NCBI RefSeq assembly: GCF_003334765.1
Contig: NZ_QOWT01000006.1
Direction: 5' to 3' (one strand)
Length of the DNA stretch: 64,000 nucleotides
DNA from: Escherichia coli
Lineage (GTDB): Bacteria > Pseudomonadota > Gammaproteobacteria > Enterobacterales > Enterobacteriaceae
Shown here: piece by piece, positions 1 to 64,000 of the stretch
How the letters are laid out: the number at the start of each line of letters is the position of its first letter
Numbering within the stretch: the stretch's first letter is position 1
Notes under the pieces: model-generated
What the model saw: only the letters and a program-made list of their open reading frames with translations
Told to the model about the DNA's origin: nothing
Database searches by the model: none
Translations under genes and position numbers: made by a program

Positions 1-493
1 CCAGCCTGCCCGTGGCGCTGTAGCCGTATTCCCGCGTCTGTCGCGGGCCGCTGATGCGCACCAGGTCGCCGTTGTCATTCCACCCGTAGTCACGGTCATA
101 CACCAGGCTGTTCAGGTGCTGGCTCTGTAACTGGCCTGCGGGGGTGTATGTGCTGGTCAGTTTATATGCGGCATTACTGCCTGCCATGCTGCCGAAGCTG
201 CGCACCGTCTCACGGTGCAGGCGGTCGCGCGTGAACTCCAGCAGCGGCGTCCCGCCCAGCTTCATGCCCGCAAGATAGCCGCTGCCGTAGGTCAGCCACT
301 CCACCGGCGGCAGACTGTCCGGCGTGACGCGGTTTGCCAGCCCCTGTTCGTTGTACGCATGTCCGGTCTCATGGTGCCACAGCAGTTCCCCCGTCTCCGG
401 GTTCTCCACCGTCTGGCGTTCGCCGGTCAGGCGGCCTTTATCGTCATAGCCGTAGTGGACCGACACGCGGTGGCCTCCCCCGGCAGCAGCGGC
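1..493 (-). pseudogene. rhsE: Rhs-family core (YD-repeat) fragment; frame is open from 493 to the window edge and continues beyond it; no intact 5' end
   Basis: Minus-strand translation gives YD-repeat motifs (..VHYGYDDKGRL.., ..REYGYSATGRL..). An in-frame stop at 494-496 separates it from the vgrG-like ORF, which is in another frame. The name rests on synteny with yncH/yncG/ansP. Confidence 0.65.
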
Positions 494-538
494 TCAAAGT
501 GAATGCTCCGCCCGCCGTTGTCGTTGAGTACCAGTGCA

Positions 539-1309
539 TCATCGCGTAGCTGTAAGCGGATAGTCCTGGTGCTGGCCTTCCTGTTCAAAACGTCCGGCCC
601 AGCCGGGGCGTTTAAAGGTGTAGTCTTTGGTCACCACGGAAGAAGGGCGGATTTGTGCGCTGTAGCGGAACTGGCTGATGCAGAGGGTGCTCACCTCGGT
701 ACGGGTGTTCGGGTTCCATGGGATTTCAAAAGATTCGGGCAGATGGCGGACTGTGTCGCACAGCACCAGGCTCTGGTCGGTACTTTTGTAAGCATGCTCC
801 TCATAAAAGAAGATGCCTTCCTCCGCCGCCATCCGGCACAGGAAATCGTAATCAGTCTCACCGTACTGGACACAAAACTCACGGGAAGGATGCGGCTCGC
901 TGAACAGCGGACTCCATTCGGTCACCCCGTTTTCCTGCAACATCGTGCCGAGGATGCTTTTGATGTCCTCGTTCTGGAAGATACGGAAGTTCTGGCGCAG
1001 ACCGGCACGCCACAGCGGCGGGTGCACCTTCATGCTGTACAGCATCTGGTTTTTGTCGTTCTCCCCGAGTTCAAACCAGGTCACCACGCCTTTCACCCGG
1101 CGCTGTACTTCATCGCCCTGCCATATCGTCAGGTAGGCCATTTTGTCCAGCACCTGCGCAAATTCAAGGGAGAGAAACTGCTGGCTGACCAGGGAGAGAT
1201 CGAGGGAAAAGAGCGAAGAGAGTGACTGGTTCAGATGAAAGGAAACCACCGCAAAAGCATCCGGCGGCAGGCCGTCCACTTCCAGTGTGAAACGTAATCC
1301 GGTTGACAT
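539..1309 (-). pseudogene. VgrG (type VI secretion spike) N-terminal fragment, truncated after about 256 codons
   Basis: ORF-track protein MSTGLRFTLEVDGLPPDAF... Start moved to the ATG at 1309, which has a CCTCC (GGAGG on minus) Shine-Dalgarno 5 nt upstream. The ORF stops at 539, far short of a full-length VgrG. Confidence 0.65.
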
Positions 1310-2128
1310 AGCAACCTCCGTGAAAATGAATAATAATCCGCACATATTGCATGTACAACATGTCGGGCGGATGAGATAAGCGAGTCGACATCTGGCGTTA
1401 CCGGGGAATATCAGAAAAATGTCATGGTTATGTGATGATTTAGTCTGGGATTTTACTTCAGAGAAACGGGTGTCTGTTTAGTCAACAAAATAATCACAAA
1501 CGCAACGGATGGGTTCTCGACGTTATTCACGACAGGCTCGTACATTACAGCGAGTAATAAAAAACCTGATATGCAAAGTCAAACCAATATTCATAATGTC
1601 TTTTTATTCACAACAATAAATAATTCAATAACAATCATTGAAATGAATGATGGTTTGTATAAGGAATATACGCTACCGCCCCACCCTGATAACATGATCT
1701 GCACATTGCCATCTTAACGTCGTTAAACACTAGCTTAATAGTGGATATTTCAAATTAGGAATTTATTAAATTCACCTGATGAATATAATAAGCAAATAGC
1801 ATAGAAAATAATGACAACTCCCCCGAGGGGACCATTTCCAAAGCACTGCACCACCACCTGGTGCCGGATGATCTTGCTTCAGTGGTAAGAGTACCTGATG
1901 CATTGTTCCCAAAATGGTGTTTTCCCCTGCCCCTCCAATAATGTGTAGCTCTCACTTGATAATCTATTGATTAGGTTATATTAAGAATCAACATTTAAAA
2001 TACATTCATTTTCTTGAATAAATCAACATGTTTATTAATCAATTGCTGTTTTAGCTCTGACTCATCAAGCTCTCCATATTTGTCCTACAGATAATTGCGA
2101 ATAAATACAGAGAACGCCATTTATCCTT

Positions 2129-2341
2129 TTAGCATACCTGCCGGATATTTTTATTTGTATTAATATTAATTGCATCTCCAACTCCGAGCATATCCATCAT
2201 TAAAAACATTTTGAGATTATAGAATGCCTGTGATAACAACTGAAACATCTGCACAATGTGAATAGTTAGTTTCTTTTCAGAGGAAATGAAATAGACACGC
2301 TGAATGAAAAGGAGAGTGATATAAATTAAAAAACATACCAT
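2129..2341 (-). CDS. yncH: small 70-aa protein of unknown function
   Basis: 70-codon ORF in an AT-rich segment; size and position between the rhs remnant and yncG match yncH. Confidence 0.5.
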   Translation of the reverse strand: MVCFLIYITLLFIQRVYFISSEKKLTIHIVQMFQLLSQAFYNLKMFLMMDMLGVGDAININTNKNIRQVC

Positions 2342-2416
2342 GAATTTAATTAATTACGCCCATCATTGTGGATAAAGTTACTGAATAATAAATAACATAA
2401 TCTTCTGGTATCCCAC

Positions 2417-3034
2417 TCAAATAATTTCATTCCTTTTTAATACTTCTTGTAATTTCGGTAACTGACATACAGCATCAGCAATCGCACTGATATTCGTGGC
2501 ATTATCCTGAAACCATTCATGCCCAGGCCCCCATGTGCGCATAGTGCAAAGATAACAGTCCACCAGCGTTAGTTGCTCACCAAACGCATAAGGTTCAGCA
2601 GTGAGCTGCGAATTCAACCAGATATAAAGCGATTTTCGATATTCAATAACATTCTTCTTTAACTGTTCAGGTGCGTCAGGAGCCCAACGCTCAGGGTAAT
2701 CGGCGAAAGTGAATGTTGGATAGACATTAGCAACCAGCCAGACCAATTGCCGTTGAAACAGCTGACGTTCGGCGCGCCCAACCGGTGGCGCAAGGTCCGG
2801 GCGACGATCGAGAACCATCAATGCAATCGCCGCTGTCTCCGTCATAATCTCGTCATTTTCCAATGCCAGTGTCGGAACCTGACACAACGGGTTCAGGGTT
2901 TTCAATAACTCGCGTGAAGCTCCCTCGTGGTCAAAACCACTGACATCAACGAACTGATAAGGAATATCAGCCAGTGTTAGCATCAGCTCACTGATTGTAG
3001 AGCCCCATCCGGGTACGCCATACACCTTAATCAT
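2417..3034 (-). CDS. yncG: glutathione S-transferase homologue
   Basis: 205-aa ORF with a thioredoxin-like N-terminus (MIKVYGVPGWGSTISEL); synteny next to ansP. Confidence 0.8.
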   Translation of the reverse strand: MIKVYGVPGWGSTISELMLTLADIPYQFVDVSGFDHEGASRELLKTLNPLCQVPTLALENDEIMTETAAIALMVLDRRPDLAPPVGRAERQLFQRQLVWLVANVYPTFTFADYPERWAPDAPEQLKKNVIEYRKSLYIWLNSQLTAEPYAFGEQLTLVDCYLCTMRTWGPGHEWFQDNATNISAIADAVCQLPKLQEVLKRNEII

Positions 3035-3300
3035 ATGCCCCTCACAATCTTTTAAAGATTAAGTGTAGGACAGTACACAGGTTAACCAGCAAAAGGATTT
3101 GTCATTTTTTCGTCAGTTGTATTAATCCCCTTCAGGATTGTAAGGGGATGTTTTGCATCGTTTATCGATAACGGGTAGGATGCTGCGCCGATAGTTTTAT
3201 ACCCATAAAGAATAATGGTGATAACTATCATCGCCAGGATGAATAAACATTGTTCATGGCAACTTATATGACTTTTTCATTAAAGCAATCAGGGAGAGCA

Positions 3301-4800
3301 ATGAGTAAACACGACACCGACACTTCAGATCAACACGCCGCGAAACGCCGCTGGCTTAATGCCCACGAAGAGGGGTATCACAAAGCGATGGGCAATCGCC
3401 AGGTGCAGATGATCGCCATTGGCGGCGCGATTGGCACCGGCTTGTTTTTAGGTGCAGGAGCCCGACTGCAAATGGCGGGGCCCGCACTGGCACTGGTTTA
3501 TTTAATTTGTGGCTTGTTTTCGTTTTTTATTCTGCGTGCATTGGGTGAGCTGGTGCTACACCGCCCTTCCAGTGGCAGTTTTGTTTCTTATGCCCGTGAG
3601 TTTTTGGGTGAGAAAGCCGCTTATGTTGCTGGCTGGATGTACTTCATCAACTGGGCGATGACGGGGATTGTTGATATTACCGCCGTCGCTCTGTATATGC
3701 ATTACTGGGGTGCGTTTGGCGGCGTGCCGCAGTGGGTCTTTGCGCTCGCTGCACTTACCATCGTTGGCACCATGAATATGATCGGTGTGAAATGGTTTGC
3801 GGAGATGGAGTTCTGGTTTGCGCTTATTAAAGTGCTCGCCATTGTGACCTTTTTGGTCGTGGGTACAGTGTTCCTCGGTAGTGGTCAGCCGCTGGATGGC
3901 AACACCACTGGCTTTCATTTAATCACCGATAATGGCGGCTTCTTCCCCCACGGTTTGCTGCCTGCGCTGGTGTTGATTCAGGGCGTAGTGTTTGCTTTTG
4001 CCTCCATTGAAATGGTGGGTACAGCTGCCGGAGAATGTAAAGATCCGCAGACCATGGTGCCTAAAGCCATTAACAGTGTGATTTGGCGTATTGGCCTGTT
4101 TTACGTCGGCTCCGTGGTGTTGCTGGTTATGTTATTGCCGTGGAGCGCGTATCAGGCGGGGCAAAGTCCGTTCGTGACGTTTTTCTCTAAACTGGGTGTG
4201 CCATATATCGGCAGCATTATGAACATTGTGGTGCTGACCGCTGCCCTCTCCAGCCTGAATTCAGGTCTGTACTGCACCGGACGTATTCTGCGCTCAATGG
4301 CGATGGGCGGTTCCGCACCGAGTTTTATGGCGAAAATGAGTCGTCAGCATGTGCCGTATGCCGGGATTCTGGCGACACTAGTTGTGTATGTCGTCGGCGT
4401 ATTCCTCAACTATCTGGTGCCGTCGCGCGTATTTGAGATTGTGTTGAACTTCGCGTCGCTGGGAATCATCGCTTCATGGGCGTTTATCATCGTGTGCCAG
4501 ATGCGCCTGCGTAAAGCGATTAAAGAAGGCAAAGCAGCGGATGTCAGTTTTAAACTGCCTGGCGCGCCCTTCACTTCCTGGCTGACATTACTGTTTTTAC
4601 TGAGTGTCCTTGTGCTGATGGCGTTCGATTACCCGAACGGGACTTATACTATCGCGGCGCTGCCGATTATCGGTATTTTGCTGGTTATAGGCTGGTTTGG
4701 TGTGCGCAAACGCGTTGCTGAAATTCACAGCACTGCGCCAGTCGTCGAGGAAGATGAAGAAAAACAGGAAATTGTGTTTAAGCCTGAAACGGCGAGTTAA
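3301..4800 (+). CDS. ansP: L-asparagine permease (APC family amino acid transporter)
   Basis: 499 codons from the ATG at 3301, preceded by AGGGAGAG. Multi-TM protein; the track ORF starts 17 codons further upstream but 3301 has the better RBS and gives the expected length. Confidence 0.9.
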   Translation: MSKHDTDTSDQHAAKRRWLNAHEEGYHKAMGNRQVQMIAIGGAIGTGLFLGAGARLQMAGPALALVYLICGLFSFFILRALGELVLHRPSSGSFVSYAREFLGEKAAYVAGWMYFINWAMTGIVDITAVALYMHYWGAFGGVPQWVFALAALTIVGTMNMIGVKWFAEMEFWFALIKVLAIVTFLVVGTVFLGSGQPLDGNTTGFHLITDNGGFFPHGLLPALVLIQGVVFAFASIEMVGTAAGECKDPQTMVPKAINSVIWRIGLFYVGSVVLLVMLLPWSAYQAGQSPFVTFFSKLGVPYIGSIMNIVVLTAALSSLNSGLYCTGRILRSMAMGGSAPSFMAKMSRQHVPYAGILATLVVYVVGVFLNYLVPSRVFEIVLNFASLGIIASWAFIIVCQMRLRKAIKEGKAADVSFKLPGAPFTSWLTLLFLLSVLVLMAFDYPNGTYTIAALPIIGILLVIGWFGVRKRVAEIHSTAPVVEEDEEKQEIVFKPETAS

Positions 4801-4810
4801 TTGCAAAATT

Positions 4811-4829
4811 GCCCGGCTACGTGCCGGGC
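4811..4829. terminator. GC-rich hairpin (gcccggc-tacgt-gccgggc) between convergent ansP and yncE
   Basis: Perfect 7-bp stem seen directly. The U-tract is weak on the plus strand and TTTT follows on the minus strand, so it may serve yncE or both genes. Confidence 0.35.
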
Positions 4830-4912
4830 AAATTCAGATTACTGACGAAAGTGCCGGATACGCCGTGATAAAAGGCAGGCAAGTCTCACCGTTTTCACCC
4901 TCGCCATATCTA

Positions 4913-5974
4913 TTACAGCGCAATACGAATCACATCGTCTGGCTGGGTAGCTTCCTGCTGTTTAGTGGATTTTTGTTTCACACTGACATACAGCGTTTTG
5001 CCATCGGCAGACAGCGCCAGGCTGTTTGGATGAGTCGGCGTATCGAACGTTTTCACCACTTTATAGCTTTTCGCGTCAATCACACTGACTTTACCTGCCT
5101 GACGATGCGTTACGTAGGCTTCATTACGCGCGGGGTTAAACAGCACAGCCAGTGATTCCGGTGCCGCAACCTTCGTCAGAATATTGCCATTACGGGTATC
5201 GACCACTAACACTTCTGCGGCTTTAGAATCGGTGATAAATGCACGCTGCCTGGCGGTATCAAGGCTAATGTTGATAAAGAAGTGCTCTTTGCCGTCATCC
5301 AGCAGCTTTTTACGGCTGAGGATTTTATTGTCGGCGGTGTCGATGGTAATCAATTCGCCGTCAGCGTTAGTGGTGTAAAGACGTTTGCCTTCGCTATCCA
5401 GCGCCAGACCGGTACTCATTTTACCGGTGTTCTGGATGGCGGTTTTCAGTTTGATATTCCCGCCATCAACGACCCAAATCACGCTCTCTTTACCAATACC
5501 ACTGATGTAAACGGTGTTCGTGGCATCGTCAGCTACCAGCTCACGCGGTTGCAGCGGGCGCACCTCTTCCGTGCGCTTACGATCATCCAGCACCAGACGG
5601 CCTTTCACTTCGCCCGTTTTGGCATCTATCGCCGTGACCGCGCTGTTTACGGTGTTACCAAACCACAACGTCTGAGTCGTGTTATTGATGGTGGCACCAA
5701 ACGGCTTGAGATCGTTATGGATCGCCTGCGTCACTTCCAGAGTGACCGGATCAAGACGATAAACCACGCCACCTTTATCCAGTTTGCGGCTTTGCGAAGT
5801 GGCGAGCCACAGCGCGTTTTCTTGCTGGCTATAAGCCATTTCGTAGGCACCTTTACCTACCGCTTTACGCAGCATTTCTTCTGCGGCCTGCGTACTGAAT
5901 GATGAAACAACAAGCAATGAACCTAACAGTAATGAACCACGCAGGCGCGATGAAAACAGATGACGTAAATGCAT
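4913..5974 (-). CDS. yncE: secreted seven-bladed beta-propeller protein (PQQ-like repeats)
   Basis: 353-aa ORF with a signal peptide (MHLRHLFSSRLRGSLLLGSLLVVSSFSTQA) and repeated propeller blades; divergent from yncD. Confidence 0.85.
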   Translation of the reverse strand: MHLRHLFSSRLRGSLLLGSLLVVSSFSTQAAEEMLRKAVGKGAYEMAYSQQENALWLATSQSRKLDKGGVVYRLDPVTLEVTQAIHNDLKPFGATINNTTQTLWFGNTVNSAVTAIDAKTGEVKGRLVLDDRKRTEEVRPLQPRELVADDATNTVYISGIGKESVIWVVDGGNIKLKTAIQNTGKMSTGLALDSEGKRLYTTNADGELITIDTADNKILSRKKLLDDGKEHFFINISLDTARQRAFITDSKAAEVLVVDTRNGNILTKVAAPESLAVLFNPARNEAYVTHRQAGKVSVIDAKSYKVVKTFDTPTHPNSLALSADGKTLYVSVKQKSTKQQEATQPDDVIRIAL

Positions 5975-6058
5975 GACGACTCCCTTTGATGAACCGATAT
6001 TTTTGCTGCTTCACAATGCTTCGCTAAGCGTAATCATCGTTACGCTCTTGTTATAAAT

Positions 6059-6077
6059 GGGAATGGTAATCATTATT
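6059..6077. promoter_or_regulatory. Fur-box-like sequence in the yncE/yncD divergent promoter
   Basis: gggaatggtaatcattatt matches the 19-bp Fur consensus GATAATGATAATCATTATC at 15 of 19 positions. It lies 85 bp upstream of yncE and 139 bp upstream of the TonB-dependent receptor yncD. Confidence 0.4.
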
Positions 6078-6215
6078 TTCTCAAATGTGGAGCATTTCTT
6101 GCCGTTACGACTACAATTTTCTCAATTACTTAACGTATTGTGCCGTTTCATTTTCCATAAATTTACAATTTCATTACCATGACGGCGTTTTCCCATTCTT
6201 AACCTGGCTTTTTTC

Positions 6216-8318
6216 ATGAAGATTTTTTCCGTCCGACAGACCGTTTTGCCCGCACTGCTTGTCCTTTCCCCCGTTGTTTTTGCCGCTGATGAACAGACTA
6301 TGATTGTCAGTGCCGCACCGCAGGTGGTTTCAGAACTGGATACCCCAGCAGCAGTAAGCGTGGTGGATGGCGAGGAGATGCGCCTGGCAACACCGCGCAT
6401 TAACTTGTCCGAATCACTGACCGGCGTGCCTGGTTTGCAGGTACAAAACCGGCAGAACTATGCGCAAGATTTACAGCTGTCGATTCGCGGATTTGGCTCC
6501 CGCTCCACTTACGGTATTCGCGGTATTCGCCTGTATGTGGACGGTATTCCCGCCACCATGCCCGACGGGCAAGGGCAAACATCCAACATCGATTTAAGCA
6601 GTGTGCAAAATGTGGAAGTGCTGCGTGGCCCCTTCTCTGCCCTGTATGGCAACGCGTCTGGTGGGGTAATGAATGTCACCACCCAGACCGGACAACAGCC
6701 ACCAACCATTGAAGCCAGTAGTTACTACGGCAGTTTTGGCAGCTGGCGCTATGGGCTGAAAGCAACGGGCGCAACGGGAGACGGCACACAGCCTGGCGAT
6801 GTCGATTACACCGTCTCAACCACGCGTTTTACGACCCACGGCTATCGTGACCATAGTGGCGCACAGAAAAATTTAGCCAATGCCAAACTGGGCGTACGCA
6901 TTGATGAAGCCAGCAAATTAAGTCTGATTTTCAATAGTGTGGATATCAAAGCAGATGACCCAGGTGGGCTAACCAAAGCAGAATGGAAGGCTAATCCACA
7001 ACAAGCGCCTCGTGCAGAACAGTACGACACGCGAAAAACCATCAAGCAAACTCAGGCTGGGTTGCGCTATGAGCGTAGCCTGAGTTCGCGGGATGATATG
7101 AGTGTGATGATGTATGCCGGAGAGCGAGAAACGACCCAGTACCAGTCAATACCCATGGCACCACAACTTAACCCGTCACATGCGGGCGGCGTGATTACCC
7201 TGCAACGCCATTACCAGGGAATAGACAGCCGCTGGACACACCGTGGTGAACTGGGCGTTCCGGTCACGTTCACTACCGGCCTGAACTACGAAAACATGAG
7301 TGAAAACCGCAAGGGCTACAATAACTTCCGCCTGAATAGCGGCATGCCGGAGTACGGGCAAAAAGGTGAGTTGCGTCGCGACGAACGCAATCTGATGTGG
7401 AACATCGATCCCTATTTACAGACGCAGTGGCAGCTGAGCGAAAAACTGTCGCTGGATGCTGGCGTGCGCTACAGCTCCGTGTGGTTTGATTCCAACGACC
7501 ATTACGTTACTCCGGGTAACGGCGATGACAGCGGTGATGCCAGTTATCATAAATGGCTACCTGCCGGTTCGTTAAAATATGCAATGACCGATGCCTGGAA
7601 TATCTATCTGGCAGCCGGGCGAGGTTTTGAAACGCCGACGATTAATGAGCTGTCTTATCGTGCTGATGGGCAAAGCGGTATGAACTTAGGTTTAAAACCA
7701 TCCACCAACGATACAATTGAGATCGGCAGTAAAACGCGTATTGGTGATGGGCTGCTTAGTCTCGCATTGTTTCAGACCGACACTGATGATGAAATTGTTG
7801 TCGATAGCAGTAGCGGTGGGCGTACGACTTACAAAAATGCCGGAAAGACCCGTCGTCAAGGCGCTGAACTGGCATGGGATCAACGTTTCGCAGGAGATTT
7901 TCGCGTAAACGCGTCCTGGACCTGGCTTGATGCGACCTATCGCAGCAATGTTTGCAATGAACAGGATTGTAACGGTAATCGGATGCCAGGGATCGCCCGT
8001 AATATGGGCTTTGCGTCGATAGGTTATGTACCGGAAGATGGTTGGTATGCAGGCACGGAAGCGCGTTATATGGGCGATATTATGGCAGATGATGAAAATA
8101 CGGCAAAAGCGCCGTCTTATACTCTCGTCGGCTTATTCACCGGGTATAAATACAATTACCACAATTTAACTGTGGATTTATTTGGTCGTGTCGATAATTT
8201 ATTCGATAAAGAATACGTTGGTTCTGTCATTGTCAATGAGTCAAACGGGCGATATTACGAACCTTCGCCCGGACGAAATTATGGTGTCGGCATGAATATT
8301 GCGTGGAGATTTGAGTAA
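6216..8318 (+). CDS. yncD: TonB-dependent outer-membrane receptor
   Basis: 700-aa ORF with a signal peptide, plug domain and beta-barrel. Confidence 0.85.
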   Translation: MKIFSVRQTVLPALLVLSPVVFAADEQTMIVSAAPQVVSELDTPAAVSVVDGEEMRLATPRINLSESLTGVPGLQVQNRQNYAQDLQLSIRGFGSRSTYGIRGIRLYVDGIPATMPDGQGQTSNIDLSSVQNVEVLRGPFSALYGNASGGVMNVTTQTGQQPPTIEASSYYGSFGSWRYGLKATGATGDGTQPGDVDYTVSTTRFTTHGYRDHSGAQKNLANAKLGVRIDEASKLSLIFNSVDIKADDPGGLTKAEWKANPQQAPRAEQYDTRKTIKQTQAGLRYERSLSSRDDMSVMMYAGERETTQYQSIPMAPQLNPSHAGGVITLQRHYQGIDSRWTHRGELGVPVTFTTGLNYENMSENRKGYNNFRLNSGMPEYGQKGELRRDERNLMWNIDPYLQTQWQLSEKLSLDAGVRYSSVWFDSNDHYVTPGNGDDSGDASYHKWLPAGSLKYAMTDAWNIYLAAGRGFETPTINELSYRADGQSGMNLGLKPSTNDTIEIGSKTRIGDGLLSLALFQTDTDDEIVVDSSSGGRTTYKNAGKTRRQGAELAWDQRFAGDFRVNASWTWLDATYRSNVCNEQDCNGNRMPGIARNMGFASIGYVPEDGWYAGTEARYMGDIMADDENTAKAPSYTLVGLFTGYKYNYHNLTVDLFGRVDNLFDKEYVGSVIVNESNGRYYEPSPGRNYGVGMNIAWRFE

Positions 8319-8328
8319 TTACCTTGAT

Positions 8329-8350
8329 GCCCGGTATTTGCCGGGCATTT
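8329..8350 (+). terminator. hairpin gcccggtatttgccgggc followed by ATTT, downstream of yncD
   Basis: Inverted repeat seen directly 11 nt after the yncD stop; the U-tract is short. Confidence 0.4.
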
Positions 8351-8353
8351 ACT

Positions 8354-9019
8354 TTAACGATTGTATTGCTGGTATAAAATAGCAATATTTTGTTGCATAA
8401 TTTCAGCAAGACAATGTCTGCATCCCTCTTTGTCTTTTGCTTTTAACGCAGCGAGTAACAGATGATAGTTTTCTATATGCTCCCGTAATTCCGCTGGATT
8501 AATCGCTTCATAGAGATAATGTAAACCAGGCCCCATCCTGACCCACAGTTGCTCAATCATCTCACACAGGATGGGCATATTTGAGCGATGATAAATCGCT
8601 AAGCGAAATAGCCTGTTTACATTAATGATTTGTTCCATGTCGCCCTTTTCTTGCGCCTGCTGTAATTTCTCGAGCAATTCCTGGAGTTCCGCAAGGTCTT
8701 GCGGGGTGAGGTTTTCAACAGCCAGAGCAACTGCCATTAATTCCAGTTCGTAGCGGATCCGATTGATTTCGTCTAATTGACGTTTCCCCACTTCCGGAAC
8801 TGTAAATGCTTGTGCAGGTGCGACAGAAAGCGCATTCACCGAAACCAGACGTAATAATGCTTCACGCACAGGTGTAATACTCATACCTAATTGCTCCGCC
8901 AGATTTTTAGTAATCAGGCGTGCGCCAGGTTTTAATGCGCCAATACTAAGCTGATGTTTCAGGTCGTTCTCAACCTGCAGAGTCAAACTGACATGTTTCA
9001 TTTTTCCCGTTCCAGGCAT
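8354..9019 (-). CDS. mcbR: GntR/FadR-family transcriptional regulator
   Basis: 221 codons from the internal ATG at 9019 (MPGTGKMKHVSLTLQ...); N-terminal winged helix plus FCD domain. The track ORF starts 19 codons upstream. Confidence 0.8.
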   Translation of the reverse strand: MPGTGKMKHVSLTLQVENDLKHQLSIGALKPGARLITKNLAEQLGMSITPVREALLRLVSVNALSVAPAQAFTVPEVGKRQLDEINRIRYELELMAVALAVENLTPQDLAELQELLEKLQQAQEKGDMEQIINVNRLFRLAIYHRSNMPILCEMIEQLWVRMGPGLHYLYEAINPAELREHIENYHLLLAALKAKDKEGCRHCLAEIMQQNIAILYQQYNR

Positions 9020-9216
9020 TTTAATTCCTTCGCGTGTTTTCTGTCCAACCCTGCCTGCATGGCAGAAGGAATTCACCTGGTGTATTAAAGTGAATAATCA
9101 TAAACCACTCACCTTTGTTGTTATTAGCAGCAGAACAATGATGTGGTTAGTTAATTAAAGCTGAAAATAAGCTTTTTGCCTGGATTTTTATGGCGGCTTA
9201 CGCCGCCGTTGAAACT

Positions 9217-10254
9217 TTAATCATCACCCGCCACGCGGATCACCACTTTGCCGAAGTTTTTACCCTTCAGCAGGCCGATAAACGTCTGTGGCGCATTCTC
9301 TAAACCGTCAGTAATTTCTTCGCGGTAGTGGATTTTATCCTCTTTCACCCATTGCCCCATCTCCCTCTGAAACTCATGGATGCGGTGACCATAATCCTGA
9401 GCGATAATAAAACCTTGCAAGCGAATACGTTTTTTCAGCACTGTAGCCATCAACAGAGGTAAACGATCCGGACCGGGTGGTAGCTCTGTAGCGTTATAGC
9501 TGCTCACTAATCCGCAGACGGGAATGCGCGCAGATGTATTAAGTAACGGTAGCACCGCATCGAATACCTTACCGCCCACGTTTTCATAATAGATATCAAT
9601 ACCTTTTGGGCACGCTTTCGCCAGTTGTTCGGCAAAATCATCCGCGTGGTGATCAAGACAAACATCGAAGCCTAACACCTCGGTAGCATGGCGGCATTTT
9701 TCCGCGCCACCGGCTACCCCCACCACTCTGCAACCTTTAAGTTTGCCGATTTGCCCCACCGTCGCCCCCACTGGTCCTGTCGCCGCAGCTACCACCAACG
9801 TTTCGCCCTCTTTAGGCTGACCGATATCCAGTAGGCCCATATAAGCGGTAAAGCCTGGCATCCCTAGCACACCCAGCGACCACGATGGATTTTGCGGATG
9901 ATCGCCAAGTTTCACCAGATCATCACCACTGGATATGTCATAGTCTTGCCATCCACTGTAGCCCAGCACCCAGTCGCCAGACTGATAATCAGGATGATTC
10001 GACTCCACGACACGGCTCACCGTACCGCCGACCATCACGCCGCCAATATCAACAGGCGGTGAATAAGATGGCTCATCGCTCATACGTCCACGCATATACG
10101 GGTCCAGGGACAAATAAACTGTGCGCAGTAACACCTGTCCTTCACCCGGTGTGGCGACATCATCTTCTTCAAGACGGAAATTCTCCGGAACAGGTGCGCC
10201 ATGTGGACGCGAGGCCAGAACCCAACGTCGATTACGCTGCTTTTGTTGCCCCAT
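9217..10254 (-). CDS. curA: NADPH-dependent curcumin/dihydrocurcumin reductase (MDR superfamily)
   Basis: 345 codons from the ATG at 10254 (MGQQKQRNRR...); Rossmann motif AAATGPVGATVGQ. Confidence 0.85.
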   Translation of the reverse strand: MGQQKQRNRRWVLASRPHGAPVPENFRLEEDDVATPGEGQVLLRTVYLSLDPYMRGRMSDEPSYSPPVDIGGVMVGGTVSRVVESNHPDYQSGDWVLGYSGWQDYDISSGDDLVKLGDHPQNPSWSLGVLGMPGFTAYMGLLDIGQPKEGETLVVAAATGPVGATVGQIGKLKGCRVVGVAGGAEKCRHATEVLGFDVCLDHHADDFAEQLAKACPKGIDIYYENVGGKVFDAVLPLLNTSARIPVCGLVSSYNATELPPGPDRLPLLMATVLKKRIRLQGFIIAQDYGHRIHEFQREMGQWVKEDKIHYREEITDGLENAPQTFIGLLKGKNFGKVVIRVAGDD

Positions 10255-20538: not shown

Positions 20539-22500
20539 TTACCCTTTTCGCTTCGGCAATGTTTTCAGCAGCTCATCCGGACTTACGGATGCCACTACGC
20601 TTCCCGGTAACGGCATTTTCAGTATGTGATTTTTGATTTTGCCAATGACGTGCATCTCGCATGGGCGGCAATCAAACTTTAGCGTTAATACTTCATCGCC
20701 GTTAACCAGTTGCATTGGCGTCGCCTTCCAGCTTTTGATATTGCCTTTCGCCTGTTTCGGGCACAGATTAAAGGCAAAGCGCAGACAATGCTTGGTGATC
20801 ATCACCGGGACTTCGCCCTTCTCTTCATGTGCTTCATACGCCGCGTCAATCAGCTGCACACCATAGCGATGATAAAATTCACGCGCTTTCTGGTTGTATA
20901 CGTTCGCGAGGAAACTCAGATGCGTTTGCGGATAAACCGGCGCAGGATCAGCAACCGGTTTACGGCTGCCGCGCTGGTAACTGGCAAGACGCGCAGCATC
21001 CAGCATGTCAGCAGCTTCACGGCGGAACTGGTTTAACAGACTGTTTGGTACAAACAGCGCCCCCGGCAAATTAATTTGCACATCGCGGGCGTAATAGAGG
21101 GTTTGCCCCAGTTTTGCCAGACCATCCTTCAGATTGTTCATTGCTTTTTCGGCGTTATTGGCTTCGTCGAACTGCCCGTCCAGCGTATGCGTGATGCTGA
21201 CACCCTCTTCACTGGTGAGGGTCAGAATCAGTTGTTCCTGCCAGCCGCCCAGTTCAATGTCTACCGCCACCCGACGTTCGCTGGAGGTTTTTGTCAGTGC
21301 CTGCTGCCAGTTATGATCAAGATTACGGTTTAGTGGGTGATGTGGACGAATTTTGTGCAAATCTGCTGGCATTTCATTGGGCCAGACGCGGTACTGATTT
21401 TCTCCGGTTTTCTCGACCGTATTGGCACGAAAACCGACGACTTCACGTTTAATCAACACGTTCAGGCCATCGCCATTTGCCAGTGGCTCGGTAACGGCAA
21501 CATCGAGATGATCTTTCGCCACTTTCACTACTTCGCCTACCGGCAGGCCGATAAATTTCGGCGAATCGAACGCGCCAATATCGCCTTTACGGGCATTCAC
21601 AAAATAATCTGTGCTACCACGGTGGAAAGTCTTTTCCGTCGATGGAACAAAGAAATGTTCAGTACGACCTGATGAAGCGCGCGCCAGATCGCCACGTTCT
21701 TCAATAATGGCATCAAGCATCTGGCGATAATGGGCGGTGATATTCTTCACGTAGCTCATATCTTTGTAACGCCCTTCAATCTTGAAGGAGCGTACACCAG
21801 CATCAATCAGCGCGCCGAGGTTGGCAGTCTGATCGTTATCTTTCATCGACAGCAGATGTTTTTCATAGGAAACCACCCGCCCCTGATCGTCTTTCAATGT
21901 GTATGGCAAACGGCACGCCTGCGAGCAATCGCCACGGTTGGCGCTACGCCCTGTTTGCGCATGAGAAATGTAGCACTGACCCGAATAGGCCACGCACAGT
22001 GCCCCATGAATAAAGAATTCAATGGTCGCGTCCGTAGCCTGGTGAATCGCGCGGATCTGATCAAGATTCAGCTCTCGCGCCAGCACAATCTGCGTGAAGC
22101 CAACATCAGAGAGGAACTTCGCTTTTTCAACTGTACGAATGTCGCACTGCGTACTGGCGTGCAGTTCAATCGGCGGAATATCAAGTTCCAGAATCCCCAT
22201 ATCCTGAACAATCAGCGCATCGACACCGGTCTGGTAGAGGTCAGTAATCAGCCGTTGCGCGGGTTCCAGCTCATCATCATGCAAAATGGTGTTAAGCGTG
22301 ACGAAAATTTTTGCACCATAACGATGGGCAAACGGCACCAGCTCGGCAATATCTTTCAAGCTATTACTGGCATTATGACGGGCACCAAAACCAGGGCCGC
22401 CGATATAAACAGCATCGGCACCGTGCAAAATAGCTTCGCGGGCAATGGCGGCATCGCGTGCCGGGCTTAACAGTTCAAGTCGATGAGAAGATACGGTCAC
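20539..22500 (-). CDS. trhP: peptidase U32-family protein (tRNA hydroxylation protein)
   Basis: Large ORF with a U32 collagenase-like domain. Both candidate starts are GTG (22500 and 22542); 22500 was chosen because it gives the expected ~653 aa. Confidence 0.8.
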   Translation of the reverse strand: MTVSSHRLELLSPARDAAIAREAILHGADAVYIGGPGFGARHNASNSLKDIAELVPFAHRYGAKIFVTLNTILHDDELEPAQRLITDLYQTGVDALIVQDMGILELDIPPIELHASTQCDIRTVEKAKFLSDVGFTQIVLARELNLDQIRAIHQATDATIEFFIHGALCVAYSGQCYISHAQTGRSANRGDCSQACRLPYTLKDDQGRVVSYEKHLLSMKDNDQTANLGALIDAGVRSFKIEGRYKDMSYVKNITAHYRQMLDAIIEERGDLARASSGRTEHFFVPSTEKTFHRGSTDYFVNARKGDIGAFDSPKFIGLPVGEVVKVAKDHLDVAVTEPLANGDGLNVLIKREVVGFRANTVEKTGENQYRVWPNEMPADLHKIRPHHPLNRNLDHNWQQALTKTSSERRVAVDIELGGWQEQLILTLTSEEGVSITHTLDGQFDEANNAEKAMNNLKDGLAKLGQTLYYARDVQINLPGALFVPNSLLNQFRREAADMLDAARLASYQRGSRKPVADPAPVYPQTHLSFLANVYNQKAREFYHRYGVQLIDAAYEAHEEKGEVPVMITKHCLRFAFNLCPKQAKGNIKSWKATPMQLVNGDEVLTLKFDCRPCEMHVIGKIKNHILKMPLPGSVVASVSPDELLKTLPKRKG

Positions 22501-22572
22501 ATTCTTATCCAGTAGCTGAAAAATGGCGGCTATTTTAGCCACAAGCGCGACGTTGCGAAATAGTTTTCCCGC

Positions 22573-23109
22573 TTAACTGCGCGGGTAATGGATGAGGGAA
22601 TGAAAATGTACGGTTTGCTCCCCACCATTACGATAGATATGCGTGACGTCTGCAGCAAATCGAACGCCTTCCCCACAATTAAGGGTCTGCCATTCCCCAT
22701 CAACGCACAGATCAAGTTGTCCATCAATGACGACGACATGTTCGATTACCCCCTTCTCATGGGGCGTCGATTCGCTTATTGCACCAGATGCCATCTGAAT
22801 CGAGAAGTGTTCAAAGCAGAGTTGTGGATCATAAGGAAACAGCGAAGTGATCACCATCGCCTGCTGTTGTGGATCATAAACTGAAGGCGTAGCGGACTGC
22901 GGCGGAGAAATAAATGTTGAAAATGGTACGTTCAACCCGGTGGCAATTTTCCATAATGTCGCGACCGTCGGACTGGACTCATTACGCTCAATCTGCCCTA
23001 ACATTGCTTTAGAAACGCCCGTCGCTTCTGCCAGTCGCGAAAGACTCCAGCCGCGCTGCTGGCGTAGTTGTTTAAGTGTGGTGGATAAAAAGCGAGCGAG
23101 ATTTTCCAT
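22573..23109 (-). CDS. ydcN: XRE-family HTH regulator with C-terminal cupin domain
   Basis: 178-aa ORF with an N-terminal HTH (LSRLAEATGVSKAMLGQIERNES) and a cupin fold. Confidence 0.8.
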   Translation of the reverse strand: MENLARFLSTTLKQLRQQRGWSLSRLAEATGVSKAMLGQIERNESSPTVATLWKIATGLNVPFSTFISPPQSATPSVYDPQQQAMVITSLFPYDPQLCFEHFSIQMASGAISESTPHEKGVIEHVVVIDGQLDLCVDGEWQTLNCGEGVRFAADVTHIYRNGGEQTVHFHSLIHYPRS

Positions 23110-23200
23110 GCGACTCCTCCGGCAAAACGGAAGTTTATCACTTGTGCGTTATAACGGACAAATGCTACGGTGCCTGTACGCTATAACGCACGAGGTGACT

Positions 23201-24376
23201 ATGCGTCTGTTTTCTATTCCTCCACCCACGCTACTGGCGGGGTTTCTGGCGGTATTAATTGGCTACGCCAGTTCAGCGGCAATAATCTGGCAAGCAGCGA
23301 TTGTCGCCGGAGCCACCACTGCACAAATCTCTGGCTGGATGACGGCGCTGGGGCTGGCAATGGGCGTCAGTACGCTGACTCTGACATTATGGTATCGCGT
23401 ACCTGTTCTCACCGCATGGTCAACGCCTGGCGCGGCTTTGTTGGTCACCGGATTGCAGGGACTAACACTTAACGAAGCCATCGGCGTTTTTATTGTCACC
23501 AACGCGCTAATAGTCCTCTGCGGCATAACGGGACTCTTTGCTCGTCTGATGCGCATTATTCCGCACTCGCTTGCGGCGGCAATGCTTGCCGGGATTTTAT
23601 TACGCTTTGGTTTACAGGCGTTTGCCAGTCTGGACGGTCAATTTACGTTGTGTGGAAGTATGTTGCTGGTATGGCTGGCAACCAAGGCCGTTGCGCCGCG
23701 CTATGCGGTAATTGCCGCGATGATTATTGGGATCGTGATCGTCATCGCGCAAGGTGACGTTGTCACAACTGATGTTGTCTTTAAACCCGTTCTCCCCACT
23801 TATATTACCCCTGATTTTTCGTTTGCTCACAGCCTGAGCGTTGCACTCCCCCTTTTTCTGGTGACGATGGCATCGCAAAACGCACCGGGTATCGCAGCAA
23901 TGAAAGCAGCTGGATATTCGGCTCCTGTTTCGCCATTAATTGTATTTACTGGATTGCTGGCACTGGTTTTTTCCCCTTTCGGCGTTTATTCCGTCGGTAT
24001 TGCGGCAATCACCGCGGCTATTTGCCAAAGCCCGGAAGCGCATCCGGATAAAGATCAACGTTGGCTGGCCGCTGCCGTTGCAGGCATTTTCTATTTGCTC
24101 GCAGGTCTGTTTGGTAGTGCCATTACCGGGATGATGGCTGCCCTGCCCGTAAGTTGGATCCAGATGCTGGCAGGTCTGGCGCTGTTAAGTACCATCGGCG
24201 GCAGTTTGTATCAGGCGCTGCATAATGAGCGTGAGCGAGACGCGGCGGTGGTGGCATTTCTGGTAACGGCAAGTGGATTGACGCTGGTCGGGATTGGTTC
24301 TGCGTTTTGGGGATTAATTGCCGGAGGCGTTTGTTACGTGGTGTTGAATTTAATCGCTGACAGAAACCGATATTGA
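23201..24376 (+). CDS. ydcO: BenE-family membrane transporter
   Basis: 391 codons from the ATG at 23201 with a GAGGTG Shine-Dalgarno (MRLFSIPPPTLLAGF...). The longer track ORF would overlap ydcN on the opposite strand. Confidence 0.8.
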   Translation: MRLFSIPPPTLLAGFLAVLIGYASSAAIIWQAAIVAGATTAQISGWMTALGLAMGVSTLTLTLWYRVPVLTAWSTPGAALLVTGLQGLTLNEAIGVFIVTNALIVLCGITGLFARLMRIIPHSLAAAMLAGILLRFGLQAFASLDGQFTLCGSMLLVWLATKAVAPRYAVIAAMIIGIVIVIAQGDVVTTDVVFKPVLPTYITPDFSFAHSLSVALPLFLVTMASQNAPGIAAMKAAGYSAPVSPLIVFTGLLALVFSPFGVYSVGIAAITAAICQSPEAHPDKDQRWLAAAVAGIFYLLAGLFGSAITGMMAALPVSWIQMLAGLALLSTIGGSLYQALHNERERDAAVVAFLVTASGLTLVGIGSAFWGLIAGGVCYVVLNLIADRNRY

Positions 24377-24379
24377 CAT

Positions 24380-26125
24380 CCTCCACGCCCTGAAGGACGT
24401 GGATCCCTGCTACGTTCAGGCTGTCGCCTGAATCATTTCGGTGGGTTCCTGCTTCAACGGGCGGCCTGACTGCACCATCTCTCCACAGGCAAGAACGGCG
24501 TGCCCCGCCGCTAAAATGTTGCGAGCGCCATTTACATCGGCGTTCGCTGTATATCCACATACCTGGCATCTGAATTTACTTTGTGACAGGCGGTTCTCTT
24601 TCGCTGTATGACCACAGTACGCGCAACGCTGGCTTGTATACGCTGGCGGAACAGCAAGCACCTGACCGCCACGCCAGAGCTGCTTGTACGCAAGCTGGCG
24701 GCGCATTTCATACCAGCCCTGATCCAGTATCGAACGGTTTAAACCTGATTTTGCCCGGACATTGCGCCCCGGCTGGCTGACCGTACCCGCTGCTGACTTT
24801 GACATGTTGCTGACCTTCAAATCCTCAATGACTATCATTGCGTGGTTTTTGCTGACGGCCGTTGTGACTTTGTGAAGGTAGTCCCTGCGGATATTTGCGA
24901 TACAGGAATGCAGTCGCTGTATTTTGCGTTTCTGCTTTTGCCAGTTGTTGCTGAATTTGACCTTGCGGCTTAACTGTCGCTGAAGTCTCGCCAGCTTCTT
25001 CTGGTTTTTCTGAAAACTGTTTACAGGCTCAAAGACTGTGCCATCTGACAGCGTGGCGAGTTTAGCCACGCCAGCATCCAGCCCGACCATTGATGCTGAA
25101 GGGTGAACCGGAGTTGATACTTCACTTTCTGTCTGAATACTGATGTACCACTTACCGCAGGACTGGCTGACAGTGACATTTTTCACAACACCCGTGACCT
25201 GACGGCTGTTCCGGTAGCGCATCCAGCCCAGTTTCGGCAGAAAAATACGGCTGTTTTCCTGATCGAGCTTAACGCCCTGCGGGTAGCGGAATGCATCATT
25301 CTGTCCCCGCTTTTTGAATCGGGGAAAAGCAGCCCGCTTCCGGAAGAAGTTTTTGTAAGCCCGCTCAAGGTCTTTCAGTGACTGTTGCAATGGCTGTGAG
25401 GGAGAATCTTTAAGCCATTGCGTTTCAGTGGCATTTTTCCACTCAACCAGCCAGGAAGCCATTTTCCCGTAAGGGATGTATTTATTACCGGCCTCATGAT
25501 TCTCATTCTGACGTGCCAGAGCACGATTGAAAACGAAACGACATGCGCCTGCGAAGCGCCTCATTTCACACTCCTGTTGACCACCGGGTCTTAACTGGAA
25601 TTTAAATGCCTGTAATCGTTTCACAGGTCAAATGATACTTTGGTCTGTGAAAAAAGAAACCGATATCCGGCGTGGAAGGCATTGTGTTTTCCTGATGCAT
25701 GTTCACCTGCTCTTTGTCACCAGATACCGACGCCAGATTTTTGACCATGACGCGACAGAAAAACTACGCACTTACTTTTCAAATGTATGTGCTGATTTTG
25801 AAGCTGAACTGGTTGAAATGGATGGCGAACCAGATCACGTCCATTTGTTAATTAACTATCCTCCCAAACTGGCGATATCCAGTCTGGTAAACAGCCTCAA
25901 AGGCGTATCGGGTAGGTGACTGCGACGAGATCGACCAGATATTGCATTCAGGTATTACTACAAAGGCGTTTTGTGGAGTCCTGGCTATTTTGCCAGTAGC
26001 TGCGGAGGTGCGCCAATATCCGTCATCCGCCAATACATTGAACAACAGCAAACACCTGGTCAGGTGGAAAACCGCGCCTTATATCCCCGCCCTGAAGGAT
26101 GGGGTTTTACGGCGCACCGGATAAA
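24380..26125. mobile_element. IS200/IS605-family insertion sequence (IS609-like) with intact tnpB and frameshifted tnpA
   Basis: Divergent tnpB and tnpA; subterminal imperfect palindromes with a shared core gccctgaagga at 24383-24402 and 26085-26104 in direct orientation, as expected for hairpin ends of this family. The exact ends are approximate. Confidence 0.6.
24416..25624 (-). CDS. insQ: TnpB (IS605 OrfB-family RuvC-like nuclease with C-terminal zinc finger)
   Basis: 402-aa ORF with N-terminal ..AFKFQLRP.. and a C-terminal CAYCGH...CQVCGY zinc finger. Confidence 0.85.
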
Positions 26126-26136
26126 AAGCGCCATCT
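25632..26136 (+). pseudogene. insP: IS200-type TnpA (HuH transposase) disrupted by a frameshift
   Basis: First piece (25632-25919) carries the HuH motif HVHLL; the conserved C-terminus (..LWSPGYFASSCGGAPISVIRQYIEQQ) is in a different frame downstream. Confidence 0.65.
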
Positions 26137-26147
26137 AACGATGGCGC
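26121..26147 (-). terminator. intrinsic terminator downstream of ydcL
   Basis: Hairpin gcgccatc-gtta-gatggcgc followed on the minus strand by TTTTT, 9 nt after the ydcL stop. Confidence 0.5.
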
Positions 26148-26155
26148 GTCTGGAA

Positions 26156-26824
26156 CTACTTTTTGTTAACGTCAAACATGGTGGCATCGGTCGCCATGTC
26201 ATCAATAACTTGTTTAATATTTTCGAAAGCCATTGGCGTACTTTCGTTATTCAGGTCTTTACCTTCGCCCTGACGAACGACTTTGATAACCGGTTTATTA
26301 GTCGCTGCATCAATCAGCTCACCTTCAAAATAGAGGCGAGTATCCATGGTACGGTGGCCTGTAGCCATTTGCGTCCCCGCAACCACTAATGCAACAGGAA
26401 CCACTTCATAGAATTGCAGCCCTTCTTTGCTGGTATCTACACCGGTAATGGCCCCACGGAAAATCAGACTACGCGGCCCAGCGGTGGTAACCAGTGGTTT
26501 ACGCTGCGCTATCGCTTCTTTCATTTCGGTGTTGGTATAGTTCAAAATTTTATCCAGAACTTTCTGCCCTACCTGGGTCGACGGTTTCGGTACCGGATAA
26601 TAAGTGATTGGGTTCCAGACGATGCTGTCATATTTGCTTTGATCAAAACTCGGGTCTACCCAACGTAAAACAGGTTTACCTGTAGCCGAGGTTGTTTCTT
26701 TTAAATCAGAGTAATTGTTTAAAAAACCAGAATATTTATCTGGCTGGGTGATTTTAGAGGCACAACCAGACAGAGCCAATAAGCCGCATAAAGCTGCAAC
26801 TTTCGCAAATGATGTGGTACGCAT
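26156..26824 (-). CDS. ydcL: lipoprotein of unknown function
   Basis: 222-aa ORF with a lipobox (LALSGC) after the signal peptide. Confidence 0.75.
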   Translation of the reverse strand: MRTTSFAKVAALCGLLALSGCASKITQPDKYSGFLNNYSDLKETTSATGKPVLRWVDPSFDQSKYDSIVWNPITYYPVPKPSTQVGQKVLDKILNYTNTEMKEAIAQRKPLVTTAGPRSLIFRGAITGVDTSKEGLQFYEVVPVALVVAGTQMATGHRTMDTRLYFEGELIDAATNKPVIKVVRQGEGKDLNNESTPMAFENIKQVIDDMATDATMFDVNKK

Positions 26825-27125
26825 GAATAGTTTCCTGAGATGATTATATTACTTTCTAAGTTATAGCAAAAAGCGCCGCTTCGTGTTGTGGCAAAAAAAG
26901 TGTTGGTGAAAATAAATTTTTCAGCCCCTTTTCAGACGACATAGTCAATGCCGAAAAAGGGGCTAAGTCAATCATCAGTACTTAAATTTCAGTAAGTTAA
27001 GCTGCTAAAAACTTCGACTACTGTGATTAATTTCACATCCCTTCGATAAAAAATATGCTTACCGAAAAGAAGAACAGTAAATCATCTCAGCGTGGGGAAT
27101 TTTCACGCGTTTTGTGCTTACCGGG

Positions 27126-27719
27126 TCATTTTTTACGTGCCAGCATCGTGGCGAAACGCAGTTTAATACGATTACCGTTGGCGTCGGTGCGGTGCAGCTC
27201 GCCGACGTCTTCATTGTATTTCACCCTCTCCCAGCCTTCGTAATATCGACGTAATTCTCCCTCTTTGAAGGCAAACGGGAAGCCGACGGTACATGGATAA
27301 TCAGCGGTATCCATCGCCGCCACAATCAGGTTGTAACCACCAGGTTTAGTGCAACGTTGCATATTGGCAATCAACCCGGGGATGGTTTTAGCCTCAAGGA
27401 ACATCAGCACCACAGTCGAAAGAATAAAATCGTACTGTCTATCAAATGTGAGGTTATTCAGATCAACGACTCGGGTGTGTAAATTATCCAGATTTTCAAT
27501 GGATTTAATGCGCTCGACGTTGGCGATACTCATAGCATTTTTATCCCATGCGTCAACATCATAACCATTGGCTGCCAGGTAAAGACTGTTACGACCATTG
27601 CCACAGCCCAGATCCAGCGTTTTACCCGGTTTAACCACTTTCACCGCTTCCAGTACTTCAGAGTGTGTGCGGGTTAATTCATATTTATCAGTAAAATAGT
27701 TTTCGTCACGAATGATCAT
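27126..27719 (-). CDS. tehB: tellurite resistance SAM-dependent methyltransferase
   Basis: 197-aa ORF with SAM-binding motif [11 protein letters not shown]; overlaps the tehA stop by 4 nt. Confidence 0.9.
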
Positions 27720-28708
27720 TCTTTGTCCTCTGCTTTCATTAAAACGGCGCGCTCGGTTCTGACTAACAATTTTCCCTGCATCAGAAGCGCAAAAGTACGG
27801 ATGAGCAGTATTGCAATAATAAAATTGGTAAAGATAAACAGCGGCACCGCCAGCGTATGGAAAAATCCATTATCGCTGCCACTCCCCAGATGCAAACCGG
27901 TGGTTGCCAGTGCAGATACGCCGAACGAGAAACTCCAGAATGAAGCATTAAATGGCTGGGAGAGATACCATGGCATCAGACGTAGCATAAACAGCAGTTG
28001 CAGCAGTCCATAACCGAAAAGCATTTTCGCCAGCGTGTCACCCTCGCCGCCGTTGACGCTCAGCCAGGCACTACAAGCCACCAGCGCAGGAGCGAGCTGA
28101 ATGCCGAGTGATGTCCGCAGTGCCGTGGGTAATTCTCCCGAACTGCGCAGACGCTGCAAGATCACCGGTTCAAGGCTTAGCCATGAGAAAACGCCTGCGC
28201 CTAAAAACACCAGACCGGCGTCGGTGTAGCCCAACGCACCACAGGCCATTGCGCTGATAAAGTTGTTGGCAACTGTCGGCAGATACAGTCCAGGCGTGGT
28301 AGCTTCTTCAGGGTGAGATCCGCGCCATAATCCCGCAGTTTGCCAGGCGGCATAAGCCAACTGAACCACGACACCAAAACTGAACAGGCACACCGCCAGT
28401 GGGCGAAACCACGGAACAAAACCAATCGCCACCAGCATCGTCGTTGCCGGAAACAAACTCACAAAACTGCTCAGCACTGGATGGCGAACTTCCGCCAGCA
28501 CGCTATGCGGAAAGCGTATGAGTCGGGCAATAAATGCGCTAGTCAATAATCCCCAGATGATCATCGCCAGAATCACCAGCCCATCCCCTAACCAGTGGCT
28601 GACCTGCCAAACCTGGCTGGCATAGCGCCAGGCAAATCCCATCCCTATCGTCCCCAACACAATACCAAAGTAGCCTGCCGGCAAATTGAGCACTTTATCG
28701 CTCTGCAT
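27716..28708 (-). CDS. tehA: tellurite resistance / dicarboxylate-type membrane transporter (TDT family)
   Basis: 330 codons from the internal ATG at 28708 ([15 protein letters not shown]...); ten predicted TM helices. Confidence 0.85.
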
Positions 28709-28831
28709 CTTCTTACTCATTTTGTTTAATTTATAAAGTATATTTGAAATGCATTTTATGGAATTTTCTCGAGCATAGCCAGAGCCGCAGAATTTGCTAC
28801 GGTTATAGTAAGTCACCTGTGGGAAAACGCT

Positions 28832-29812
28832 ATGCGCAAATATCGTCTAAGTGAAGAACAGCGAGCCTTTAGTTATCAGGAAGATGGCACTAAAAAAAAT
28901 GTGTTATTACGGCAGATTATCGCCATTAGCGATTTTAACGATGTGATAGCAGGAACCGCTGGCGGCTGGATCGATCGCGAAACGGTGTTAGCACAAGAAG
29001 GAAATTGCTGGATTTACGACCAGAATGCTATTGCGTTCGGCGGAGCGGTGATTTCCGGTAATACGCGTATCACCGGCACCAGCGTGCTGTGGGGAGAGGT
29101 TTACGCAACGGATAACGTCTGGATCGATAATAGTGAAATCAGCCAGGGTGCATATATAAGTGACAGCGTCACCATTCATGACTCATTAGTTTACGGGCAA
29201 TGTAGAATATTTGGTCACGCCTTAATTGATCAACATTCTATGATCGTCGCCGCACAAGGCTTAACGCCCGACCATCAACTCCTGCTCCAAATTTATGATC
29301 GCGCAAGGGTTAGCGCCTCGCGTATTGTCCACCAGGCACAAATTTATGGCGATGCCGTCGTCCGGTATGCTTTTATTGAACATCGCGCCGAAGTTTTTGA
29401 TTTTGCCAGTATTGAAGGTAATGAAGAGAACAATGTCTGGCTATGCGATTGCGCTAAAGTCTACGGTCACGCGCAGGTGAAAGCTGGCATAGAAGAAGAT
29501 GCCATTCCGACGATTCATTACAGTTCGCAGGTGGCGGAATATGCCATTGTGGAAGGTAATTGTGTGTTAAAACATCATGTCTTGGTTGGCGGAAATGCCG
29601 TGGTACGTGGCGGACCGATTCTGCTCGACGAGCACGTTGTCATACAAGGTGAGAGCCGTATTACAGGTGCGGTGATAATTGAAAACCATGTGGAGTTAAC
29701 CGACCACGCCGTCGTTGAAGCCTTTGATGGCGACACGGTTCATGTCCGTGGTCCAAAAGTCATTAACGGCGAGGAGCGCATTACGCGAACGCCGCTGGCA
29801 GGGTTATTGTGA
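28832..29812 (+). CDS. ydcK: left-handed beta-helix (hexapeptide-repeat) protein of unknown function
   Basis: 326-aa ORF with repeated hexapeptide units; its end overlaps the convergent rimL by 9 nt. Confidence 0.75.
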
Positions 29813-30343
29813 ATCGATAATACGCGCGTATAAGTTCACATCATCATAGGCATCATTCAGGAACTCAGCCTGTTTCAGGCAACCTTCAAGGATAAAACCA
29901 TTGCGCAAAGCGACCTGGTTGCTTTGCGGATTGTCCACCCGACATTTGATCACGAAGCGTCTAAGTTCACCAGACTGGGCGTAATGATGAATCAATGCCT
30001 GCAGCGCCTGAGAAATGATCCCCTGCCCCTGATGAGATTCGTCCAGCCAGTAGCCTATTTCAGCGGTTTTATTCAGTGGTTCAATACGATTAAACGAGAT
30101 AACGCCGATAAGTTCATCTTCTTTGAAAATCATGAACATTTTGGCATAGCCGCGTTGATGCAACATCACATTACCCTGCACCGTTTTTCGCGTGTCCTCT
30201 TCACTTTGAACAAACTGCGGCCAGTTTAGCGACTGCTGTAACCAGGTTTTATTTTTACAGATTAACTGATAAAGAGGTTTGACGTGATTTTCTGCAACAG
30301 CATGTAATTCAAGTGATTCGCTTACTTTTATCGTTTCAGTCAT
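29804..30343 (-). CDS. rimL: ribosomal protein L7/L12 serine N-acetyltransferase (GNAT)
   Basis: 179 codons from the internal ATG ([16 protein letters not shown]...); GNAT motifs. Confidence 0.85.
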
Positions 30344-30405
30344 CTTATCTCCAGTCAATCCATGCAGTTGTTAAAAAAGCCGCCTGGCTGGCGGCTTAGG
30401 AAAGT

Positions 30406-30630
30406 TTACACCTCTTTGACGCTCTCCTGCTGCAGGATTTTGAGCATCTCATCTTTTAACTGTAGCTTTTGTTTTTTCATGCGGACCACTTCCGCATTGT
30501 ACCCTCGACCGTCGGAACCTTCCTTTCTGGCAATTTCATGATCAAGTTTATTGTGTTTATCGAACAAGGACATAAAGCGAGGATTTTCGTTTTTCAGACG
30601 GGATATTAAATCTCGGTATTCTGGAAACAT
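30406..30630 (-). CDS. ydcH: small DUF465 protein
   Basis: 74-aa ORF (MFPEYRDLISRLKNENPRF...). Confidence 0.6.
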   Translation of the reverse strand: MFPEYRDLISRLKNENPRFMSLFDKHNKLDHEIARKEGSDGRGYNAEVVRMKKQKLQLKDEMLKILQQESVKEV

Positions 30631-30769
30631 ACGCACTCCCTGTTAGTGGCTGACAAGGTGTATCTGAAATACACACCATCAGATTACTCATTTAACTTAG
30701 GGAAAAATGCGAGCGGGATCGTGTTTAACCAGACGGCACCTCCCGAAGAAGGTGCCGAAGAAAAAACGA

Positions 30770-32425
30770 TTAACTCATCACGCGGTCGTCAACATACTGA
30801 CGTTTATCCGGCGCTGGCGGGAAATACTGATACAGCCATGTTTCACTGATAGCGTCCCCCTGACAACGTAGATACATCCGCATATCGACCGGATCAGTGG
30901 AGTCCGAAGTCGGATACCAGTCAAACTGAATACGATAACCATCGATGGGTTCAATATAGAGAATTTCGATTTGCTTCGCTTCCCCACTGGAAAGCGTAAT
31001 CACCGGCTCAATGCCTTTTGGCGCGGCAGCTTTCAGATCACCACCAACGAAATCGACGGCAAAACGACGCGCCCATTTTTCGGGATAGTGTTCACCTGGC
31101 GCCCAACCTTCCGAGAAACCGCCCATGCCGGTACGCGTCGCCATAACGCGCGCTAATGGGCAATGAACAGGCGGTTGCGCACTCCAGTACAGACGATACT
31201 GGAATGCAAACTCATCACCTGCTTTTACAGCTTTTTCTGGCTGCCAGAAGCAGACAATGTTATCCAGCGTTTCGCCCGTTGTTGGGATTTCCATCAGGCC
31301 GATGGTGCCCTTACCCCACTTGTTACGCGGTTCCACCCACAGACTTGGGCGTTTGTTATACCAGCCCATAATGTCCTGATAATGGGAGAAGTCACGATCC
31401 AGTTGCAATAAACCAAACCCTTTCGGGTTGTTGTCGGTGTAAGCATTGAACTGCAATTTTTGCGGATTATTCAGCGGACGGCAAATCCACTCGCCGTTGC
31501 CCCGCCACATGGACAGACGATCAGAGTCATGAATTTGCGGATGAATTGTATCGCACATCCGACGTTCATTAGTACCGCAGCTGAACATACTGGTCATCGG
31601 CGCAATGCCCAGCTGTTTAATGTCTTTGCGCGCATACAGGTGATTTTCCACATCCATAATCACCTGACTTTTCTCACAATGGATAGTGAACTTATAGGCA
31701 CCAGTAATGCTGGCGCTATCGAGCAACGCATAAACGGTAAAGGTAGTTGCCCCCGGTTTTACCGTATCAAACCAGAAGGCGGTAAAGTCGGGGAACTCTT
31801 CTTTACTGTCGGTGTAAGTGTCGATCGCCAGGCCGCGGGCCGACAAACCGTATTGATATGTATCATCAACGGCGCGGAAATAACTCGCGCCGAGAAATGA
31901 TACTACATCACGGCGCGCCAGTTCGGGGGCTTTAAACACGCGAAAACCGGCAAAGCCGAGATCGCTTTGCCCTTCTAATTGTTTTGTATCAACACCTGCA
32001 TCGTTGTATTTGAACAACTCCGGGCGAAAGTGAATTTCACGCGCCAGATGTGTTGCTGGATCTACAGAAAACATACGAACGCGGCGACGGAATCCCATTC
32101 CCATATGGAAGAACTGAGCGTCCAGTTGACGGTTCTCAACGTTATGCCAGAGCGATTTTTCGGCGTCGTATTGAATACTGTTATAAGCCTGCGGCGTCAT
32201 TGTCGCCAGCGTGTCAGGTAACGGACGAGGCGCACCACGCCACGCTGTTTGCGCTAAGTCGTGCGCCATTGACTGTAGAATGGAGAAGTCAAAACGCTGG
32301 GTTTGCCCGTCGGCAATATCAGAATCTGCCGCGAATGCCGCCTGAGAAAAAAGAGAAGCAATGCCGCTGGTACCGCACACGGCGGCCATAGCCATTGAAC
32401 CTTTAATAAATCGTCTACGATCCAT
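30770..32425 (-). CDS. opgD: periplasmic osmoregulated glucan biosynthesis protein D (Tat-exported)
   Basis: 551-aa ORF with a twin-arginine signal ([18 protein letters not shown]...AFA). Confidence 0.9.
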
Positions 32426-32649
32426 ACCTGAAAGTGAGTCCTTCTGGTGTTGTGAATGGTCCCGCGCTGGTCGTTTTCAGCGGCAAGAAAGTGCTTATTT
32501 ATGACCGCTCACTCTAGACAATATTTATTAATAATCCAATTGTTGAACTGAGAGAATATGCATAAATCGGCATTTTTTTTATGTCGATGGGATGAGCCTG
32601 ATTCGTTTGTAAAATCAGGCAAATTTTTGCAAAGGCGGATGGTCAGATT

Positions 32650-33993
32650 TTAAAGCAAACCACAGCGACGTTTACTGCGTTCTTCCGCTTCCTGGTAAAG
32701 CTGGAACTCATCCAAAACCGGACAACCCAACGCCTGCTCAAATGCTTCGCGACTGGCATTACCGTGACTGCGTGTCTGCGTTTCATTACCCAGATTTGAC
32801 TGGAAGATCCCCGCCGCGCTAACGGGCAAGAAATCTTCATAGGTGATGGGTTGCGCCACTACCCAACCACGTTCAATTAAGGGCTGTGGATCGTCTCCAG
32901 GATGAATCGCCTGACGATGCGCCTCACCCGAAGGCGTCAGACGGTACCGGAACCATGCCAACCCTTGCTGACGCATTAAAAACTCACTGTCAGGAAAAGT
33001 GCGGAAGGTTTCCTGTAAATGCATTTGGTGAGTGAGATTATCCTGCCCGGTTCCAGCGTTACGCAGAAGATCATCATACAGTTGTCGCCCTTTCGGCGTT
33101 AATGCCACGCCACGCTGCTCAATTTCACCAAAGCGCGCGGTATGCGTGCCCTGTTTCTGCCCCGCAAACAACACCGTCTCTTCCAGTGCTTTAAAGCTGG
33201 TCTGGCGTAGTAAAATCGGTACCTCGCGGCGCGGCGGCCCCTCGATGAGAATTTTGGGTTCAATTCCGCATTCAGGCATCATCGACTGCACCCGGTCAAT
33301 ATCCAGCGTACGTGGCGTCAGGTGGTTGATATGGCATCCAGGAAAACAGACCACATCAGCAATCAACCGATGTTCGTTGTGCAATGCGCGATAGGTTTCT
33401 TCATCTACCGTTGCTGACTGGTGCCAGCGAAACGTTTCCAGGGCTTCCTGCACAAACTCCTGTGCCTGTGTTTCGTTAAAACCGCCCTGCTGCTCATATT
33501 CCTCTAACAGTTGTCGACAACGTGGGGTGAAGATATCGCGCTGACGCAGAATCTCCGCCGCTTTCTGGCGCAAAATTTCGTTCTCGATAAGCTCAAGGCG
33601 GAGTAAGGAGGTAAAAACGCGGAAGGGATTACGCGCCAGAGAAGCATCATCAATGGGCCGAAATGCTGTCGAATGTACCGGCACCCCTGCCTGCGAGAGA
33701 TCGTAATAGCTCACCGGGTACATCCCCATAATGGCAAACATCCGCCGAAGAGTAGCAAGCTCTTGTGCAGTCCCAACGCGAATCGCCCCATGACGTTCAA
33801 CATTCAGTCGCGCCAGCTCGTCTGCATTTACCATTTTTTCGTGCAGTTGAGGATTGTTTTCCAGCACAGCCAGATTCACATCAGCTACCAGTTCCAGCAG
33901 CGTGCCATATTGCGGAACTTCTTGCTGGTACATGGCTGACATTGCCTGCGAAAACTGTTCCCGAATCTCATCCGCCGTGATGCTGTTCGCCAT
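32650..33993 (-). CDS. ydcJ: DUF1338-family metalloenzyme-like protein (putative 2-oxoadipate dioxygenase/decarboxylase family)
   Basis: 447-aa ORF; the family assignment is from recollection of YdcJ as a DUF1338 member, not from a motif I can verify here. Confidence 0.75.
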   Translation of the reverse strand: MANSITADEIREQFSQAMSAMYQQEVPQYGTLLELVADVNLAVLENNPQLHEKMVNADELARLNVERHGAIRVGTAQELATLRRMFAIMGMYPVSYYDLSQAGVPVHSTAFRPIDDASLARNPFRVFTSLLRLELIENEILRQKAAEILRQRDIFTPRCRQLLEEYEQQGGFNETQAQEFVQEALETFRWHQSATVDEETYRALHNEHRLIADVVCFPGCHINHLTPRTLDIDRVQSMMPECGIEPKILIEGPPRREVPILLRQTSFKALEETVLFAGQKQGTHTARFGEIEQRGVALTPKGRQLYDDLLRNAGTGQDNLTHQMHLQETFRTFPDSEFLMRQQGLAWFRYRLTPSGEAHRQAIHPGDDPQPLIERGWVVAQPITYEDFLPVSAAGIFQSNLGNETQTRSHGNASREAFEQALGCPVLDEFQLYQEAEERSKRRCGLL

Positions 33994-34209
33994 AGTGTCT
34001 GCCTCCAGTGGTCAGTAATCTGGAGTGTAGGTAACCGCATTCACTCTTGCGGGAAGAATTTACAAACTGTGATCTCGCCGCGAAAACATCAATATTATCC
34101 ATTTTGCTGTAACATAATTGCTTTAATTGTTAATAATATTTTGCAATCAAGTTATCATAATCAAACAACTTCACTTGTCAGCGACACCGCTTCGTTTTTA
34201 ACATCGCTT

Positions 34210-35133
34210 ATGGAAAAAAATAGTCTGTTTAGTCAGCGCATCCGTTTGCGCCACCTTCATACATTCGTAGCTGTCGCACAACAAGGAACTTTGGGGCGCG
34301 CGGCTGAAACCCTTAATTTGAGTCAACCTGCGCTCTCTAAGACATTGAATGAACTGGAGCAGCTGACTGGCGCTCGCTTGTTTGAGCGTGGTCGTCAGGG
34401 GGCGCAACTTACCTTACCCGGCGAACAATTTTTAACGCATGCAGTCAGAGTTCTTGACGCCATCAACACTGCCGGACGGTCGCTTCATCGTAAAGAAGGT
34501 CTTAATAATGATGTCGTCAGGGTTGGTGCACTACCTACTGCGGCACTGGGGATATTACCTTCGGTTATAGGTCAGTTTCATCAGCAACAAAAAGAGACGA
34601 CCTTGCAAGTTGCGACAATGAGTAACCCTATGATTCTGGCGGGTTTAAAAACCGGGGAAATCGATATCGGCATTGGTCGGATGTCAGATCCTGAACTGAT
34701 GACCGGGCTTAATTACGAACTGCTGTTTCTTGAATCGTTGAAGCTGGTTGTCCGCCCTAATCACCCGCTACTTCAGGAGAACGTAACGCTAAGCCGGGTG
34801 CTGGAATGGCCGGTCGTTGTATCACCAGAAGGCACTGCGCCACGCCAGCATTCAGATGCATTAGTGCAGAGCCAGGGCTGTAAAATTCCTTCGGGTTGTA
34901 TCGAAACGCTGTCTGCTTCGCTATCTCGTCAACTTACGGTTGAATACGATTACGTGTGGTTTGTCCCTTCTGGCGCTGTAAAAGACGACCTGCGTCATGC
35001 CACGCTGGTGGCCCTGCCTGTTCCGGGACATGGTGCAGGCGAACCGATTGGAATACTGACCCGCGTAGATGCGACGTTCTCTTCTGGTTGCCAGTTGATG
35101 ATTAACGCTATTCGAAAATCAATGCCGTTCTGA
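34210..35133 (+). CDS. ydcI: LysR-family transcriptional regulator
   Basis: 307 codons from the internal ATG at 34210 (MEKNSLFSQRIRLRHLHTFVAVAQQGTLGRAAETLNLSQPALSKTL...); classic LysR HTH. Confidence 0.8.
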   Translation: MEKNSLFSQRIRLRHLHTFVAVAQQGTLGRAAETLNLSQPALSKTLNELEQLTGARLFERGRQGAQLTLPGEQFLTHAVRVLDAINTAGRSLHRKEGLNNDVVRVGALPTAALGILPSVIGQFHQQQKETTLQVATMSNPMILAGLKTGEIDIGIGRMSDPELMTGLNYELLFLESLKLVVRPNHPLLQENVTLSRVLEWPVVVSPEGTAPRQHSDALVQSQGCKIPSGCIETLSASLSRQLTVEYDYVWFVPSGAVKDDLRHATLVALPVPGHGAGEPIGILTRVDATFSSGCQLMINAIRKSMPF

Positions 35134-35170
35134 AAGGTGAAGGGATCTGTCGATCCCTCCTTGAACATTT

Positions 35171-36811
35171 TCACACCGTAGCGAAACTAACTGGTTCACC
35201 CGCTCCGCGAGGTTCTGCCGACACAGAATGTTTGTGCAGACGGAATACATCCACCGCCTCAGTTAATCGTGCCGCCTGTTCTTCAAGGGACACCGCCGCC
35301 GCTGAGGCCTCTTCTACCAGAGAAGCATTCTGTTGCGTCACCTTATCCATTTCAGAAATCGCCTGGCTAACCTGCGTTATGCCTCTACTTTGTTCATCCG
35401 AGGCGGCGGCGATTTCCTGCATGATATGTGTGACACTCGCGACGGCATCAACAATAGTGCTCATGGTTTTCCCGGCCGTTGCCACCTCATCCGACCCCAG
35501 GTCAATTAACCTGACTGATTCACTGATCAAGCCTTCAATCTCTTTCGCCGCCTGAGCGCTGCGACTTGCGAGTGTCCGTACTTCGCTGGCGACAACGGCA
35601 AATCCACGCCCTTGCTCACCCGCTCGCGCGGCTTCAACGGCAGCATTCAGTGCCAGAATATTCGTCTGGAAAGCAATACTGTTGATGACGGCGGTGATCT
35701 CAGAAATTTTCTTCGAACTCGTGGAGATAGCGCCCATCGTTTTTACTACACCGGAAACCGTCTGCCCGCCATCGCTGGCTTTAATAGAAGCCTCTTGCGC
35801 CAGTTTGCTGGCATGATGCGCGTTATCCGCATTCTGTTTCACCGTCGCAGTGAGTTGCTCCATGCTGGCGGCAGTTTGTTCGATAGCCGCCGCTTGTTCT
35901 TCGGTGCGAGATGACAGGTCCGCATTGCCAGCTGAAATTTCGCTGGTGCCACGATAAATCTCTTCCGCGCCCTGTCGAACAGTCCCTACTGTCATCCCCA
36001 GTGAATGCTGCATTTGCTGTAAATGACGACTTAAGCGACCGATTTCATTACGACCCGCCGGTTCATCATTCATCGTCAGATCGCCACTGGCGATTTTTTC
36101 AATCCGTTGTGCGGCATGTTGCAGTGGACGAATGACGATCCGACGTAGCACCATAAATGTTATCAGCGTCATGACCAGGGCAAGCACAAACGCGCCAATC
36201 ATGAACATCCCACCCAGGCGGGTGCGCTGATGGGCCAGTTCCGCCAGTTGGTTGGCTCTGGTGCTACGTATCTTAACGGCTTTGTTCAAAATATCGGTAT
36301 AAGCATTATCCAGCGGTCGGATCTGCTCACTTTCATGATTGATAATCGCTTCAAACATGCCATTTTTGGCATATTTCAACATAGGTTGCATACCCGTGAT
36401 ATAAGCCTGAAAGCGTTGATTTAATTCAGTGTCGAGGGCTTCATCAGCAGGTGTTTTCACCGGTCGATTCTGATAAGCACGATAACCTTGCTGCGACTGT
36501 TTAATCTCCGATTCGGCTTGCGCAATATTTCGCTTCATTGCTTCCATTTCCGCAATACGACTCGCAGCCCCGGCCTGAATCATATTGATCCGGGCTGAAC
36601 GCAAAAAATCTGAACTGTTCGCTAACCCGGTCCGAATCTCAATCTCCGCAGTAACATCACGCTGATCGCGATCGGCCTGCCAGAGGAAATAGCCAGCCAG
36701 GGCTGAACTTAATGCGAATAGAACTAAGATACCGCCTAGAATGCAGGCAAATAACGGAACCAACCTGATGTGATGCAAAAAACCTAATCGCTGTGAGGGA
36801 GTTGTATTCAT
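35171..36811 (-). CDS. trg: methyl-accepting chemotaxis protein III (ribose/galactose sensor)
   Basis: 546-aa ORF with two TM segments, a HAMP domain and a conserved methyl-accepting signalling domain. Confidence 0.9.
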
Positions 36812-36850
36812 TACCGTTGTCTCTCGTCCAGGTTTACTCCTGATAGAAAG

Positions 36851-36877
36851 TCATCGGCACTTGACGGTAATTACTTA
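36851..36877 (-). promoter_or_regulatory. candidate sigma-28 (FliA) promoter of trg
   Basis: Minus-strand TAAGTAAT-N11-GCCGATGA against consensus TAAAGTTT-N11-GCCGATAA (-10 element 7 of 8), positioned about 40 nt upstream of the trg ATG. Confidence 0.4.
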
Positions 36878-37099
36878 TGACCAAAAACCTCTTTGCGTCA
36901 CATTTTTACAACAATTATTGCATAGAAAATTAATGCTATTGGAATGAAGAGAGTAACGAATGGCTAAACTGGCTAACCCGAATGACGAAAAATTCTGGAA
37001 AACAGCACGCAATTTCGTGAAGTGATTATTTTCGTCCCTAAGGAAACCTCATAGGATGCCTGCGGGTGCCTGAGACTTTCTGTTTTCAGGCTAACCGGG

Positions 37100-37151
37100 A
37101 ATCAGAAAGACGAAGGCCCCGACCGATATTTCTATCAACCGAGGCCAACGA

Positions 37152-37170
<19 letters not shown>
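37100..37170 (-). ncRNA. sokB: expected position of the Sok-type antisense RNA of the hokB locus (approximate)
   Basis: Inferred from hok/sok family architecture (antisense RNA overlapping the mok translation start). No promoter or terminator could be resolved confidently, so the coordinates are approximate. Confidence 0.25.
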
Positions 37171-37359
<189 letters not shown>

Positions 37360-37365
37360 GGGCAA

Positions 37366-37390
37366 GCGCGGGGATTTTCCCCGCGCATTT
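37366..37390 (+). terminator. hairpin gcgcgggg-atttt-ccccgcgc plus ATTT downstream of hokB
   Basis: Perfect 8-bp GC stem seen directly, 7 nt after the hokB stop. Confidence 0.5.
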
Positions 37391-37430
37391 GACTAGCAGA
37401 TTCATTTTCTCATGGCACCCCTTTTACACT

Positions 37431-37604
37431 TCAGTTAGTGCATGTTTTTTTCGATGCACTAATAGAACCATCATTACAGACAAATTTGCCGCCTGCCGTA
37501 CAGTGTGAGATCCCCCCTTTCGAACCAGAACAGGGTTTGCGCCCGGCATCGGCATAAAAGGAAACAAGCGTTCCCATAAACAAAATAAGTGCCAGTTTTT
37601 TCAT
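37431..37604 (-). CDS. ydcA: small secreted protein of unknown function (57 aa)
   Basis: ATG at 37604 with a GGAGG Shine-Dalgarno; encodes MKKLALILFMGTLVSFYADAGRKPCSGSKGG... (signal peptide, Cys-rich). Confidence 0.6.
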   Translation of the reverse strand: MKKLALILFMGTLVSFYADAGRKPCSGSKGGISHCTAGGKFVCNDGSISASKKTCTN

Positions 37605-37774
37605 ATAACCTCCATGGTTTATCGAATCTTATGTTCGATTTGAACGTTATACGCTGGTTTATTTTGATACCGTTGATGAGATCAAAGATCGGGTGAATTG
37701 ATTAAAAATAAGCCAGATGGACGTATGGGCAAGGATTATGGTTTTATTTATCATACAAATAAATATAATAGGCG

Positions 37775-37838
37775 CTTCCGATGTAGACCCGTATTCTTCG
37801 CCTGTACCACGGGTCGGTTTTAGTACAGGCGTTTTCTT
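37775..37838 (+). ncRNA. rydC: RydC-like Hfq-dependent small RNA (about 64 nt)
   Basis: TATAAT -10 at 37764-37769, then cuuccgauguagacccguauucuucgccuguaccacgggucgguuuuaguacaggcguuuucuu with a 9-bp terminator stem (cgcctgtac / gtacaggcg) and U-tract. Lies in the ydcA-cybB intergenic region, where I recall RydC mapping in K-12. Confidence 0.65.
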
Positions 37839-37848
37839 TAAATATCCT

Positions 37849-38379
37849 TCAGGAACGTTTACGCGGCATCATGCGTAGAAGTGTGTTGTCCTTCCAGAAA
37901 TAGTGGTGTGCCAGTGCAGCCGCAGCGTGCAACCCGATGACAAAATATCCCAGATTCGCCAGCGTTTCATGCCACGACTTTAAGCTATCTACCCGTTCGA
38001 AATTGGCCTCTGAAGCGTAAGGCATCGTCAAACCAAACGCAAACCACGGGTTGCCCCGGTTATACATCATCACCAAACCAATCACTGGCAGCGCAATAAA
38101 CAGGAGATAAATCACCAAATGTCCCAAATGCGCCAGTCCCGTCATCATCGGTTTTGGCTTAGGTATAATCGGCGGGGTTGGGTATTTCAGCCTTAACAAA
38201 AGACGAACGACCATCAGCACGAGAATTGAGATGCCACAGGAAACATGAATCATGTTGATGAGTGGCCGATCGCTACGTGGGAAGAAACCACGAAACTCCA
38301 TTGCGCAATACGCTGCGATAACCAGTAAAAAGACCAGCCAGTGAATGCTGATTTGTAACCTTGAATATTTATTTTCCAT
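37849..38379 (-). CDS. cybB: cytochrome b561
   Basis: 176 codons from the internal ATG (MENKYSRLQISIHWLVF...); four TM helices with conserved His ligands. Confidence 0.85.
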   Translation of the reverse strand: MENKYSRLQISIHWLVFLLVIAAYCAMEFRGFFPRSDRPLINMIHVSCGISILVLMVVRLLLRLKYPTPPIIPKPKPMMTGLAHLGHLVIYLLFIALPVIGLVMMYNRGNPWFAFGLTMPYASEANFERVDSLKSWHETLANLGYFVIGLHAAAALAHHYFWKDNTLLRMMPRKRS

Positions 38380-38555
38380 AACATTTCCTGCTTTAACATA
38401 ATTTTCCGTTAACATAACGGGCTTTTCTCAAAATTTCATTAAATATTGTTCACCCGTTTTCAGTACGTTACGTTTCACTGTGAGAATGGAGATTGCCCAT
38501 CCCGCCATCCTGGTCTAAGCCTGGAAAGGATCAATTTTCATCCGAACGTTCCTGA

Positions 38556-39568
<1,013 letters not shown>

Positions 39569-39576
39569 CGCGCACA

Positions 39577-39604
39577 GGCGGAGGAAAAAACCTCCGCCTC
39601 TTTC
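39577..39604 (+). terminator. hairpin ggcggagg-aaaaaa-cctccgcc plus TCTTTC in the convergent gapC/aldA intergenic region
   Basis: Perfect 8-bp stem seen directly. Confidence 0.5.
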
Positions 39605-39609
39605 ACTCA

Positions 39610-41049
39610 TTAAGACTGTAAATAAACCACCTGGGTCTGCAGATATTCATGCAAGCCATGTTTACCATCTGCGCCGCCAATACCGGATTTACGCCATCCG
39701 GCGTGGAAGCCTTGCATAGCTTCGAAGTTTTCACGGTTGATGTAAGTTTCACCAAACTTCAGCCCTTTAATGGCTTTCATCGCGACGTTCAGATTTTGGG
39801 TATAGATTGATGAGGTCAGGCCGTAATCACTGTCATTAGCCATTGAGATAGCATCTTCCAGCGTGTCAAATGCGACAACTGGCAGCACCGGGCCAAAGGT
39901 TTCCTCATGCATAATCGACATTTCCTGGCGAACATCCAGCAGCAATGTCGGCGGATAATAATATCCTTTCCCCTCTACCGCTTTGCCACCGAACGCCACT
40001 CTCGCCCCTTCTTCTACTGCGCGCGCCACTTTTTGCTCGACCCTTTCCAGCGCCGCGGCGTTAATCAACGGCCCCATCGCAATGTCGTTGCGTTCAGCGG
40101 GGTTACCAAATTGAACCGCCTGCATCGCTTCACCCAGCCGATTGACGAACTGATCATAAATGCCTTTCTGTACATAAACACGTTCTGCACAGTTACACAC
40201 TTGCCCACTATTAATGACGCGTGAATCAACGATGGCTTTGACTGCCAGTTCAAGATCGGCATCGTCCATTACGATAGCTGGTGCTTTACCCCCCAATTCC
40301 AGACACACTTTGGTGATGTTTTTTGCCGCAGTCGCCATGATCTTCTCACCTGCAGAGACGCTGCCTGTCATACTGACCATTGCGACCTTTGGGTTACCCG
40401 CCAGTTCTTGCCCAACGGTTTCACCACGCCCCAGTACAAGGTTAAACACGCCGCGCGGAAGGCCTATTTCATCGACGATTTTGGCGAATGCAATCGCATT
40501 GTTTGGCGTAAATTCACTAGGTTTAATGACGATGGTATTACCGGTCAAAAGAGCGGGAGCCATTTTGCGGGCAATGAGGAAGAACGGGAAGTTCCACGGC
40601 AGAATGCCGGTAGTCACACCAAGCGCACGTTTAAACAAAAGAATATTTTCTCCTGGACGATCGCTTTGAATAATCTCGCCCTCGTAACGCCGTGCCCACT
40701 CCGCCATGTAATCGATATAGTCGGCAGTAAAAGCCACTTCGACTTCAGCCAGCTGCTGGATCTTGCCCCCTTCTTCAACAATCAGCGCACTGATTTCACT
40801 GGCGCGTTCGCGGATCCCGGCGGAGATTTTGCGCAACCAACTGGCGCGTTCAATAGCAGGCAACGCTTCCCATTCTGGTTGTGCACGTTCTGCTGCATCG
40901 ATTGCCTTACGGGCATCCTCGGCCTGACCATCGGGTATGCGGGAAATGACAGCCTCTGTAGCAGGGTTTACCACATCAATCCATGCGTCTCCACGCCAGG
41001 TAACAAACTGTCCATCGATATACATAGGATGTTGAACGGGTACTGACAT
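39610..41049 (-). CDS. aldA: lactaldehyde dehydrogenase (NAD-dependent aldehyde dehydrogenase A)
   Basis: 479-aa ORF with ALDH motifs ELGGKAP and GQVCNCAER. Confidence 0.9.
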   Translation of the reverse strand: MSVPVQHPMYIDGQFVTWRGDAWIDVVNPATEAVISRIPDGQAEDARKAIDAAERAQPEWEALPAIERASWLRKISAGIRERASEISALIVEEGGKIQQLAEVEVAFTADYIDYMAEWARRYEGEIIQSDRPGENILLFKRALGVTTGILPWNFPFFLIARKMAPALLTGNTIVIKPSEFTPNNAIAFAKIVDEIGLPRGVFNLVLGRGETVGQELAGNPKVAMVSMTGSVSAGEKIMATAAKNITKVCLELGGKAPAIVMDDADLELAVKAIVDSRVINSGQVCNCAERVYVQKGIYDQFVNRLGEAMQAVQFGNPAERNDIAMGPLINAAALERVEQKVARAVEEGARVAFGGKAVEGKGYYYPPTLLLDVRQEMSIMHEETFGPVLPVVAFDTLEDAISMANDSDYGLTSSIYTQNLNVAMKAIKGLKFGETYINRENFEAMQGFHAGWRKSGIGGADGKHGLHEYLQTQVVYLQS

Positions 41050-41245
41050 GGGCGACTCCTGTGATTTATATGTTTGTTTTCGGTGAATACATTGTTAATT
41101 AACATCAATCATCAGAGAGACGGCATCGTGAAAGGACAATTCTGTGAAGGGCTTCATAAAAACAAGTGTAAAAGGAATAAAAGGCAGAAATAAAAGTCAG
41201 GAGTCATGCCCGTTTGCAAACAAGTGGTTCACAAACGGGCAATTT

Positions 41246-42046
41246 TTAACGTAACGAGCGACTTTCCATCGCCTCGATGAGCACCGCATCATGTTTCAGC
41301 GTTTGCCATGCATGGATGACTTCTGCCGGAAAATCAACGTGAACGATAAAATCTCGCCCGCGGGGACCGTAGCCATCGCTATCATCGCGTAAACGCGGCA
41401 GCTCGCCAGTGAGTAGTGAGAGATAACGCTCAACTGGCCATAATCCTTGTAACTGATTAATAAAGATTACACTGTCTGCGTTATTTCCTAACTGAGGAAC
41501 GAATCCGGGATAACTTAACCAGCGTGGTGCATCGGGATTGTCCCCAGTCATACGGCGGAACGTCGCCATCGTGCGCCGCTGCATGGTGGGGTCCTGAACA
41601 ACGATAGCCGTATGAACTCGTTCTACGGCCTGATTCAATAGCGCGATGCTAAAGCGTGCGTTTTCACCGCAGTTTGTTGACTGGTCTTCAATCCAGATTT
41701 TTTCATGCGGAATGTGCCAGAACTGATGAGCGATATCCGCCAGGATGGTCGCTTCTGCTCTGCCAGTGGTGCGGATAGTGTTGTAGTGCGGATGCTGTGC
41801 GATGGCGCTATACAAAAAAGTTGTCGAGTGACCGATACCACCACTAATCAGTAAAGGAATTTGCTGATCGCGGGCAATCTTACATGCCGCATCGATAGTC
41901 GGCATAACCGCATTGCCTGCAAGGATCACGCAATCGGCCTGATACGGCACCTCACCGGAGAAATCATCCTGCGCCAGCCACTGTCCGATAACATTTATGG
42001 CATCTATAGTTGCCGGCGAAAGCGTCGGAAACGGGGTAATGTTCAT
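41246..42046 (-). CDS. ydcF: DUF218-family protein
   Basis: 266-aa ORF; synteny between aldA and hrpA. Confidence 0.8.
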
Positions 42047-42260
42047 GGTTCCTCCTTATCGTTCCCTTAAGAATACTGCGTGAGATAATAGTGAGAAGCG
42101 GAGCACTCTGAAAGGAGGAAATCGTATGTCCTTAACCGCCACTCCGCAAGCCTGACATATCTTTTAAGGAAATGCTGTAGATAAACATTATTCATCTTGC
42201 AGCAGAGAATTGTATTTTTCTGAATTCCTGAATTTTTACCCTTACCGTTTTAGAATTAAT

Positions 42261-42296
42261 AAAAAACCCGGCGCTAAATGCTTACCGGGTTTTTTC
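42261..42296 (-). terminator. bidirectional intrinsic terminator after hrpA
   Basis: aaaaaa-cccggcgctaaatgcttaccggg-ttttttc: hairpin flanked by an A-run and a T-run, 22 nt downstream of the hrpA stop. Confidence 0.55.
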
Positions 42297-42317
42297 TTTA
42301 TCAGGCAAATAGCAGGG

Positions 42318-45300
42318 TTAACCGCTAATCTGCTCCATCGCCTGCAAAATACGCTTATCTGAAATCGGATAAGGCGTACCAAGTTGTTGAGCGAAGTAAC
42401 TAACGCGCAACTCTTCTATCATCCAACGGATCTCTTTCACGTCTTCATCCTCACGACGTGCGGGCGGCAGTTTGTTGATCCATTGCTGCCACGCCTGCTG
42501 GACGTTTTCGACTTTCAGCATCTGCGCACGGTCGCGATGTGGATCAACCGCCAGTTTTTCCAGCCGTTTTTCAATCGCCTGCAAATATCGCAGCGTGTCG
42601 CCCAGCCGTTTGAAGCCGTTACCAGTGACAAAACCGCGATATACCAACCCGCCCATCTGCGCTTTAATGTCAGAAAGCCCCAGCGCCATGGTCATATCCA
42701 CCCGCCCTTTCAGACGTTTGTTGATATTGAACACTGCCGTAAGGATTTGCTCGACCTGCTTCGCAATATCCACCACCGTGTCGTTCAGTTCGGCACGCAC
42801 TTTTTCATGCAGCGCAGCAAAGCCTTCTTCCGTCCAGACCGGGCCACCATTGGCGTCGATCAATTTATCCACACCGCAGGAGATACAGTCGTCGATCAGC
42901 TCCAGCACTTTGCCATACGGGTTAAAGTACAGTCCCAGCTTGGCTTTGTTCGGTAACTTTTCATGTAAATATTTGATTGGCGATGGAATATTCAGCAGCA
43001 GTAGACGGCGAAGACCGTTCCACATTGCCTGCTTTTGCTCCAGCGGGTTATCAAACAGTTTGATCGCCACACTGTCGCGCTCATCCACCAGCGCCGGCCA
43101 CGCCTTCACTTTGTAGTTGCCACGCTTCTGTTCGTAGCTTTCCGGCAGCTGACCAAAACTCCAGATATGTAAGCCGCTCTGCTCGATACCGTCATCCGCC
43201 ACCGCAGATAGCGTTTCCTGCACTTTGCCTTTCAGCGCATCTTTCAGATCTTGTAGCGAGCGCCCTTCTTTTAGCTTCTTGTTTTTGTCATCCACCACGC
43301 GGAAGGTAATTTTCAGGTGATCGGGCACCTGATCCCAGTGCCAGTCTTCGCGGTCAACGGTAACGCCGGTCATCCGCCGTAACTCGCGCTCAAGGCTGTC
43401 GAGCAACGGTAACTCCAGCGGTTTGACGCGGCCTAAAAACGCTTCGGCATAGTTTGGCGCGGGTACAAAATTACGGCGTACCGGTTTCGGCAACGATTTA
43501 ATCAGAGCAATCACCAGTTCGCGGCGCAGACCGGGGATCTGCCATTCAAACCCGCTTTCCTCAACCTGGTTAAGTAACGGCAGCGGAATATGTACGGTCA
43601 CACCGTCAGCATCCGCGCCGGGCTCAAACTGATAGCTCAAACGCAGCTTGAGATTGCCCTGATGCCAGAAGTTCGGGTAATCCAGCTTGCTGATTTTTTC
43701 TGCGCCCTCTTTGATCAACATGCTTTTTTCAAAGTTGAGCAAATCAGGCGTTTCGCGGCTGACTTTTTTCCACCAGCTGTCGAAGTGGCGAGCGGAGATT
43801 ACATCGTGGCTGATGCGCTGGTCGTAGAACTCAAACAACGTTTCGTCATCAACCAGAATATCGCGGCGACGTGATTTGTGTTCCAGCTCTTCTACTTCCG
43901 CCCGTAGTTTCAGGTTTTCACGGAAGAATGCGTGACGCGTCTGCCAGTCACCTTCCACCAGCGCGTGGCGAATAAAGAGTTCACGACATAACGCCGGATC
44001 GATCTGGCTGTAGTTGACCTTGCGCGCGGCAACAATCGGCAAACCATAAACAGTGACTTTTTCCGTTGCCATCACCGCGCCCTGCGCCCGTTCCCAGTGC
44101 GGTTCGCTGTAGGTGCGTTTAATCAAATGCTGAGCAACTGGCTCCACCCATTCCGGGTCGATACGCGCAGCAATGCGCCCCCACAGGCGGCTGGTTTCTA
44201 CCAGTTCCGCCACCATTACCCATTTAGGCGGTTTTTTGAATAAACCAGAACCGGGGAAGATGGAGAAACGCGCGTTACGTGCGCCGGTATATTCTTGTTT
44301 ATCGGCATCTTTCATGCCGATATGGGAAAGTAAACCGGTCAGCAACGCAATGTGAATTTCGCGATACTCCGCCGGTTCGCTGTTAACCGGAATGCCAAGT
44401 TCTTTCACCACCTGACGCAACTGGGTGTAGATATCCTGCCATTCGCGCACGCGCAGATAGTTGAGATAATCGGTACGACACAGGCGACGGAAGGCGTTGG
44501 AAGAAAGCGCCTTTTGCTGCTCGCCAAGATAATTCCACAGATTCACAAACGCGAGAAAGTCAGACTCTTTGTCGTGGAAGCGACGATGTTTTTCGTCCGA
44601 TGCCTGCTGTTTGTCCATCGGACGTTCGCGCGGATCCTGAATGGAGAGCGCGGACGTGATAATCATCGCCTCACGCACGCAGCCATGTTTTTGCGCTTCC
44701 AGCACCATACGCGCCAGACGTGGGTCGACAGGCAACTGCGAGAGCTGGCGACCGAGCGGCGTCAGTTTATAGGCGCTGGCCTGTTCATCAGTGGTGATCG
44801 CGCCCAGCTCTTCGAGCAGACGCACGCCATCCTGGATATTGCGTTTATCCGGTGCTTCGACAAACGGGAACGCAGCGATATCGCCCAGCCCCAGCGCGGT
44901 CATCTGCAAAATAACCGAGGCCAGGTTGGTACGCAGAATCTCCGGATCGGTAAACTCCGGGCGCGAGAGGAAATCGTCTTCGGAATAGAGACGAATACAG
45001 ATCCCTTCGGACACACGACCACAGCGGCCTTTACGCTGATTGGCAGACGCCTGGGAAATCGGCTCAATCGGCAAACGCTGCACTTTGGTGCGATAGCTGT
45101 AGCGGCTGATACGCGCTGTACCGGGGTCGATAACGTATTTAATCCCCGGTACGGTCAGCGACGTTTCCGCGACGTTGGTCGCCAGCACAATGCGCCGTCC
45201 GCTGTGCGACTGGAATACCCTATTTTGTTCGCTGTTCGAAAGCCGCGCATAAAGCGGCAAGATTTCGGTATGGCGTAAGTTCAGCTTGTTCAGCGCATCG

Positions 45301-46220
45301 GCGGTATCGCGGATTTCCCGCTCGCCGCTCATAAAGATCAGAATGTCGCCATGGCTTTCCTGACTCAGTTCGTCTACGGCGTCAAAAATCGCCTGCAACT
45401 GATCGCGCTCGGTGTCATCGGCTTCTTCAACAATCGGGCGATAGCGCACTTCCACCGGATAGGTCCGACCGGAGACTTCAATAATCGGCGCATTATTAAA
45501 GTGGCGCGAAAAGCGTTCCGGGTCGATAGTCGCGGAAGTGATAATGATTTTTAGGTCAGGACGCCGCGGCAGCAACTCTTTCAAATAGCCGAGCAAAAAA
45601 TCGATATTCAGGCTGCGTTCGTGCGCTTCGTCAATAATGATAGTGTCGTACTGCATCAGCAGGCGGTCTTGCTGGATCTCCGCCAGCAGGATACCGTCGG
45701 TCATCAGCTTGACCATCGTGTTATCACTTACGTGATCGCTGAAACGCACTTTGTAACCGATGCAACCGCCCGGCTCCGTTTTCAGCTCTTCCGCAATACG
45801 GTTCGCCACTGTTCTTGCCGCCAGACGACGCGGCTGGGTATGGCCGATCAGTCCTTTAATCCCGCGCCCCAGCTCCATACAGATTTTCGGTAACTGAGTC
45901 GTTTTACCAGAACCCGTTTCCCCGGCGACGATCACCACCTGGTGATCACGAATCGCTTCGAGAATGTCCTGTTTTTTCTGACTAACCGGTAAATTGTCAG
46001 GATAAGTAATTTCCGGTCGTGCCGCTTCACGCAGCAGGACTTTCCCTGCCGCCTGGTCAATCTCTTTCGCCATCTCCTGGAAAATGGCCTGTTGTGCATC
46101 AGGATTTTTAACCTTCTTCACGCCGTGCAGACGGCGAGAAAAACGCAGTCTGTCACGCAGCATCAGCGAATCCAGCCGCTGCTGCAAGGCCGTAAAGGTC
46201 AATTTTTGTTGTTCTGTCAT
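42318..46220 (-). CDS. hrpA: ATP-dependent DEAH-box RNA helicase
   Basis: 1300-aa ORF with Walker A GETGSGKTTQLP, DEAH box (IIIDEAHERS) and helicase C-terminal domains. Confidence 0.9.
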   Translation of the reverse strand: MTEQQKLTFTALQQRLDSLMLRDRLRFSRRLHGVKKVKNPDAQQAIFQEMAKEIDQAAGKVLLREAARPEITYPDNLPVSQKKQDILEAIRDHQVVIVAGETGSGKTTQLPKICMELGRGIKGLIGHTQPRRLAARTVANRIAEELKTEPGGCIGYKVRFSDHVSDNTMVKLMTDGILLAEIQQDRLLMQYDTIIIDEAHERSLNIDFLLGYLKELLPRRPDLKIIITSATIDPERFSRHFNNAPIIEVSGRTYPVEVRYRPIVEEADDTERDQLQAIFDAVDELSQESHGDILIFMSGEREIRDTADALNKLNLRHTEILPLYARLSNSEQNRVFQSHSGRRIVLATNVAETSLTVPGIKYVIDPGTARISRYSYRTKVQRLPIEPISQASANQRKGRCGRVSEGICIRLYSEDDFLSRPEFTDPEILRTNLASVILQMTALGLGDIAAFPFVEAPDKRNIQDGVRLLEELGAITTDEQASAYKLTPLGRQLSQLPVDPRLARMVLEAQKHGCVREAMIITSALSIQDPRERPMDKQQASDEKHRRFHDKESDFLAFVNLWNYLGEQQKALSSNAFRRLCRTDYLNYLRVREWQDIYTQLRQVVKELGIPVNSEPAEYREIHIALLTGLLSHIGMKDADKQEYTGARNARFSIFPGSGLFKKPPKWVMVAELVETSRLWGRIAARIDPEWVEPVAQHLIKRTYSEPHWERAQGAVMATEKVTVYGLPIVAARKVNYSQIDPALCRELFIRHALVEGDWQTRHAFFRENLKLRAEVEELEHKSRRRDILVDDETLFEFYDQRISHDVISARHFDSWWKKVSRETPDLLNFEKSMLIKEGAEKISKLDYPNFWHQGNLKLRLSYQFEPGADADGVTVHIPLPLLNQVEESGFEWQIPGLRRELVIALIKSLPKPVRRNFVPAPNYAEAFLGRVKPLELPLLDSLERELRRMTGVTVDREDWHWDQVPDHLKITFRVVDDKNKKLKEGRSLQDLKDALKGKVQETLSAVADDGIEQSGLHIWSFGQLPESYEQKRGNYKVKAWPALVDERDSVAIKLFDNPLEQKQAMWNGLRRLLLLNIPSPIKYLHEKLPNKAKLGLYFNPYGKVLELIDDCISCGVDKLIDANGGPVWTEEGFAALHEKVRAELNDTVVDIAKQVEQILTAVFNINKRLKGRVDMTMALGLSDIKAQMGGLVYRGFVTGNGFKRLGDTLRYLQAIEKRLEKLAVDPHRDRAQMLKVENVQQAWQQWINKLPPARREDEDVKEIRWMIEELRVSYFAQQLGTPYPISDKRILQAMEQISG

Positions 46221-46411
46221 AACGTTAGTGGGCAGTAGTCTGCCTGATTAATTTTCTTTTAAATGATAGATATAGAGTACCACATCGCGGCTTTCTATGC
46301 GTTGTTCAATAAATTCGAACATAGGCTTCGATTTATTGCGCTATCTCTGTGGCAGGATTGTGAATAAAGTGTCAACAAGCAACGGGGCATCGCCCATTCA
46401 AACATCTATAA

Positions 46412-47026
<615 letters not shown>

Positions 47027-47079
47027 CCGGACACGGTCTTGATGTGGACTGTAGATATTCAGTCCACATCTCAATCCAC

Positions 47080-50143
<3,064 letters not shown>

Positions 50144-50158
50144 TTTCTCTATTTTCCT

Positions 50159-51055
50159 TCAGTAACAGCAGTAGCGTATAAAATAAAAAAATACCGGAGC
50201 GGTGAAAATTAATGAGTCAATCCTGTCAAGGAGTCCGCCATGTCCTGGCAATAGTTTTCCGCTATCTTTAACACCAATATCTCGTTTGATGGCTGACATC
50301 ACGACATCGCCGCAAAAACCACTAATACCAATTAACAAACCCGCTAATAATGCCTGTAATGTATTTAGCGGTGTCAGTAACGGTCCGATAATCAGTGACG
50401 CAATCATGATGGTGATGACGCCGCCCATCAGACCTTCCAATGTTTTTCCCGGGCTGACTTTAGGGACCACTTTTCTTCTGCCGCAGGATTTTCCCCATAA
50501 ATACTGTGCAATATCGTTTGACTCGGTTAATGCCAAAAGAAATAACACCAGTAACGCCCCGCCCTGGATATTTGTGGTTGGCAACATTAATAACCAGGCG
50601 GCATGACTCAAGGCGAAAACGGTCATTATCCAGCCCCAAAAAATGGCGCTCACGGTATGCAGAAAACCAGAGGGGTCACCCACTAAAACTTGCCCGGTGG
50701 CTAATATCAGAAACCCAGCCAAAGGTATAAATAACAGAAACAGCTCAAAGCAATTAAAACCGATAAGCAAATAGTTAAGAGGAATACCCCAATATAACCA
50801 ACGCGGAAAATGTACAGATATAAGCGTACAATATTCTTTCAATGCCAGAAAACTTATCAGCGCAAAAAACGTCAACGTCATCCAGCGTGGACCTGAAATC
50901 ACCATTGAAAAACAAATGACGATGCCCCACCAGGTACGAATACGTAATGTAACCTCACCCCCTTTTCTCTCCGGTAACCGCCATAGCAGAAAACGGTTTA
51001 TCAGCGTTGCTAAAATTAACAACGCGAAAAGTGTTGCCAGAGATTTTTCCAGCAT
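50159..51055 (-). CDS. ynbB: CDP-diglyceride synthetase (CdsA) paralogue
   Basis: 298-aa multi-TM ORF with C-terminal CTP-transferase signature region (KRDIGVKDSGKLLPGHGGLLDRIDS). Confidence 0.8.
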   Translation of the reverse strand: MLEKSLATLFALLILATLINRFLLWRLPERKGGEVTLRIRTWWGIVICFSMVISGPRWMTLTFFALISFLALKEYCTLISVHFPRWLYWGIPLNYLLIGFNCFELFLLFIPLAGFLILATGQVLVGDPSGFLHTVSAIFWGWIMTVFALSHAAWLLMLPTTNIQGGALLVLFLLALTESNDIAQYLWGKSCGRRKVVPKVSPGKTLEGLMGGVITIMIASLIIGPLLTPLNTLQALLAGLLIGISGFCGDVVMSAIKRDIGVKDSGKLLPGHGGLLDRIDSLIFTAPVFFYFIRYCCY

Positions 51056-51666
51056 TATATTTCAGCGCTCATAAGAAGCACACTCCGACAACGATTAATC
51101 GCAGTCCAGAGAAGCAGAATTGAAGCAATGCTCCATAAAAGATTATTCCACTGCATCCACTGTGGATAAATGGCAACGGCCAGACCCCACAGACCAAATA
51201 TTAACGCGCGATCGCTTTTGCCAAATGGACCGGCATAACTGCGAACACCGTTAATCGTCTGCGCGAGTAAACCGCAAAACTCGGTCAATATGGTGCAAAA
51301 TAACATGAGTATCACGAGTGATGCGTTACTTTCCGGTAAAAATAAAAATGGTAAATAGAGCGCAATATCGGAAATAACATCGCCAGTCTCATTCAAAATC
51401 GCCCCCAGACGTGTTTGCTGGTTGCACTCACGCGCCAACATGCCATCCAGCGCATTGAGCGCCATACGGATAAAAAGCACGATGGGCAATAGCAAAAAGA
51501 GGATGGGTTGTGCCGCCAACATCAACAGCAATCCGGTAAGAAGAGAAAGCGCCAGTGCAGCAAGAGTGATGTGATTCGCTGTAACGTGGTGCTTATAAAG
51601 CCAAAACATCGTCGGCCTTAACAGCGACTGAAAGAGCGGTTTTATCTGGTAGAGCGTCATTATCAA
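51055..51666 (-). CDS. ynbA: CDP-alcohol phosphatidyltransferase-family membrane enzyme
   Basis: 203-aa ORF with motif DGMLARECNQQTRLGAILNETGDVISD (D-G-x2-A-R...G-x3-D-x3-D); its stop overlaps the ynbB start by 1 nt. Confidence 0.8.
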   Translation of the reverse strand: MIMTLYQIKPLFQSLLRPTMFWLYKHHVTANHITLAALALSLLTGLLLMLAAQPILFLLLPIVLFIRMALNALDGMLARECNQQTRLGAILNETGDVISDIALYLPFLFLPESNASLVILMLFCTILTEFCGLLAQTINGVRSYAGPFGKSDRALIFGLWGLAVAIYPQWMQWNNLLWSIASILLLWTAINRCRSVLLMSAEI

Positions 51667-51830
51667 TCCTTGATAATTCGGTTTGCGCTATGGTGCATCA
51701 ATTCCCCTGACGGAGATATCGCAACACGCCGTTTCATTAAAAATTCAGAATATATCAAGGTATTGGGGACTCACTGTCAGGAATGATTATCCCCAATTAA
51801 TCAGATAGTTAAAAAACATTACGTTGTGGA

Positions 51831-54143
51831 TCAATACAACTCATCAAGTTTTCTCATCGCTTGTTCCCGTATTGCGCGCGTCTTACCGTTAAGCGCCAGC
51901 TGGCGGACTAAATCCAGTTCAGGGTTAACAAGCTCTAACGCCAGCAAAGGATCACGTTTCAGCCTCGCCTTTAATACATCAACTGGAAAACGGGGATTAT
52001 TCATCGCCACAATCCACCACTCGGGATCAATTTCTGCCGCCAGTACTGCAGGCGGTGTGTGGCGGTTGTTAAGTGCGCCGAACTTGAAAAATGTGAGATT
52101 GCTTTTCGCCAGTGTACTCCACCATATACGATCCGGTTGTTTTGCCAGTACATCCAGTTGTGCTAACGCATCGGGGTCTAGTGCATAATAAACACGTAAC
52201 GCTTCGTCAACCTGCGCACGGGAACTGTTTTCCTGCCTCAGAAAAAACTTCGCCCAAATATCATTGCGTGGCGTGTTTTGCTGTAATTCCTTGAGAACAA
52301 CAGCGGGTAAATTATCCCAACTAATTAATGCACTCTCTAAAAAGTCCCAGTCGTCCGAACGTATCAGGGCGGTGGCATTTAATAGCATCTGGTCATCAAC
52401 TTCGCCGTGGCTAATCAGCTCAGACAAAATCATATCAGCGCTGGTTTCATATGCATCTGAATCTGCTTTCGGATTATTTTTCCGATGCGATAAAGCACGT
52501 TGCCAAATTTTTTGTTTCATCGACGTGCTCAGATACTGATTTTTCGCCAGATTACTCCACCCTTCAGGATCGTTGAAACGTGTCAATAACCGTTGTAAAG
52601 CAGCGTCAGAGTGAATTACCTGCATATCCCGACAGCAAAAGTAGGCCGGGGATTTTTTCTCCATCCTTTTAACAAAATTAAACTGTAAGTTATCTGGCAA
52701 TGCTAAAAATAACACACGTATTAGATCATCGTCATTCTCGAATTTTTGGTATAAATAGCCTGCAACTTTGTCACTCTCTTGTGGCGTCATCCGCAACAAT
52801 TGACCATGGTGTTTCATCTCTGCCAGCTTGAACGCTAAGCTTGTGACAACATTGTTTGATGAATCGTTCGCCAACTGCATTGCCTGATTGTAGGTGAGTT
52901 GTCCTCCAGCACCGACCTGACGAATAGAGGAATCATCACTGCGGATATAGCCATCAATAATGGATTCAGGCAATAACCACGCATCTTTATAAAGCTCCTG
53001 AATGATCATATCCCAATCTCTTTTCGCCAGAGTCATGACGATATCCAGAGGGAGATTTTCACGTAGCGCAAGATTCAACGGACCGACACCATCAGGTAGA
53101 CGACTCATTCGCGTCATTATTTCGACAGAGAGCGGTTCACGGTCGAGCAACCCCAGAACAACAGGCTGGTAACCCAATTGCTGATCGGTCAACTCCAGAA
53201 TCTCATTGTCAGGCATATATCTCGCCATACTTTCAATCGTTTGTTCATCATTGCTATTAATAAGTTGTTTGCGTAGGTTAGCTGAAATTCCTTTAAGCCT
53301 TGGGAGAGTTCGCATTACGGCAAGATCAAATGTCGCAATGTCTCGTCCTTCAAATGCAGCAACTTTGCCTTCATCCAGCATTTGCAATTCTTGCACTAAC
53401 TCAGGAGAAGGCTTAGGGCGAAACAGCGCTTCTTTTTTCATCTGATTACAGACATTCCCTGCCATGCGAATATTGCTTCGCTTAAAAATTTCTTTCAGAG
53501 CATCTTCATCATTAATTAGCCCCCAATAATATGCATCAGGATTTATTATCATCAGCGCTTTTTTGACATTTTCAGTGTCATGTTTGTCACTCGCACGGAC
53601 CATGAATTCACTATTTGTCGAAGACGCAACAACAGGTGCAATTATGTCATTGATAAATATCCCACGCGCATTAATACTCCCCTTAATCGTAGACGGATTA
53701 TCGTAATATGAGTCGATAAATACCAGTCCACTTGCATTTATCGAACCGGTAATTAACAGTGGTGAATCCGCAACTATATTCGTTGCCGTCACGTTACCGA
53801 GAATAACCCATGGATTAGAAAGAGAGAAAGTGGAAATATTACCTTTGACTGTCAAATTCCCAAGAACAATCAATTTTTGATTACTCTCTATATTACCTTC
53901 TACCACTAAATCGCCACGATGCACTTTCCAGTTCGATGCAGATAAACCGAAGGGGACAAGATTCACGCTACTGTTGATAGCTTGTTCAACTTGTTGTTTA
54001 TCTTCAGCGGTAGCCGCAGAAAAAAATGATTCAATATCAACTGCATTTGCAACACATCGAAGTTCCGCCTGTACTGGTAGACTCAGCATAAACAGGGGCA
54101 GTAAACGTATCCAGCCGCAATTCCTGGCCTTAAACATATGCAC
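51831..54143 (-). CDS. ydbD: large secreted protein of unknown function
   Basis: 770-aa ORF with a signal peptide (MHMFKARNCGWIRLLPLFMLSLPVQA). Confidence 0.75.
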   Translation of the reverse strand: MHMFKARNCGWIRLLPLFMLSLPVQAELRCVANAVDIESFFSAATAEDKQQVEQAINSSVNLVPFGLSASNWKVHRGDLVVEGNIESNQKLIVLGNLTVKGNISTFSLSNPWVILGNVTATNIVADSPLLITGSINASGLVFIDSYYDNPSTIKGSINARGIFINDIIAPVVASSTNSEFMVRASDKHDTENVKKALMIINPDAYYWGLINDEDALKEIFKRSNIRMAGNVCNQMKKEALFRPKPSPELVQELQMLDEGKVAAFEGRDIATFDLAVMRTLPRLKGISANLRKQLINSNDEQTIESMARYMPDNEILELTDQQLGYQPVVLGLLDREPLSVEIMTRMSRLPDGVGPLNLALRENLPLDIVMTLAKRDWDMIIQELYKDAWLLPESIIDGYIRSDDSSIRQVGAGGQLTYNQAMQLANDSSNNVVTSLAFKLAEMKHHGQLLRMTPQESDKVAGYLYQKFENDDDLIRVLFLALPDNLQFNFVKRMEKKSPAYFCCRDMQVIHSDAALQRLLTRFNDPEGWSNLAKNQYLSTSMKQKIWQRALSHRKNNPKADSDAYETSADMILSELISHGEVDDQMLLNATALIRSDDWDFLESALISWDNLPAVVLKELQQNTPRNDIWAKFFLRQENSSRAQVDEALRVYYALDPDALAQLDVLAKQPDRIWWSTLAKSNLTFFKFGALNNRHTPPAVLAAEIDPEWWIVAMNNPRFPVDVLKARLKRDPLLALELVNPELDLVRQLALNGKTRAIREQAMRKLDELY

Positions 54144-54199
54144 TCCATGCCATTAAAAAAGAAAAAAAGGGAAATGCATCTTTCCCTTTTGTATATTCG

Positions 54200-55060
54200 T
54201 TATTCTCGCGAAATACCATCCAACGTAGACAACACTTCCTCAGAAAGATGCAATTTTTCAGCAGCCATATTCTCCCGTAAATGCGCAACCGAAGACGTCC
54301 CTGGGATCAGCAAAATATTCGGTGAACGCTGTAACAGCCACGCCAGCGCCACCTGCATTGGTGTTGCACCCAGGCTCGCAGCAACATCGGAAAGTGTGGA
54401 CGATTGCAGCGGTGTAAAGCCCCCGAGCGGGAAGAACGGCACGTAGGCAATGCCATCGTGGGCCAAAGCATCAATCATTGCATCATCAGCACGGTGCGCG
54501 ATGTTGTATTCGTTTTGCACACAGACAATTTCGGCAATCTTGCGCGCCTCTGCAACCTGCGTCGGTGTGACGTTGCTCAGGCCAATATGTTTTACCAGGC
54601 CTTGTTGTTGCATCTCTGCCAGCACGGTCAGGCTGGCCTCAATCGATCCTTCCGCTGGGCCATGACCATCCCCCATCATAACGCGCAGGTTAACCACATC
54701 CAGCACGTCCAGCCCGAGATTACGTAGATTATCGTGCACCGCTTTTTGCAGCTCTGCCGGAGAAAATGCGGGCAACCAGGATGCGTCCTCTCCACGCCGC
54801 GCACCAATTTTAGTGACAATTGTCAGGTCGTCAGAGTAAGGATAAAGCGCTTCGCGGATAATCTGATTGGTGACGTGCGGACCATAAAAGTCGCTGGTAT
54901 CAATATGATTGACGCCCAATGCCAGCGCCTCACGCAGCACGGTTATAGCGACGTGGCGATCTCGTGGGGGGCCAAAAACTCCAGGACCTGCCAGTTGCAT
55001 CGCGCCATAACCAAGACGGTTAACGGATTTTGTACCGAGAGTAAATGTATTGCTGCTCAT
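54200..55060 (-). CDS. ydbC: NAD(P)-dependent aldo-keto reductase
   Basis: 286-aa ORF with an AKR fold (MSSNTFTLGTKSVNRLGYGAMQLAG...). Confidence 0.85.
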   Translation of the reverse strand: MSSNTFTLGTKSVNRLGYGAMQLAGPGVFGPPRDRHVAITVLREALALGVNHIDTSDFYGPHVTNQIIREALYPYSDDLTIVTKIGARRGEDASWLPAFSPAELQKAVHDNLRNLGLDVLDVVNLRVMMGDGHGPAEGSIEASLTVLAEMQQQGLVKHIGLSNVTPTQVAEARKIAEIVCVQNEYNIAHRADDAMIDALAHDGIAYVPFFPLGGFTPLQSSTLSDVAASLGATPMQVALAWLLQRSPNILLIPGTSSVAHLRENMAAEKLHLSEEVLSTLDGISRE

Positions 55061-55210
55061 CGCACCCTGCCCTGTAATAAAACGGATTAAGAAAAATCAG
55101 TATAGAAACGAAAAGAGATAAATAATGCGAAGGTGTAAACAAGATTACTGGATGAGTTGCTCTATTGTCCTGAAAGACACAAAACAAAACGCGTCACGTA
55201 CCACATCCGG

Positions 55211-55246
55211 CAATAAAAAAACCGCAACCTGTATCAGCGTTGCGGT
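55211..55246 (-). terminator. intrinsic terminator after ydbA
   Basis: Hairpin ccgcaac-ctgtatcagcg-ttgcgg followed on the minus strand by TTTTTTT, 22 nt after the ydbA stop. Confidence 0.55.
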
Positions 55247-55267
55247 TTAGGGATCACATGCTAAAAA

Positions 55268-58200
55268 TTAGAACGTTTTCTTGAAGTTCAGCATCACGCC
55301 TTTATCGCTGATGCCATCCTCTTTCCAGTTGTACGCATCCAGATTCAGCGAACTTTCTTTGCTGCTGTACTTCACGCCGACGCTTGTCAGGCTATTGATG
55401 CCGCCGCCCTTCTGACCGTCATCGACGTTAAAGTGCTGACTGCCTGCGCCTGCCAGGCTTGCCGTACGCTGGCTCTTCGCGTAGCTCAGGTTCGGCCCGC
55501 CTTCCAGCGTAGCGCTAGCGCTCCAGCCGTCTTTACCTGCGTAGTCCAGTTTCAGCCCGACGATGCTGTCCACCGCCGTTTCGCTGCCACTGTTCATATT
55601 CAGGTTAAAGTCTCCGGCATTGCGCTCCTGATAGCCACCTTCCAGTGTGTGACGCAGTTTTACACCCGCATATGGCGTAACCTTCAGTCCTTCGCTCGGT
55701 TCGAAAGTCTTCGCCCCTTCGCTGCGGAACTCCAGGTACTGCTGTTTCACGTCGGTATCAGCCGTTTTGTTCGTGTTGCCAAATGCAATCGAGCGGCTGC
55801 TGTCAAGGTTGTGAACGTCGTAACGCAAGGCGTTATTCCAGTTCATGCCGTTATCGAACGACATCTGATGTTTCAGGCCAAAAAACTGGCTATAACCGCC
55901 TGTAACGCCATTATCACCCGCTTTCTGCGCACCATCACCATCGAGACGAGCGATACCGTACTCCAGACTCATCGTCTGGCTTTCGCTCAGGTCGATAGTT
56001 TTACGCAATGCCAGCATGTCGTATTCGGTATTATTACCTAACTCGGCACGCGGATCGCCTTTCGCGACAACGTTGAACGCCAGACCGTTACCCACTTTCG
56101 GCGCGGCATCTGCCAGCATACTAAAGCGGTTGCTTAACACGCGCGCTTCGCGGAATACCGTGGTCGCCTGGCTACCGCTGACCTGTTTCAGAGCACTGTT
56201 CAGTTCAGCAGTCGTGCCGACGTTCAGGCTGGTAAACAGTTCGTTGTTGGTGTAACCCGCATCCAGTGCTTTCGCGATGTCATTCACCGAGGCATCTGTT
56301 GCCACATCGGTGTAGGCATTTTTGCTCATGGTGACGTCAACGTTACCGCTGGCATCGGTGCTGCCTTTGGCAGTCCATACCACGGACGTTGAGGTGATGG
56401 CGTCAGCGTCGGTCAGGTTGCTACCTTCCACTACGTTATCAAAACTCACAGTGGTGTCTGCCGTACCAGCGGTAAAGCCCGTGTTAATCTCCACGCCGTT
56501 CATGCTGGCATTGTTAACCTTCAGCTTCCCGGCGCTGCCGTTAACGTTGGTACCGACGACATAGCCGTTGAGGTTGTTCATGCTGCCACCAGCCTCATCA
56601 CTTCCCGACGTTACACTAACCGTATTGGGCTTCGGCACATCCGGCAACGTATAGTCGCCATAATGCACTTCGCTGCTATTACCGTTGTTACCGTTCATAC
56701 CTTCAACATTGATGCTGTCGCCCTGCTTGATCAGTCCAGAACCCGTAACCCCATCGGCAATCACCACCGTGCCGTTGTTAACCACATGACCTACTGTACC
56801 CAGTACGCTAAATGCAAACGAGTCATTGGCGAAGATATTGATGGTGCCGTTGTTTTCGATTACCGCATCCGCCGTGGCGTTGGCATCGAGTTGCATACCG
56901 ATCATACCCGTGTCAGTAGTGCCTGCGGTACCGAGGTTGATGGTGCCATTGTTAACCAGCTGCGCGTTCTTATCACCTTCCATAGCCACAGCACCGGTGC
57001 CGCTGATGTTCATGATGCCGTCATTCTGGGCAATAAAGTTGCTGTGGGTGACTTTCACGGCACTGGCGCTGTCGTGATCGAAGTTGATGACCCCGTTATC
57101 CTGGTTCCAGAAGAAGGCATTCTGATCGCCGGCATTATTAGCGCTGACTACCAGTGACTTCGCAGAAACATCAATCGTTCCGTCATTGATAAAACGACCA
57201 TTTCCGCCCCACATATTAACGGCTCCGTTGTGGGAAGAATTACTGATGTTCATGTGACCGGTATTATAAAGCGTACCGGACTGGTTGATGTGCACAGCAT
57301 TCTTGTCGTTATCAAGAATAAACTCGCCGCGGTTATTGAAAGCTGAATTATTATTAACTTCCAGCATCCCGGTGTTGTTACCCTCACTACTACTTCCGAG
57401 GTTCCAGGTTCCTTCGTTATTTGCCACTGCAGTACCTGTCAGCGCAGCACCTCTCATAATCGCCCCGTCAGTTTGATTATTAAAGACCCCGCCAGCCGAC
57501 ATCATCCGCCCTGTTACACTGCCACTATTATTGAATACCCCCGCGTTCTGCACGATTTTATTGATGGTTCCGGTGTTGTTCACTAACGAACTATCAGCAC
57601 CAGCATTCATGGTAATTTGCGCAGTCATTTCTCCGGCATTATTGAGGATTCCACCGCTAACATCGACGTTATTCGTCATCACCCCGGCATTTTTAATGAC
57701 GGCACCCTTGTCAAGTTTTACTAAGTTATTGATGATGCCACCGCTGGTATTTTCCAGAAGACCGCTTGATACCGTAATTTGATCACCGGAAAGCGTTCCG
57801 CTATTAACAACATTCCCAGCCAGCTTATCAGTCACAGCAGCAGATTTATTTAGCGTTACAGTTTCTCCGCTTCGTGTAATCGTATCGCCACCGGTATAGA
57901 TCAGTGAGGTGAAATCATCTGTATTATTGTACTCATTCCCCGATTGGCACACGCCGAAAGTGCAGATTGTACCATAGTTAACAATTGTTCCTGTGCCATC
58001 GTTATAAAACGCCTGACCAGTACCAACATTGATATTGATAACACCCGTCTGGTCGTTGATAGCAGTACCATGCTCATAAACAGCCATCCCTACCAGAGTA
58101 TTTGCTGCCAGACTATCGTCATAATTACCATTTTTTTCGAGGTTAATCGTCCCCTGGTTAATAACTGTATTGCTGGCGCCATAGGCCGCCATACCTGCGC

Positions 58201-61036
58201 CGGCGTTATAAATAGTTATAACACCGCCCAATTGGTTAATTGCTGTTGCATTTTTCCCTGCACCACTATAACTATCAGTACCAACTCCCACACCTGTACC
58301 GAAGTCAATGGCGCTGTTGCTAGCTATATCTCGCATTGCGGTAGTGTCATTTGCATCTACCCACATAGAATCCAGTGTAATTTTACCCTGATTTTCTGCT
58401 GTTGAATCTGCTATAGCAAGCATGCCGACACTACCACGACCATACAAATCAATGATGCCGCTGTCAGTATTGATAATTGTGCTATTCGATTGAGCGACTA
58501 ACCCTGTTATGCTACTGACATCGTTATTAAAAATAAATGAATTCGATGTGCCCGTTGAATACTTGTTAAATACGCTATGTTGTTCCGTCACTTTACCTGT
58601 GATCGTACCTGCATTAGTGGCGCTCCCTCCGTTAGTAGCCAGTAAAACAATGGGAGACGGTGCCGGATCTTTACCATTTTGTAATAACGAGATCGTGCCA
58701 CTATTTATACCTGTTGTATTTTCACCAGTAACAAAAGCAAAACCTAAATTCTGAATTTCAACAGTACCTTTATTAACAATTTTCGCACCGGAATCAGCAT
58801 AAGTAAGTTCTGGGGTTCTTGTCCCATGATGTTCAAAACTGTCAATATCCTGCATTGTTAGCGTAGCGCCACTGCCAATTTCCAGCAAAGCTTTATCCTG
58901 TACCCGAATAACCCCGGCAAACCCCAGAGGGAATTCTCCGCTGATTGTCGTATCTCCATTCAGATATACCGACGACTCACCACTAACGACAATAACGCTG
59001 GTATAACTATATCCTGTGCGCAAGGAAGTAACCTGCGACCCATCTGCAAGCGCGTTTTTCTCTCCAATCAGTTCAAGTCCACCATTCATATTAACGGTAT
59101 TGCCATCGCCAATCACAACCAGACCTGACGTTTTCTCTGCGCTGCCATCAAATAAATTACTCTGACGAGAAGTAACCTCACTGTCTGATACAACAGTTAA
59201 CTTTCCATCCAGCGTCACGTTATTATCACTGCCGTAAACGTTGATACCCACGGATGGATCGAAGAAATATTCCGCCGCATTGTCTGCGGTTTTATCCTTA
59301 TCAACCAGAACGTTACCAGTGATATTCACTGTATTCGCATCGCCAGAAACGTTTATGCCCGTCGCTTTCTGCCCGACCACTTTTAGATCTTTTGCCGCCA
59401 GCGTCACGCTGTTATTGTTGCCATTAAGATCTACCCCGGTCGAGAAATCGCCAACCTGCATACTGCCTGCCAGCGAAACCTTCCCACTGTTGGTTGTGAT
59501 GCTGAACCCTGTCGCTTCATTGCTAACGTTAACATCACCCGTATTGGATACTGTTGCCCCCTCACCGTTGATGAGCACGCCAATCGATCCAGTATCGGAA
59601 ACAACAATATCTCCTTTGTTGTTAACCGTGCCGTTGTCACCAATGTTCTCAACACCATGCGCACCGCCTGTAACAGTCAGGCTACCATCCAGATTTACAA
59701 TGCCGATATTGCCCGCGATTTTGGTACCCGTGGAATCTTTTCCATCAACAGTGGTTTTTCCACTGTTATTCGCGGTGGCGTCGTTACCGTTGATCTGAGT
59801 GCCGGTGCCGCCATTGGTGATAGTGCTCTCGCCTTCGTTATTGACGATGGCCTGGTCGCCGTCAATCTGGATACCGATGGACTCCGGATCGGTGACGGTC
59901 ATGGTGCCCTTGTTATCCACCGTTGCGCTGTCGCCGGTGATATCAATACCGTGACCGCCGCCGCTGACATCCAGATCGCCGTCCTGAATAACTTTTCCGT
60001 TATTACCGTTGATTTCCGTACCGGTGGAATCCTTGCCGTCAACGGTGGTTTTGCCGTTGTTGTTTGCCGTGGCGTCATCACCATTAATCTGGGTGCCGGT
60101 GCCACCGTTGGTGATGGTGCTCTCGCCTTCGTTATTGACGATGGCCTTGTCACCGTCGATCTGGATACCCATGGACTCCGGATCGGTGACGGTCATGGTG
60201 CCCTTGTTATCCACCGTCGCGCTGTCACCGGTGATATCAATACCGTGACCGCCGCCGCTGACATCCAGATCGCCGTCCTGAATCACTTTCCCGTTATTAC
60301 CGTTGATTTCCGTACCGGTGGAATCTTTACCGTCAACGGTGGTTTTGCCATTGTTGTTTACTGTGGCATTATCACCCGTAATAACAAGCTCACCGTTGTG
60401 ATTATATTGCCACTTCGTTGCGCCATCTGCGCTCACCCCTTCAAGGGCAACAGTGTTATTCGCTTCATCAATCTGCCAAAGATTAATCGTTGCCTTACGA
60501 CCATTGCTATCTTGCAGAGATATAGTCCCGTCAGCATTCTCGGTATAAGTAAAAACTGAATCGCGAATAGTTAACGTTTTTTCTGTTTTATCGAGAATAA
60601 CGTCATTATTAAACGAAACCGGTTTGGGAGGTGTAGGCGTATCATCCGGATCGTCCGGTATTATCTCATCTCCGCCAGGAGTTGGGGGAACTGGAGTGTC
60701 GTCTGATTCATCATCAGGGGGTGTCGGTGGGAGTGGAGAATTGTTGCGATGATGATGATCATCATCGTCGTTTAGTTCCACTACGGCTAAGGCCGTGATT
60801 AACGCAGCAGCGCCTGTGGAAAGCCATGGCATCAGGTTTTGTTCGACTAAAGGAGAGCATTCAGAGGGTAAGCGTTTAAGCTCTTCCGGACTGAGTTTTC
60901 CTGGGTCTGCCGGACAAGTCACATTGGTATTTTTCTTTTCACCTGTGGTGGTTTCTACCTCTGTGATATCTGCCGCCCAACCCTGACCACTCAGAGCTAA
61001 TGCAATACAGGCCGACAATAGAGTTTTCCTTTGCAT
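55268..61036 (-). CDS. ydbA: type V autotransporter (large repeat-rich passenger plus C-terminal beta-barrel), uninterrupted
   Basis: 1922-aa ORF with a signal peptide (MQRKTLLSACIALALSGQGWA), a Pro/Asp-rich linker, a Gly/Asn/Thr-rich beta-helical passenger with tandem repeats, and a C-terminal barrel ending ..NFKKTF. Confidence 0.85.
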   Translation of the reverse strand: MQRKTLLSACIALALSGQGWAADITEVETTTGEKKNTNVTCPADPGKLSPEELKRLPSECSPLVEQNLMPWLSTGAAALITALAVVELNDDDDHHHRNNSPLPPTPPDDESDDTPVPPTPGGDEIIPDDPDDTPTPPKPVSFNNDVILDKTEKTLTIRDSVFTYTENADGTISLQDSNGRKATINLWQIDEANNTVALEGVSADGATKWQYNHNGELVITGDNATVNNNGKTTVDGKDSTGTEINGNNGKVIQDGDLDVSGGGHGIDITGDSATVDNKGTMTVTDPESMGIQIDGDKAIVNNEGESTITNGGTGTQINGDDATANNNGKTTVDGKDSTGTEINGNNGKVIQDGDLDVSGGGHGIDITGDSATVDNKGTMTVTDPESIGIQIDGDQAIVNNEGESTITNGGTGTQINGNDATANNSGKTTVDGKDSTGTKIAGNIGIVNLDGSLTVTGGAHGVENIGDNGTVNNKGDIVVSDTGSIGVLINGEGATVSNTGDVNVSNEATGFSITTNSGKVSLAGSMQVGDFSTGVDLNGNNNSVTLAAKDLKVVGQKATGINVSGDANTVNITGNVLVDKDKTADNAAEYFFDPSVGINVYGSDNNVTLDGKLTVVSDSEVTSRQSNLFDGSAEKTSGLVVIGDGNTVNMNGGLELIGEKNALADGSQVTSLRTGYSYTSVIVVSGESSVYLNGDTTISGEFPLGFAGVIRVQDKALLEIGSGATLTMQDIDSFEHHGTRTPELTYADSGAKIVNKGTVEIQNLGFAFVTGENTTGINSGTISLLQNGKDPAPSPIVLLATNGGSATNAGTITGKVTEQHSVFNKYSTGTSNSFIFNNDVSSITGLVAQSNSTIINTDSGIIDLYGRGSVGMLAIADSTAENQGKITLDSMWVDANDTTAMRDIASNSAIDFGTGVGVGTDSYSGAGKNATAINQLGGVITIYNAGAGMAAYGASNTVINQGTINLEKNGNYDDSLAANTLVGMAVYEHGTAINDQTGVININVGTGQAFYNDGTGTIVNYGTICTFGVCQSGNEYNNTDDFTSLIYTGGDTITRSGETVTLNKSAAVTDKLAGNVVNSGTLSGDQITVSSGLLENTSGGIINNLVKLDKGAVIKNAGVMTNNVDVSGGILNNAGEMTAQITMNAGADSSLVNNTGTINKIVQNAGVFNNSGSVTGRMMSAGGVFNNQTDGAIMRGAALTGTAVANNEGTWNLGSSSEGNNTGMLEVNNNSAFNNRGEFILDNDKNAVHINQSGTLYNTGHMNISNSSHNGAVNMWGGNGRFINDGTIDVSAKSLVVSANNAGDQNAFFWNQDNGVINFDHDSASAVKVTHSNFIAQNDGIMNISGTGAVAMEGDKNAQLVNNGTINLGTAGTTDTGMIGMQLDANATADAVIENNGTINIFANDSFAFSVLGTVGHVVNNGTVVIADGVTGSGLIKQGDSINVEGMNGNNGNSSEVHYGDYTLPDVPKPNTVSVTSGSDEAGGSMNNLNGYVVGTNVNGSAGKLKVNNASMNGVEINTGFTAGTADTTVSFDNVVEGSNLTDADAITSTSVVWTAKGSTDASGNVDVTMSKNAYTDVATDASVNDIAKALDAGYTNNELFTSLNVGTTAELNSALKQVSGSQATTVFREARVLSNRFSMLADAAPKVGNGLAFNVVAKGDPRAELGNNTEYDMLALRKTIDLSESQTMSLEYGIARLDGDGAQKAGDNGVTGGYSQFFGLKHQMSFDNGMNWNNALRYDVHNLDSSRSIAFGNTNKTADTDVKQQYLEFRSEGAKTFEPSEGLKVTPYAGVKLRHTLEGGYQERNAGDFNLNMNSGSETAVDSIVGLKLDYAGKDGWSASATLEGGPNLSYAKSQRTASLAGAGSQHFNVDDGQKGGGINSLTSVGVKYSSKESSLNLDAYNWKEDGISDKGVMLNFKKTF
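59816..60403. repeat. two tandem 294-bp (98-codon) near-identical repeats inside ydbA, flanked by more diverged copies
   Basis: Copy 59816-60109 versus 60110-60403 is about 95% identical by eye; encodes repeated NNGKTTVDGKDSTGTEINGNNGKVIQDGDLDVSGGGHGIDITGDSATVDNKGTMTVTDPES... units. Confidence 0.8.
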
Positions 61037-61197
61037 AATAAATCCTTCTGGCGAATATAAAGAAAGCCGGATGCACTAACCCGACCAATTAGTTATTTAA
61101 AACATAGAAGACATCCAATATTGCCAGTAGATTATTATCTAATCAAACATACTTTCCTATAATTCACAATTATAATTCAGGTGAATAAAAAAAGACC

Positions 61198-61263
61198 ATG
61201 AAATATATAAATTGTGTATATAATATAAATTACAAATTAAAACCACATTCTCATTATAAATAA
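61198..61263 (+). CDS. ynbG: 21-codon micro-ORF (MKYINCVYNINYKLKPHSHYK) in the AT-rich ydbA-paaY intergenic region
   Basis: ATG to TAA seen directly; size and location fit the small protein ynbG as I recall it. There is no strong Shine-Dalgarno, and neither the sequence identity nor expression is verified. Confidence 0.35.
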   Translation: MKYINCVYNINYKLKPHSHYK

Positions 61264-61299
61264 TTATATGATGAAAAAACGGTATGAATTAATACTCAA

Positions 61300-61340
61300 A
61301 TAAATAAAGCAGAGCTTAAACATAACTCTGCTTTATAATT
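61300..61340. terminator. hairpin aagcagag-N11-ctctgctt with T-rich flanks between the micro-ORF and convergent paaY
   Basis: Inverted repeat seen directly; T-rich sequence follows on both strands. Confidence 0.4.
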
Positions 61341-61366
61341 AAAGGGACAAAATAATTTTACATCTG

Positions 61367-61957
61367 TTACTGTTTCGGTCGCAGATTCTCATCAAATACC
61401 AGGCGTTTCCTGCCAGGTTCAATTTCCCGCAATGGCTCGACTTGATGTAACGTCTGCTTACAGCGTGTCACCAGCACCTGGTACTCATGCGTACCCTGCT
61501 TTTTCCATGCCAACTCCTGCTCACTGAGTTCACGAATCGCTTTCGCCGGGCTGCCGACAATCAGGTAATTAGCTGGCATTTCTGCTTTGGCTTTCACAAA
61601 TGCGGATGCACCAACAATGCTGTTCTCGCCAATCACCGCACCGTCCATCACTACCGCGTTCATTCCCACTAATGCATTGCGGCGGATAATGCAGCCGTGA
61701 AGGATAGCGCTATGACCAATATGTCCATCTTCTCCTACAACAGTATCCTGCTCGGGAAAACCGTGCATAACGCAATTATCCTGAATGTTCGCGCCATCTT
61801 TCACCACGATACGACCAAAATCGCCACGCAGGCTGGCATTTGGCCCAACGTAAACGCCCTTGCCGAGAATAACATCGCCGATCAATACCGCTGTCGGATG
61901 GACAAAACTCTCTTCTGGCACAACCGGAGTCAGACCGTCTATCTGATAAATTGGCAT
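61367..61957 (-). CDS. paaY: hexapeptide-repeat protein of the phenylacetate cluster (acyl-CoA thioesterase-like)
   Basis: 196-aa ORF with a left-handed beta-helix repeat; follows paaX with a 19-nt overlap. Confidence 0.85.
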
Positions 61958-62889
61958 AACGCCTCCTGTTCAATATTCAAGCCGCCAAAACGTTGAAAAT
62001 ACAGGCTTCCCGGCGCAGGCAGTTCACCGACCGAGGTTTCACCTTTTTCACTAACGAACGCTAAAGCAGCAGGCGCTACGCGCTGATAAATGTTGATACA
62101 CAGCTGACGCGCCGTATGCCCTGCCCAGTGTGCCGGAAGCAACTCCTCCGGCAACAATGGGTCTTTAAGGACGACACGGCGATAAAAATGGATCAGTAAA
62201 AGCTGAATATGAAATGCCCGCTCCGGGGTTAACTCGTCTGCCGCCTCTTTTAAAAGCGGCACCAGCGGGCGGAATGACTGAATAAAGGTTTCGTACATGG
62301 CATTTTGTTCAGTTAAATGCCAGCACTCTTCTACTCTGGCACGCAGTGCTGCGCGAGAAAGCGCCAGTGGTATTTGCGCTTCAAAACAAATCACGTTATC
62401 CGCCACACCCGCTTCATGCAAAAGTGTCTGTACATCGGCCAGTTTTTGCGACGGCGATGCCATCAGGCTGGGTGCCAGTGCGCCAAAACCTTGCCAGATC
62501 AACTGCTTTTTGACATCAGCCAGCGTTGATTTATCTAAACCTTCCGAGAGCAACAGGAGCCATTTACCATCCCATGCAGGTTGCTCTGCGCGATAAATTT
62601 TACTTTCTGCCCGTCGCGTCAGGCGCAAGCCTTTATCACTGAGGCTATAGAAACTGCGTCGCCCGATGCGGGAAACATCCAGCCAGCCTTCTTTATTAAG
62701 ACGAAACAAAGCGGTGCGCACGAAACGCTCACCAAATCCCAGCCCTTCCAGCAAAGCAGCCAGACTACCCAACCAGATTTCACCACCACGATGGGAAAGC
62801 GAATCACCATACAGAGAGGAGATCAAAGATGTGCCACTGACCGGAACAGCGTTTACAGCATGTTGGATAAAAGTATCAAGTTTACTCAT
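61939..62889 (-). CDS. paaX: phenylacetate catabolism transcriptional repressor
   Basis: 316-aa ORF ([29 protein letters not shown]...). Confidence 0.85.
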
Positions 62890-62989
62890 TCGCTTCAGTC
62901 TGTTGTTATTGTTGTGATTTATGAATCATAGCACAGGTCGTATCGACTTCTGGCCCTGGCGCTTTACCCCACCAGGGCCAGACGATACA

Positions 62990-64000
62990 TCAGGCACCAA
63001 CAATATTGCGCAGATCAAACACCCGACACGCCTTGCCTTCTGAACGCGGGATACTGCCACAGTTAACGATCATCACATCGGTAGAGATCCCCACCATCGA
63101 CTTAATCCGATGGCGCAGCTGGTGGCATACCTGGCAACGCTGCTCATGCGTCAATGTCAGGCTACTTTCTTTCAACTCCACTTTCACAGAAAGTGAATCA
63201 AGATGCCCCCGGCGGTTCACCTCCAGTTGGTAATGCGGCGATAAATGTTCGAATTTGACAATCTCTTCTTCCAGTTGTGACGGAAAGACATTTACACCGC
63301 GAATAATCAACATGTCATCGCTGCGTCCGCTGATGCGATCCATGCGGCGCATAGTCCGCGCCGTTCCTGGTAACAGTCGGGTTAAATCACGCGTGCGGTA
63401 ACGAATGACCGGCAATGCTTCTTTGGTCAGCGTGGTGAATAACAGTTCGCCATGTTCACCATCGGCAAGCGGTGTGCCGTCATGAGGATTAACAATTTCA
63501 GGATAGAAATGATCTTCCCAAATGGTTGGGCCGTCGGTAGTTTCCAGACACTCCATCGCCACCCCCGGCCCCATCACTTCTGACAGGCCATAAATATCCA
63601 GTGCGGTGATCCCCAGGCGACGCTCAATCTCTTTACGCATGGCCTGTGTCCACGGCTCAGCACCAAATACTCCAACCCGCAGCGAGCAACCGCTGGCATC
63701 ACCGCCCAACTGCCGCTCCAGCTCTTCAATCAGGTTAAGGCAATAAGATGGCGTAACCATGATCATATCTGGTTGAAAATCACGGATCAGTTGCGCTTGT
63801 TTTTCCGTCTGCCCGCCAGACATCGGGATCACCGTAGCGCCCAGACGTTCGGCACCATAGTGCGCACCCAGCCCACCAGTAAACAGGCCGTAACCATAGG
63901 CAACATGAATTTTGTCTTTGGGCGAGCCCCCTGCCGCACGCAAAGAACGCGCTACAATATTGGCCCAGTTATCAATATCGTTTTGCGTATAGCCGACAAC
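62990..64000 (-). CDS. paaK: phenylacetate-CoA ligase, C-terminal part; the 5' end lies beyond the window
   Basis: The frame is open to the window edge; the adenylate-forming enzyme C-terminal domain is present. Confidence 0.85.
   Translation of the reverse strand, partial: VVGYTQNDIDNWANIVARSLRAAGGSPKDKIHVAYGYGLFTGGLGAHYGAERLGATVIPMSGGQTEKQAQLIRDFQPDMIMVTPSYCLNLIEELERQLGGDASGCSLRVGVFGAEPWTQAMRKEIERRLGITALDIYGLSEVMGPGVAMECLETTDGPTIWEDHFYPEIVNPHDGTPLADGEHGELLFTTLTKEALPVIRYRTRDLTRLLPGTARTMRRMDRISGRSDDMLIIRGVNVFPSQLEEEIVKFEHLSPHYQLEVNRRGHLDSLSVKVELKESSLTLTHEQRCQVCHQLRHRIKSMVGISTDVMIVNCGSIPRSEGKACRVFDLRNIVGA

Follow-up and report, generated by a model that had tools for sequence, protein, structure and literature searches.

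The left end of a 64,000-nucleotide stretch of the Escherichia coli genome (contig NZ_QOWT01000006.1; the whole stretch is referred to below as the window) carries, on the minus strand of positions 1–1345, the start of a vgrG gene closely followed by part of an rhs gene, which raises the question of what became of the remainder of both genes and whether the remnant can still do anything. A preliminary description had proposed a deletion remnant of a vgrG–rhs type VI effector locus, and alignment to intact alleles, which is colinear and gives exact breakpoints, bears this out. Window positions 1–1345 are the E. coli RhsE locus, with the gene order yncH–vgrG–rhsE–ydcD–ISAs1, and are almost certainly its promoter-proximal end, doubly deleted and non-functional, with immunity and a patch of rhs homology as its likeliest residual roles.

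The RhsE locus and its two deletions

The chromosomal setting was read from strain H3 (NZ_CP028732.1), which matches window bases 1–1500 at 100% DNA identity. The RefSeq/PGAP annotation of H3 calls a partial tssI (C-terminus missing) and then a partial RHS gene (N-terminus missing), both labelled as pseudogenes; ydcD, yncO, two ISAs1-family copies and pptA follow past RHS, and yncH, yncG, ansP and yncE lie on the upstream side. Because the identical sequence is already annotated in RefSeq as partial genes, the remnant is already known in kind, and ordinary. It had been suggested to mark the edge of an accessory island; the locus is accessory, but is better described as the known RhsE element, which occupies a fixed site from yncH to pptA in most E. 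coli. Papers from the Hill laboratory are said to describe RhsE as defective in K-12, and the vgr genes were reportedly first named there, at RhsE and RhsG. Genome comparisons place one of the fixed rhs positions of E. coli at b1455–b1461 and count the rhsE of K-12 as a pseudogene (PMC3032704), and rhs loci across strains may be present, pseudogenes or relics (PMC2935791). At the intact site, as in strains DA33133 and AR202.2, vgrG is a full 2,109 nt (702 aa) and is followed by an intact rhs gene (4,224 nt and 1,407 aa in DA33133) and then ydcD, with VgrG and Rhs products much longer than those of the remnant, as had been expected. No T6SS core genes were found within the 64-kb window; the strains K-12 and B, each with a different decayed allele, reportedly lack a T6SS (PMC3032704). 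An Rfam search of window positions 1–1345 returned no RNA family, and the plus-strand ORFs predicted across this region (215–502, 334–549 and 503–1225), earlier dismissed as antisense artefacts, have no significant family match and are unannotated in the identical RefSeq record.

The vgrG 5' fragment (561..1309, minus strand) comprises nt 1–749 of the 2,109-nt gene and is 99.9% identical to the intact vgrG of AR202.2 and of a second intact-length reference (L002), up to L002 position 12940. Its ATG at 1309 is preceded, 5 nt upstream, by a Shine-Dalgarno sequence GGAGG read directly at 1315..1319 (minus), and opens an ORF (539..1309, minus) of 256 codons ending in a TGA at 541–539, just as the preliminary description had it; 249 of these are VgrG codons and the last seven are out-of-frame codons of an rhs island (..DYPLTATR). 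The yncH–vgrG intergenic region (1310..2128, minus) is presumed to hold the vgrG promoter, and a promoter scan upstream of vgrG was not above shuffled expectation. The product matches TIGR03361 (VgrG/TssI) over positions 1–240 of 513 (E 4e-66) and Pfam Phage_GPD (PF05954) over positions 3–218 of 305 (E 7e-55). Thus only the gp27-like (Phage_GPD) N-terminal domain of VgrG is present in the window ORF; with the TIGR03361 match ending at 240 of 513, the gp5-like OB fold and the beta-helical needle are absent, and the ORF has 256 aa versus 702 aa in the intact allele. Because the C-terminal half of VgrG is absent, the product does not qualify as a functional VgrG/TssI spike.

The window allele was compared with strain AR202.2 (L009), the progenitor of matching haplotype, to which the window is 99.9% identical on the left, 100% in a central island and 99.9% on the right. 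Junction A (561..562), an exactly mapped TA microhomology, joins vgrG nt 749 to rhs nt 303; the 1,730 bp lost here begin at vgrG nt 750 and end at rhs nt 304, and comprise the 3' two-thirds of vgrG, the intergenic spacer and rhs nt 1–304. Junction A is followed by a 90-bp island of the rhs 5' region (473..562, minus; rhs nt 303–392, identical to the progenitor at 90 of 90 nt), and then by junction B (473..476), likewise exactly mapped, where an AGGC microhomology joins rhs nt 392 to about nt 2218 with the loss of 1,825 bp inside rhs. In all, 3,555 bp are missing relative to the intact locus. The single deletion implied by the preliminary description is ruled out by BLAST against intact alleles, where the matches (99.9–100%) are colinear and two deletions flank the island; the deletion remnant stands, but as the product of two events. 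The roughly 90 bp separating the two gene parts are rhs sequence, not spacer, a point missed in the preliminary description.

The rhs core fragment (1..476, minus) runs off the window, as stated earlier. Translation of window positions 493 to 1 matches the NCBIfam family RHS_core at positions 742–899 of 1,261 (E 5e-95) and contains both of the YD-repeat motifs originally pointed out, HYGYDDKGRL and YGYSATGRL; together with the VgrG match this confirms the family assignments. The island is neither in the vgrG frame nor in the downstream rhs frame, and the ORF at 427–588 matches RHS_core positions 100–140. The shift of frame caused by deletion A makes the vgrG ORF read seven foreign codons and stop inside the island. 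The Rhs fragment had been described as lying in a different frame from vgrG; single-frame translation from 1309 to 1 places it in the vgrG frame, with two stops intervening, at 541–539 and at a second TGA (494..496, minus). Deletion B restores the frame, since the 3,555 nt lost in all are divisible by 3 and the intact vgrG and rhs are read in a common frame. Of a complete RHS core of about 1,260 positions with its N-terminal region, positions 100–140 (out of frame) and 742 onward remain, and because the N-terminal 60% of the Rhs core is absent the fragment does not qualify as a functional Rhs polymorphic toxin.

The arrangement would have arisen when an AR202.2-like progenitor lost 1,730 bp, from vgrG codon 250 to rhs nt 304, with joining at TA, and the same lineage lost 1,825 bp inside rhs, with joining at AGGC, both probably by microhomology-mediated illegitimate recombination. 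Since rhs cores occur in several copies (median 8 matching places in a genome) and are prone to misassembly, an assembly or sequencing artefact in this repetitive region had to be considered; its probability is very small, given that the junctions sit in unique flanking context and that the double junction is 100% identical in 22 independently sequenced complete genomes.

Frequency, toxin tip and residual function

These 22 genomes were recovered from 5,426 complete genomes with a 181-nt probe spanning both junctions, and differ in host and country of origin. Exactly this set, all with junction A, was also returned by a 60-nt probe for junction B. Strain PI12 was the sole genome found with junction A and without junction B; it has a mosaic rhs and a different toxin tip. 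This distribution fits an order in which deletion A preceded deletion B, although it is not proof of it, because PI12 could have gained junction A by recombination. For comparison, 80% or more of the intact reference is matched in at least 2,594 genomes, a count that includes a few alleles with small internal deletions, internal stops or IS insertions.

The 3' end of the locus lies outside the window and was read from the identical strain H3, where the Rhs frame runs about 2 kb further. It matches the Rhs-associated core TIGR03696 (E 1e-24), retains an intact DPIGL...DPMGL motif (DPxGL autoproteolysis), and ends in a 149-aa toxin tip with a match to DUF6973 (E 2.7e-12). Among PDB sequences this tip has no significant match, a Bacteroides fragilis T6SS effector fusion coming closest (E 0.16). 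The immunity gene ydcD follows, its start overlapping the rhs stop by 17 nt. In H3, then, the Rhs core with its DPxGL motif, the variable tip and the immunity gene follow one another in order, as extension of the preliminary description beyond the left edge of the window would lead one to look for. Intact, window-type and K-12-type alleles all encode one and the same YdcD protein (WP_000939263.1), and the tip and ydcD module is found in 2,443 genomes, nearly all at 99% or higher nucleotide identity. Such high identity of the tip and ydcD could reflect recent spread instead of selection. About 40% of 38 sampled tip–ydcD entries sit behind an rhs gene annotated as a fragment.

Judged from the known architecture of VgrG and Rhs proteins and from the domain coverage, the remnant cannot encode a deliverable type VI effector. 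The VgrG spike cannot be built because the gp5 needle and C-terminal region are gone, and a closed Rhs cage is likewise out of reach without the N-terminal plug and with about 60% of the YD shell deleted. From the retained DPxGL region, DUF6973 tip and intact ydcD, the likeliest residual role would be immunity to RhsE-armed neighbours together with a homology patch for rhs recombination. Orphan rhs-CT/rhsI modules have been proposed to serve as immunity repertoires and for recombination (PMC3150448). SNP blocks in the rhs core are mosaic among alleles, which agrees with the earlier suggestion that such remnants act as recombination substrates.

It is also conceivable, if unlikely, that the remnant is still an expression unit, in which the vgrG promoter would drive a bi- or tricistronic mRNA, translation would restart after the 256-aa ORF at a GGAGG-7 nt-GTG site to give an N-terminally truncated Rhs product of about 666 aa, the 17-nt overlap would couple it to ydcD, and the pair would act inside the cell as a toxin-antitoxin-like or immunity module. 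The candidate restart site is formed across junction B (464..478, minus; GGAGG at 478–474, GTG at 466–464 in the Rhs frame), which raises the Shine-Dalgarno match of the first in-frame start from the 4/6 seen at this GTG in other alleles to 5/6 at ideal spacing, and only 1 of 74 in-frame start-type codons of the intact rhs has a match of at least 5/6. Such a site may, speculatively, allow re-initiation and coupling to ydcD, whose start does overlap the rhs stop; it is, however, a single case spotted after the fact, against a background of about 1.4% per codon, and several alleles, that of K-12 among them, do not have the improved match. Nearly all mapped alleles retain the vgrG 5' end and upstream region, a retention that is partly ascertainment in that the probes required this flank. 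Salmonella rhs and orphan modules are reported as toxin-antitoxin modules (PMC7043789); against expression stands the labelling of both parts of the remnant as pseudogenes by PGAP. Immunity and recombination remain the preferred roles.

The window remnant itself matters little, being one more decayed copy of a well-known accessory locus. It does illustrate how the toxin-tip and immunity end of an Rhs effector can outlive the delivery end, in keeping with the view that immunity against the weapons of neighbours is retained by cells.

Recurrent deletion ends across E. coli alleles

Other alleles of the locus were recovered with chimeric probes that combined the unique yncH–vgrG 5' flank with rhs sequence, giving a probe-based sample from which 21 deletion alleles and two intact-length references (one with an internal stop) were fetched. 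Within one 4.5-kb interval, 22 distinct deletion junctions were mapped against the progenitor, all of which join vgrG or its upstream region directly to vgrG or rhs with 0–4 nt of overlap or 1–7 nt inserted. In coordinates of the intact reference L002, with the end marked by a slash, the recurrent right ends are 14669 (R1; TGA/TATCCGC), with the partners 12367, 12940, 12992 and 13536; 16555/6 (R2; GGTT/AACCACC), with the partners 12124 (K-12), 12940 and 13111; and 16019/20 (GGGCTA/CCAGAC), with the partners 12433 and 12888. Recurrent left ends are 12940–42 (GGACTA/CCAGCG; partners R1, R2 and 15815), 12849 (GCACAAA/TCCGCC; partners 14505, 16150 and 16241) and 12367 (GGCCTA/CCTGAC; partners R1 and 14869). 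Seven pairs of left ends and ten pairs of right ends lie within 2 nt of each other, versus about 0.4 expected for each side, and none of 20,000 simulations reached the observed values.

Shared descent as the source of the recurrent ends is partly rejected, by sites that occur on two haplotypes with SNPs nearby. The sites 12940–42, 12849 and 16019/20 are each reused on two haplotypes, and because SNPs lie 8–25 nt from the joint these reuses are independent; sequential reuse of one site within one haplotype is possible as well. R2 falls exactly at the midpoint of the longest perfect palindrome that the 7.7-kb locus contains (GGGTGGTT/AACCACCC), and 3 of the 5 GGTTAA sites in the interval act as right ends.

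The joints also share a composition. Among the 18 microhomologies of at least 2 nt, 13 consist of A and T only (null expectation 8%; binomial P 3.5e-11), namely TA in seven cases, AAA and AA in two each, and TTA and TAT in one each. A/T runs of 1, 2, 3 and at least 4 nt are used at 0.7%, 4.3%, 5.4% and 10.5%, respectively, and 80% of ends touch an A/T run of at least 2 nt, versus 34% of positions. Recurrence of right ends is still significant among TA sites alone (P 0.00075), so the hotness of R1 and R2 needs more than base composition. The allele of the E. coli B/BL21 lineage has a 7-nt insertion copied from 18 nt upstream, which reads as a signature of template switching. In-frame vgrG–rhs fusions are annotated as single ORFs in EC416, 2017.02.03CC and 26561, and a fourth in-frame allele has an internal vgrG deletion; the in-frame share is about the one-third expected by chance.

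Several causes were considered for these ends. Canonical Chi sites are absent in either orientation from the 7.7-kb locus, which removes Chi-limited RecBCD resection, and IS-mediated adjacent deletion was rejected since no IS sequence is present at any of the 22 junctions. Restriction cuts at the hexamers of R1 and R2 (GATATC and GTTAAC) do not account for the L005 junction, which keeps a T that a blunt EcoRV-type cut removes, nor for most other ends, which lie outside palindromic hexamers, and would leave a one-sided absence of resection unexplained. A general hairpin-loop model fails in that TA sites used as ends do not differ from unused ones in predicted unpaired probability or flanking GC (P 0.5–0.9); it suits only R2, which tops the strongest hairpin, and R1, which falls within a loop. 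Resemblance to REP/RAYT-like motifs was at chance level and was dropped.

Microhomology-mediated template switching is the explanation favoured by these data. In this model, fraying of nascent ends and their re-annealing would take place at the scarce A/T islands of an otherwise GC-rich sequence (GC content is 56% in vgrG and 64% in the rhs core), and the palindromic GGTTAACC would add a pause or break at its own centre. A more specific proposal, made tentatively and with odds well below even, is a site-selective, A/T-centred deletion process whose sites are reused across haplotypes. It would make mostly 2-nt TA joints and prefer the centres of GGTTAACC-type palindromes, CTA/CC and A/TCCGC, possibly through preferential fraying and re-annealing of nascent 3' ends at A/T islands, or alternatively through an unrecognised nuclease or transposase-like activity making TA-staggered cuts. 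Selection may in addition retain alleles that translate the toxin tip and immunity protein, as the several in-frame fusions and the SD–GTG at junction B would allow. If TTAA or the palindrome is causal, a change of GGTTAACC to GGTCGACC should abolish the R2 end.

As natural data on deletion without long homology in E. coli the allelic series is unusually rich, and it takes in the alleles of the laboratory strains K-12 and BL21. It is statistically solid, of moderate interest, and the only part of this analysis that may surprise a specialist; if the site-selective proposal were true, the locus would offer a natural set of alleles with which to dissect a distinct pathway of illegitimate recombination in E. 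coli.

Comparison with known deletions and rhs loci

A literature search for comparable deletion hot spots in E. coli returned nothing directly relevant, and we know of no description of an A/T-only, recurrent-end pattern in natural E. coli alleles, older literature having been outside the search. Short-homology illegitimate deletion and template switching in E. coli are said to have been described by Albertini et al. 1982, Glickman & Ripley 1984 and Chayot et al. 2010. The present series resembles E. coli microhomology deletions in its joints of 0–4 nt, its one templated insertion (BL21) and its one end at a palindrome, but differs from them in that the joints are overwhelmingly A/T-only within GC-rich DNA and that a limited set of ends recurs with varied partners.

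Among rhs loci, the window allele shares with intact RhsE-type loci (e.g. that of DA33133) a colinear order, the promoter region and the pair of toxin tip and immunity gene, but has lost the gp5 needle, the C-terminal region of VgrG, the N-terminal region of Rhs and the greater part of the YD shell. It also resembles orphan rhs-CT/rhsI modules in having a 5'-truncated core, a DPxGL region, a tip and an immunity gene (Poole et al. 2011, PMC3150448; Jackson et al. 2009, PMC2935791), and these modules are common at rhs loci (same sources), so that the Rhs fragment might be taken for an orphan module produced by C-terminal displacement. That origin is very improbable. An orphan module arises when a tip is displaced and is found downstream of the full-length rhs that lost it, whereas the window fragment is what remains of the main gene; with no full-length rhs on its upstream side, it does not have the location of an orphan. 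Both junctions, moreover, map base-for-base onto an intact allele at the same site with the same tip and ydcD, and the 90-bp rhs 5' island is explained only by internal deletion.

One of the closest known relatives of the doubly deleted allele is rhsE of K-12 (b1456), which occupies the same yncH–ydcD site, comes with an identical YdcD, is followed by the same ISAs1 (H-repeat) copies, and shares the rhs 3' haplotype at 100% over the shared 476 nt. K-12 differs in having a single larger deletion, in which vgrG is wholly gone and a 2,037-nt rhs fragment is left; this deletion begins 68 bp before the vgrG ATG, at about window position 1377, and reaches the centre of the rhs palindrome, with a TTA microhomology. 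Derivation of K-12 rhsE from the window allele is excluded, since 27 nt of rhs present in K-12 are missing from the window, and so is the reverse, since the window retains vgrG sequence absent from K-12. Thus, the window allele is a sibling of the K-12 rhsE pseudogene and not a derivative of it.

Deletion junctions and mosaic sequence at the RhsE locus

Among the RhsE loci of other E. coli genomes (L001-L025) and the doubly deleted allele of the window (junctions A and B at 562-561 and 476-473), 22 distinct deletion junctions were found in vgrG-rhsE, of which the majority have joints consisting of A and T only. Several deletion ends were reused: in the coordinates of the intact locus L002, the right end at 14669 (R1) occurs with four different partners, and the right end at 16555/6 (R2) and the left ends at 12940 and 12849 occur with three each. 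R2 falls exactly at the midpoint of the locus's longest palindrome, between GGGTGGTT and AACCACCC. Certain end sites are shared by different haplotypes. SNPs in the rhs core (L002 14669-17100) form block-mosaic patterns among L002, L004, L005, L008 and L009, which indicates that copies of rhs have undergone gene conversion or recombination with one another; in L008, a haplotype resembling that of L009 (the progenitor-type locus of AR202.2) switches to one resembling DA33133 and rhsD less than 100 nucleotides from R1.

A distinct RhsE allele is found in BLR(DE3) (L018), which represents approximately 30 genomes of the B/BL21 lineage. At its junction (locus positions 2658-2663), vgrG breaks off at nucleotide 339 and rhs continues from about nucleotide 579, with a 7-nucleotide insertion (TTCCGTA) copied from a sequence 18 nucleotides upstream, which is a signature of template switching. 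Both the vgrG and rhs parts of this allele are annotated as partial by PGAP, whereas rhsE of B carries no pseudogene flag in the list given by the E. coli W genome paper.

Reading frames of the deletion alleles

In three of the deletion alleles vgrG is fused in frame to rhs, and each fusion is annotated as a single intact ORF. The predicted ORFs extend from the vgrG start codon (ATG) into the Rhs tip and encode 969 aa (L010 5820-8729), 1,174 aa (L013 3321-6845) and about 1,754 aa (L022 from 2320; the CDS in the record is 5,265 nucleotides). In the window, junction B has formed a GGAGG motif, 7 nucleotides of spacing and a GTG codon in the Rhs frame (464-478, minus strand), where the Shine-Dalgarno match is superior to that preceding this GTG in other alleles; this arrangement may permit re-initiation upstream of the overlapping start of ydcD.

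The toxin tip and ydcD module

The module of RhsE tip (DUF6973) and ydcD (query L001 11580-12501) is present in 2,443 of 5,426 genomes, nearly all copies having at least 99% nucleotide identity, and also occurs elsewhere on the chromosome, as in O157:H7. In a sample, a fragment-type rhs annotation precedes it in roughly 40% of cases. A PDB sequence search with the toxin tip returned no significant match; the best, at a non-significant E of 0.16 and concerning residues 24-107 of the L001 tip (the DUF6973 region), was 9uu0_A, a T6SS effector of Bacteroides fragilis fused to MBP, which might at most serve as a lead for fold comparison with the tip.

Other features of the window

Two RNAs on the plus strand are ordinary features of E. 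coli: a sok antitoxin RNA at 37064-37215 (RF01794, 109.7 bits) and, at 37775-37838, the sRNA RydC (RF00505, 92.5 bits). The C-terminal 800 residues of an uninterrupted ORF of 1,922 aa (55268-61036, minus strand) match the model for the BigA autotransporter adhesin, with a score below the curated cut-off. The K-12 counterpart of this ORF, ydbA, is broken by IS elements.

What the first reader, a model, noticed from the sequence alone, without database searches (positions are those of the whole stretch)
1346..2416. AT-rich 1-kb block upstream of the vgrG remnant containing yncH and no other convincing gene
This is the longest non-coding stretch in the window (about 780 bp between the vgrG start and yncH). 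It is strongly AT-rich with many A/T tracts, a composition typical of horizontally acquired, H-NS-bound DNA, and it flanks the rhs remnant. It contains a short GC-richer patch (about 1820-1960) and one weak 66-codon ORF (1755-1955, minus strand) without a ribosome-binding site. It could hold the promoter of the former vgrG-rhs operon or an unannotated small RNA.
Basis: seen in the sequence. Interest (0 to 1): 0.3.

Follow-up and report, generated by a model that had tools for sequence, protein, structure and literature searches.

The report
AT-rich silenced spacer upstream of vgrG
This is the ordinary AT-rich, H-NS-bound spacer of E. coli that once carried the control region of a now-broken type VI secretion "vgrG-rhs" toxin operon, next to a doubtful orphan gene (yncH); the only fresh detail is a short conserved boundary element.

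Summary
Window 1346-2416 has 35.2% G+C against a 49.3% window mean. It is the most AT-rich kilobase of the 64 kb and holds the longest annotated gene-free gap (819 bp, 1310-2128).

The locus is the E. coli yncG-yncH-vgrE'-rhsE' junction, and the block is a mosaic:
- **1310-~1814:** upstream leader of the orphan vgrG (EHEC "vgrG2/vgrE"). It is found unchanged upstream of intact vgrG in other strains, and at about 81% identity upstream of the cusS-linked vgrG.
- **~1815-2128:** a strain-variable spacer with a 51% G+C patch that shows no protein or RNA signal.
- **2129-2341:** yncH (DUF5445), found only in Escherichia and evolving at dN/dS of about 1.

Published K-12 data place an H-NS site, an in-vitro sigma-70 RNA polymerase site and a weak PhoB ChIP peak in this spacer. 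Nothing supports a small RNA, a hidden gene or an invertible switch.

The one new detail is a 50-bp block (1671-1720). It is present in 5291 of 5426 E. coli genomes at the edge where different T6SS cargo sets or ISAs1 ends begin, and it is more conserved than its flanks. It may be a promoter/operator or simply a recombination boundary.

Verdict: real, ordinary and largely already known.

The parts
551..1309 (-). 5' remnant of vgrG (tssI; 'vgrE'/EHEC vgrG2), a pseudogene fused to an rhs remnant on its left. Start ATG at 1307-1309, Shine-Dalgarno GGAGG at 1315-1319.
   Evidence: RefSeq annotation of the 100%-identical genome. ORF translation MSTGLRF... is identical to intact VgrG in L003.
1310..1667 (-). 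Weakly conserved proximal leader / upstream region of vgrG. In K-12 the rhsE remnant is joined directly to it at about window 1377.
   Evidence: 53-93% identity to the cusS-locus copy, while the vgrG 5' coding sequence is ~100% identical. K-12 genomes match only from query position 32. RNA fold z-score -1.48, not remarkable.
1409..1426 (+). Pho-box-like direct repeat TATCAGAAAAATGTCATG, oriented away from vgrG.
   Evidence: This exact motif is reported for a weak (score 1) PhoB ChIP-seq peak at NC_000913.3 position 1,527,862, flagged H-NS-bound (PMC10294691). It is not conserved in the cusS paralogue.
1554..1582 (-). Promoter-like TTGACT-17-TATTAC, the hexamers proposed for the sigma-70 genomic-SELEX site of the yncH>rhsE spacer.
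   Evidence: PMC3946193; located here in the sequence. The spacer carries an 8-bp deletion in the cusS paralogue, so it is not conserved.
1671..1720 (-). 'Block B', a 50-bp conserved element. On the minus strand it reads CGTTAAGATGGCAATGTGCAGATCATGTTATCAGGGTGGGGCGGTAGCGT. It includes an invariant -10-like TAAGAT/TATGAT (1711-1716) and overlaps the promoter-like TTATCA-16-TATATT (1692->1665).
   Evidence: A 96-nt query centred on it matches 5291 of 5426 E. coli genomes. It is 76-94% identical between allele types against 45-88% for the adjacent 64 nt; Fisher p 2e-4 to 9e-3 in five of six comparisons. Cargo-specific sequence starts right after it in at least six contexts. Promoter scans.
1758..1775 (-). 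'Block A', GGAATTTATTAAATTCAC, the second conserved patch of the ~130-bp boundary module (1668-1800). Homology with the cusS-locus island ends at about 1814.
   Evidence: Alignments A2 and A3; BLAST end point at 1814.
1819..1831 (-). Short GC hairpin TCCCCTCGGGGGA, a weak terminator-like site downstream of yncH.
   Evidence: Pattern scan found 1 site against 1.6 expected by chance, so it is not significant.
1810..1955 (.). GC-normal patch (51% G+C) containing the 66-codon ORF (1755-1955, minus strand) and a start-less 49-codon open frame on the plus strand. No detectable function.
   Evidence: Composition. The only protein hits are ORF calls on the same E. coli locus. No NCBIfam or PADLOC family. 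RNA fold z-scores -0.5 and -0.1. Present in 3576 of 5426 genomes, never annotated.
2129..2341 (-). yncH, DUF5445, 70 codons, 31% G+C, no Shine-Dalgarno sequence. An orphan gene restricted to Escherichia.
   Evidence: Pfam PF17520, E = 1e-40. All 157 database relatives are Escherichia, with the listed ones at 83% identity or more. dN/dS 0.7-2.2, against 0.10-0.18 (one near-identical pair 0.73) for yncG and about 0.02 for ansP.
2342..2416 (.). AT-rich spacer between yncH and the stop codon of yncG (yncG = 2417-3034, minus strand, GST-like).

Best explanation
The block is xenogeneic, H-NS-coated intergenic DNA at the E. coli ansP/yncG-rhsE hot spot, made of three pieces.

1. **1310-~1814.** This is the upstream control region (promoter or promoters plus a long leader) of an orphan T6SS auxiliary operon, vgrG('vgrE')-rhsE. 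The operon is destroyed in this strain, so the control region is vestigial here. In strains with the intact operon, sigma-70 RNA polymerase would start somewhere in this segment and H-NS would keep it silent.
2. **~1815-2128.** Filler DNA with no function I can detect.
3. **yncH.** A young orphan ORF that is not under detectable protein-level constraint.

Shown here: composition, gene content, homology relations and conservation pattern. Taken from the literature on the K-12 orthologue: H-NS binding, RNA polymerase binding in vitro, and weak PhoB binding in vivo. Inferred: which hexamers are the real promoter, and that the conserved 50-bp block B (-10-like TAAGAT plus the next ~35 nt) is the promoter/operator or the conserved 5' end of the transcript.
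For: - Lowest G+C of the whole window.
- The same ~820-bp spacer lies upstream of intact vgrG-DcrB-Rhs or vgrG-Rhs operons in L075, L077 and L079.
- A paralogous copy (window 1371-1785; BLAST alignment reaching 1814) lies upstream of the intact cusS-linked vgrG.
- K-12 genomic SELEX records an RpoD holoenzyme site and an H-NS site in the yncH>rhsE spacer (PMC3946193).
- A PhoB ChIP peak with its motif at 1409-1426 is flagged H-NS-bound (PMC10294691).
- Block B is present in 97.5% of E. coli genomes and is more conserved than its flank.
- A -10-like TAAGAT/TATGAT keeps A at position 2 and T at position 6 in all allele types.
- In EHEC, swapping the promoter of the paralogous vgrG1 did not yield protein, which hints at control through the leader (PMC13141884).
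- yncH has dN/dS of about 1 and no Shine-Dalgarno sequence.
Against: - I could not obtain any transcription start site, RNA-seq or ChIP track for this strain. The supplements I tried were truncated or not held.
- Promoter-like hexamer pairs are not enriched: 3 found against 7.3 +/- 2.5 in shuffles.
- The SELEX authors' hexamers are not conserved in the paralogue. The best conserved candidate (TTAAGC-16-TAAGAT) is weak.
- The H-NS and RNA polymerase evidence comes from K-12, not this strain, and the RNA polymerase evidence is in vitro.
- Block B is also kept in strains with no T6SS cargo at the locus (L006). That fits a passive boundary as well as a regulator.
Confidence: 0.6

Rival explanations
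1. Block B and the ~130-bp module have no regulatory role. They are simply the last stretch of conserved flank at a recombination / ISAs1-insertion hot spot where cargo sets are exchanged, and their similarity is kept up by recombination and gene conversion. This is not exclusive of the best explanation.
For: - ISAs1 terminal repeats (CAGGGAAAGATYACG...) abut or cut into block B in the L005-, L006- and L124-type alleles. An ISAs1 copy also closes the far end of the islands.
- At least six different sequences start right after GCGGTAGCGT.
- L004 differs from the otherwise near-identical L007 by a patch inside block B that matches the window type.
- The vgrG 5' coding sequence is ~100% identical between the two loci, showing active conversion.
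- There is a recombination breakpoint near 2129: 1 difference in 819 against 10 in 213, window versus L077.
Against: - Conversion alone does not explain why the 50 bp stay 76-92% identical between divergent allele types while the adjacent alignable 64 nt fall to 45-67%.
- Block B shares only CAGGG with the ISAs1 repeat.
Confidence: 0.3
2. The region encodes an unannotated small RNA, either in the GC patch or in the conserved module.
For: Only circumstantial: a conserved non-coding block and a short GC hairpin at 1819-1831.
Against: - No Rfam match at E <= 1.
- Fold z-scores of -0.5 and -0.1 for the patch, and +0.5 for the window-type module (-1.95 to +0.8 across the other allele types).
- No promoter-terminator pair.
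- The terminator-like hairpin seen in L005-type alleles is formed with ISAs1-derived sequence that is absent here.
Confidence: 0.05
3. The GC patch is the remnant, or a live copy, of a protein-coding gene: either the 66-codon minus-strand ORF or the plus-strand frame ...SPEGTISKALHHHLVPDDLASVVRVPDALFPKWCFPLPLQ*.
For: G+C jumps to 51% and two frames stay open.
Against: - In a 5.8-billion-protein search, the only hits are ORF calls on this same E. coli locus.
- No family match.
- No start codon or Shine-Dalgarno sequence.
- Never annotated in 3576 genomes.
- Similarity to the vgrG 5' end is limited to 21 nt; 8 of 500 shuffles score as well.
Confidence: 0.03
4. Segment 1272-1856 is an invertible switch flanked by inverted repeats 1251-1271 and 1857-1877. 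Flipping it would separate the vgrG start and promoter from the gene body.
For: - A 21-nt inverted repeat, 17 of 21 complementary.
- Two metagenome contigs from different samples (L072, L073) carry exactly this segment inverted, with the crossover in GCCGGATG.
Against: - None of the 3842 complete genomes matching the junction query carries it in one piece.
- No hit in the metagenome contig collection that was scanned.
- The left ends of both contigs keep the complete right arm, which does not fit a simple reciprocal inversion.
- The repeat is barely above chance.
- No recombinase gene lies nearby.
Confidence: 0.03

Closest known systems
Rhs elements of E. coli (RhsE with its upstream vgr gene and distal H-rpt/ISAs1), i.e. 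orphan vgrG-rhs T6SS auxiliary islands (EHEC vgrG2/'vgrE' locus Z2253-Z2262 and vgrG1 locus Z0700-Z0707)
   Same: Same chromosomal site (yncG/yncH-rhsE-ydcD-ISAs1-pptA). Same VgrG N-terminus. Same island make-up of vgrG, optional DcrB/EagR chaperone, PAAR-Rhs and ISAs1 (PMC7216683, PMC12981562, PMC3032704).
   Different: Here the operon is decayed to a 759-bp vgrG stub fused to an rhs fragment. In the papers I read, the upstream spacer itself is not described beyond genome-scale binding tables.
H-NS-silenced AT-rich xenogeneic DNA in E. coli K-12
   Same: Low G+C relative to the genome, patchy distribution, reported H-NS binding, and an RNA polymerase site overlapping an H-NS site.
   Different: Nothing unusual. 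H-NS occupancy was not measured in this strain.
h3R, the regulatory hcp3-vgrG3 intergenic region of the EHEC main T6SS cluster (PMC13141884)
   Same: A non-coding region directly upstream of a vgrG gene that limits VgrG production. The same paper suspects similar control at the orphan vgrG1, whose leader is the ~81% paralogue of this one.
   Different: No sequence homology beyond the 21 nt that span the ribosome-binding site and start codon. h3R is ~209 bp long; in the Sakai copy its sequence is visibly G+C-rich with a terminator hairpin (read by eye, not computed). This leader is about 360-500 bp long and AT-rich.
Orphan vgrG islands of Pseudomonas aeruginosa controlled by RpoN/Sfa2 and RsmA (PMC8855297, listed but not read)
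   Same: The concept of a shared cis-element that coordinates scattered vgrG islands.
   Different: No sigma-54 -24/-12 motif in block B by my own inspection of the sequence, and no GGA-type CsrA/RsmA site. The comparison rests partly on my own knowledge.

Membership tests
H-NS-bound xenogeneic AT-rich DNA | G+C clearly below the genome or neighbourhood average | tested here: met
   35.2% against 49.3%; the lowest 1071-bp window in 64 kb.
H-NS-bound xenogeneic AT-rich DNA | Patchy, lineage-restricted distribution | tested here: met
   The full block is in 3552 of 5426 E. coli genomes, with other alleles or absence in the rest. Outside E. coli, only an Escherichia sp. genome and one 'Citrobacter' MAG among 100,044 species representatives.
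H-NS-bound xenogeneic AT-rich DNA | H-NS occupancy in vivo and derepression in a delta-hns strain | not testable with these tools
   The literature on the K-12 orthologue reports an H-NS genomic-SELEX site and an 'H-NS-bound' flag (PMC3946193, PMC10294691). No expression data.
Sigma-70 promoter / 5' leader of a T6SS vgrG-rhs operon | Lies directly upstream of vgrG, on the same strand, and is retained with intact operons | tested here: met
   L075, L077, L079 and L003.
Sigma-70 promoter / 5' leader of a T6SS vgrG-rhs operon | Recognisable and conserved -35/-10 elements | tested here: inconclusive
   Four candidates on the minus strand: 1738->1711, 1692->1665, 1582->1554 and 1357->1330. Only the -10-like TAAGAT at 1711-1716 is kept in all allele types. 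There is no enrichment over shuffles.
Sigma-70 promoter / 5' leader of a T6SS vgrG-rhs operon | Mapped transcription start site / RNA polymerase binding | not testable with these tools
   In-vitro RpoD holoenzyme binding is reported for the K-12 spacer. The TSS supplements were truncated or not held.
Small regulatory RNA gene | Match to a curated RNA family, or own promoter plus intrinsic terminator plus stable or covarying structure | tested here: not met
   No Rfam match. Fold z-scores are not significant. One chance-level terminator-like site.
DUF5445 / YncH protein family (yncH) | Significant match to the Pfam model | tested here: met
   PF17520, E = 9.7e-41, residues 19-70.
DUF5445 / YncH protein family (yncH) | Behaves as a functional protein-coding gene (purifying selection, ribosome-binding site) | tested here: not met
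   dN/dS 0.7-2.2 from 6-14 substitutions per pair, so statistical power is small. No Shine-Dalgarno sequence before the ATG. The annotated length varies from 62 to 100 aa between strains.
Invertible DNA switch (inverton) | Both orientations found among genomes, flanking inverted repeats, and a recombinase | tested here: not met
   A weak inverted repeat exists, but the inverted junction is in 0 of the 3842 complete genomes that match the junction query.
ISAs1 (H-rpt) terminal inverted repeat | Block B matches the IS end CAGGG(A/C)AAGAT(T/C)ACG... | tested here: not met
   Only CAGGG is shared. True ISAs1 ends lie next to block B in other alleles but not in this window.

The most novel reading that the evidence does not exclude
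The ~130-bp module (blocks A and B, window 1668-1800), and especially the 50-bp block B, is a dedicated cis-regulatory element. It would combine a weak activator-dependent -10 with a conserved operator or a conserved first ~35 nt of the transcript. E. coli would keep it at both orphan T6SS cargo sites (next to ansP and cusS) to control whatever effector set is plugged in behind it. It could be the target of the unexplained block on orphan VgrG production seen in EHEC.
Probability: 0.25. Interest if true: 0.45.

Novelty: already known. Interest (0 to 1): 0.15.

Why it matters
As it stands, the finding matters little. It confirms that a compositional outlier in the window is the expected H-NS-type silenced spacer next to a decayed Rhs/T6SS island, already covered by K-12 annotation and genome-wide binding studies.

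It has two modest uses. First, it flags yncH as a probably non-functional orphan ORF. Second, it points to a short conserved element at the cargo boundary of both orphan vgrG islands. That element is a cheap, testable candidate for how E. coli keeps orphan T6SS effector operons off. EHEC workers state this as an open question: the natural activating signals and the transcription factors for the T6SS island and the orphan effectors are still unknown (PMC13141884).

Tried and rejected
- **Rfam** at a permissive threshold over 1000-3400: no match.
- **tRNA/tmRNA genes and tandem repeats:** none.
- **RNA folding** of the leader, the GC patch and the module in six allele types: no significant stability.
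- **Protein search with the plus-strand frame of the GC patch:** only self-locus ORF calls.
- **NCBIfam and PADLOC scans** of the small ORFs and yncH: nothing.
- **GC patch as an inverted vgrG 5' remnant:** similarity is limited to 21 nt, and 8 of 500 shuffles score as well.
- **Homology to the EHEC h3R regulatory region:** none beyond the ribosome-binding site and start codon.
- **Repeat of the core at the far end of the island (att-like):** none in L001. No direct repeats at the cusS-island junctions.
- **Fur box, CRP, sigma-54, sigma-E and IHF readings of block B by eye:** none convincing. These were not computed, so no claim is made.
- **uORF MCRSCYQGGAVAY through block B:** the frame stays open, but CRSC becomes CRLR in the L007 type and there is no Shine-Dalgarno sequence. 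Too few changes to decide.
- **Invertible switch:** rejected.
- **Published TSS tables:** the Cappable-seq GTF is truncated in storage, the SMRT-Cappable-seq supplements lack these coordinates, and the dRNA-seq paper is not held.
- **Exact indel boundaries of the yncH cassette against yncH-less alleles:** the sequences are too diverged to align.

Full report
**Observation.** The sequence at 1346-2416 is as described. G+C is 35.2%, against 49.3% for the whole window. For 1071-bp windows the mean is 0.492 and the sd 0.037, and the lowest such window in all 64 kb starts at 1411. The gene-free stretch between the vgrG start (ATG at 1307-1309, minus strand) and yncH (2129-2341, minus) is 819 bp. 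It exceeds every other annotated gap I could check in a 100%-identical genome. The GC-richer patch (1810-1955, 51% G+C) exists. So does the 66-codon GTG-initiated ORF without a Shine-Dalgarno sequence. A/T tracts are frequent, but exactly as frequent as the composition predicts.

**What the locus is.** The window is E. coli. It is 100% identical to strain HSP425 and 99.8% identical to K-12 from position 1377 onward. In window order, the genes read rhs' remnant, vgrG' remnant (551-1309), the gap, yncH, yncG and ansP. All except ansP are on the minus strand. This is the classical RhsE site, and the EHEC literature calls its vgrG "vgrE" or vgrG2 (Z2262). K-12 has lost the vgrG stub entirely, and its rhsE fragment joins the spacer at about window 1377.

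**Comparative anatomy: the block is a mosaic.**

- **Segment 1 (1310 to ~1814).** This segment travels with vgrG.
  - In Escherichia sp. E4742 and two E. coli strains, the same ~820-bp spacer precedes intact vgrG-DcrB-Rhs or vgrG-Rhs operons.
  - A paralogous copy, about 81% identical, precedes the intact vgrG inserted between cusS and nfrB (EHEC vgrG1).
  - Between these two loci the vgrG 5' coding sequence is ~100% identical. The leader, by contrast, falls to 53-65% near the gene and rises to 88-95% at 1660-1780.
- **Segment 2 (~1815-2128).** This includes the GC patch. It occurs in 3576 of 5426 genomes and is never annotated.
- **Segment 3 (yncH).**
- **Other alleles of the ansP site.** They lack yncH, or both yncH and yncG, and carry other cargo:
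  - PAAR-vgrG-M35 peptidase;
  - a putative HExxH effector and lipoprotein followed by vgrG-DcrB-Rhs;
  - ISAs1 followed by PAAR-Rhs;
  - an array of small ORFs;
  - nothing but an ISAs1 copy.
- **Recombination breakpoint.** A breakpoint sits near 2129. Against L077, the window differs at 1 of 819 non-coding positions but at 10 of 213 in yncH.

**Published experimental data for the K-12 orthologue.**

- Genomic SELEX lists an RpoD-holoenzyme binding site and an H-NS site in the yncH>rhsE spacer, and proposes TTGACT-17-TATTAC. I locate these hexamers at window 1582->1554 (PMC3946193).
- PhoB ChIP-seq reports a weak peak at position 1,527,862 with the motif TATCAGAAAAATGTCATG. This is window 1409-1426 on the plus strand, pointing away from vgrG. 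The peak is flagged as lying in a known H-NS-bound region (PMC10294691). The motif is not conserved in the paralogue, so I regard it as incidental.
- A weak FlhDC SELEX peak maps to about window 2069 (PMC9962212).
- RpoN and RpoS SELEX peaks listed beside yncH lie inside rhsE/ydcD, not in this block.
- In EHEC, the orphan vgrG islands do not depend on the main T6SS promoter. Swapping the vgrG1 promoter gave no VgrG1, and the authors suspect post-transcriptional repression (PMC13141884). Their characterised h3R element is not homologous to this leader.

**Promoter candidates (inference).** Four candidates lie on the vgrG strand:

| Candidate | Window position | Conservation |
|---|---|---|
| TTAAGC-16-TAAGAT | 1738->1711 | -10-like hexamer kept in all allele types |
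| TTATCA-16-TATATT | 1692->1665 | the -35-like hexamer and spacer are well conserved; the -10 is lost in three allele types |
| TTGACT-17-TATTAC | 1582->1554 | spacing destroyed in the cusS paralogue |
| TGTACA-16-TATTAT | 1357->1330 | spacing destroyed in the cusS paralogue |

The -10-like TAAGAT/TATGAT is the only element that keeps its key positions (A at position 2, T at position 6) in every allele type. Promoter-like pairs are not enriched over shuffles. None of these candidates is verified.

**The conserved boundary element.**

- **Distribution.** A 96-nt query around 1650-1745 matches 5291 of 5426 E. coli genomes, at one to three places per genome. Among 100,044 species representatives, the 21-nt invariant pattern gave genuine homologues only in an Escherichia sp. 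and in one MAG labelled Citrobacter.
- **Conservation.** Between the four deepest allele types, the 50-bp block B (1671-1720) is 76-94% identical, while the adjacent alignable 64 nt are 45-88% identical. Fisher p is 2e-4 to 9e-3 for five of the six pairs.
- **Position at the cargo boundary.** In 137 loci, the sequence immediately after GCGGTAGCGT falls into at least six unrelated classes.
- **ISAs1 ends.**
  - In the L005- and L124-type alleles, the junction is formed by an ISAs1 terminal repeat.
  - In the cargo-less L006 allele, the same repeat cuts into block B.
  - The repeat is CAGGGAAAGATYACG..., identified from the ydcC copy.
  - ISAs1 copies also close the far ends of both islands.

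Block B is therefore either a functional promoter/operator kept by selection, or the last piece of conserved flank at an ISAs1/recombination hot spot, or both. I cannot separate these readings with sequence alone.

**yncH and the GC patch.**

- **yncH.**
  - It matches Pfam DUF5445.
  - Every relative found in a 5.8-billion-protein collection is from Escherichia, and the listed ones are at least 83% identical.
  - Pairwise dN/dS is 0.7-2.2 (8 of 10 differences are non-synonymous). In the same strains yncG gives 0.10-0.18 (one near-identical pair 0.73) and ansP about 0.02. The counts are small.
  - There is no Shine-Dalgarno sequence, and the called length varies between strains.
  - The literature offers only screen hits and no function.
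- **GC patch.** It has no protein relatives beyond ORF calls on the same locus, no family match and no RNA-structure signal.

**A side observation: an apparent inversion.** One of those protein hits was a 40-aa fusion of the VgrG start with the patch frame. It comes from two metagenome contigs in which 1251-1878 is inverted, at a 21-nt imperfect inverted repeat (1251-1271 / 1857-1877). None of the 3842 complete genomes that match this junction query carries it in one piece. A metagenome scan found nothing. The contig ends also do not fit a clean reciprocal inversion. I treat it as a rare rearrangement or an assembly artefact, not a switch.

**Verdict.** It is also ordinary and largely already documented for K-12. 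The block is H-NS-type silenced, horizontally acquired spacer DNA. It carries the vestigial control region of a decayed orphan vgrG-rhs operon and a dubious orphan gene. The only new element is the conserved 50-bp block at the cargo boundary, which deserves a simple reporter test but no more than low interest until then.

Noticed in passing
window 1251-1271 and 1857-1877; L072 1-628 and L073 1-628: Two metagenome contigs from different samples carry window 1251-1878 inverted and joined to 1865 onward. The crossover lies in GCCGGATG inside a 17/21 inverted repeat, and it creates a 40-aa VgrG-start fusion ORF. The junction is absent from all complete E. coli genomes and from the metagenome contig collection that was scanned.
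   Followed up: partly
window 2129-2341 (yncH): yncH evolves at dN/dS of about 1 (8 of 10 differences non-synonymous), has no Shine-Dalgarno sequence and is found only in Escherichia. Its status as a functional gene is doubtful.
   Followed up: yes
window 900-1309 versus L003 5540-5950: The 5' 400 bp of vgrG are ~100% identical between the ansP-linked and cusS-linked loci, while the adjoining leaders are only 53-95% identical. This suggests gene conversion that homogenises vgrG paralogues and stops at the start codon.
   Followed up: partly
window ~2129 (boundary between the spacer and yncH): Recombination breakpoint. Against L077, the 819 non-coding bases differ at 1 position, but yncH differs at 10 of 213 and yncG at 26 of 615.
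   Followed up: partly
L005 ~4975-5000, L006 4988-5005, L124/L169 just after the core: ISAs1-family terminal inverted repeats (CAGGGAAAGATYACG...) lie directly next to or inside block B in several alleles. In L005-type alleles, block B plus the IS end fold into a terminator-like hairpin followed by U6.
   Followed up: partly
L006 5369-5470, L007 5386-5487, L066 5491-5613 (homologous to window ~2732-2855): Strains without yncG still carry a ~100-bp, 68%-identical relic of the yncG coding sequence. yncG was therefore lost from these lineages, not gained by the others.
   Followed up: no
window 1409-1426: A Pho-box-like repeat coincides with a published weak PhoB ChIP-seq peak in K-12. It points away from vgrG and is not conserved in the paralogous leader.
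   Followed up: partly
window 1759-1772 and 2342-2355: A 14-nt direct repeat (GAATTTATTAAATT / GAATTTAATTAATT, 86%) brackets the hairpin, the GC patch and yncH (583-bp spacing). The yncH-containing piece may be an indel between these repeats. Alleles without yncH were too diverged to confirm this.
   Followed up: partly
window ~1377: K-12-lineage genomes match the window only from here rightward. Their rhsE fragment is fused directly to the leader, so K-12 has a larger deletion than this strain, which keeps 759 bp of vgrG.
   Followed up: partly
L131 (metagenome contig), upstream of its core match: High-G+C DNA that does not look like E. coli abuts AACAACGTTAAGATG of a cusS-type module, followed by vgrG-DcrB-Rhs. 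This is probably a chimeric assembly.
   Followed up: no

Follow-up and report, generated by a model that had tools for sequence, protein, structure and literature searches.

Does the 19-mer resembling a Fur box that lies between the divergent genes yncE and yncD of Escherichia coli act as an operator for Fur and, if so, which of the two genes does it control? We addressed this question in a window of 64,000 nucleotides, the whole stretch of E. coli DNA analysed here, which agrees with E. coli K-12 MG1655 at every base between 4800 and 8400 (100% identity). The two genes are separated by a 241-bp spacer (5975-6215; G+C 0.37). On the minus strand, yncE (4913-5974), which turns out to be the gene under regulation, is a 353-aa ORF encoding a Sec-exported, seven-bladed beta-propeller protein that has a typical Sec signal peptide, scores 561 bits against the NCBIfam model NF052280 and matches the PDB entries 3VGZ, 3VH0 and 7SEU. 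In E. coli yncE is monocistronic, and it adjoins the gene of the unrelated PqqU. YncE is a vaccine and typhoid-carrier antigen. On the plus strand, the divergent neighbour yncD (6216-8318; 700-aa ORF) is pqqU: its product matches PDB 6V81 as well as 9C4O, which was deposited under the name "pyrroloquinoline quinone transporter", and reaches 1312 bits against the PqqU equivalog model NF041535 (cut-off 1200). PqqU is the high-affinity, TonB-dependent importer of pyrroloquinoline quinone (PQQ), and pqqU is not the main target of the operator. The ORFs, the identity to MG1655 and the PDB matches agree with an earlier note on this DNA, which had placed the 19-mer between a beta-propeller gene and a TonB receptor gene.

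Sequence, conservation and occupancy of the Fur box

The primary 19-bp Fur box, gggaatggtaatcattatt (that is, GGGAATGGTAATCATTATT, or AATAATGATTACCATTCCC on the yncE strand), occupies positions 6059-6077 and matches the Fur consensus GATAATGATAATCATTATC at 15 of 19 positions on the plus strand; we recomputed these coordinates and this count, which the earlier note had given correctly. The box is composed of the hexamers GGGAAT and GGTAAT, a C and the hexamer ATTATT, and is overlapped by a second 19-mer (6053-6071; 14.3 bits with the matrix described below) in the 6-bp hexamer register expected of a Fur array. The two 19-mers form an extended array spanning 6053-6077.

Matches at 15 or more of the 19 positions occur at two loci of the 64-kb window, the yncE spacer and a GATGAT repeat within a 1922-aa ORF; in first-order Markov simulations, chance supplies 0.18 of them per 64 kb, and 0.002 in a 241-bp stretch as AT-rich as the spacer. 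Since a 4.6-Mb genome would by chance contain about twelve matches of this quality, the 15/19 match alone is not decisive. As positive controls we took eight classic Fur promoters of K-12 (NC_000913.3): fepA-fes, fepD-entS, fepB-entC, fhuA, cirA, tonB, exbB and ryhB. Their best consensus matches range from 12 to 16 of 19, which places the 15 of yncE in the upper half. A matrix was then built from these eight sites, leaving yncE out, and used for the matrix scan that the earlier note had proposed: 6059-6077 came out as the best match in the window, ranking first among about 128,000 positions with 16.9 bits, while the leave-one-out scores of the eight controls lie between 8.0 and 17.3 bits. Similarly to the boxes of fepB-entC (ATAAATGATAATCATTATT) and ryhB (GACAATAATAATCATTCTC), which match the consensus at 15-16 of 19 positions, the yncE box is a 19-bp palindrome of GATAAT-like hexamers.

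The GATGAT repeat is a palindromic sequence (GATGATGATGATCATCATCGTC; 60748-60769, in the ORF 55268-61036) that matches the Fur consensus at 15-16 of 19 positions. This is no operator but a low-complexity stretch of coding sequence, which probably encodes many Asp and Ile residues.

To evaluate conservation, we took one genome per species, which gave 80 yncE loci spread over some 20 Enterobacteriaceae genera. Upstream DNA of sufficient length is available for 78 of these loci, and every one of the 78 keeps the Fur core, [A/C][A/T]TAATGATT[A/G][C/T][C/T]ATTC, some 100 bp ahead of the yncE start codon. In an alignment of 29 species, the most conserved 19-nt windows of the spacer fall within 6057-6077 (mean column identity 0.94-0.95), above the ribosome-binding site and start codon of yncE (0.88). 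The left half-site reads GGGAAT GGTAAT in E. coli, as against GAGAAT AGTAAT in most other genera.

The loci where yncD has been lost are informative. The gene is absent from nine Citrobacter species and shortened in E. albertii (loci L004, L008, L009, L012, L014, L017, L019, L020, L025 and L079 of our set), and the Fur box stays with yncE. At the loci that lack yncD, the upstream neighbour of yncE is curA or mcbR and the conserved block proximal to yncD is gone, while the Fur box, an upstream block (CTCCACATT) and the leader elements described below are retained. The Fur box, in other words, belongs to yncE. One of these loci (L008) has an unrelated 470-aa ORF where yncD would be. The CFT073 annotation gives yncD as a pseudogene; from these losses it follows that PQQ import is dispensable in several lineages.

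Published data place Fur on this very site. Fur has been found upstream of yncE by ChIP in both MG1655 and CFT073, and ChIP-exo located peak P44 of MG1655 at 1521238-1521250 (U00096.2), in the iron-replete condition only, and peak P54 of W3110, assigned to yncD and yncE, at 1524928-1524940 (PMC10164565). Both peaks, which belong to the iron-replete condition only, were mapped by means of the MG1655 and W3110 records, W3110 having the same spacer as the window; the summits fall at 6054-6066 for MG1655 and 6055-6067 for W3110, both inside the hexamer array. It is worth noting that, in the MG1655 sheet of Dataset 2 (Gao et al. 2023), the transcription-unit, locus-tag and gene columns sit one row off the coordinates from P37 onward (PMC10164565): position 1309033, for example, is labelled acnA and lies at tonB. 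The yncE label of that sheet accordingly sits on an intragenic yncD peak, and P44 is the intergenic yncE peak after correction (PMC10164565).

Published expression data point the same way. In fur mutants, yncE rises by 3.1-8.1 log2 units (about 8- to 280-fold) in eight of nine E. coli strains, with +3.10 in MG1655 (from about 300 to 2650; 8.6-fold), +5.30 in W (from 94 to 3960; about 40-fold) and +8.14 in W3110 (from 18 to 4600), which ranks it among the genes most strongly derepressed. A western blot of a fur mutant shows overproduction of the YncE protein; yncE is induced 16-fold under iron limitation and is a member of both Fur iModulons. The statement in the earlier note that yncE is Fur-regulated is thereby borne out by the summits on the box, the derepression and the overproduced protein. 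In the literature consulted, yncE figures among the direct Fur targets from 2003 on and recurs in every later Fur ChIP or transcriptome study, and later papers credit the Fur box of its promoter to earlier work. The Fur operator of yncE is therefore already known, and is an ordinary, published case: similarly to canonical Fur boxes, it is occupied only with iron and gives strong derepression in fur mutants, and it would also lie over a core promoter. We see no essential difference from these boxes; the left half, GGGAAT GGTAAT, is G-rich.

Could the 19-mer nevertheless be a chance resemblance in AT-rich promoter DNA, conserved on account of the yncE -10 hexamer or of a regulator other than Fur? 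With its G+C of 0.37, the spacer is indeed AT-rich, and the putative -10 hexamer inside the box means that part of the conservation could be that of the promoter. However, the conservation extends over all 19-25 bp and not only over six, ChIP-exo and ChIP-seq put Fur on the site in several strains and in the iron-replete condition only, and the derepression of yncE in fur mutants is among the strongest. Furthermore, distant yncE homologues that reside in other genomic contexts have Fur boxes of their own upstream. Chance resemblance is effectively refuted by these data, and we regard it as extremely improbable. Taken as a whole, the evidence is best explained by 6059-6077 being the Fur operator of the yncE promoter, a conclusion that we hold with high confidence.

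The yncE promoter and its leader RNA

From the pattern of conservation, we infer that yncE is served, on the minus strand, by a -35 hexamer TCCACA (6091-6086) and a -10 hexamer TACCAT (6068-6063) located 17 nt downstream, inside the Fur box. Across loci, the -10 position reads TACTAT in 60, TATTAT in 9 and TACCAT in 8, while the -35 position, at a fixed spacing of 17 nt, reads TCCACA in 42 and TCCACT in 25; the block CTCCACATT that holds the candidate -35 has a column identity of about 0.9. Both hexamers of yncE are weak, each matching the consensus at 4 of 6 positions. Transcription would start near 6056 and yield a leader of about 80 nt, so that the Fur array would span roughly -21 to +3. 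An operator at such a position is the usual layout for repression by occlusion. An alternative -10 would be TATAAC (6055-6050); with it, the Fur array would still overlap the yncE core promoter. Because the operator overlaps the inferred -10 (TACCAT) and the spacer of the promoter, occlusion is the most likely mode of yncE repression.

Downstream of the promoter, two conserved elements lie in the presumed leader. The first is a stem-loop of 7 bp (6027-6046, minus strand), in which all seven base pairs exhibit compensatory changes across the 28 species compared: pairing holds in 93.9% of cells, versus 31-52% when the partners are slid, and 52 cells carry double changes, versus 17.6 in shuffles. 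Many of the pairs are G.U pairs in the yncE sense, and the loop keeps the motif C[C/G]ATGA[C/T]. A search of 5850-6350 against Rfam returned no family. The stem-loop was also considered as a terminator; since it has no T-run and shows G.U pairs in the yncE sense, we prefer to see it as a leader RNA structure. Two other candidates in this region were discarded. A plus-strand promoter proposed by a sigma-70 scan (TTCACA-16-AATCAT; 6010-6037) has a -10 that reads GTCATG in most genera, and an upstream ORF starting from the ATG of the loop (MITLSEAL in E. coli) has neither its ATG nor its frame conserved.

The second element, GAAGCATTGTGA / GAAGCnATGTGA (6011-6022, minus strand), sits just downstream of the stem-loop and is the complement of nucleotides 46-57 of RyhB. 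RyhB activates both the yncE mRNA and its translation, as established by ribosome profiling, a lacZ fusion and RIL-seq, and it contributes about threefold to yncE under iron limitation. Using a verified RyhB sequence, we found that 13 of 28 species have 11-12 contiguous pairs with 6011-6022. One U.U mismatch breaks the pairing in E. coli, which fits the weak CopraRNA energy reported for yncE; CopraRNA also ranks yncE poorly. Unconstrained RNAduplex runs of RyhB on the leader had no more than a marginal advantage over shuffles (p about 0.05-0.07), and were replaced by the count of contiguous pairs because they gave unrealistic long-range duplexes. We consider 6011-6022 a candidate RyhB pairing site of yncE. 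The closest parallel is cirA, named in the literature along with yncE as a dual target of Fur and RyhB: both genes are repressed by Fur at the promoter and activated by RyhB through the leader after transcription. How RyhB pairs with its target has been elucidated for cirA, whereas for yncE the putative site 6011-6022 is imperfect in E. coli.

By putting these elements together, we propose that, in the presence of iron, Fe2+-Fur dimers would fill the GATAAT-like hexamers of 6053-6077, thereby covering the spacer and the -10 of the yncE promoter and shutting out RNA polymerase. As iron drops, Fur would depart from the array and yncE transcription would go up about ten- to several hundred-fold. 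RyhB, which is itself repressed by Fur, would then pair with the leader of about 80 nt and make yncE mRNA and translation about threefold higher again; Fur and RyhB would thus act on yncE as a coherent feed-forward loop. As for the divergent promoter of pqqU, its predicted place is another conserved block, some 100 bp off, and the effect on it would be weak and conditional at most.

The divergent neighbour pqqU

The earlier note had gone further and regarded yncE and yncD as one iron-responsive uptake or surface module, the substrate of which it left open. According to published work, that substrate is PQQ and YncD has no role in iron acquisition, so the site is no argument for a new iron-uptake system. 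Also against such a module, a yncE deletion mutant equals its parent strain in PQQ assays, including PQQ-dependent growth, and nine Citrobacter species and E. albertii keep the box without an intact yncD. The question that is left is whether Fur, bound to the box, directly represses both yncE and pqqU as one iron-responsive unit, with the box as a shared bidirectional operator.

The response of pqqU in fur mutants depends on the strain. MG1655 and W show no change (0.12 log2, not significant, and -0.10, respectively), even though yncE goes up 8.6-fold and about 40-fold in these strains; pqqU rises by 2.95 log2 in W3110 (p = 2.7e-51; from about 4-5 to 32) and by 2.02 log2 in 042. Within the nine-strain set, the Fur dynamic range is widest in W3110 and 042, W3110 has the same spacer as the window, and the authors of the study assigned the single intergenic ChIP-exo peak of these two strains to both transcription units. 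Weak Fur-like 19-mers also extend from the box toward pqqU (6103-6121, 7.9 bits; 6160-6178, 6.9 bits; 6296-6314, 11.3 bits), which makes spreading of Fur at high occupancy conceivable. On the other hand, earlier array and ChIP studies reportedly saw no response of yncD to Fur or iron. The center of the box is 148 bp away from the pqqU start codon, and the conserved block proximal to pqqU is separate, about 60-120 bp from the box. In addition, evolution has uncoupled the two genes, as seen above from the loss of yncD with the box kept in nine Citrobacter species and E. albertii and from the CFT073 pseudogene; PqqU imports PQQ rather than iron, and the yncE deletion has no PQQ phenotype.

A comparison with the enterobactin cluster leads in the same direction. 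Like yncE and pqqU, the pairs fepA-fes, fepD-entS and fepB-entC are divergent genes, 110-374 bp apart, with Fur boxes in the spacer. Both genes of each enterobactin pair belong to the core Fur regulon in nine of nine strains, whereas at the present locus only yncE does; pqqU responds in two of nine strains, and its product is not an iron transporter. An arrangement of the fepA-fes type, with an operator over both core promoters and genes that are linked in evolution, is not what we find here. We consequently judge a shared bidirectional operator unlikely. The increases in W3110 and 042 can be read as a weak, additional repression of pqqU at very high Fur occupancy, perhaps through spreading over 6103-6121 and 6160-6178; they could equally well be indirect effects. 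The W3110 fur mutant brings pqqU to the wild-type level of the other strains. A real, direct effect of Fur on pqqU is, to our mind, improbable. If it did occur, such conditional repression would tie PQQ scavenging to the iron status of the cell and contradict the current statement that PqqU is Fur-independent.

The conserved block on the pqqU side (about 6130-6181, plus strand), which is separate from the Fur box, deserves a description of its own. It opens with an imperfect palindrome, TTAACG-N8-CGTTAA (6130-6149), which is degenerate in E. coli and is found as an exact TTAAC-N9-11-GTTAA on the pqqU side of 27 of 74 loci. The palindrome is followed by TTTTCA, ATTTACAA and TAACAT or TACCAT. 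The block probably contains the pqqU promoter along with a site for some regulator; to our knowledge, the palindrome fits none of the motifs of CRP, PhoB, PmrA, TyrR, Cra and GntR. Of the weak Fur-like 19-mers, the one at 6296-6314 (13 of 19 positions) lies inside the 5' coding region of pqqU and is of uncertain relevance. A minor MG1655 ChIP-exo peak, P43 (6324-6360 of the window), is located about 20-30 bp from it and was labelled as intragenic to yncD and not differentially expressed (PMC10164565).

YncE relatives and other Fur-like sites

We also looked at distant homologues of YncE, taken from cluster representatives with 39-54% identity, which still reach the equivalog cut-off of NF052280. 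At a locus of the Pantoea sp. At-9b type, an esterase gene is followed by a gene for a 667-aa TonB receptor of the CirA/IreA type and then by the YncE-family gene; the receptor is 25% identical to PqqU, and a strong Fur box (GCAAATGATAATCATTGTC; 16 of 19 positions) lies upstream of the operon. In Citrobacter, a YncE paralogue has next to it a co-oriented gene for a 669-aa catecholate-type receptor, with a Fur-like site (13 of 19) just upstream. Another homologue (54% identity), which has no receptor gene next to it, retains the core AATGATTACTATTCTC on its upstream side. The Fur boxes of the distant YncE-family loci are found at 348-366 of locus L091, 1998-2016 of L092 and 3872-3890 of L089. 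These operons and E. coli yncE share the protein family (above the NF052280 cut-off) and the Fur-like boxes upstream; they differ in that the propeller gene of Pantoea and Citrobacter is co-transcribed with a CirA/IreA-like receptor gene (plus the esterase gene in Pantoea), the receptor being only about 25% identical to PqqU.

The YncE family is, therefore, repeatedly linked to Fur and to catecholate-type receptors, and not to PqqU. This context supports an older guess in the literature that YncE serves iron acquisition, and suggests that the adjacency of yncE and pqqU in E. coli is incidental. Our tentative and, for the moment, rather doubtful proposal is that YncE is a periplasmic accessory of catecholate-siderophore uptake, its adjacency to PqqU being incidental, with the related idea that Fur represses pqqU conditionally. 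Such an accessory could, for example, bind or hydrolyse a siderophore. The homologues in receptor operons with Fur boxes hint at where the function of YncE should be sought. Work on YncE should also benefit from the operator and leader elements, which are conserved over about 20 genera and move with yncE, as well as from the candidate RyhB site and the covarying hairpin in the leader.

Two other Fur-like sites of the window can be mentioned. A 19-mer (AATAATGGTGATAACTATC; 3211-3229; 14 of 19 positions, 14.7 bits) lies 72-90 nt upstream of ansP (3301-4800, plus strand), and the ChIP-exo tables report no peak at this site. In fur mutants, ansP changes by -1.39 log2 in MG1655 and -2.23 in W, with no drop in W3110. 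The gene converges on yncE across a 112-bp gap with no obvious terminator, and its decrease could come from read-through of derepressed yncE or from RyhB. The other site (45534-45552; 14.7 bits) is inside the coding sequence of a 1300-aa ORF (42318-46220), which is probably hrpA; the ChIP-exo table of strain W contains a peak inside hrpA under iron starvation.

Follow-up and report, generated by a model that had tools for sequence, protein, structure and literature searches.

IS609 between ydcO and ydcL of Escherichia coli: a transposase pseudogene beside an intact TnpB gene with a predicted guide RNA

The stretch of Escherichia coli DNA analysed here (64,000 nucleotides, hereafter the window) carries a complete IS609, an IS200/IS605-family element of the IS605 type with divergent tnpA and tnpB genes, at positions 24373-26120, between ydcO and ydcL, a conserved E. 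coli site. Taken as a whole, the locus is quite probably an IS609 copy with a dead tnpA, an intact tnpB and its RNA, the encoded protein being a nuclease of the homing type. At this one orthologous locus, tnpA has decayed in a neutral manner through many independent lesions, whereas tnpB and the RNA scaffold appear constrained. IS609 and insQ have long been annotated in E. coli K-12, and the element itself is of little weight; relative to the preliminary description, the tnpA lesion is corrected from a frameshift to a nonsense codon, and the boundaries, the target motif and the predicted guide are now exact.

Identity and ends of the element

IS609 at ydcO-ydcL is not a new element but an already annotated one, consisting of insQ and a tnpA/insP pseudogene; RefSeq labels the former 'RNA-guided endonuclease InsQ/TnpB' and the latter 'internal stop'. 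The K-12 copy (insQ/ydcM plus the tnpA/insP pseudogene) lies at the same locus, encodes an identical InsQ and has the same internal stop in tnpA, and nothing substantial differs between the two. Compared with the copy of the K-12 derivative J53, there is a single synonymous base difference, and the InsQ protein is WP_000826416.1 (J53) with no differences. Since many E. coli genomes, including many non-K-12 isolates, contain this DNA with 100% identity, the feature is not a product of chance. Identity with the reference IS609 was judged by proxy, from the copies with a tnpA labelled 'IS609 family transposase' in RefSeq (97.8% DNA identity) and from the single IS609 of the K-12 literature (PMC5009759). 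The O157-type IS609, inserted in the ytfA TetR-family gene, has the same 1748 bp, the same ends and the same TTTAT flank, and is likewise 97.8% identical in DNA; it differs in that its tnpA is intact (143 aa, with Leu96 and a TAG stop) and in 12 residues of TnpB. The earlier assignment to the IS605 family is thus confirmed by the TnpA homologue profile, the subterminal hairpins and the seamless insertion at a fixed motif.

The literature on IS609, insQ and ydcM comprises surveys, a mutation-accumulation study and one purification screen, none of which characterises the K-12 protein, its RNA or its target motif. The TnpB group COG0675 is named after InsQ (PMC10711439). IS609 was present as a single copy and did not transpose in E. 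coli K-12 mutation-accumulation lines (PMC5009759), and an 'IS609' TnpB was purified in a metagenomic screen published in 2026, the available portion of which holds no IS609-specific result (PMC12781874).

The boundaries are given by the empty-site allele of strain EcN_Sk, which reads ...GAAACCGATA|ATAAAAAGCGCC...; in the window the element lies exactly between these bases, and comparison of the occupied and empty alleles reveals a seamless insertion with no target-site duplication. The element is therefore 1748 bp long (24373-26120, its tnpB-sense 'top' strand being the minus strand of the window), and the extent of 24380-26125 proposed previously was slightly off. Copies at three further insertion sites have these same ends. 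In place of terminal inverted repeats, the ends carry subterminal imperfect palindromes on the same strand: two 21-nt direct copies, 86% identical, lie at 24382-24402 and 26084-26104, and each copy is an imperfect palindrome around CCCTGAAGG and folds as a hairpin. The similar, directly oriented palindromes of the preliminary description are therefore real.

The right end (RE, 24373-24415, minus strand) is made of a hairpin, TCCACGTCC-TTCA-GGGCGTGGA (24403-24382), and a terminal GGATGTCAA. Its last four nucleotides are TCAA, or TTGA in plus-strand orientation, and it is these final bases of the element that form the ydcO stop codon (TGA, 24374-24376). The right end of IS608 also finishes in TCAA. 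Among 66 related elements, the terminal GGAGGATGTCAA hardly varies and GTCAA is conserved at the boundary, past which the flanking sequences diverge at once. The left end (LE, 26064-26120, minus strand) contains the hairpin CCCCATCC-TTCA-GGGCGGGG (26104-26085), nested in a longer GGTGCGCC...GGCGCGG stem, and the element starts on the minus strand with CCGGTGCGCC. It is flanked by the target, or transposon-adjacent, motif TTTAT (26121-26125, minus strand; plus-strand ATAAA), which belongs to the T-tract of the ydcL terminator, whose stem is at 26147-26128. The four independent E. coli insertions all have TTTAT next to LE; relatives from Enterobacterales have TTTAT or TTTAC at the target, and TTGAT is also seen in betaproteobacterial relatives.

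A dead transposase gene and an intact nuclease gene

The tnpA (insP) pseudogene occupies 25632-26063 on the plus strand. The preliminary description was right that the gene is disabled but attributed this to a frameshift, which is ruled out: 25632-26138 is one reading frame with a single in-frame TGA (25917-25919), as the RefSeq label implies, and the C-terminal part (LRRDRPDI...VIRQYIEQQ) is in the same frame as the N-terminal part. Measured against an intact IS609 tnpA, the lesion has turned the Leu96 codon TTA into TGA. At codon 144 (26061-26063), moreover, the natural TAG stop now reads CAG, and without this stop the frame runs to 26138, beyond the element. When the stop is read through, the translation matches NF033573 with 142.5 bits (cut-off 55) over profile positions 2-126 of 126. 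It can be aligned with TnpA structures solved for the IS200/IS605 family, and the HUH residues H69/H71 (25836-25844) and Tyr135 (26034-26036) are present. A homologue of the Y1 HUH transposases is hence encoded, but as a pseudogene. Because the premature TGA removes the catalytic Tyr135, which lies downstream of it, and because the natural stop is lost as well, this copy is unable to excise or transpose alone. The term 'immobilised' used previously is accordingly valid in cis only: both ends being intact, a TnpA supplied by another IS609 copy could move the ydcO-ydcL copy in trans, and other E. coli do carry IS609 copies with an intact tnpA, an intact IS609 TnpA being WP_000604943.1.

The tnpB gene, insQ, is intact (24416-25624, minus strand), as judged from its open reading frame, its profile matches and its alignment to the TnpB of ISDra2. 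It starts with GTG and encodes 402 aa, with the N-terminus and the CxxC...CxxC zinc finger (C334, C337, C353 and C356) that had been pointed out before. InsQ matches the Pfam families HTH_OrfB_IS605, OrfB_IS605 and Cas12f1-like_TNB, and scores 379.8 bits against the NCBIfam model guided_TnpB (NF040570, cut-off 100); these profile matches correspond to a WED/REC-RuvC-TNB architecture. Homology to Deinococcus radiodurans ISDra2 TnpB (PDB 8exa, 8h1j and 8bf8) extends over residues 3-376 (E = 1.9e-54), and D183 (25078-25076), E267 (24826-24824) and D363 (24538-24536) of InsQ, all on the minus strand, align with D191, E278 and D361 of ISDra2 TnpB. The RuvC triad is thus kept, with no sign of the loss of catalytic residues that would have spoken against a functional nuclease.

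The two genes diverge from a short control region (25625-25646) that separates the tnpB start from the tnpA start typical of the family. Two -10-like boxes overlap there, TATCAT reading towards tnpB and GATACT towards tnpA, with a distance of 7 nt from either box to a GTG start; the same block in 12 relatives reads AGTATAAT/ATTATACT, 7 nt from ATG on either side. These boxes, which may function as promoters, came from the comparison of relatives and not from a promoter scan: a simple sigma-70 scan found no minus-strand site and two chance-level plus-strand sites. The 7-bp spacing noted as unusual in the preliminary description is correct for the annotated starts (25624 for tnpB, 25632 for tnpA). 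In homologous elements, however, tnpA begins at the position of the GTG at 25647, 22 bp from the tnpB start, and since two overlapping -10-like boxes fit between the starts, the close divergence belongs to the architecture of the family and is not peculiar to this locus. The tnpA and tnpB genes of IS608 are co-directional. Expression of insQ may be low, because its GTG start has no Shine-Dalgarno sequence and its -10-like box is weakened.

Guide-RNA scaffold, guide and target

An omega-RNA scaffold is predicted on the minus strand from 24373 to an upper limit of about 24511, overlapping the 3' end of tnpB and RE. RNAalifold, applied to 36 homologues, returned 30 pairs, 20 of which have compensatory changes. 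The helices are 24511-24506/24500-24495, 24489-24485/24452-24448, 24480-79/24461-60 and 24476-74/24465-63; towards the end they are followed by 24441-40/24407-06, 24436-34/24414-12 and the RE hairpin 24403-24395/24390-24382, and then by the tail GGAUGUCAA (24381-24373). In the alignment, 95.7% of the scaffold cells were paired, against 42-55% in slid controls, and the observed values were reached in 0 of 500 shuffles. The predicted scaffold over the tnpB 3' end and RE is therefore supported by covariation. It is on covariation that the structure rests, since the single-sequence fold is not clearly better than that of shuffled sequences (z = -1.7). By eye, an inner hairpin can also be drawn across the tnpB stop codon (about 24432-24416), where the MAFFT register shifts between clades.

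At the Rfam gathering thresholds no family was found in the element, the only matches in the whole window being sok and RydC. Below the gathering score, three families have hits on the minus strand over the 3' end of tnpB and RE: HgcC (RF00062, 22.2 bits for a threshold of 50), RAGATH-18 (RF03064, 25.4 for 44.9) and sot0042 (RF02656, 15.5 for 88). The IS609 terminal hairpin with its GGAGGAxGUCA tail resembles the HgcC consensus. Since all three scores are under the gathering scores, the IS609 RNA is not a member of these families by the Rfam standard, and the matches are taken as supporting hints.

The flank directly 3' of RE, which consists of the last ydcO codons, would provide the guide of the omega RNA, 5'-TATCGGTTTCTGTCAG-3' (24357-24372, minus strand); the length of 16 nt is adopted from the ISDra2 and TldR literature. 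The preliminary description, which placed the guide across about 24360-24400, rightly had it run from RE into the 3' end of ydcO, but the predicted guide itself is 24372-24357 and the scaffold reaches back to about 24511. The empty ydcO-ydcL allele has the same 16 nt after TTTAT. Within the 64,000-nt window, the only match to the guide is its own site, where it is preceded by GTCAA and not by TTTAT.

These features suggest the following scheme, in which InsQ most likely operates as described for ISDra2 and the IS605-type elements of Geobacillus. IS609 inserted 3' of TTTAT, into the T-tract of the ydcL terminator. InsQ would then bind an omega RNA, presumably processed from a transcript of the tnpB 3' end and RE, that carries TATCGGTTTCTGTCAG from the ydcO flank as its 3' guide, and the complex would cut DNA in which the guide sequence follows TTTAT, as it does in the empty ydcO-ydcL allele. 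A locus that already contains the element would escape cutting, since GTCAA takes the position of TTTAT there. In this way the element could be regained or protected once excised, or be guarded against replacement by the empty allele. The predicted target does exist in nature, in empty alleles such as that of strain Nissle (EcN_Sk). In a strain with a single copy and no TnpA there is no excision, and a homing nuclease would therefore normally have nothing to cut.

The best characterised relatives offer several parallels. ISDra2 and IS609 are alike in the RuvC triad and zinc finger, in an RNA over the tnpB 3' end and RE, and in a flank-derived guide (predicted in the case of IS609); IS609 differs from ISDra2 in its target motif (TTTAT instead of TTGAT) and in having tnpA divergent from tnpB. 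Both the homing model and the TTTAT motif of a Geobacillus TnpB are set out by Meers et al. (PMC10055086). TnpB2 of Geobacillus stearothermophilus ISGst2 has the same TTTAT as IS609. ISGst2 and the Helicobacter pylori elements IS608 and IS605 share the peel-and-paste biology of the IS200/IS605 family with IS609, the TnpA target site serving as the TnpB target motif, although hosts and sequences differ. Many Geobacillus elements lack tnpA altogether, whereas the present IS609 keeps it as a pseudogene.

Constraint on tnpB and its possible causes

To what extent tnpA and tnpB have diverged in their fate can be read from the 11 copies at the ydcO-ydcL locus, a non-independent sample drawn from a BLAST ranking. 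In tnpB there are 20 synonymous and 22 non-synonymous variable sites, no stop and no indel, giving an omega of about 0.32 (binomial p = 2.6e-4). In the same copies, tnpA varies at 5 synonymous and 17 non-synonymous sites, the latter including three nonsense changes, and has three different indels besides; omega is about 1.0, and at least six different disabling lesions are present. In these omega estimates each variable site counts as one event, recombination is ignored, and the time before the death of tnpA is included. Per 100 nt, the scaffold has 2.9 variable sites, tnpB 3.5 and tnpA 6.7. At the orthologous locus, tnpB therefore looks constrained and tnpA does not, and the nuclease gene and its guide-RNA scaffold look selectively maintained. 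Should the constraint hold genome-wide, E. coli would be a simple natural system for studying the role of TnpB once the transposase is gone.

What might maintain them? One tentative answer, possible but on the doubtful side, is that the ydcO-ydcL copy is old, fixed and non-autonomous, that its tnpA decayed independently in several lineages, and that InsQ and its RNA are selected as an allele drive or guard, cutting empty alleles (TTTAT followed by TATCGGTTTCTGTCAG) that enter by recombination or horizontal transfer. If so, inheritance would be biased towards the occupied allele without any transposase, and E. coli K-12 would naturally possess an active RNA-guided nuclease whose target on the chromosome is defined.

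The host, rather than the element, might also be the beneficiary: InsQ and its RNA would have been kept after the death of tnpA to cut incoming DNA that carries TTTAT and a guide-like sequence, or to regulate ydcO or ydcL, and not for homing. Such a domestication would agree with an intact tnpB in 15 of 15 sampled copies, with the low omega of tnpB next to several independent tnpA lesions, and with the TnpB-derived precedent TldR (PMC10705468). It would also agree with the spread of the insertion. Full-length IS609 occurs somewhere in 4,311 genomes, a figure distinct from the occupancy of ydcO-ydcL; for the site itself, the ydcO and ydcL flanks are unjoined in 3,281 of 5,417 complete E. coli genomes, from which about 60% appear occupied. 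I nevertheless consider domestication unlikely. As with all mobile IS605 members, the predicted guide is nothing other than the sequence flanking the element; the window holds no match to it besides its own site, and, unlike TldR, InsQ has an intact RuvC triad. Moreover, the ends are intact and the copies at three other sites point to recent mobility, so that selection at the level of the element can explain the constraint.

It is just as improbable that the whole element is an inert relic, with tnpB open only because little time has passed and with protein and RNA idle. The dead tnpA, the failure of IS609 to move in the mutation-accumulation lines (PMC5009759), and the GTG start and degenerate -10-like box of insQ, which suggest weak expression, are compatible with this view. 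However, tnpB is 2.8 times as long as tnpA and has no nonsense or frameshift lesion in the 11 copies in which tnpA has its six or more, non-synonymous changes are depleted in tnpB, and no part of the element varies less than the RNA scaffold.

Finally, although RNA-guided repressors derived from TnpB are known in Enterobacteriaceae (PMC10705468), it is most improbable that InsQ is a nuclease-dead protein of the TldR kind that binds DNA without cutting it and represses a neighbouring promoter, given that InsQ has all three RuvC residues and the zinc finger, which align with those of active ISDra2 TnpB, that it is full length (402 aa) and both transposon ends are kept, and that the predicted guide lies inside the 3' coding end of ydcO and not in a promoter. 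InsQ was accordingly rejected as a TldR: RuvC loss or C-terminal truncation and missing ends mark that group, and the intact catalytic triad contradicts membership.

Identity, boundaries and insertion sites of the element

The element lies between ydcO and ydcL, in an E. coli chromosome segment of the order sutR(ydcN)-ydcO-element-ydcL-tehB-tehA. A 1901-nt query spanning the element region is matched at 100% identity by many complete E. coli genomes, in which RefSeq labels insQ 'RNA-guided endonuclease InsQ/TnpB family protein' and tnpA a pseudogene ('internal stop; ... missing C-terminus'). The copy in J53, a K-12 derivative, differs by one synonymous base (24686) and encodes the same InsQ (WP_000826416.1), and in copies at another locus, 97.8% identical, RefSeq names tnpA 'IS609 family transposase'. 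This near-identity and naming identify the element as the known IS200/IS605-family member IS609, in keeping with its preliminary description as an IS605-family element. It is a real, ordinary and already known element; in K-12 mutation-accumulation lines, IS609 was a single copy that never transposed (PMC5009759).

The boundaries are given by the empty site of strain EcN_Sk, which reads ...GAAACCGATA|ATAAAAAGCGCC...: the element, 1748 bp at 24373-26120, is placed exactly at this junction, without duplication. The coordinates proposed initially, 24380-26125, were a few bases off. In the tnpB sense (minus strand), TTTAT precedes the left end, which opens with CCGGTGCGCC; the right end closes with GGATGTCAA and is flanked by TATCGGTTTCTGTCAG. 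The same ends and TTTAT are found at three other insertion sites (ytfA, yfeD/gltX and hslO/yhgE); at ydcO-ydcL, TTTAT belongs to the intrinsic terminator of ydcL, as its tail. The subterminal palindromes already noticed are 21-nt direct copies (24382-24402 and 26084-26104), 86% identical, each of which forms a hairpin. The 3' end of ydcO is ...AAC CGA TAA in the empty allele and ...AAC CGA TAT TGA in the occupied one; insertion therefore added one tyrosine, with a stop codon derived from the last bases of the element.

The copy at hslO-yhgE, the fourth IS609 insertion site (locus L019, strain Ecol_276), has both ends and tnpB intact, and its tnpA lacks about 250 bp of the 3' part and has ATT for its ATG start. 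In strain 7/2 (ST131-like; locus L004, 500-1250), an IS200C copy lies within the T-tract of the ydcL terminator, some 3 nt away from where IS609 inserts (corresponding to window 26121-26127); the site is otherwise empty, TTTAT and the IS609 guide target are unbroken beside it, and this allele is common to many genomes. In strain HH45 (locus L003, 501-560), the site retains the initial 27 nt of the IS609 right end and no more; 19 consecutive C and the normal right flank come next. This sequence either remained after a deletion or arose in assembly.

TnpB and its predicted guide RNA

The tnpB frame is as first described, its N-terminus included (24416-25624, minus strand, 402 aa, with C334/C337 and C353/C356); its start codon is GTG. 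The protein scores 379.8 bits against NCBIfam guided_TnpB (cut-off 100) and matches all three Pfam TnpB domains. ISDra2 TnpB aligns with residues 3-376 (E = 1.9e-54), its catalytic D191, E278 and D361 standing opposite D183, E267 and D363. The absence of RuvC residues, named at the outset as refuting the initial reading, is thus not observed.

A homologue scan restricted to one genome per species gave 80 loci whose TnpB proteins are 58-94% identical; among the hosts are Enterobacterales, Betaproteobacteria and other groups. In 66 of them the DNA 3' of tnpB finishes in a near-invariant GGAGGATGTCAA and divergence starts right after it, which confirms the right-end boundary. When the final 180 nt were aligned for 36 of them, the resulting consensus structure had 30 base pairs, of which 20 show compensatory double changes. 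Paired cells amounted to 95.7% (42-55% in slid controls), 119 cells were changed on both sides (9-27 in slid controls), and none of 500 shuffles equalled any observed measure. This covariation is the more telling since several helices lie within the tnpB coding sequence. The omega-RNA scaffold thus delineated covers at least 24511-24373 on the minus strand, where sub-threshold Rfam matches to HgcC, RAGATH-18 and sot0042 also lie, on the same strand; RNAs of these families map to tnpB 3' ends. If it is 16 nt long, like the guides of ISDra2 and of TldR guide RNAs, the guide would be 24372-24357, which makes the range of about 24360-24400 proposed initially roughly right.

Elsewhere in the window, two RNAs exceed the Rfam gathering score, both on the plus strand: the sok antitoxin RNA (37064-37215, 109.7 bits) and the RydC sRNA (37775-37838, 92.5 bits). 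Distant betaproteobacterial relatives (L041-L099) have TTGAT, of the ISDra2 type, in their left-end flanks instead of TTTAT or TTTAC, and several carry a long insertion in the right-end hairpin loop.

IS200/IS605 elements are excised and inserted as single strands by TnpA; TnpB and its omega RNA cut the vacated site (TAM plus former right flank), and recombination brings the element back (PMC10055086; PMC8612924). The predicted target of InsQ would be TTTAT+TATCGGTTTCTGTCAG, the exact sequence of natural empty alleles. The occupied locus has GTCAA where TTTAT would be needed, so the element would not be self-targeting. This copy most likely works by the same scheme, with InsQ and the omega RNA presumably expressed, the RNA processed and the target cleaved.

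The tnpA pseudogene and the divergent starts

The preliminary interpretation largely holds, but it had tnpA split by a frameshift. Instead, 25632-26138 forms one frame, interrupted once by an in-frame TGA (25917-25919), which replaces the Leu96 codon TTA of an intact copy. The natural stop (codon 144, 26061-26063) is changed from TAG to CAG, so the frame now crosses the left-end hairpin and 18 nt of flanking DNA. The HUH histidines H69 and H71 precede the TGA and the catalytic Y135 (26034-26036) follows it, so the shortened product cannot have transposase activity. The TGA is a widespread allele and no sequencing error: for the 61-nt segment centred on it, the best match contains no mismatch in 2,596 of the 4,995 records holding the segment. 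With its tnpA dead, the copy is not autonomous, and the view of it as immobilised holds only in cis; its intact ends and the intact tnpA of other strains make mobilisation in trans possible.

The 7-bp spacing of the start codons, previously considered unusual, is correct for the starts as annotated, 25624 and 25632. Twelve Enterobacterales relatives have their tnpA ATG at the position of GTG 25647, leaving a 22-bp spacer with overlapping -10-like boxes (AGTATAAT/ATTATACT), TATAAT in the tnpB direction and TATACT in the tnpA direction, each 7 nt from its own ATG; this suggests a bidirectional promoter with leaderless transcripts. In E. coli, GTG is found at both starts, and a change of one shared base pair weakens the boxes (TATCAT and GATACT) and creates the annotated ATG. 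Close starts are thus characteristic of the family, and annotation accounts for part of the short distance. The predicted -35 regions would fall inside coding sequence, as had been anticipated for the promoters. A 14-nt inverted repeat (TTTCACAGGTCAAA / TTTGGTCTGTGAAA) at 25619-25652 runs across both start regions.

Variation among IS609 copies

Of 5,426 complete genomes, 4,858 contain the IS609 interior at nearly full length, and the median number of matching places is two per genome. Joined ydcO-ydcL flanks, meaning an empty site or one with a small insert, occur in 2,136 of 5,417 genomes, and the site is estimated to be occupied in about 60%. I sampled 15 copies, in all of which tnpB is intact, and used the 11 distinct ones at ydcO-ydcL to count variation. 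Among these 11, tnpA shows three kinds of nonsense change (L96*, Y76* and E62*) and three deletions, one of 5 bp (codon 38) and two of 1 bp (codons 14 and 143); two copies are without a premature stop, and all except one carry the stop-loss change. In a small, BLAST-ranked sample of non-independent lineages, with recombination ignored and part of the divergence older than the loss of tnpA, tnpB had 20 synonymous and 22 non-synonymous variable sites (omega about 0.32, p = 2.6e-4; 3.5 variable sites per 100 nt) and tnpA 5 and 17, three of them nonsense (omega about 1.0; 6.7 per 100 nt); the RNA scaffold had 2.9 variable sites per 100 nt. These counts support the view that tnpB stayed constrained after tnpA was freed from constraint. 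Neutral decay of tnpA against constrained tnpB and RNA at a single orthologous locus is the one mildly interesting point, and it makes the natural role of TnpB without transposase testable in K-12.

Relatives with no tnpA upstream of tnpB occur in Citrobacter amalonaticus (L021) and Serratia marcescens (L036); in the former, the left-end sequence GATATAAGGCGCGG directly upstream of tnpB marks a natural tnpB-only derivative. An element resembling IS609, with a TnpB 82% identical to that of E. coli, is found on a 2,057-bp contig bearing the label Streptomyces mutabilis JCM 4400 (L030); the contig is probably an enterobacterial contamination of that assembly.

Follow-up and report, generated by a model that had tools for sequence, protein, structure and literature searches.

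ydcJ of Escherichia coli is the already known hydroxyglutarate synthase gene hglS

Described relatives and the ydcJ gene

The best characterised relative of YdcJ is HglS of P. putida (PP_5260; structures 6W1G and 6W1H), for which Fe(II) and O2 dependence, a 1:1 O2 stoichiometry and 18O2 labelling have been described. Its product is D-2-hydroxyglutarate, and among seven 2-oxo acids tried, 2-oxoadipate alone was accepted. In P. putida, hglS is found close to genes of D-lysine catabolism; lysine and 2-aminoadipate induce it, and growth on lysine requires it. The plant DUF1338 enzymes, rice FLO7 and Arabidopsis AT1G07040, share the fold, the HHE triad, the arginine and the reaction, and their role in plant lysine catabolism has been demonstrated. 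They are about 15% identical to HglS, are targeted to organelles, and do not have the Val/Ser loop contacts. YdcJ of Shigella flexneri (SF1787) was deposited by a structural-genomics effort as PDB 2RJB, an 'uncharacterized protein' without substrate or biochemistry.

We examined ydcJ within a stretch of 64,000 nucleotides of E. coli DNA (the window). ORF calling bore out the 447-aa frame that an earlier note had placed at 32650..33993, here on the minus strand (Table 1). A GGAGG Shine-Dalgarno sequence is located 9 nt upstream of the ATG, and the GC content of the gene is 52.7%, without compositional anomaly. The locus was found in 5418 of 5426 complete E. coli genomes (99.9%) at an identity of at least 95%, and the RefSeq name for the product is hglS (WP_000013789.1).

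Table 1. Features of the ydcJ locus, in window coordinates
Feature	Position	Strand	Basis or remark
ydcJ / hglS CDS, 447 aa	32650..33993	minus	ATG-to-stop ORF; product 2-oxoadipate dioxygenase/decarboxylase (hydroxyglutarate synthase)
His68 codon, first metal ligand (HglS His70)	33790..33792	minus	alignment to 6W1G, ligand list in PMC7286885, codon check
Arg72 codon (HglS Arg74), salt-bridges distal carboxylate of 2-oxoadipate	33778..33780	minus	alignment to 6W1G, PMC7286885, codon check
His224 codon, second metal ligand (HglS His226)	33322..33324	minus	alignment to 6W1G, PMC7286885, codon check
Glu290 codon, third metal ligand (HglS Glu294)	33124..33126	minus	alignment to 6W1G, PMC7286885, codon check
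Val391-Ser392 codons, mobile substrate-binding loop (HglS Val402/Ser403)	32818..32823	minus	alignment to 6W1G, PMC7286885, codon check
opgD	30770..32425	minus	ORF and RefSeq annotation; 3' of ydcJ on the same strand, 224-bp spacer
ydcI, LysR-type regulator, 307 aa	34210..35133	plus	ORF; divergent from ydcJ
ydcJ-ydcI divergent control region, 216 bp	33994..34209		consensus scan; predicted promoters of both genes
Predicted ydcJ promoter, CTGACA-16-TATGAT	34181..34154	minus	consensus scan
Predicted ydcI promoter, TTAATA-17-TATCAT	34130..34158	plus	consensus scan
GATCACA, candidate regulator or promoter element	34068..34074	minus	invariant in 14 enteric ydcI-hglS spacers; about 75 nt 5' of the hglS start codon

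Family, active site and reaction of YdcJ

To place the protein, we compared it with family profiles and solved structures. Residues 14-400 of YdcJ aligned with positions 1-386 of the 386-position Pfam model PF07063 (E 1.6e-161), a full-length match to the family once called DUF1338 and at present named "HGLS". The earlier note had named this family, and had rightly described its characterised members as 2-oxoadipate dioxygenase/decarboxylases that depend on Fe(II). Against the NCBIfam HglS equivalog NF049974.1, YdcJ scored 743.4 bits and passed the cutoff of 550. The score against the mycobacterial model NF050083 was 383 bits, below the cutoff of 600, as expected since that model covers a different clade. 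Residues 5-445 matched P. putida HglS (6W1G/6W1H) with an E value of 1.2e-157 and an identity of 57-59%. The Shigella protein in 2RJB shares 446 of the 447 residues of YdcJ, S193L being the sole change, so that this deposit is effectively an experimental structure of E. coli YdcJ. It superposes on HglS with an rmsd of 1.3 A over 408 residues and has the same VOC fold (PMC7286885 and its supplement). By near-identity to the solved 2RJB, the fold of YdcJ is assigned as a VOC-type, partly closed beta-barrel.

All of the residues that define P. putida HglS are retained in YdcJ, namely the metal triad, the specificity arginine and the substrate loop. The histidines at positions 68 and 224 were both invariant in an alignment of 36 sequences (A1). 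Sequence diversity for the residue counts came from a search for representatives at 50% identity. Among the resulting 77 full-length sequences (76 representatives and YdcJ), arginine was found at position 72 in 73 and glutamate at position 290 in 74. The loop motif PVSAAGIFQSNLG is the same in YdcJ and HglS. When HglS ORFs from named genomes were inspected, the equivalent of Arg72 was present in 64 of 64, as was the HRHEVS signature. Both the DUF1338 domain and the metal ligands are present in YdcJ, and its placement in the family therefore stands.

The reaction of the E. coli protein has been determined directly. Thompson et al. 2020 showed by LC-MS, in triplicate, that purified YdcJ converts 2-oxoadipate to 2-hydroxyglutarate (PMC7286885, Supplementary Fig. 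5a), and the same paper words the result as YdcJ having 'identical activity to HglS'. In its text we found, for YdcJ itself, neither a panel of substrates nor kinetics, and nothing on metal dependence or the chirality of the product. The earlier note had described YdcJ as an enzyme with no assigned substrate; this is contradicted by the published assay on 2-oxoadipate, by the equivalog cutoff and by the RefSeq name hglS. We conclude that ydcJ is the already known hglS and does not encode an orphan enzyme.

A second claim of that note was that the substrate of YdcJ is probably some other 2-oxo acid, a proposal that arises from the lack in E. coli of the 2-aminoadipate branch of lysine catabolism. 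The 2-oxoadipate activity in vitro would then be a side reaction. The premise was fair: PMC7286885 also states that no pathway leading to 2-oxoadipate has been described for E. coli, and according to its discussion the described lysine degradation in this organism runs via cadaverine, glutarate and L-2-hydroxyglutarate. The proposal gains something from the fact that 2-oxoadipate alone is reported as assayed for YdcJ, and from the enteric carboxylesterase gene 43 bp downstream and the pcaHG and pcaK-like neighbours described below, which hint at other chemistry. However, Arg72 and the PVSAAGIFQSNLG loop are the same as in HglS, with its single accepted substrate among seven. Gln or Met takes the place of this arginine in plant paralogs that are believed to act on other substrates, whereas YdcJ keeps Arg, and YdcJ scores above the curated HglS equivalog cutoff. 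Set against the reported activity on 2-oxoadipate and the conserved specificity arginine and substrate loop, a different true substrate seems to us highly unlikely.

In our judgement YdcJ is very probably the E. coli ortholog of HglS, a VOC-fold non-haem Fe(II)/O2 enzyme, with a salvage physiology that we infer for YdcJ together with YdiJ. The catalytic mechanism has been established for P. putida HglS, and that of YdcJ would be the same, judging from the identity of 57-59% and the shared active-site residues. Iron would be held by H68, H224 and E290, with 2-oxoadipate bound through its 1-carboxylate and 2-keto oxygens and its distal carboxylate held by R72 and the V391/S392 loop. Reaction with O2 would lead to oxidative decarboxylation and intramolecular hydroxylation, yielding CO2 and D-2-hydroxyglutarate. 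YdiJ, the D-2-hydroxyglutarate dehydrogenase of E. coli (PMC9504171), may then oxidise this product to 2-oxoglutarate. YdcJ and YdiJ would in this way form a short salvage route from 2-oxoadipate, or from transaminated 2-aminoadipate, to the TCA cycle. The route would become active as cells enter stationary phase, and would not belong to a complete lysine pathway. Searches of newer literature on the physiology of HglS/YdcJ returned none, and no ydcJ mutant phenotype was found in the literature that mentions the gene.

Transcription and the control region

The flanking genes are as the earlier note had described them, with ydcI divergent across a 216-bp spacer and opgD downstream, according to both the ORFs and RefSeq. 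The promoters predicted for ydcJ and ydcI overlap in their -10 hexamers (Table 1), and the ydcJ transcript is predicted to begin near 34147. Shimada et al. 2014 list the same two promoters, along with an RpoD-holoenzyme SELEX peak and an H-NS mark (PMC3946193). Phylogenetic footprinting revealed a block of the spacer, 34128..34157, that is conserved over 14 enteric genera.

The description of ydcJ as monocistronic is plausible. Shimada et al. 2014 (PMC3946193) enter it as a unit of one gene and give it a separate promoter candidate, but no canonical intrinsic terminator lies past the stop codon; the single match downstream of ydcJ is weak and overlaps that codon. A 9-bp hairpin at 32596..32620 was rejected as evidence of an intrinsic terminator: on the ydcJ strand it lacks a U-tract, and the folding of the region was no better than that of shuffles (z -1.2). 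ydcJ is probably transcribed by itself, with its promoter inside the ydcI-ydcJ spacer.

The spacer also contains a hairpin that overlaps the Shine-Dalgarno sequence (CTCCAG-N11-CTGGAG, 34003..34025). It seemed conserved, and the variant in Siccibacter was fully compensatory. The comparison gave no support for a selected structure, however: across 29 sequences 71.6% of cells were paired, compared with 67% in shuffles, and the observed covariation score was reached by 175 of 500 shuffles.

During the transition of O157:H7 to stationary phase, ydcJ was up 3.6-fold and ydcI 3.4-fold, in a cluster with astCADBE (PMC2241611). YdcI may control ydcJ. The YdcI ChIP-exo targets named in the main text of Gao et al. 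2018 are nhaA, dtpA, lldP, gltP and gltA, and do not include ydcJ. The family closest to YdcI is PcaQ, the regulator of the pca operon. YdcI scored 287 bits against its model TIGR02424, a little short of the cutoff of 303.8 and about twice the 136 bits of the next-best family. A literature search for a link between YdcI and PcaQ found none.

Gene neighbourhood and proposed role

We then considered the neighbours of hglS in other genomes. The statistics cover 64 of 80 hglS loci, as ORF calling missed hglS in the other 16. Of the 28 related loci from Enterobacterales with a called hglS ORF, 25 have a divergent ydcI ortholog no more than 3 kb from hglS; outside Enterobacterales, the hglS loci are without a YdcI ortholog. 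The usual enteric layout is YdcI< HglS> carboxylesterase> LysR2< aminotransferase> binding protein> OpgD>, with the carboxylesterase 43 bp 3' of hglS in many enterics. In Escherichia, Citrobacter, Superficieibacter and Pseudescherichia the layout is reduced to YdcI< HglS> OpgD>, and E. coli is without the aminotransferase and binding-protein genes that many other enterics have alongside hglS; the aminotransferase gene is found near hglS in Enterobacter, Cedecea and Pantoea. Linkage of hglS with other genes of the D-lysine/2-aminoadipate pathway (amaD-dpkA-amaA-amaB-aminotransferase-hglS-ydiJ) was absent from the window and from the E. coli RefSeq locus, where the neighbours are ydcI, opgD, trg, rimL and ydcK. 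Among non-enterics, hglS has a YdiJ-type gene as its immediate neighbour in 7 genomes and a gene for an AmaA-type pipecolate oxidase close by in 11 loci. The metagenome contigs of the representatives, mostly 2-6 kb, gave little context, and P0121 alone was informative. In this positional ortholog from another enteric lineage, the Arg and the Glu have been replaced, as R72H and E290K, and the substrate loop has been lost.

The fuller gene layout of other enterics, compared with that of Escherichia, would fit an Escherichia ydcJ that is the remnant of a larger enterobacterial cluster and has no current physiological role. The residue losses in P0121 and the lack of a ydcJ phenotype in the literature point the same way. 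We give this reading very little credence. The locus is present in nearly every complete E. coli genome (5418/5426), the catalytic residues are kept across 64 named genomes, the protein is active in vitro, and its transcript is induced at stationary phase. Taken together, these observations argue for purifying selection and not for decay.

The genes found next to ydcI suggest still another context. In 4 enteric genomes ydcI is separated from hglS by pcaH-pcaG, and in 4 Erwiniaceae by the gene of a PcaK-like transporter. The enteric genomes with pcaHG or a pcaK-like gene next to ydcI number 8, and E. coli is not one of them. With PcaQ as the best family of YdcI (287 bits against 136 for the next), YdcJ might belong to a protocatechuate module under a PcaQ-like YdcI, its substrate being a 2-oxoadipate-like ring-cleavage intermediate and not derived from lysine. 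Such an aromatic role is extremely improbable. The PcaHG (3,4-cleavage) pathway passes through 3-oxoadipate, not 2-oxoadipate. Moreover, hglS outside Enterobacterales is tied to ydiJ-like and amaA-like genes without a YdcI ortholog, and no pca genes are present at the E. coli ydcJ locus.

For the YdcJ-YdiJ salvage route, a more specific form can be put forward as speculation, although we hold it to be rather unlikely in full. YdcJ would then have no part in a lysine pathway of E. coli, and the two enzymes would salvage or repair stray 2-oxoadipate in stationary phase, turning it into 2-oxoglutarate in two steps. This 2-oxoadipate could stem from oxidised lysine residues, by way of 2-aminoadipate and its transamination, or be picked up as such from gut or plant surroundings. 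The pca genes beside the PcaQ-like YdcI would have been lost in Escherichia, and the regulator, left an orphan, rewired to this route.

As a discovery, the result on ydcJ carries little weight: what is known of its family, structure, residues and reaction in vitro appeared in print in 2019-2020 and has already entered Pfam, NCBIfam, UniProt and the RefSeq names. Its value is corrective, in that ydcJ should not be passed on as the gene of a substrate-less enzyme. The product of a core E. coli gene makes 2-hydroxyglutarate, presumably the D form, from 2-oxoadipate, which E. coli is not known to make. With the origin of this metabolite identified, either a gap in the metabolic map of E. coli would be closed or a second lysine or aminoadipate route would come to light. 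Starting points are the reduced Escherichia locus, the aminotransferase and Lys/Arg/Orn-type binding protein of other enterics, and the PcaQ-like YdcI.

Among the known systems, hydroxymandelate synthase and 4-hydroxyphenylpyruvate dioxygenase are two-substrate alpha-ketoacid-dependent oxygenases of the VOC superfamily. They resemble HglS in that their own 2-oxo acid is decarboxylated and hydroxylated, with the same metal-site geometry (PMC7286885). Unlike YdcJ, they act on aromatic substrates and belong to a different family, and neither was matched in the YdcJ sequence search. The E. coli gene differs from P. putida hglS in its neighbours, ydcI and opgD, and in being without a known upstream pathway, inducer or phenotype. 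The proteins, in contrast, are alike in the full-length domain, the His/His/Glu triad, the Arg and the Val-Ser loop, and the reaction reported in vitro for both is the conversion of 2-oxoadipate to 2-hydroxyglutarate.

Family placement, active site and substrate of YdcJ

An earlier note had placed the ydcJ product in the DUF1338 family, and a profile search bore this out. YdcJ aligns to PF07063 from the first to the last model position (1-386 of 386; E = 1.6e-161), and the family, once DUF1338, now bears the Pfam name 'HGLS, 2-oxoadipate dioxygenase/decarboxylase'. The NCBIfam equivalog NF049974 'HglS' scored 743.4 bits, against a curated cutoff of 550. Among known structures, the structural-genomics entry 2RJB (Shigella flexneri YdcJ) differs from YdcJ at one residue, S193L, and the Pseudomonas putida hydroxyglutarate synthase HglS (6W1G/6W1H) matched YdcJ residues 5-445 (E = 1.2e-157). 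Superposition of 2RJB and HglS gave an rmsd of 1.3 A over 408 residues (PMC7286885 supplement).

The active site of HglS has been described in detail (PMC7286885). [quoted passage not shown] HMMER aligned these positions with YdcJ H68, H224 and E290 for the ligands, R72 for the arginine, and V391/S392 for the loop, whose motif PVSAAGIFQSNLG is the same in both proteins. The metal ligands, the loss of which was to have spoken against the assignment, are thus all retained. When YdcJ was aligned with 76 full-length representatives of 50%-identity clusters, these positions were His in 76/77, Arg in 73/77, His in 75/77, Glu in 74/77, and Ser in 70/77 sequences. The full H-R-H-E-V-S signature was present in all 64 HglS ORFs from named genomes (58-96% identity).

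The substrate is also known. Purified E. coli YdcJ, assayed in triplicate according to the supplement, turns 2-oxoadipate into 2-hydroxyglutarate (PMC7286885), in contradiction to the claim that it has no assigned substrate. The further proposal of a probable action on a different 2-oxo acid conflicts with the biochemical data in print and with the conservation of the specificity residues; HglS was inactive on all of six other 2-oxo acids. Most RefSeq genomes sampled carry the name 'hglS: 2-oxoadipate dioxygenase/decarboxylase HglS', and older annotations read 'ydcJ: VOC family protein'. Since 5418 of the 5426 complete E. coli genomes contain the locus (at least 95% identity), ydcJ is a core gene. 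It is a real gene, rightly classified, already known and annotated. Five of the 5423 matching places of the region 32400..34250 lie on records labelled plasmid. The match in strain WEM25 (H1) is split in two and accompanied by an additional 'family protein' annotation, suggesting that hglS is locally duplicated or disrupted there.

Transcription unit and possible control by YdcI

The ORF and its neighbours were confirmed as first described, with ydcI divergent and opgD on the same strand. The start codon of ydcJ is preceded at 9 nt by the ribosome-binding site GGAGG, and the gene has 52.7% GC with no compositional break.

Features of the ydcJ region and RNAs elsewhere in the window
Feature	Coordinates	Strand	Remark
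opgD	30770..32425	minus	downstream of ydcJ; 224-bp spacer
hglS-opgD spacer	32426..32649		
9-bp hairpin GCCTGATT.../...AATCAGGC	32596..32620		~30 nt past ydcJ stop codon
ydcJ/hglS	32650..33993	minus	ATG start, 447 codons
inverted repeat CTCCAG-N11-CTGGAG	34003..34025		ydcJ 5' leader; 3' arm includes Shine-Dalgarno
GATCACA	34068..34074		~75 nt 5' of hglS ATG
conserved spacer block	34128..34157		over predicted -10/-35 elements
ydcI	34210..35133	plus	LysR-type; upstream of ydcJ; 216-bp spacer
sok antitoxin RNA (hokB/sokB locus)	37064..37215		110 bits; downstream of trg
sRNA RydC	37775..37838		92.5 bits; downstream of trg

That ydcJ is monocistronic, as had been claimed, is plausible because it has a predicted promoter of its own, a 224-bp gap before opgD, and a single-gene listing in Shimada et al. 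2014 (PMC3946193). This falls short of proof. A single hairpin lies past the stop codon, and it is not a canonical terminator for ydcJ: the ydcJ strand lacks a U-tract there, and shuffled sequences fold as well as this region does. The T-run that follows it is on the plus strand only, where no gene ends. The inverted repeat in the 5' leader is conserved in sequence and fully compensatory in Siccibacter; covariation among 29 sequences did not exceed that in shuffled controls, and it was not retained as a selected hairpin. Both RNAs downstream of trg scored above the Rfam gathering score.

In 25 of the 28 related Enterobacterales loci with an hglS ORF called, hglS has a divergent YdcI ortholog (65-97% identical) no more than 3 kb away. 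None was found at the hglS loci of Halomonadaceae, Rhizobiales, Xanthomonadales, or Pseudomonas in our locus survey. Several features are compatible with control of ydcJ by YdcI. The predicted promoters of ydcJ (CTGACA-16-TATGAT) and ydcI (TTAATA-17-TATCAT) overlap at their -10 hexamers, and the same pair is on record for a SELEX site of RpoD holoenzyme that also bears an H-NS mark (PMC3946193). Phylogenetic footprinting in 14 enteric genera showed that the spacer between ydcI and hglS contains the conserved block over the predicted promoter elements and the invariant GATCACA.

Other evidence counts against such control. Among NCBIfam families, YdcI is closest by a wide margin to PcaQ, the activator of the pca operon (TIGR02424; 287 bits, cutoff 303.8), with 136 bits for the next-best family. 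Kluyvera, Cedecea, Pseudocitrobacter, and strain RIT691 have pcaHG, the genes for protocatechuate 3,4-dioxygenase (TIGR02423, 265 bits), in the interval from ydcI to hglS, and Pantoea, Mixta, and Erwinia have a PcaK-like transporter gene (NF053517, 468 bits) there (loci L015, L018, L029, L030, L035-L037, and L040 together). The transporter gene of Erwinia mallotivora (L040) had no detectable YdcI ortholog next to it. The ChIP-exo targets of YdcI named in the main text of the published study are nhaA, dtpA, lldP, gltP, and gltA (PMC6237786). Adjacency of ydcI therefore does not establish regulation of ydcJ, and YdcI may be an orphaned PcaQ-like regulator remaining after pca gene loss. Our literature search found no published connection between YdcI and PcaQ.

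hglS loci in other taxa

Gene context among 80 hglS loci from named genomes supports the canonical HglS role. In 7 non-enteric loci the immediate neighbour of hglS is a YdiJ-type gene (NF049975, 1046 bits), and in 11 loci a gene for an L-pipecolate oxidase of the AmaA type (NF050086, 450 bits) is close by. The commonest order in Enterobacterales is YdcI< HglS> carboxylesterase> LysR2< aminotransferase> binding protein> OpgD>, in which LysR2 is GcvA-like, the aminotransferase YbdL-like (PRK12414, 753 bits), and the periplasmic binding protein ArgT-like, of the Lys/Arg/Orn type. The carboxylesterase gene (Pfam COesterase) starts about 43 bp past hglS in 18 genomes. Escherichia, Citrobacter, Superficieibacter, and Pseudescherichia have the reduced order YdcI< HglS> OpgD>; for E. 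coli, the hglS-opgD spacer was set against the enteric loci L014, L021, L031, and L033-L036. The aminotransferase and binding protein would fit an amino-acid-derived substrate, for example 2-aminoadipate converted to 2-oxoadipate, a link that is speculative, since both genes come with a regulator of their own and are missing from this locus in E. coli.

P0121, the top-scoring hit among the 50%-identity cluster representatives (58% identical to YdcJ by BLASTP), is a positional ydcJ ortholog on enterobacterial metagenome contigs (L003 8001-9335; also L004 and L005), where a carboxylesterase gene follows it. It carries R72H at the specificity arginine, E290K at the glutamate ligand, and a replaced substrate loop. 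Judged from these changes, P0121 is likely a degenerate, inactive HglS or a repurposed (neofunctionalised) one.

Proposed physiological role and reaction mechanism

As the earlier note rightly held, E. coli has no described 2-aminoadipate/2-oxoadipate branch (also PMC7286885), and our literature search found no later paper resolving its 2-oxoadipate physiology. The downstream enzyme is present, as the YdiJ protein of E. coli has been identified as D-2-hydroxyglutarate dehydrogenase (PMC9504171). YdcJ and YdiJ in turn would salvage 2-oxoadipate as 2-oxoglutarate by a short route, which is our best inference for the role of ydcJ. On transition of O157:H7 to stationary phase, ydcJ rose 3.6-fold and ydcI 3.4-fold, and both share an expression cluster with astCADBE (PMC2241611). 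This induction fits a scavenging or catabolic role. In an ASKA-library screen, ydcJ overexpression gave a glycogen-excess phenotype (PMC2853380). A bacterial ydcJ acquired by horizontal transfer is present in psyllid genomes, and its expression is raised in the bacteriomes of Diaphorina citri; it was named only 'VOC family protein', apparently with no connection made to HglS activity (PMC10558732, PMC10087415). The locus is still of value for two questions: where 2-oxoadipate comes from in E. coli physiology, and whether YdcI regulates ydcJ.

For YdcJ itself, the net conversion of 2-oxoadipate has been demonstrated, and for HglS, Fe(II) dependence and a 1:1 stoichiometry of O2 to substrate (PMC7286885). 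HglS incorporates two 18O atoms from O2 and yields D-2-hydroxyglutarate. In HglS, 2-oxoadipate chelates Fe(II) with its carboxylate and keto oxygens, and O2 takes the remaining coordination site. Oxidative decarboxylation then gives an Fe(IV)-oxo species that hydroxylates the new C2, with D-2-hydroxyglutarate and CO2 as the end products; YdcJ would follow the same course. Hydroxymandelate synthase carries out chemistry analogous to that of HglS (PMC7286885).

Follow-up and report, generated by a model that had tools for sequence, protein, structure and literature searches.

The FliA (sigma-28) motif upstream of trg in Escherichia coli: correspondence with the published CRP-activated promoter and conservation of a non-consensus base in its -10 element

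The chemoreceptor gene trg has been recognised for years as a member of the FliA (sigma-28) regulon, and the timing of this regulon is set by FlgM, which holds FliA inactive until the hook-basal body is complete. The sequence consensus for sigma-28 promoters is TAAAGTTT-N11-GCCGATAA (quoted in PMC2859248), and the class 3 promoters of tar, motA, flgM, tsr and fliC share with the trg promoter the sigma factor, the two octamers, the 11-nt spacer, and the logic of the FlgM checkpoint. They differ from it in that they show no specific CRP binding and no direct CRP effect; at tsr, CRP does bind, but at a distant upstream position where it has no effect. Direct activation by CRP has been described for only two of the well-characterised sigma-28 promoters of E. 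coli, those of aer and trg, which also share the spacing between the CRP site and the promoter elements (PMC2859248). At aer, the transcript start was placed by primer extension at 6 bp past the -10 octamer, so that CRP is at -49.5 (PMC2859248). The trg promoter is already known in full: the region was cloned as trg100 by Hollands, Lee, Lloyd and Busby (Mol Microbiol 2010, PMC2859248), and its FliA motif, TAAGTAATTACCGTCAAGTGCCGATGAC, is listed in the ChIP-seq table of Fitzgerald, Bonocora and Wade (PLoS Genet 2014, PMC4183435).

Here, we compare with these systems a motif that lies upstream of trg in a 64,000-nucleotide stretch of E. coli DNA, which we refer to as the window. The first-pass annotation of this DNA had described a FliA-like motif on the minus strand, about 40 nt before the trg ATG, with 7 of 8 consensus bases in its -10 element. 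The location is exact (36877-36851), as there are 40 nt from the end of the -10 octamer to the A of the ATG (36811-36809) and the motif and trg are on the same strand, and a direct comparison with GCCGATAA gave the same count for the -10 element. The gene and the core promoter elements are as follows:

35171..36811, minus strand: trg coding sequence (methyl-accepting chemotaxis protein Trg, 546 aa), from the list of open reading frames, 100% identical to trg of MG1655
36851..36858, minus strand: -10 element GCCGATGA, 7 of 8 positions in agreement with GCCGATAA, CGA core intact
36859..36869, minus strand: spacer TACCGTCAAGT, 11 nt between the octamers, read from the sequence
36870..36877, minus strand: -35 element TAAGTAAT, 4 of 8 positions in agreement with TAAAGTTT, leading TAA kept

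The likeness to the FliA consensus, as it had been claimed, thus stands for the -10 element and for the 11-nt spacing, but is much poorer for the -35 element, a point that had been left unstated. The agreement of the -35 element is limited to TAA....T, and the sole non-consensus base of the -10 element is a G at position 7 (36852, minus strand), which makes 5 mismatches in all over the 16 consensus bases. A G at position 4 of the -35 element (in the consensus register) is also found in 4 of 24 strong FliA ChIP sites.

When the window was scanned with the consensus TAAAGTTT-N11-GCCGATAA at up to three mismatches, the trg site was not recovered, and the two sites that were returned, 18101-18127 (plus strand) and 46908-46934 (minus strand), correspond to a rate no better than that of shuffled sequences or chance. 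A weight-matrix scan with the FliA motif had been suggested in the first-pass annotation, and we carried it out with a matrix derived from 50 published ChIP-seq motifs of FliA, each 28 nt long (PMC4183435 Table 2), from which trg and ydcU were excluded because both lie inside the window. The trg site scored 14.7 bits and ranked second among the roughly 128,000 positions of the two strands of the window, and it took the 25th place among 52 published FliA sites in a leave-one-out ranking. With the leave-one-out matrix, the class 3 promoters score differently, at 18-26 bits (fliC at 12.9) compared with 14.7 for trg. In random windows generated by a first-order Markov model, 0.63 hits of at least 14.7 bits are expected per 64 kb, which corresponds to a chance rate of some 5e-6 per position and of roughly 0.002 over the 398 nt of the intergenic region, read in sense orientation. 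Three other hits in the window have scores comparable to that of the trg promoter (13.9-15.1 bits): one at 46934-46907 (minus strand) that lies antisense in azoR and has a perfect GCCGATAA, one at 21517-21490 (minus strand) in sense orientation in rlhA, and one at 30085-30112 (plus strand) antisense in rimL. None of these three has a peak in the published FliA ChIP-seq table (PMC4183435), and the motif score alone therefore does not predict binding. In its context, the trg motif goes beyond chance, but the sequence by itself is suggestive rather than decisive.

The three unbound sites of comparable score, together with a -35 match of just 4 of 8, are what could be brought forward for a chance resemblance, in which case trg would be transcribed from another promoter, either a sigma-70 promoter or by read-through from the sokB side, and the effect of FliA on trg would be indirect. 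A promoter scan of 36500-37500 found no sigma-70-like promoter in the intergenic region, and an alternative housekeeping promoter is therefore unsupported. More directly, published experiments bear on the question. The 28-mer listed for trg in the ChIP-seq study is exactly the sequence of bases 36877-36850, and the FliA peak at trg is 23-fold above threshold (PMC4183435 Table 2). The peak sits on the motif with the usual holoenzyme offset, its centre being displaced by 18 nt from that of the motif, in the downstream direction. The normalised trg RNA falls significantly in the fliA deletion, from 108 in motile MG1655 to 4, i.e., 27-fold (PMC4183435), and this is the outcome that had been predicted when trg expression in a fliA mutant was proposed as a test, which was thus already in the literature. 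With the trg100::lacZ fusion on a plasmid, expression was sigma-28-dependent, requiring the sigma factor in trans from a plasmid, and was activated by CRP (PMC2859248). A chance resemblance is effectively refuted by these ChIP-seq and reporter data, and we give it practically no weight.

The motif is thus almost certainly the known single FliA (sigma-28) promoter of trg, which is also directly activated by CRP, and the view of trg as a FliA-controlled flagellar and chemotaxis gene is borne out by binding, RNA and reporter data. The published trg100 fragment is marked with the same -35 element, -10 element and CRP site. Over 501 bases around the site, the sequence has 100% identity to that of E. 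coli K-12 MG1655, and the motif and the promoter described for K-12 (PMC2859248, PMC4183435) are the same object, with no difference. The text of trg100 in the supplement of the Hollands paper, as obtained by optical character recognition, contains extra bases (e.g., CATAAAGTAATT) and was not used for coordinates. In a Salmonella FliA paper, trg is mentioned solely in a strain genotype. The window contains a second published FliA ChIP-seq motif, GCTGGGAATAAACCATATTGCCGATAAA at 14622-14649 (plus strand), which is antisense inside ydcU; its peak is weak, at 3-fold above threshold, with no expression change reported (PMC4183435), and it scores only 8.8 bits with the leave-one-out matrix.

The CRP site, which had been absent from the first-pass account of the promoter, lies upstream of the -35 element, and with it the remaining features of the promoter region can be given:

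36884..36905, minus strand: CRP-cAMP site, the 22-mer AAATGTGACGCAAAGAGGTTTT, read from the sequence, with published CRP binding (PMC2859248)
36845, minus strand: predicted transcript start, the 6th base past the -10 octamer, by analogy with aer and from the identical spacing
36812..36844, minus strand: predicted 5' UTR, about 34 nt including the start base, derived from the predicted start

The left half of the CRP site is a perfect TGTGA, and the right half is very poor, with GAGGT vs TCACA. Only 13 of the 22 positions agree with the CRP consensus, and this could be taken to mean that the site is incidental and that CRP acts on trg indirectly, through flhDC and the level of FliA. Against this, CRP activation of trg::lacZ persists when sigma-28 is supplied from a plasmid independently of CRP (PMC2859248), and gel-shift assays in vitro show CRP binding to the trg fragment, with an affinity like that for aer (PMC2859248). 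Also, the spacing is identical to that of the experimentally dissected aer promoter. In an E. coli genome, the aer promoter reads AATTGCGATCTAAATCAAATTA (CRP site), ATCGGT, TAAAGATA (-35), 11 nt, and GCCGACAT (-10), and we checked directly that the order of a CRP 22-mer, 6 nt, the -35 octamer, 11 nt, and the -10 octamer is that found at trg.

The likeness of the two promoters goes further, as both drive a gene of the chemoreceptor type and both have a -10 element that departs from the consensus in its 3' half, GCCGACAT in the case of aer and GCCGATGA in the case of trg. They differ in the -35 element, since that of aer, TAAAGATA, is nearer to the consensus than TAAGTAAT of trg, and in the kind of evidence, since the start, the positions of the alpha-CTD and the effects of moving the CRP site are experimental at aer, and their equivalents at trg are read across by analogy. 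By this analogy, transcription of trg probably starts near 36845, and the centre of the CRP site would lie 49.5 bp upstream of this predicted start. For trg itself, no experimentally determined start came to light in our literature search. The predicted 5' UTR holds a GAGAG stretch that resembles a Shine-Dalgarno sequence, and AGAGAG before the ATG is conserved in the orthologues. Citrobacter and Enterobacter have a trg 5' UTR that exceeds that of E. coli by about 13 nt. A small hairpin, CAGG-agtaaa-CCTG, is found at 36841-36828 (minus strand), near the predicted 5' end, and has a positional counterpart, GCGUG-uuuu-CACGC, in other genera. As the hairpins of E. coli and of three orthologues are no more stable than shuffled controls, we dropped them as a feature.

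The gene that is read from this promoter encodes a protein that matches MCP family models. Its neighbours are the divergent hokB and the convergent ydcI, and it therefore looks like a single-gene unit. The motif had been taken to tie the region, otherwise regarded as metabolic, to motility control, and this applies to trg itself, but adds little for its surroundings, as trg appears to be transcribed alone. Just past the trg stop, in the 36-nt gap that separates the convergent trg and ydcI, we noted one further element:

35142..35157, minus strand: hairpin GGGATC-gaca-GATCCC, putative terminator, read from the sequence

This hairpin was not called by a terminator scan, because its tail is T-poor, and it may tentatively be regarded as a terminator that is possibly shared by trg and ydcI. 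Just upstream of the trg promoter region, two known K-12 features were matched by Rfam models, the hok/sok element of the hokB locus at 37064-37215 (plus strand, 109.7 bits) and the small RNA RydC at 37775-37838 (plus strand, 92.5 bits).

We then consider how far this promoter is kept outside of K-12. A scan with the Trg protein, with one genome per species, yielded 80 loci from about 30 genera, and the 200 nt upstream of each start of a trg orthologue were scored with the E. coli FliA matrix. The best hit reached at least 12 bits in 65 of the 80 loci and was usually 35-70 nt from the start, with best hits at about 130 nt in a few loci (Dickeya, Serratia), and a -10 element of the GCCGAT type is present in nearly all 80 loci, from Escherichia to Pantoea, Dickeya and Serratia. 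When 63 non-redundant orthologous promoters were aligned on the -10 element, GCCGATG was nearly invariant, TAA occupied the -35 register in 52 of them, and the spacer was constant in length and free in sequence, with about zero information per column. That the motif is conserved in about 30 genera while its flanks drift is a further argument against the chance resemblance considered above.

Conservation of the CRP site is looser. A TGNGA half-site is found at the CRP position, within 1 nt, in about 47 of the 63 promoters, and conservation in about three quarters of the orthologous promoters speaks against an incidental site. The precise position varies, and this variation is the other point in favour of an indirect CRP effect: the TGTGA is 1 nt farther from the -35 element in most genera other than Escherichia, and about 8 nt farther in Kluyvera (L030, L031, L039, L044, L045). 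As the TGTGA shifts among genera, the -49.5 geometry is not strictly fixed. Taken with the reporter and gel-shift data, we consider it very unlikely that the CRP site is incidental, and direct activation by CRP is the preferred reading.

Of 5426 complete E. coli genomes, 4490 carry the 99-nt trg promoter (36812-36910) with an identity of at least 90%, and in 3221 the identity is at least 99%. The other 936 complete genomes lack it. In a deletion described for phylogroup B2, mokB is lost together with the 5' part of trg, and what is left is the regulator Tls, a truncated Trg-like protein (PMC12623472). The 936 genomes without the promoter fit this published deletion, if they are presumed to belong to phylogroup B2.

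The alignment also shows that the non-consensus G, position 7 in the -10 element, has been retained by 58 of the 63 promoters; of 51 other FliA sites of E. coli, only 2 have a G there. In the structure of the Pseudomonas aeruginosa sigma-28 open complex, the octamer is numbered from G-15 to A-8, and melting begins at -11 (PMC12784957). With an octamer that spans -15 to -8 and melting from -11, the G of the trg promoter would fall at -9 and therefore inside the melted region. The structure paper describes -11, and no other position, as flipped (PMC12784957), and we can therefore only infer an effect of a G at -9.

From the published work and these observations, the following course of events is by far the most likely. 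Once freed, FliA directs RNA polymerase to the trg promoter, with domains 2 and 3 reading GCCGATGA, 11 nt downstream of the -35 element. As FlgM holds FliA back, trg is therefore made only in cells that are committed to flagella. The core promoter is sub-optimal, with a -35 element at 4 of 8 positions and a G in the melted part of the -10 element, and this weak core is helped by CRP-cAMP bound at AAATGTGACGCAAAGAGGTTTT and centred at -49.5, which adds a second requirement. Because of the CRP-cAMP requirement, the ribose and galactose receptor is made preferentially in flagellated cells when glucose is scarce. We infer that the CRP dependence results from the weakness of the core. A more far-reaching idea, which we regard as a possibility of somewhat less than even standing, is that the weakness of the trg core has been selected and is not accidental, in that a -10 element that is harder to melt and a weak -35 element together maintain CRP dependence across Enterobacterales and so form an AND gate.

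In summary, the significance of our analysis is small beyond the correct annotation of the promoter, and its main value is corrective: a motif match should not be taken as function unless it is accompanied by ChIP, expression or conservation evidence. What is added here to the published description of the trg promoter is a quantified matrix rank, a comparison of its spacing with that of aer, and a cross-genus survey of its conservation, and of these, the breadth of the conservation and the conserved non-consensus G are mildly new. If the weak core is indeed under selection, trg would have a deliberately sub-optimal sigma-28 promoter, whose gate would open when flagella are complete and carbon is poor, and the conserved G may offer a small lead on the way in which a promoter of an alternative sigma factor is made to depend on an activator.

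Follow-up and report, generated by a model that had tools for sequence, protein, structure and literature searches.

The 65 nucleotides at 37775-37839 on the plus strand of the window, by which we mean the whole 64-kb stretch of Escherichia coli DNA that was analysed, are the gene for RydC, a known Hfq-dependent, trans-acting small RNA of E. coli, and we put the probability of this reading at about 0.97; none of the results speaks against it. An Rfam scan matched the RydC family (RF00505) to 37775-37838 on the plus strand with a score of 92.5 bits, where the gathering score is 48 (E 5.2e-17), and the match covered the model in full (1-64 of 64). When the segment was compared with the curated K-12 chromosome NC_000913.3, all 65 nucleotides were identical to the annotated ncRNA rydC (b4597), which lies at 1491442-1491506 on the strand opposite to cybB and ydcA. 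Read at these coordinates, the K-12 gene has the same first C and ends in UUUUCUUU; the RNA that starts at 37775 in the window reads CUUCCGAUGUAGACCCGUAUUCUUCGCCUGUACCACGGGUCGGUUUUAGUACAGGCGUUUUCUU(U).

The first-pass annotation had proposed the Hfq-dependent RydC from the letters of the ydcA-cybB spacer, whose two flanking genes were both mapped on the minus strand, and had named an Rfam scan as the test of its own proposal. The full-length family match and the identity to b4597 validate that proposal, a 65-nt non-coding gene having been recognized from raw sequence at its exact coordinates. The perfect TATAAT that it had placed at 37764-37769 is there by direct reading, and the five bases AGGCG separate it from 37775, the sixth base, in agreement with an RNA start 6 nt past the box. 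The suggested length of about 64 nt corresponds to what the Rfam model covers, whereas the K-12 annotation gives 65 nt with the end at 37839. What did not hold was the implied freshness of the find, since RydC has reportedly been described since 2003-2005; the feature is already known and is the same as the K-12 copy. A co-crystal structure with Hfq is available (PMC4337610), and the target mechanism and the repressor have been defined (PMC6755755, PMC11340327).

Sequence, strand relation to ydcA and cybB, promoter, pseudoknot and terminator are all the same as for K-12 RydC, with no detectable difference, and the stretch is a K-12-like chromosome. As far as can be judged from sequence, every testable defining feature of RydC appears to be present at 37775-37839, while its expression, Hfq binding and regulatory outcomes are known from the literature on the identical K-12 sequence. 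The 3301 bases around rydC differ from the MG1655 record NZ_CP032667.1 by a single mismatch, at 38521, a position that falls between cybB and gapC. The features of the locus are collected in Table 1.

Table 1. Features of the rydC locus, in positions of the window, with the basis for each assignment
Feature	Position	Strand	Basis
ydcA (57 aa), divergent neighbour	37431-37604	-	ORF list, K-12 annotation
Probable YieP (GntR/FadR-type) operator, palindrome ATTTAT-CAT-ACAAAT (-29 to -15)	37746-37760		Suggested by the motif
-10 element TATAAT of the sigma-70 rydC promoter (-11 to -6)	37764-37769	+	Invariant in 9/9 aligned sequences
RydC small RNA	37775-37839	+	RF00505; 65/65 identity to K-12; 5412/5426 genomes
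Single-stranded 5' seed CUUCCGAUGUA (nt 1-11)	37775-37785	+	Invariant in 9/9 orthologues
Stem 1, 5' arm GACCCGU (nt 12-18)	37786-37792	+	7 standard pairs with 37809-37815
Loop-1 U23/U24, Hfq rim contact	37797-37798	+	Residues present, invariant in alignment
Stem 2 / terminator stem, 5' arm CGCCUGUAC (nt 25-33)	37799-37807	+	9 perfect pairs
Stem 1, 3' arm ACGGGUC (nt 35-41), inside the stem-2 loop	37809-37815	+	Pairing
Loop-2 U46/U47, second Hfq rim contact	37820-37821	+	Residues present
Stem 2, 3' arm GUACAGGCG (nt 49-57)	37823-37831	+	Pairs with 37799-37807
3' U-tail UUUUCUUU, Rho-independent termination and Hfq proximal face	37832-37839	+	Direct reading
cybB (cytochrome b561 / superoxide oxidase), convergent neighbour	37849-38379	-	K-12 annotation mapped

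Searches with the 65-nt sequence found rydC in 5412 of the 5426 complete E. coli genomes, one copy in each, at an identity of at least 99% in 4064, 95-99% in 1346 and 90-95% in 2. Five of the roughly 5400 matches to the rydC region lie on records labelled as plasmid and not as chromosome; the replicons may have been labelled or assembled wrongly, or plasmids may carry large pieces of chromosome. Only the curated NC_000913.3 carries an annotation for the gene. In all 15 of the PGAP RefSeq E. coli records sampled, including re-sequences of MG1655, the feature beneath the match was 'none', which bears out the earlier remark that a view restricted to coding sequences would miss this RNA. Routine PGAP annotation thus leaves rydC unlabelled in thousands of E. 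coli genomes despite its strong Rfam score.

The RNA contains two helices, a 7-bp stem 1 (-10.5 kcal/mol alone) and a 9-bp stem 2 with 6 G-C pairs (-13.8 kcal/mol alone), preceded by 11 unpaired nucleotides at the 5' end. The 15-nt loop of stem 2 holds the 3' arm of stem 1, so that the two helices interleave, and this arrangement is the published RydC pseudoknot. The GC-rich 9-bp stem with a U-tract that had been described for the plus strand is stem 2 followed by the U-tail, and no plus-strand coding sequence abuts this terminator, in line with the view that no protein gene on that strand could use it. An eighth stem-1 pair of the Rfam model (nt 11/42) is A.G in this allele and A-U in 7 of 9 aligned sequences. 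At 37816 (RydC nt 42) the K-12-lineage allele carries G, not the U of most orthologues.

Generic folding and terminator tools dealt poorly with this structure. Nested minimum-free-energy folding recovered only stem 2 and scored no better than shuffled sequences (z = -0.72), an unremarkable result that is expected because the fold is a pseudoknot, yet one that is not positive evidence. Stem 2 was also not called by the standard terminator scan because of its 15-nt loop and because it is one half of a pseudoknot. Relaxing the loop length recovered both helices, with a U-rich stretch after each, and a perfect 9-bp stem with a loop of 10-25 nt and a T-rich tail occurs at only 2 sites on the plus strand of the 64 kb, including rydC. 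The generic terminator scan reported a 6-bp hairpin at 37800-37814 that was rejected as spurious, as it mixes arms of both real helices.

The residues known to contact Hfq are all in place, namely U23/U24, U46/U47 and the U-tail, and binding itself is known from the published complex (PMC4337610). In the crystal structure U23/U24 contact Hfq F39/N13, and the contacts of U46/U47 and the role of the U-tail have likewise been reported (PMC4337610). Changes G37C/G39C in the 3' arm of stem 1 destabilize RydC in vivo (PMC4337610), and the case for the pseudoknot comes mainly from the crystal structure together with this destabilizing mutant.

To place the gene among its relatives, one genome per species was scanned with a fixed-spacing pattern of 18 specified bases, which gave 7 loci from Escherichia and a further 9 hits from unrelated metagenome-assembled genomes. 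Rfam confirmed RydC in the six Escherichia loci whose DNA spans the whole gene, from E. albertii, E. whittamii, two other Escherichia species and two E. coli (one of them locus L010). None of the 9 unrelated hits matched the RydC family (0/9), and their number is about that expected by chance for 18 specified bases. Salmonella, Klebsiella and others were missed by the fixed-spacing scan because the length of loop 1 varies. A gap-tolerant metagenome scan, from which the E. coli allele was excluded, yielded 2 loci that are genuine RydC (83.1 and 73.2 bits), one of them in Salmonella-type synteny with a methyltransferase gene upstream and cybB downstream (cf. PMC11340327); a scan of viral contigs for RydC returned no loci. 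With 2 loci from the metagenome scan and none from the viral one, the covariation test was limited to two clades, Escherichia and Salmonella-like, and its alignment of 9 sequences represents effectively one evolutionary event.

Across these 9 sequences 98.7% of pair cells hold standard pairs, compared with 24-41% when the 3' partners are slid by 1-3 columns. Stem 2 is paired in 100% of its cells; in two of its pairs both partners have changed (U-A to C-G and A-U to G-C), and the Salmonella-like sequences carry one additional pair. Stem 1 is kept in 9/9 orthologues with one A-U to G-U change, and no two-sided change in this stem was found among the 9 aligned sequences. The pair counts agree with the pseudoknot but are thin as independent proof, given two clades and a stem 1 that has no two-sided change.

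Salmonella RydC, the form crystallized with Hfq (PMC4337610), offers a close comparison. Its nucleotides 1-18, comprising the seed and the 5' arm of stem 1, are identical to those in the window; stem 1 and the lower six pairs of stem 2 are shared as well, as are the UU step of each loop and a U-tail, and its gene likewise has the TATAAT, the upstream palindrome and cybB downstream. The differences lie at the top of stem 2, which is CGUC/GACG in the Salmonella type and UAC/GUA here, making a stem of 10 bp as against 9 bp (two pairs swapped, one added), in one extra base of loop 1, and in the 5' neighbour, which is a methyltransferase gene in place of ydcA. A Salmonella RydC rebuilt from the primers in PMC4337610 showed the same stem-2 swap and a loop 1 one base longer. 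On the 3' side, cybB is the conserved neighbour of rydC in most species (PMC11340327); it adjoins rydC in one of the related loci (L020), and in the window its stop codon lies 9 nt from the RydC 3' end.

The seed sequence CUUCCGAUGU at 37775-37784 is invariant in 9/9 aligned sequences, though partly by construction, as these bases were specified in the patterns used for retrieval; independent evidence of their conservation comes from the Rfam consensus. RydC nt 3-11 can pair with positions -107 to -99 of the K-12 cfa leader (UACGUCGGA) in a duplex of 9 bp, one of them G.U, for which RNAduplex gives -12.6 kcal/mol; this duplex overlaps GGAUUAU at -101 to -95, the published E. coli RNase E site. 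This energy was reached by 1.35% of shuffled seeds and by 1.55% of shuffled leaders, a modest p-value of about 0.014. Compensatory mutagenesis (C4G/G101C) supports the RydC-cfa pairing (PMC6755755). In our duplex C4 stands opposite G-100, one of the pair of G's in the RNase E site, compared with the published label G101, and the offset of one base is probably a matter of numbering convention.

In the published model, Hfq grips RydC by the U-tail at its 3' end and by the UU step of each loop, stabilizes it and presents the 5' seed (PMC4337610). The seed then pairs with the 212-nt leader of the sigma-70 cfa isoform at about -107 to -99 and covers the RNase E site GG/AUUAU, which stabilizes the cfa mRNA and counteracts Rho-dependent termination (PMC6755755, PMC11340327). 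Cyclopropane fatty acid synthase rises as a result, membrane lipids are cyclopropanated and acid resistance is helped. RydC, ArrS and CpxQ act only on the cfa isoform with the 212-nt leader (PMC6755755). ArrS also activates cfa from a site that overlaps that of RydC, protecting the same RNase E site, but unlike RydC it is a cis-encoded antisense RNA of gadE; CpxQ, a processed 3'-UTR fragment, differs in repressing cfa from an upstream site (PMC6755755). A RydC-type pseudoknot is not described for ArrS or CpxQ in PMC6755755. Weaker targets that RydC represses are trpE, pheA, csgD and yejABEF (PMC6755755, PMC11340327, PMC4337610).

Other readings of the same DNA have to be set against these results. 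The hairpin and U-tract might simply terminate transcription of neighbouring genes, for example as a bidirectional terminator shared with the convergent cybB, with a TATAAT there by chance and no RNA gene at all; the cybB stop lies just 9 nt from the hairpin tail, and the generic scan did not call a rydC promoter, which has no -35 element. On the minus strand, however, what comes after the hairpin is GAAGAAUACG and not a U-tract, and that strand holds nothing resembling a terminator. Nor would a mere terminator match a covariance model of 64 nt, invariant unpaired seed included, over its full length and at 92.5 bits. Conservation extends to the TATAAT and its upstream block in every aligned sequence, whether Escherichia or Salmonella-like, and an independently transcribed RNA has been demonstrated by northern blotting and with lacZ fusions (PMC11340327). 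We regard this reading as very improbable. Even less credible is a small protein encoded on the plus strand in place of a non-coding RNA. The six-frame list does contain two open reading frames here, 37717-37878 (53 aa) and 37698-37823 (41 aa), but both begin upstream of the -10 element and of the transcript start and are not on the RNA. The sole AUG of the 65-nt RNA (nt 7-9) comes straight before UAG, so that RydC is non-coding, and conservation tracks the helices and not codons, as the loop-1 insertion and the extra stem-2 pair of the Salmonella-like sequences show.

It might further be argued that this genome holds a member of the RydC family that has decayed or become inactive, since nt 11/42, the outermost stem-1 pair of the Rfam model, is an A.G mismatch and one half-site of the putative operator has A where most orthologues have G. 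This allele, however, is exactly the K-12 allele used in the functional work in E. coli (PMC6755755, PMC11340327), and it is the majority allele of the species, 4064 of 5412 genomes being at least 99% identical. With the seed, the 7- and 9-bp helices, the UU steps and the U-tail all intact, decay of the gene has hardly any probability left, and the locus is best read as an ordinary RydC gene.

The RydC gene would be transcribed from its own sigma-70 promoter, with a perfect -10 and without a -35, and the transcript would end at the Rho-independent terminator. The hexamer TATAAT occurs only 7 times on the plus strand of the 64-kb stretch. The best -35 candidate for the rydC promoter at spacings of 16-18 matched 2 of 6 positions, and a TGn extension is absent, in agreement with the published description of a perfect -10 box with no obvious -35 (PMC11340327). 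Because a -35 is missing, the generic promoter scan did not find this promoter. It proposed a sigma-70 promoter TGGGCA-17-TATCAT ending at 37754, which was rejected; its TATCAT lies inside the palindrome described below, and the RNA would have to begin about 14 nt before the annotated 5' end.

Upstream of the -10 element the block at 37742-37769 reads TTTTATTT[A/G]TCATACAAATAA[A/G]TATAAT and is near-invariant from Escherichia to the Salmonella-like sequences, with diverging flanks. It contains an inverted repeat at 37746-37760 that across the alignment reads ATTT[G/A]T-CAT-ACAAAT. The reverse complement of this repeat (ATTTGTATGATAAAT) agrees at 14 of 15 positions with the ChIP-exo motif of YieP (atTTGTaTGAcaAAT; PMC7642389). 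It is the sole site in the 64 kb with at most one mismatch to the motif, compared with a chance expectation of about 0.005, and the agreement rises to 15/15 in 7 of the 9 aligned orthologues. The difference lies at 37750, where the K-12 lineage has A and most orthologues have G, leaving one half-site weaker (14/15 as against 15/15). As controls we examined ykgE and yohJ, the two operons most strongly repressed by YieP. The motif is matched perfectly at 117-131 nt upstream of ykgE, and at 12 of its 15 positions 24-38 nt ahead of yohJ. Upstream of yieP itself no site with up to 3 mismatches was found.

Regulation of rydC by YieP is documented. Repression of rydC by the protein amounts to 20-fold in E. 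coli and to 7.5-fold in Salmonella, and northern blots of E. coli detected RydC only when yieP had been deleted (PMC11340327). A study combining ChIP-exo with RNA-Seq took both rydC and ydcA forward as candidate YieP target operons (PMC7642389); one ChIP-exo study did not include rydC among the YieP targets (PMC11340327). No YieP binding site for rydC is given in PMC11340327, and a base-level site was found neither in the text and supplement of PMC7642389 nor by literature search. From motif and conservation we consider it likely that 37746-37760 is the so far unmapped YieP operator of rydC. Bound there, YieP would occlude the spacer and the -35 region and keep the rydC promoter normally off, the placement being deduced from the motif. 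If this is correct, an operator in the spacer/-35 position would explain why the rydC promoter has no -35. The finding is a small addition to a known gene, but it supplies a concrete and cheaply testable operator position.

The minus strand between the cybB stop and the ydcA start (37604-37851) holds no hairpin followed by a U-tract with loops of up to 20 nt, and its sole run of at least four U lies at 37708-37704. [quoted passage not shown] Such read-through may also cross the rydC promoter and possibly enter ydcA.

Some observations concern the wider neighbourhood. The Rfam family 'sok' (RF01794) matched 37064-37215 on the plus strand with 109.7 bits, which is the strand of the hokB/mokB mRNA leader (mokB, 37152-37319; hokB, 37210-37359; both plus), and the match ends in the AUGAAG of hokB. 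In K-12 the SokB antitoxin RNA is annotated on the opposite strand, at 1492119-1492175, which corresponds to 37106-37162 on the minus strand of the window; the family match therefore apparently marks the hok/sok locus and not the strand of the antisense RNA. The 64-kb stretch and K-12 each have one hok/sok-type locus beside rydC, and two tandem loci about 500 bp apart are present beside rydC in E. coli E69 (L010, 1742-2389) and in Escherichia whittamii (L014, 1135-1783). The gene for the 22-aa small protein YncP (37337-37405, minus strand) overlaps the 3' end of hokB on the opposite strand. Past cybB, from 38568 onward on the plus strand, lies the gapC pseudogene, which is frameshifted and carries an internal stop.
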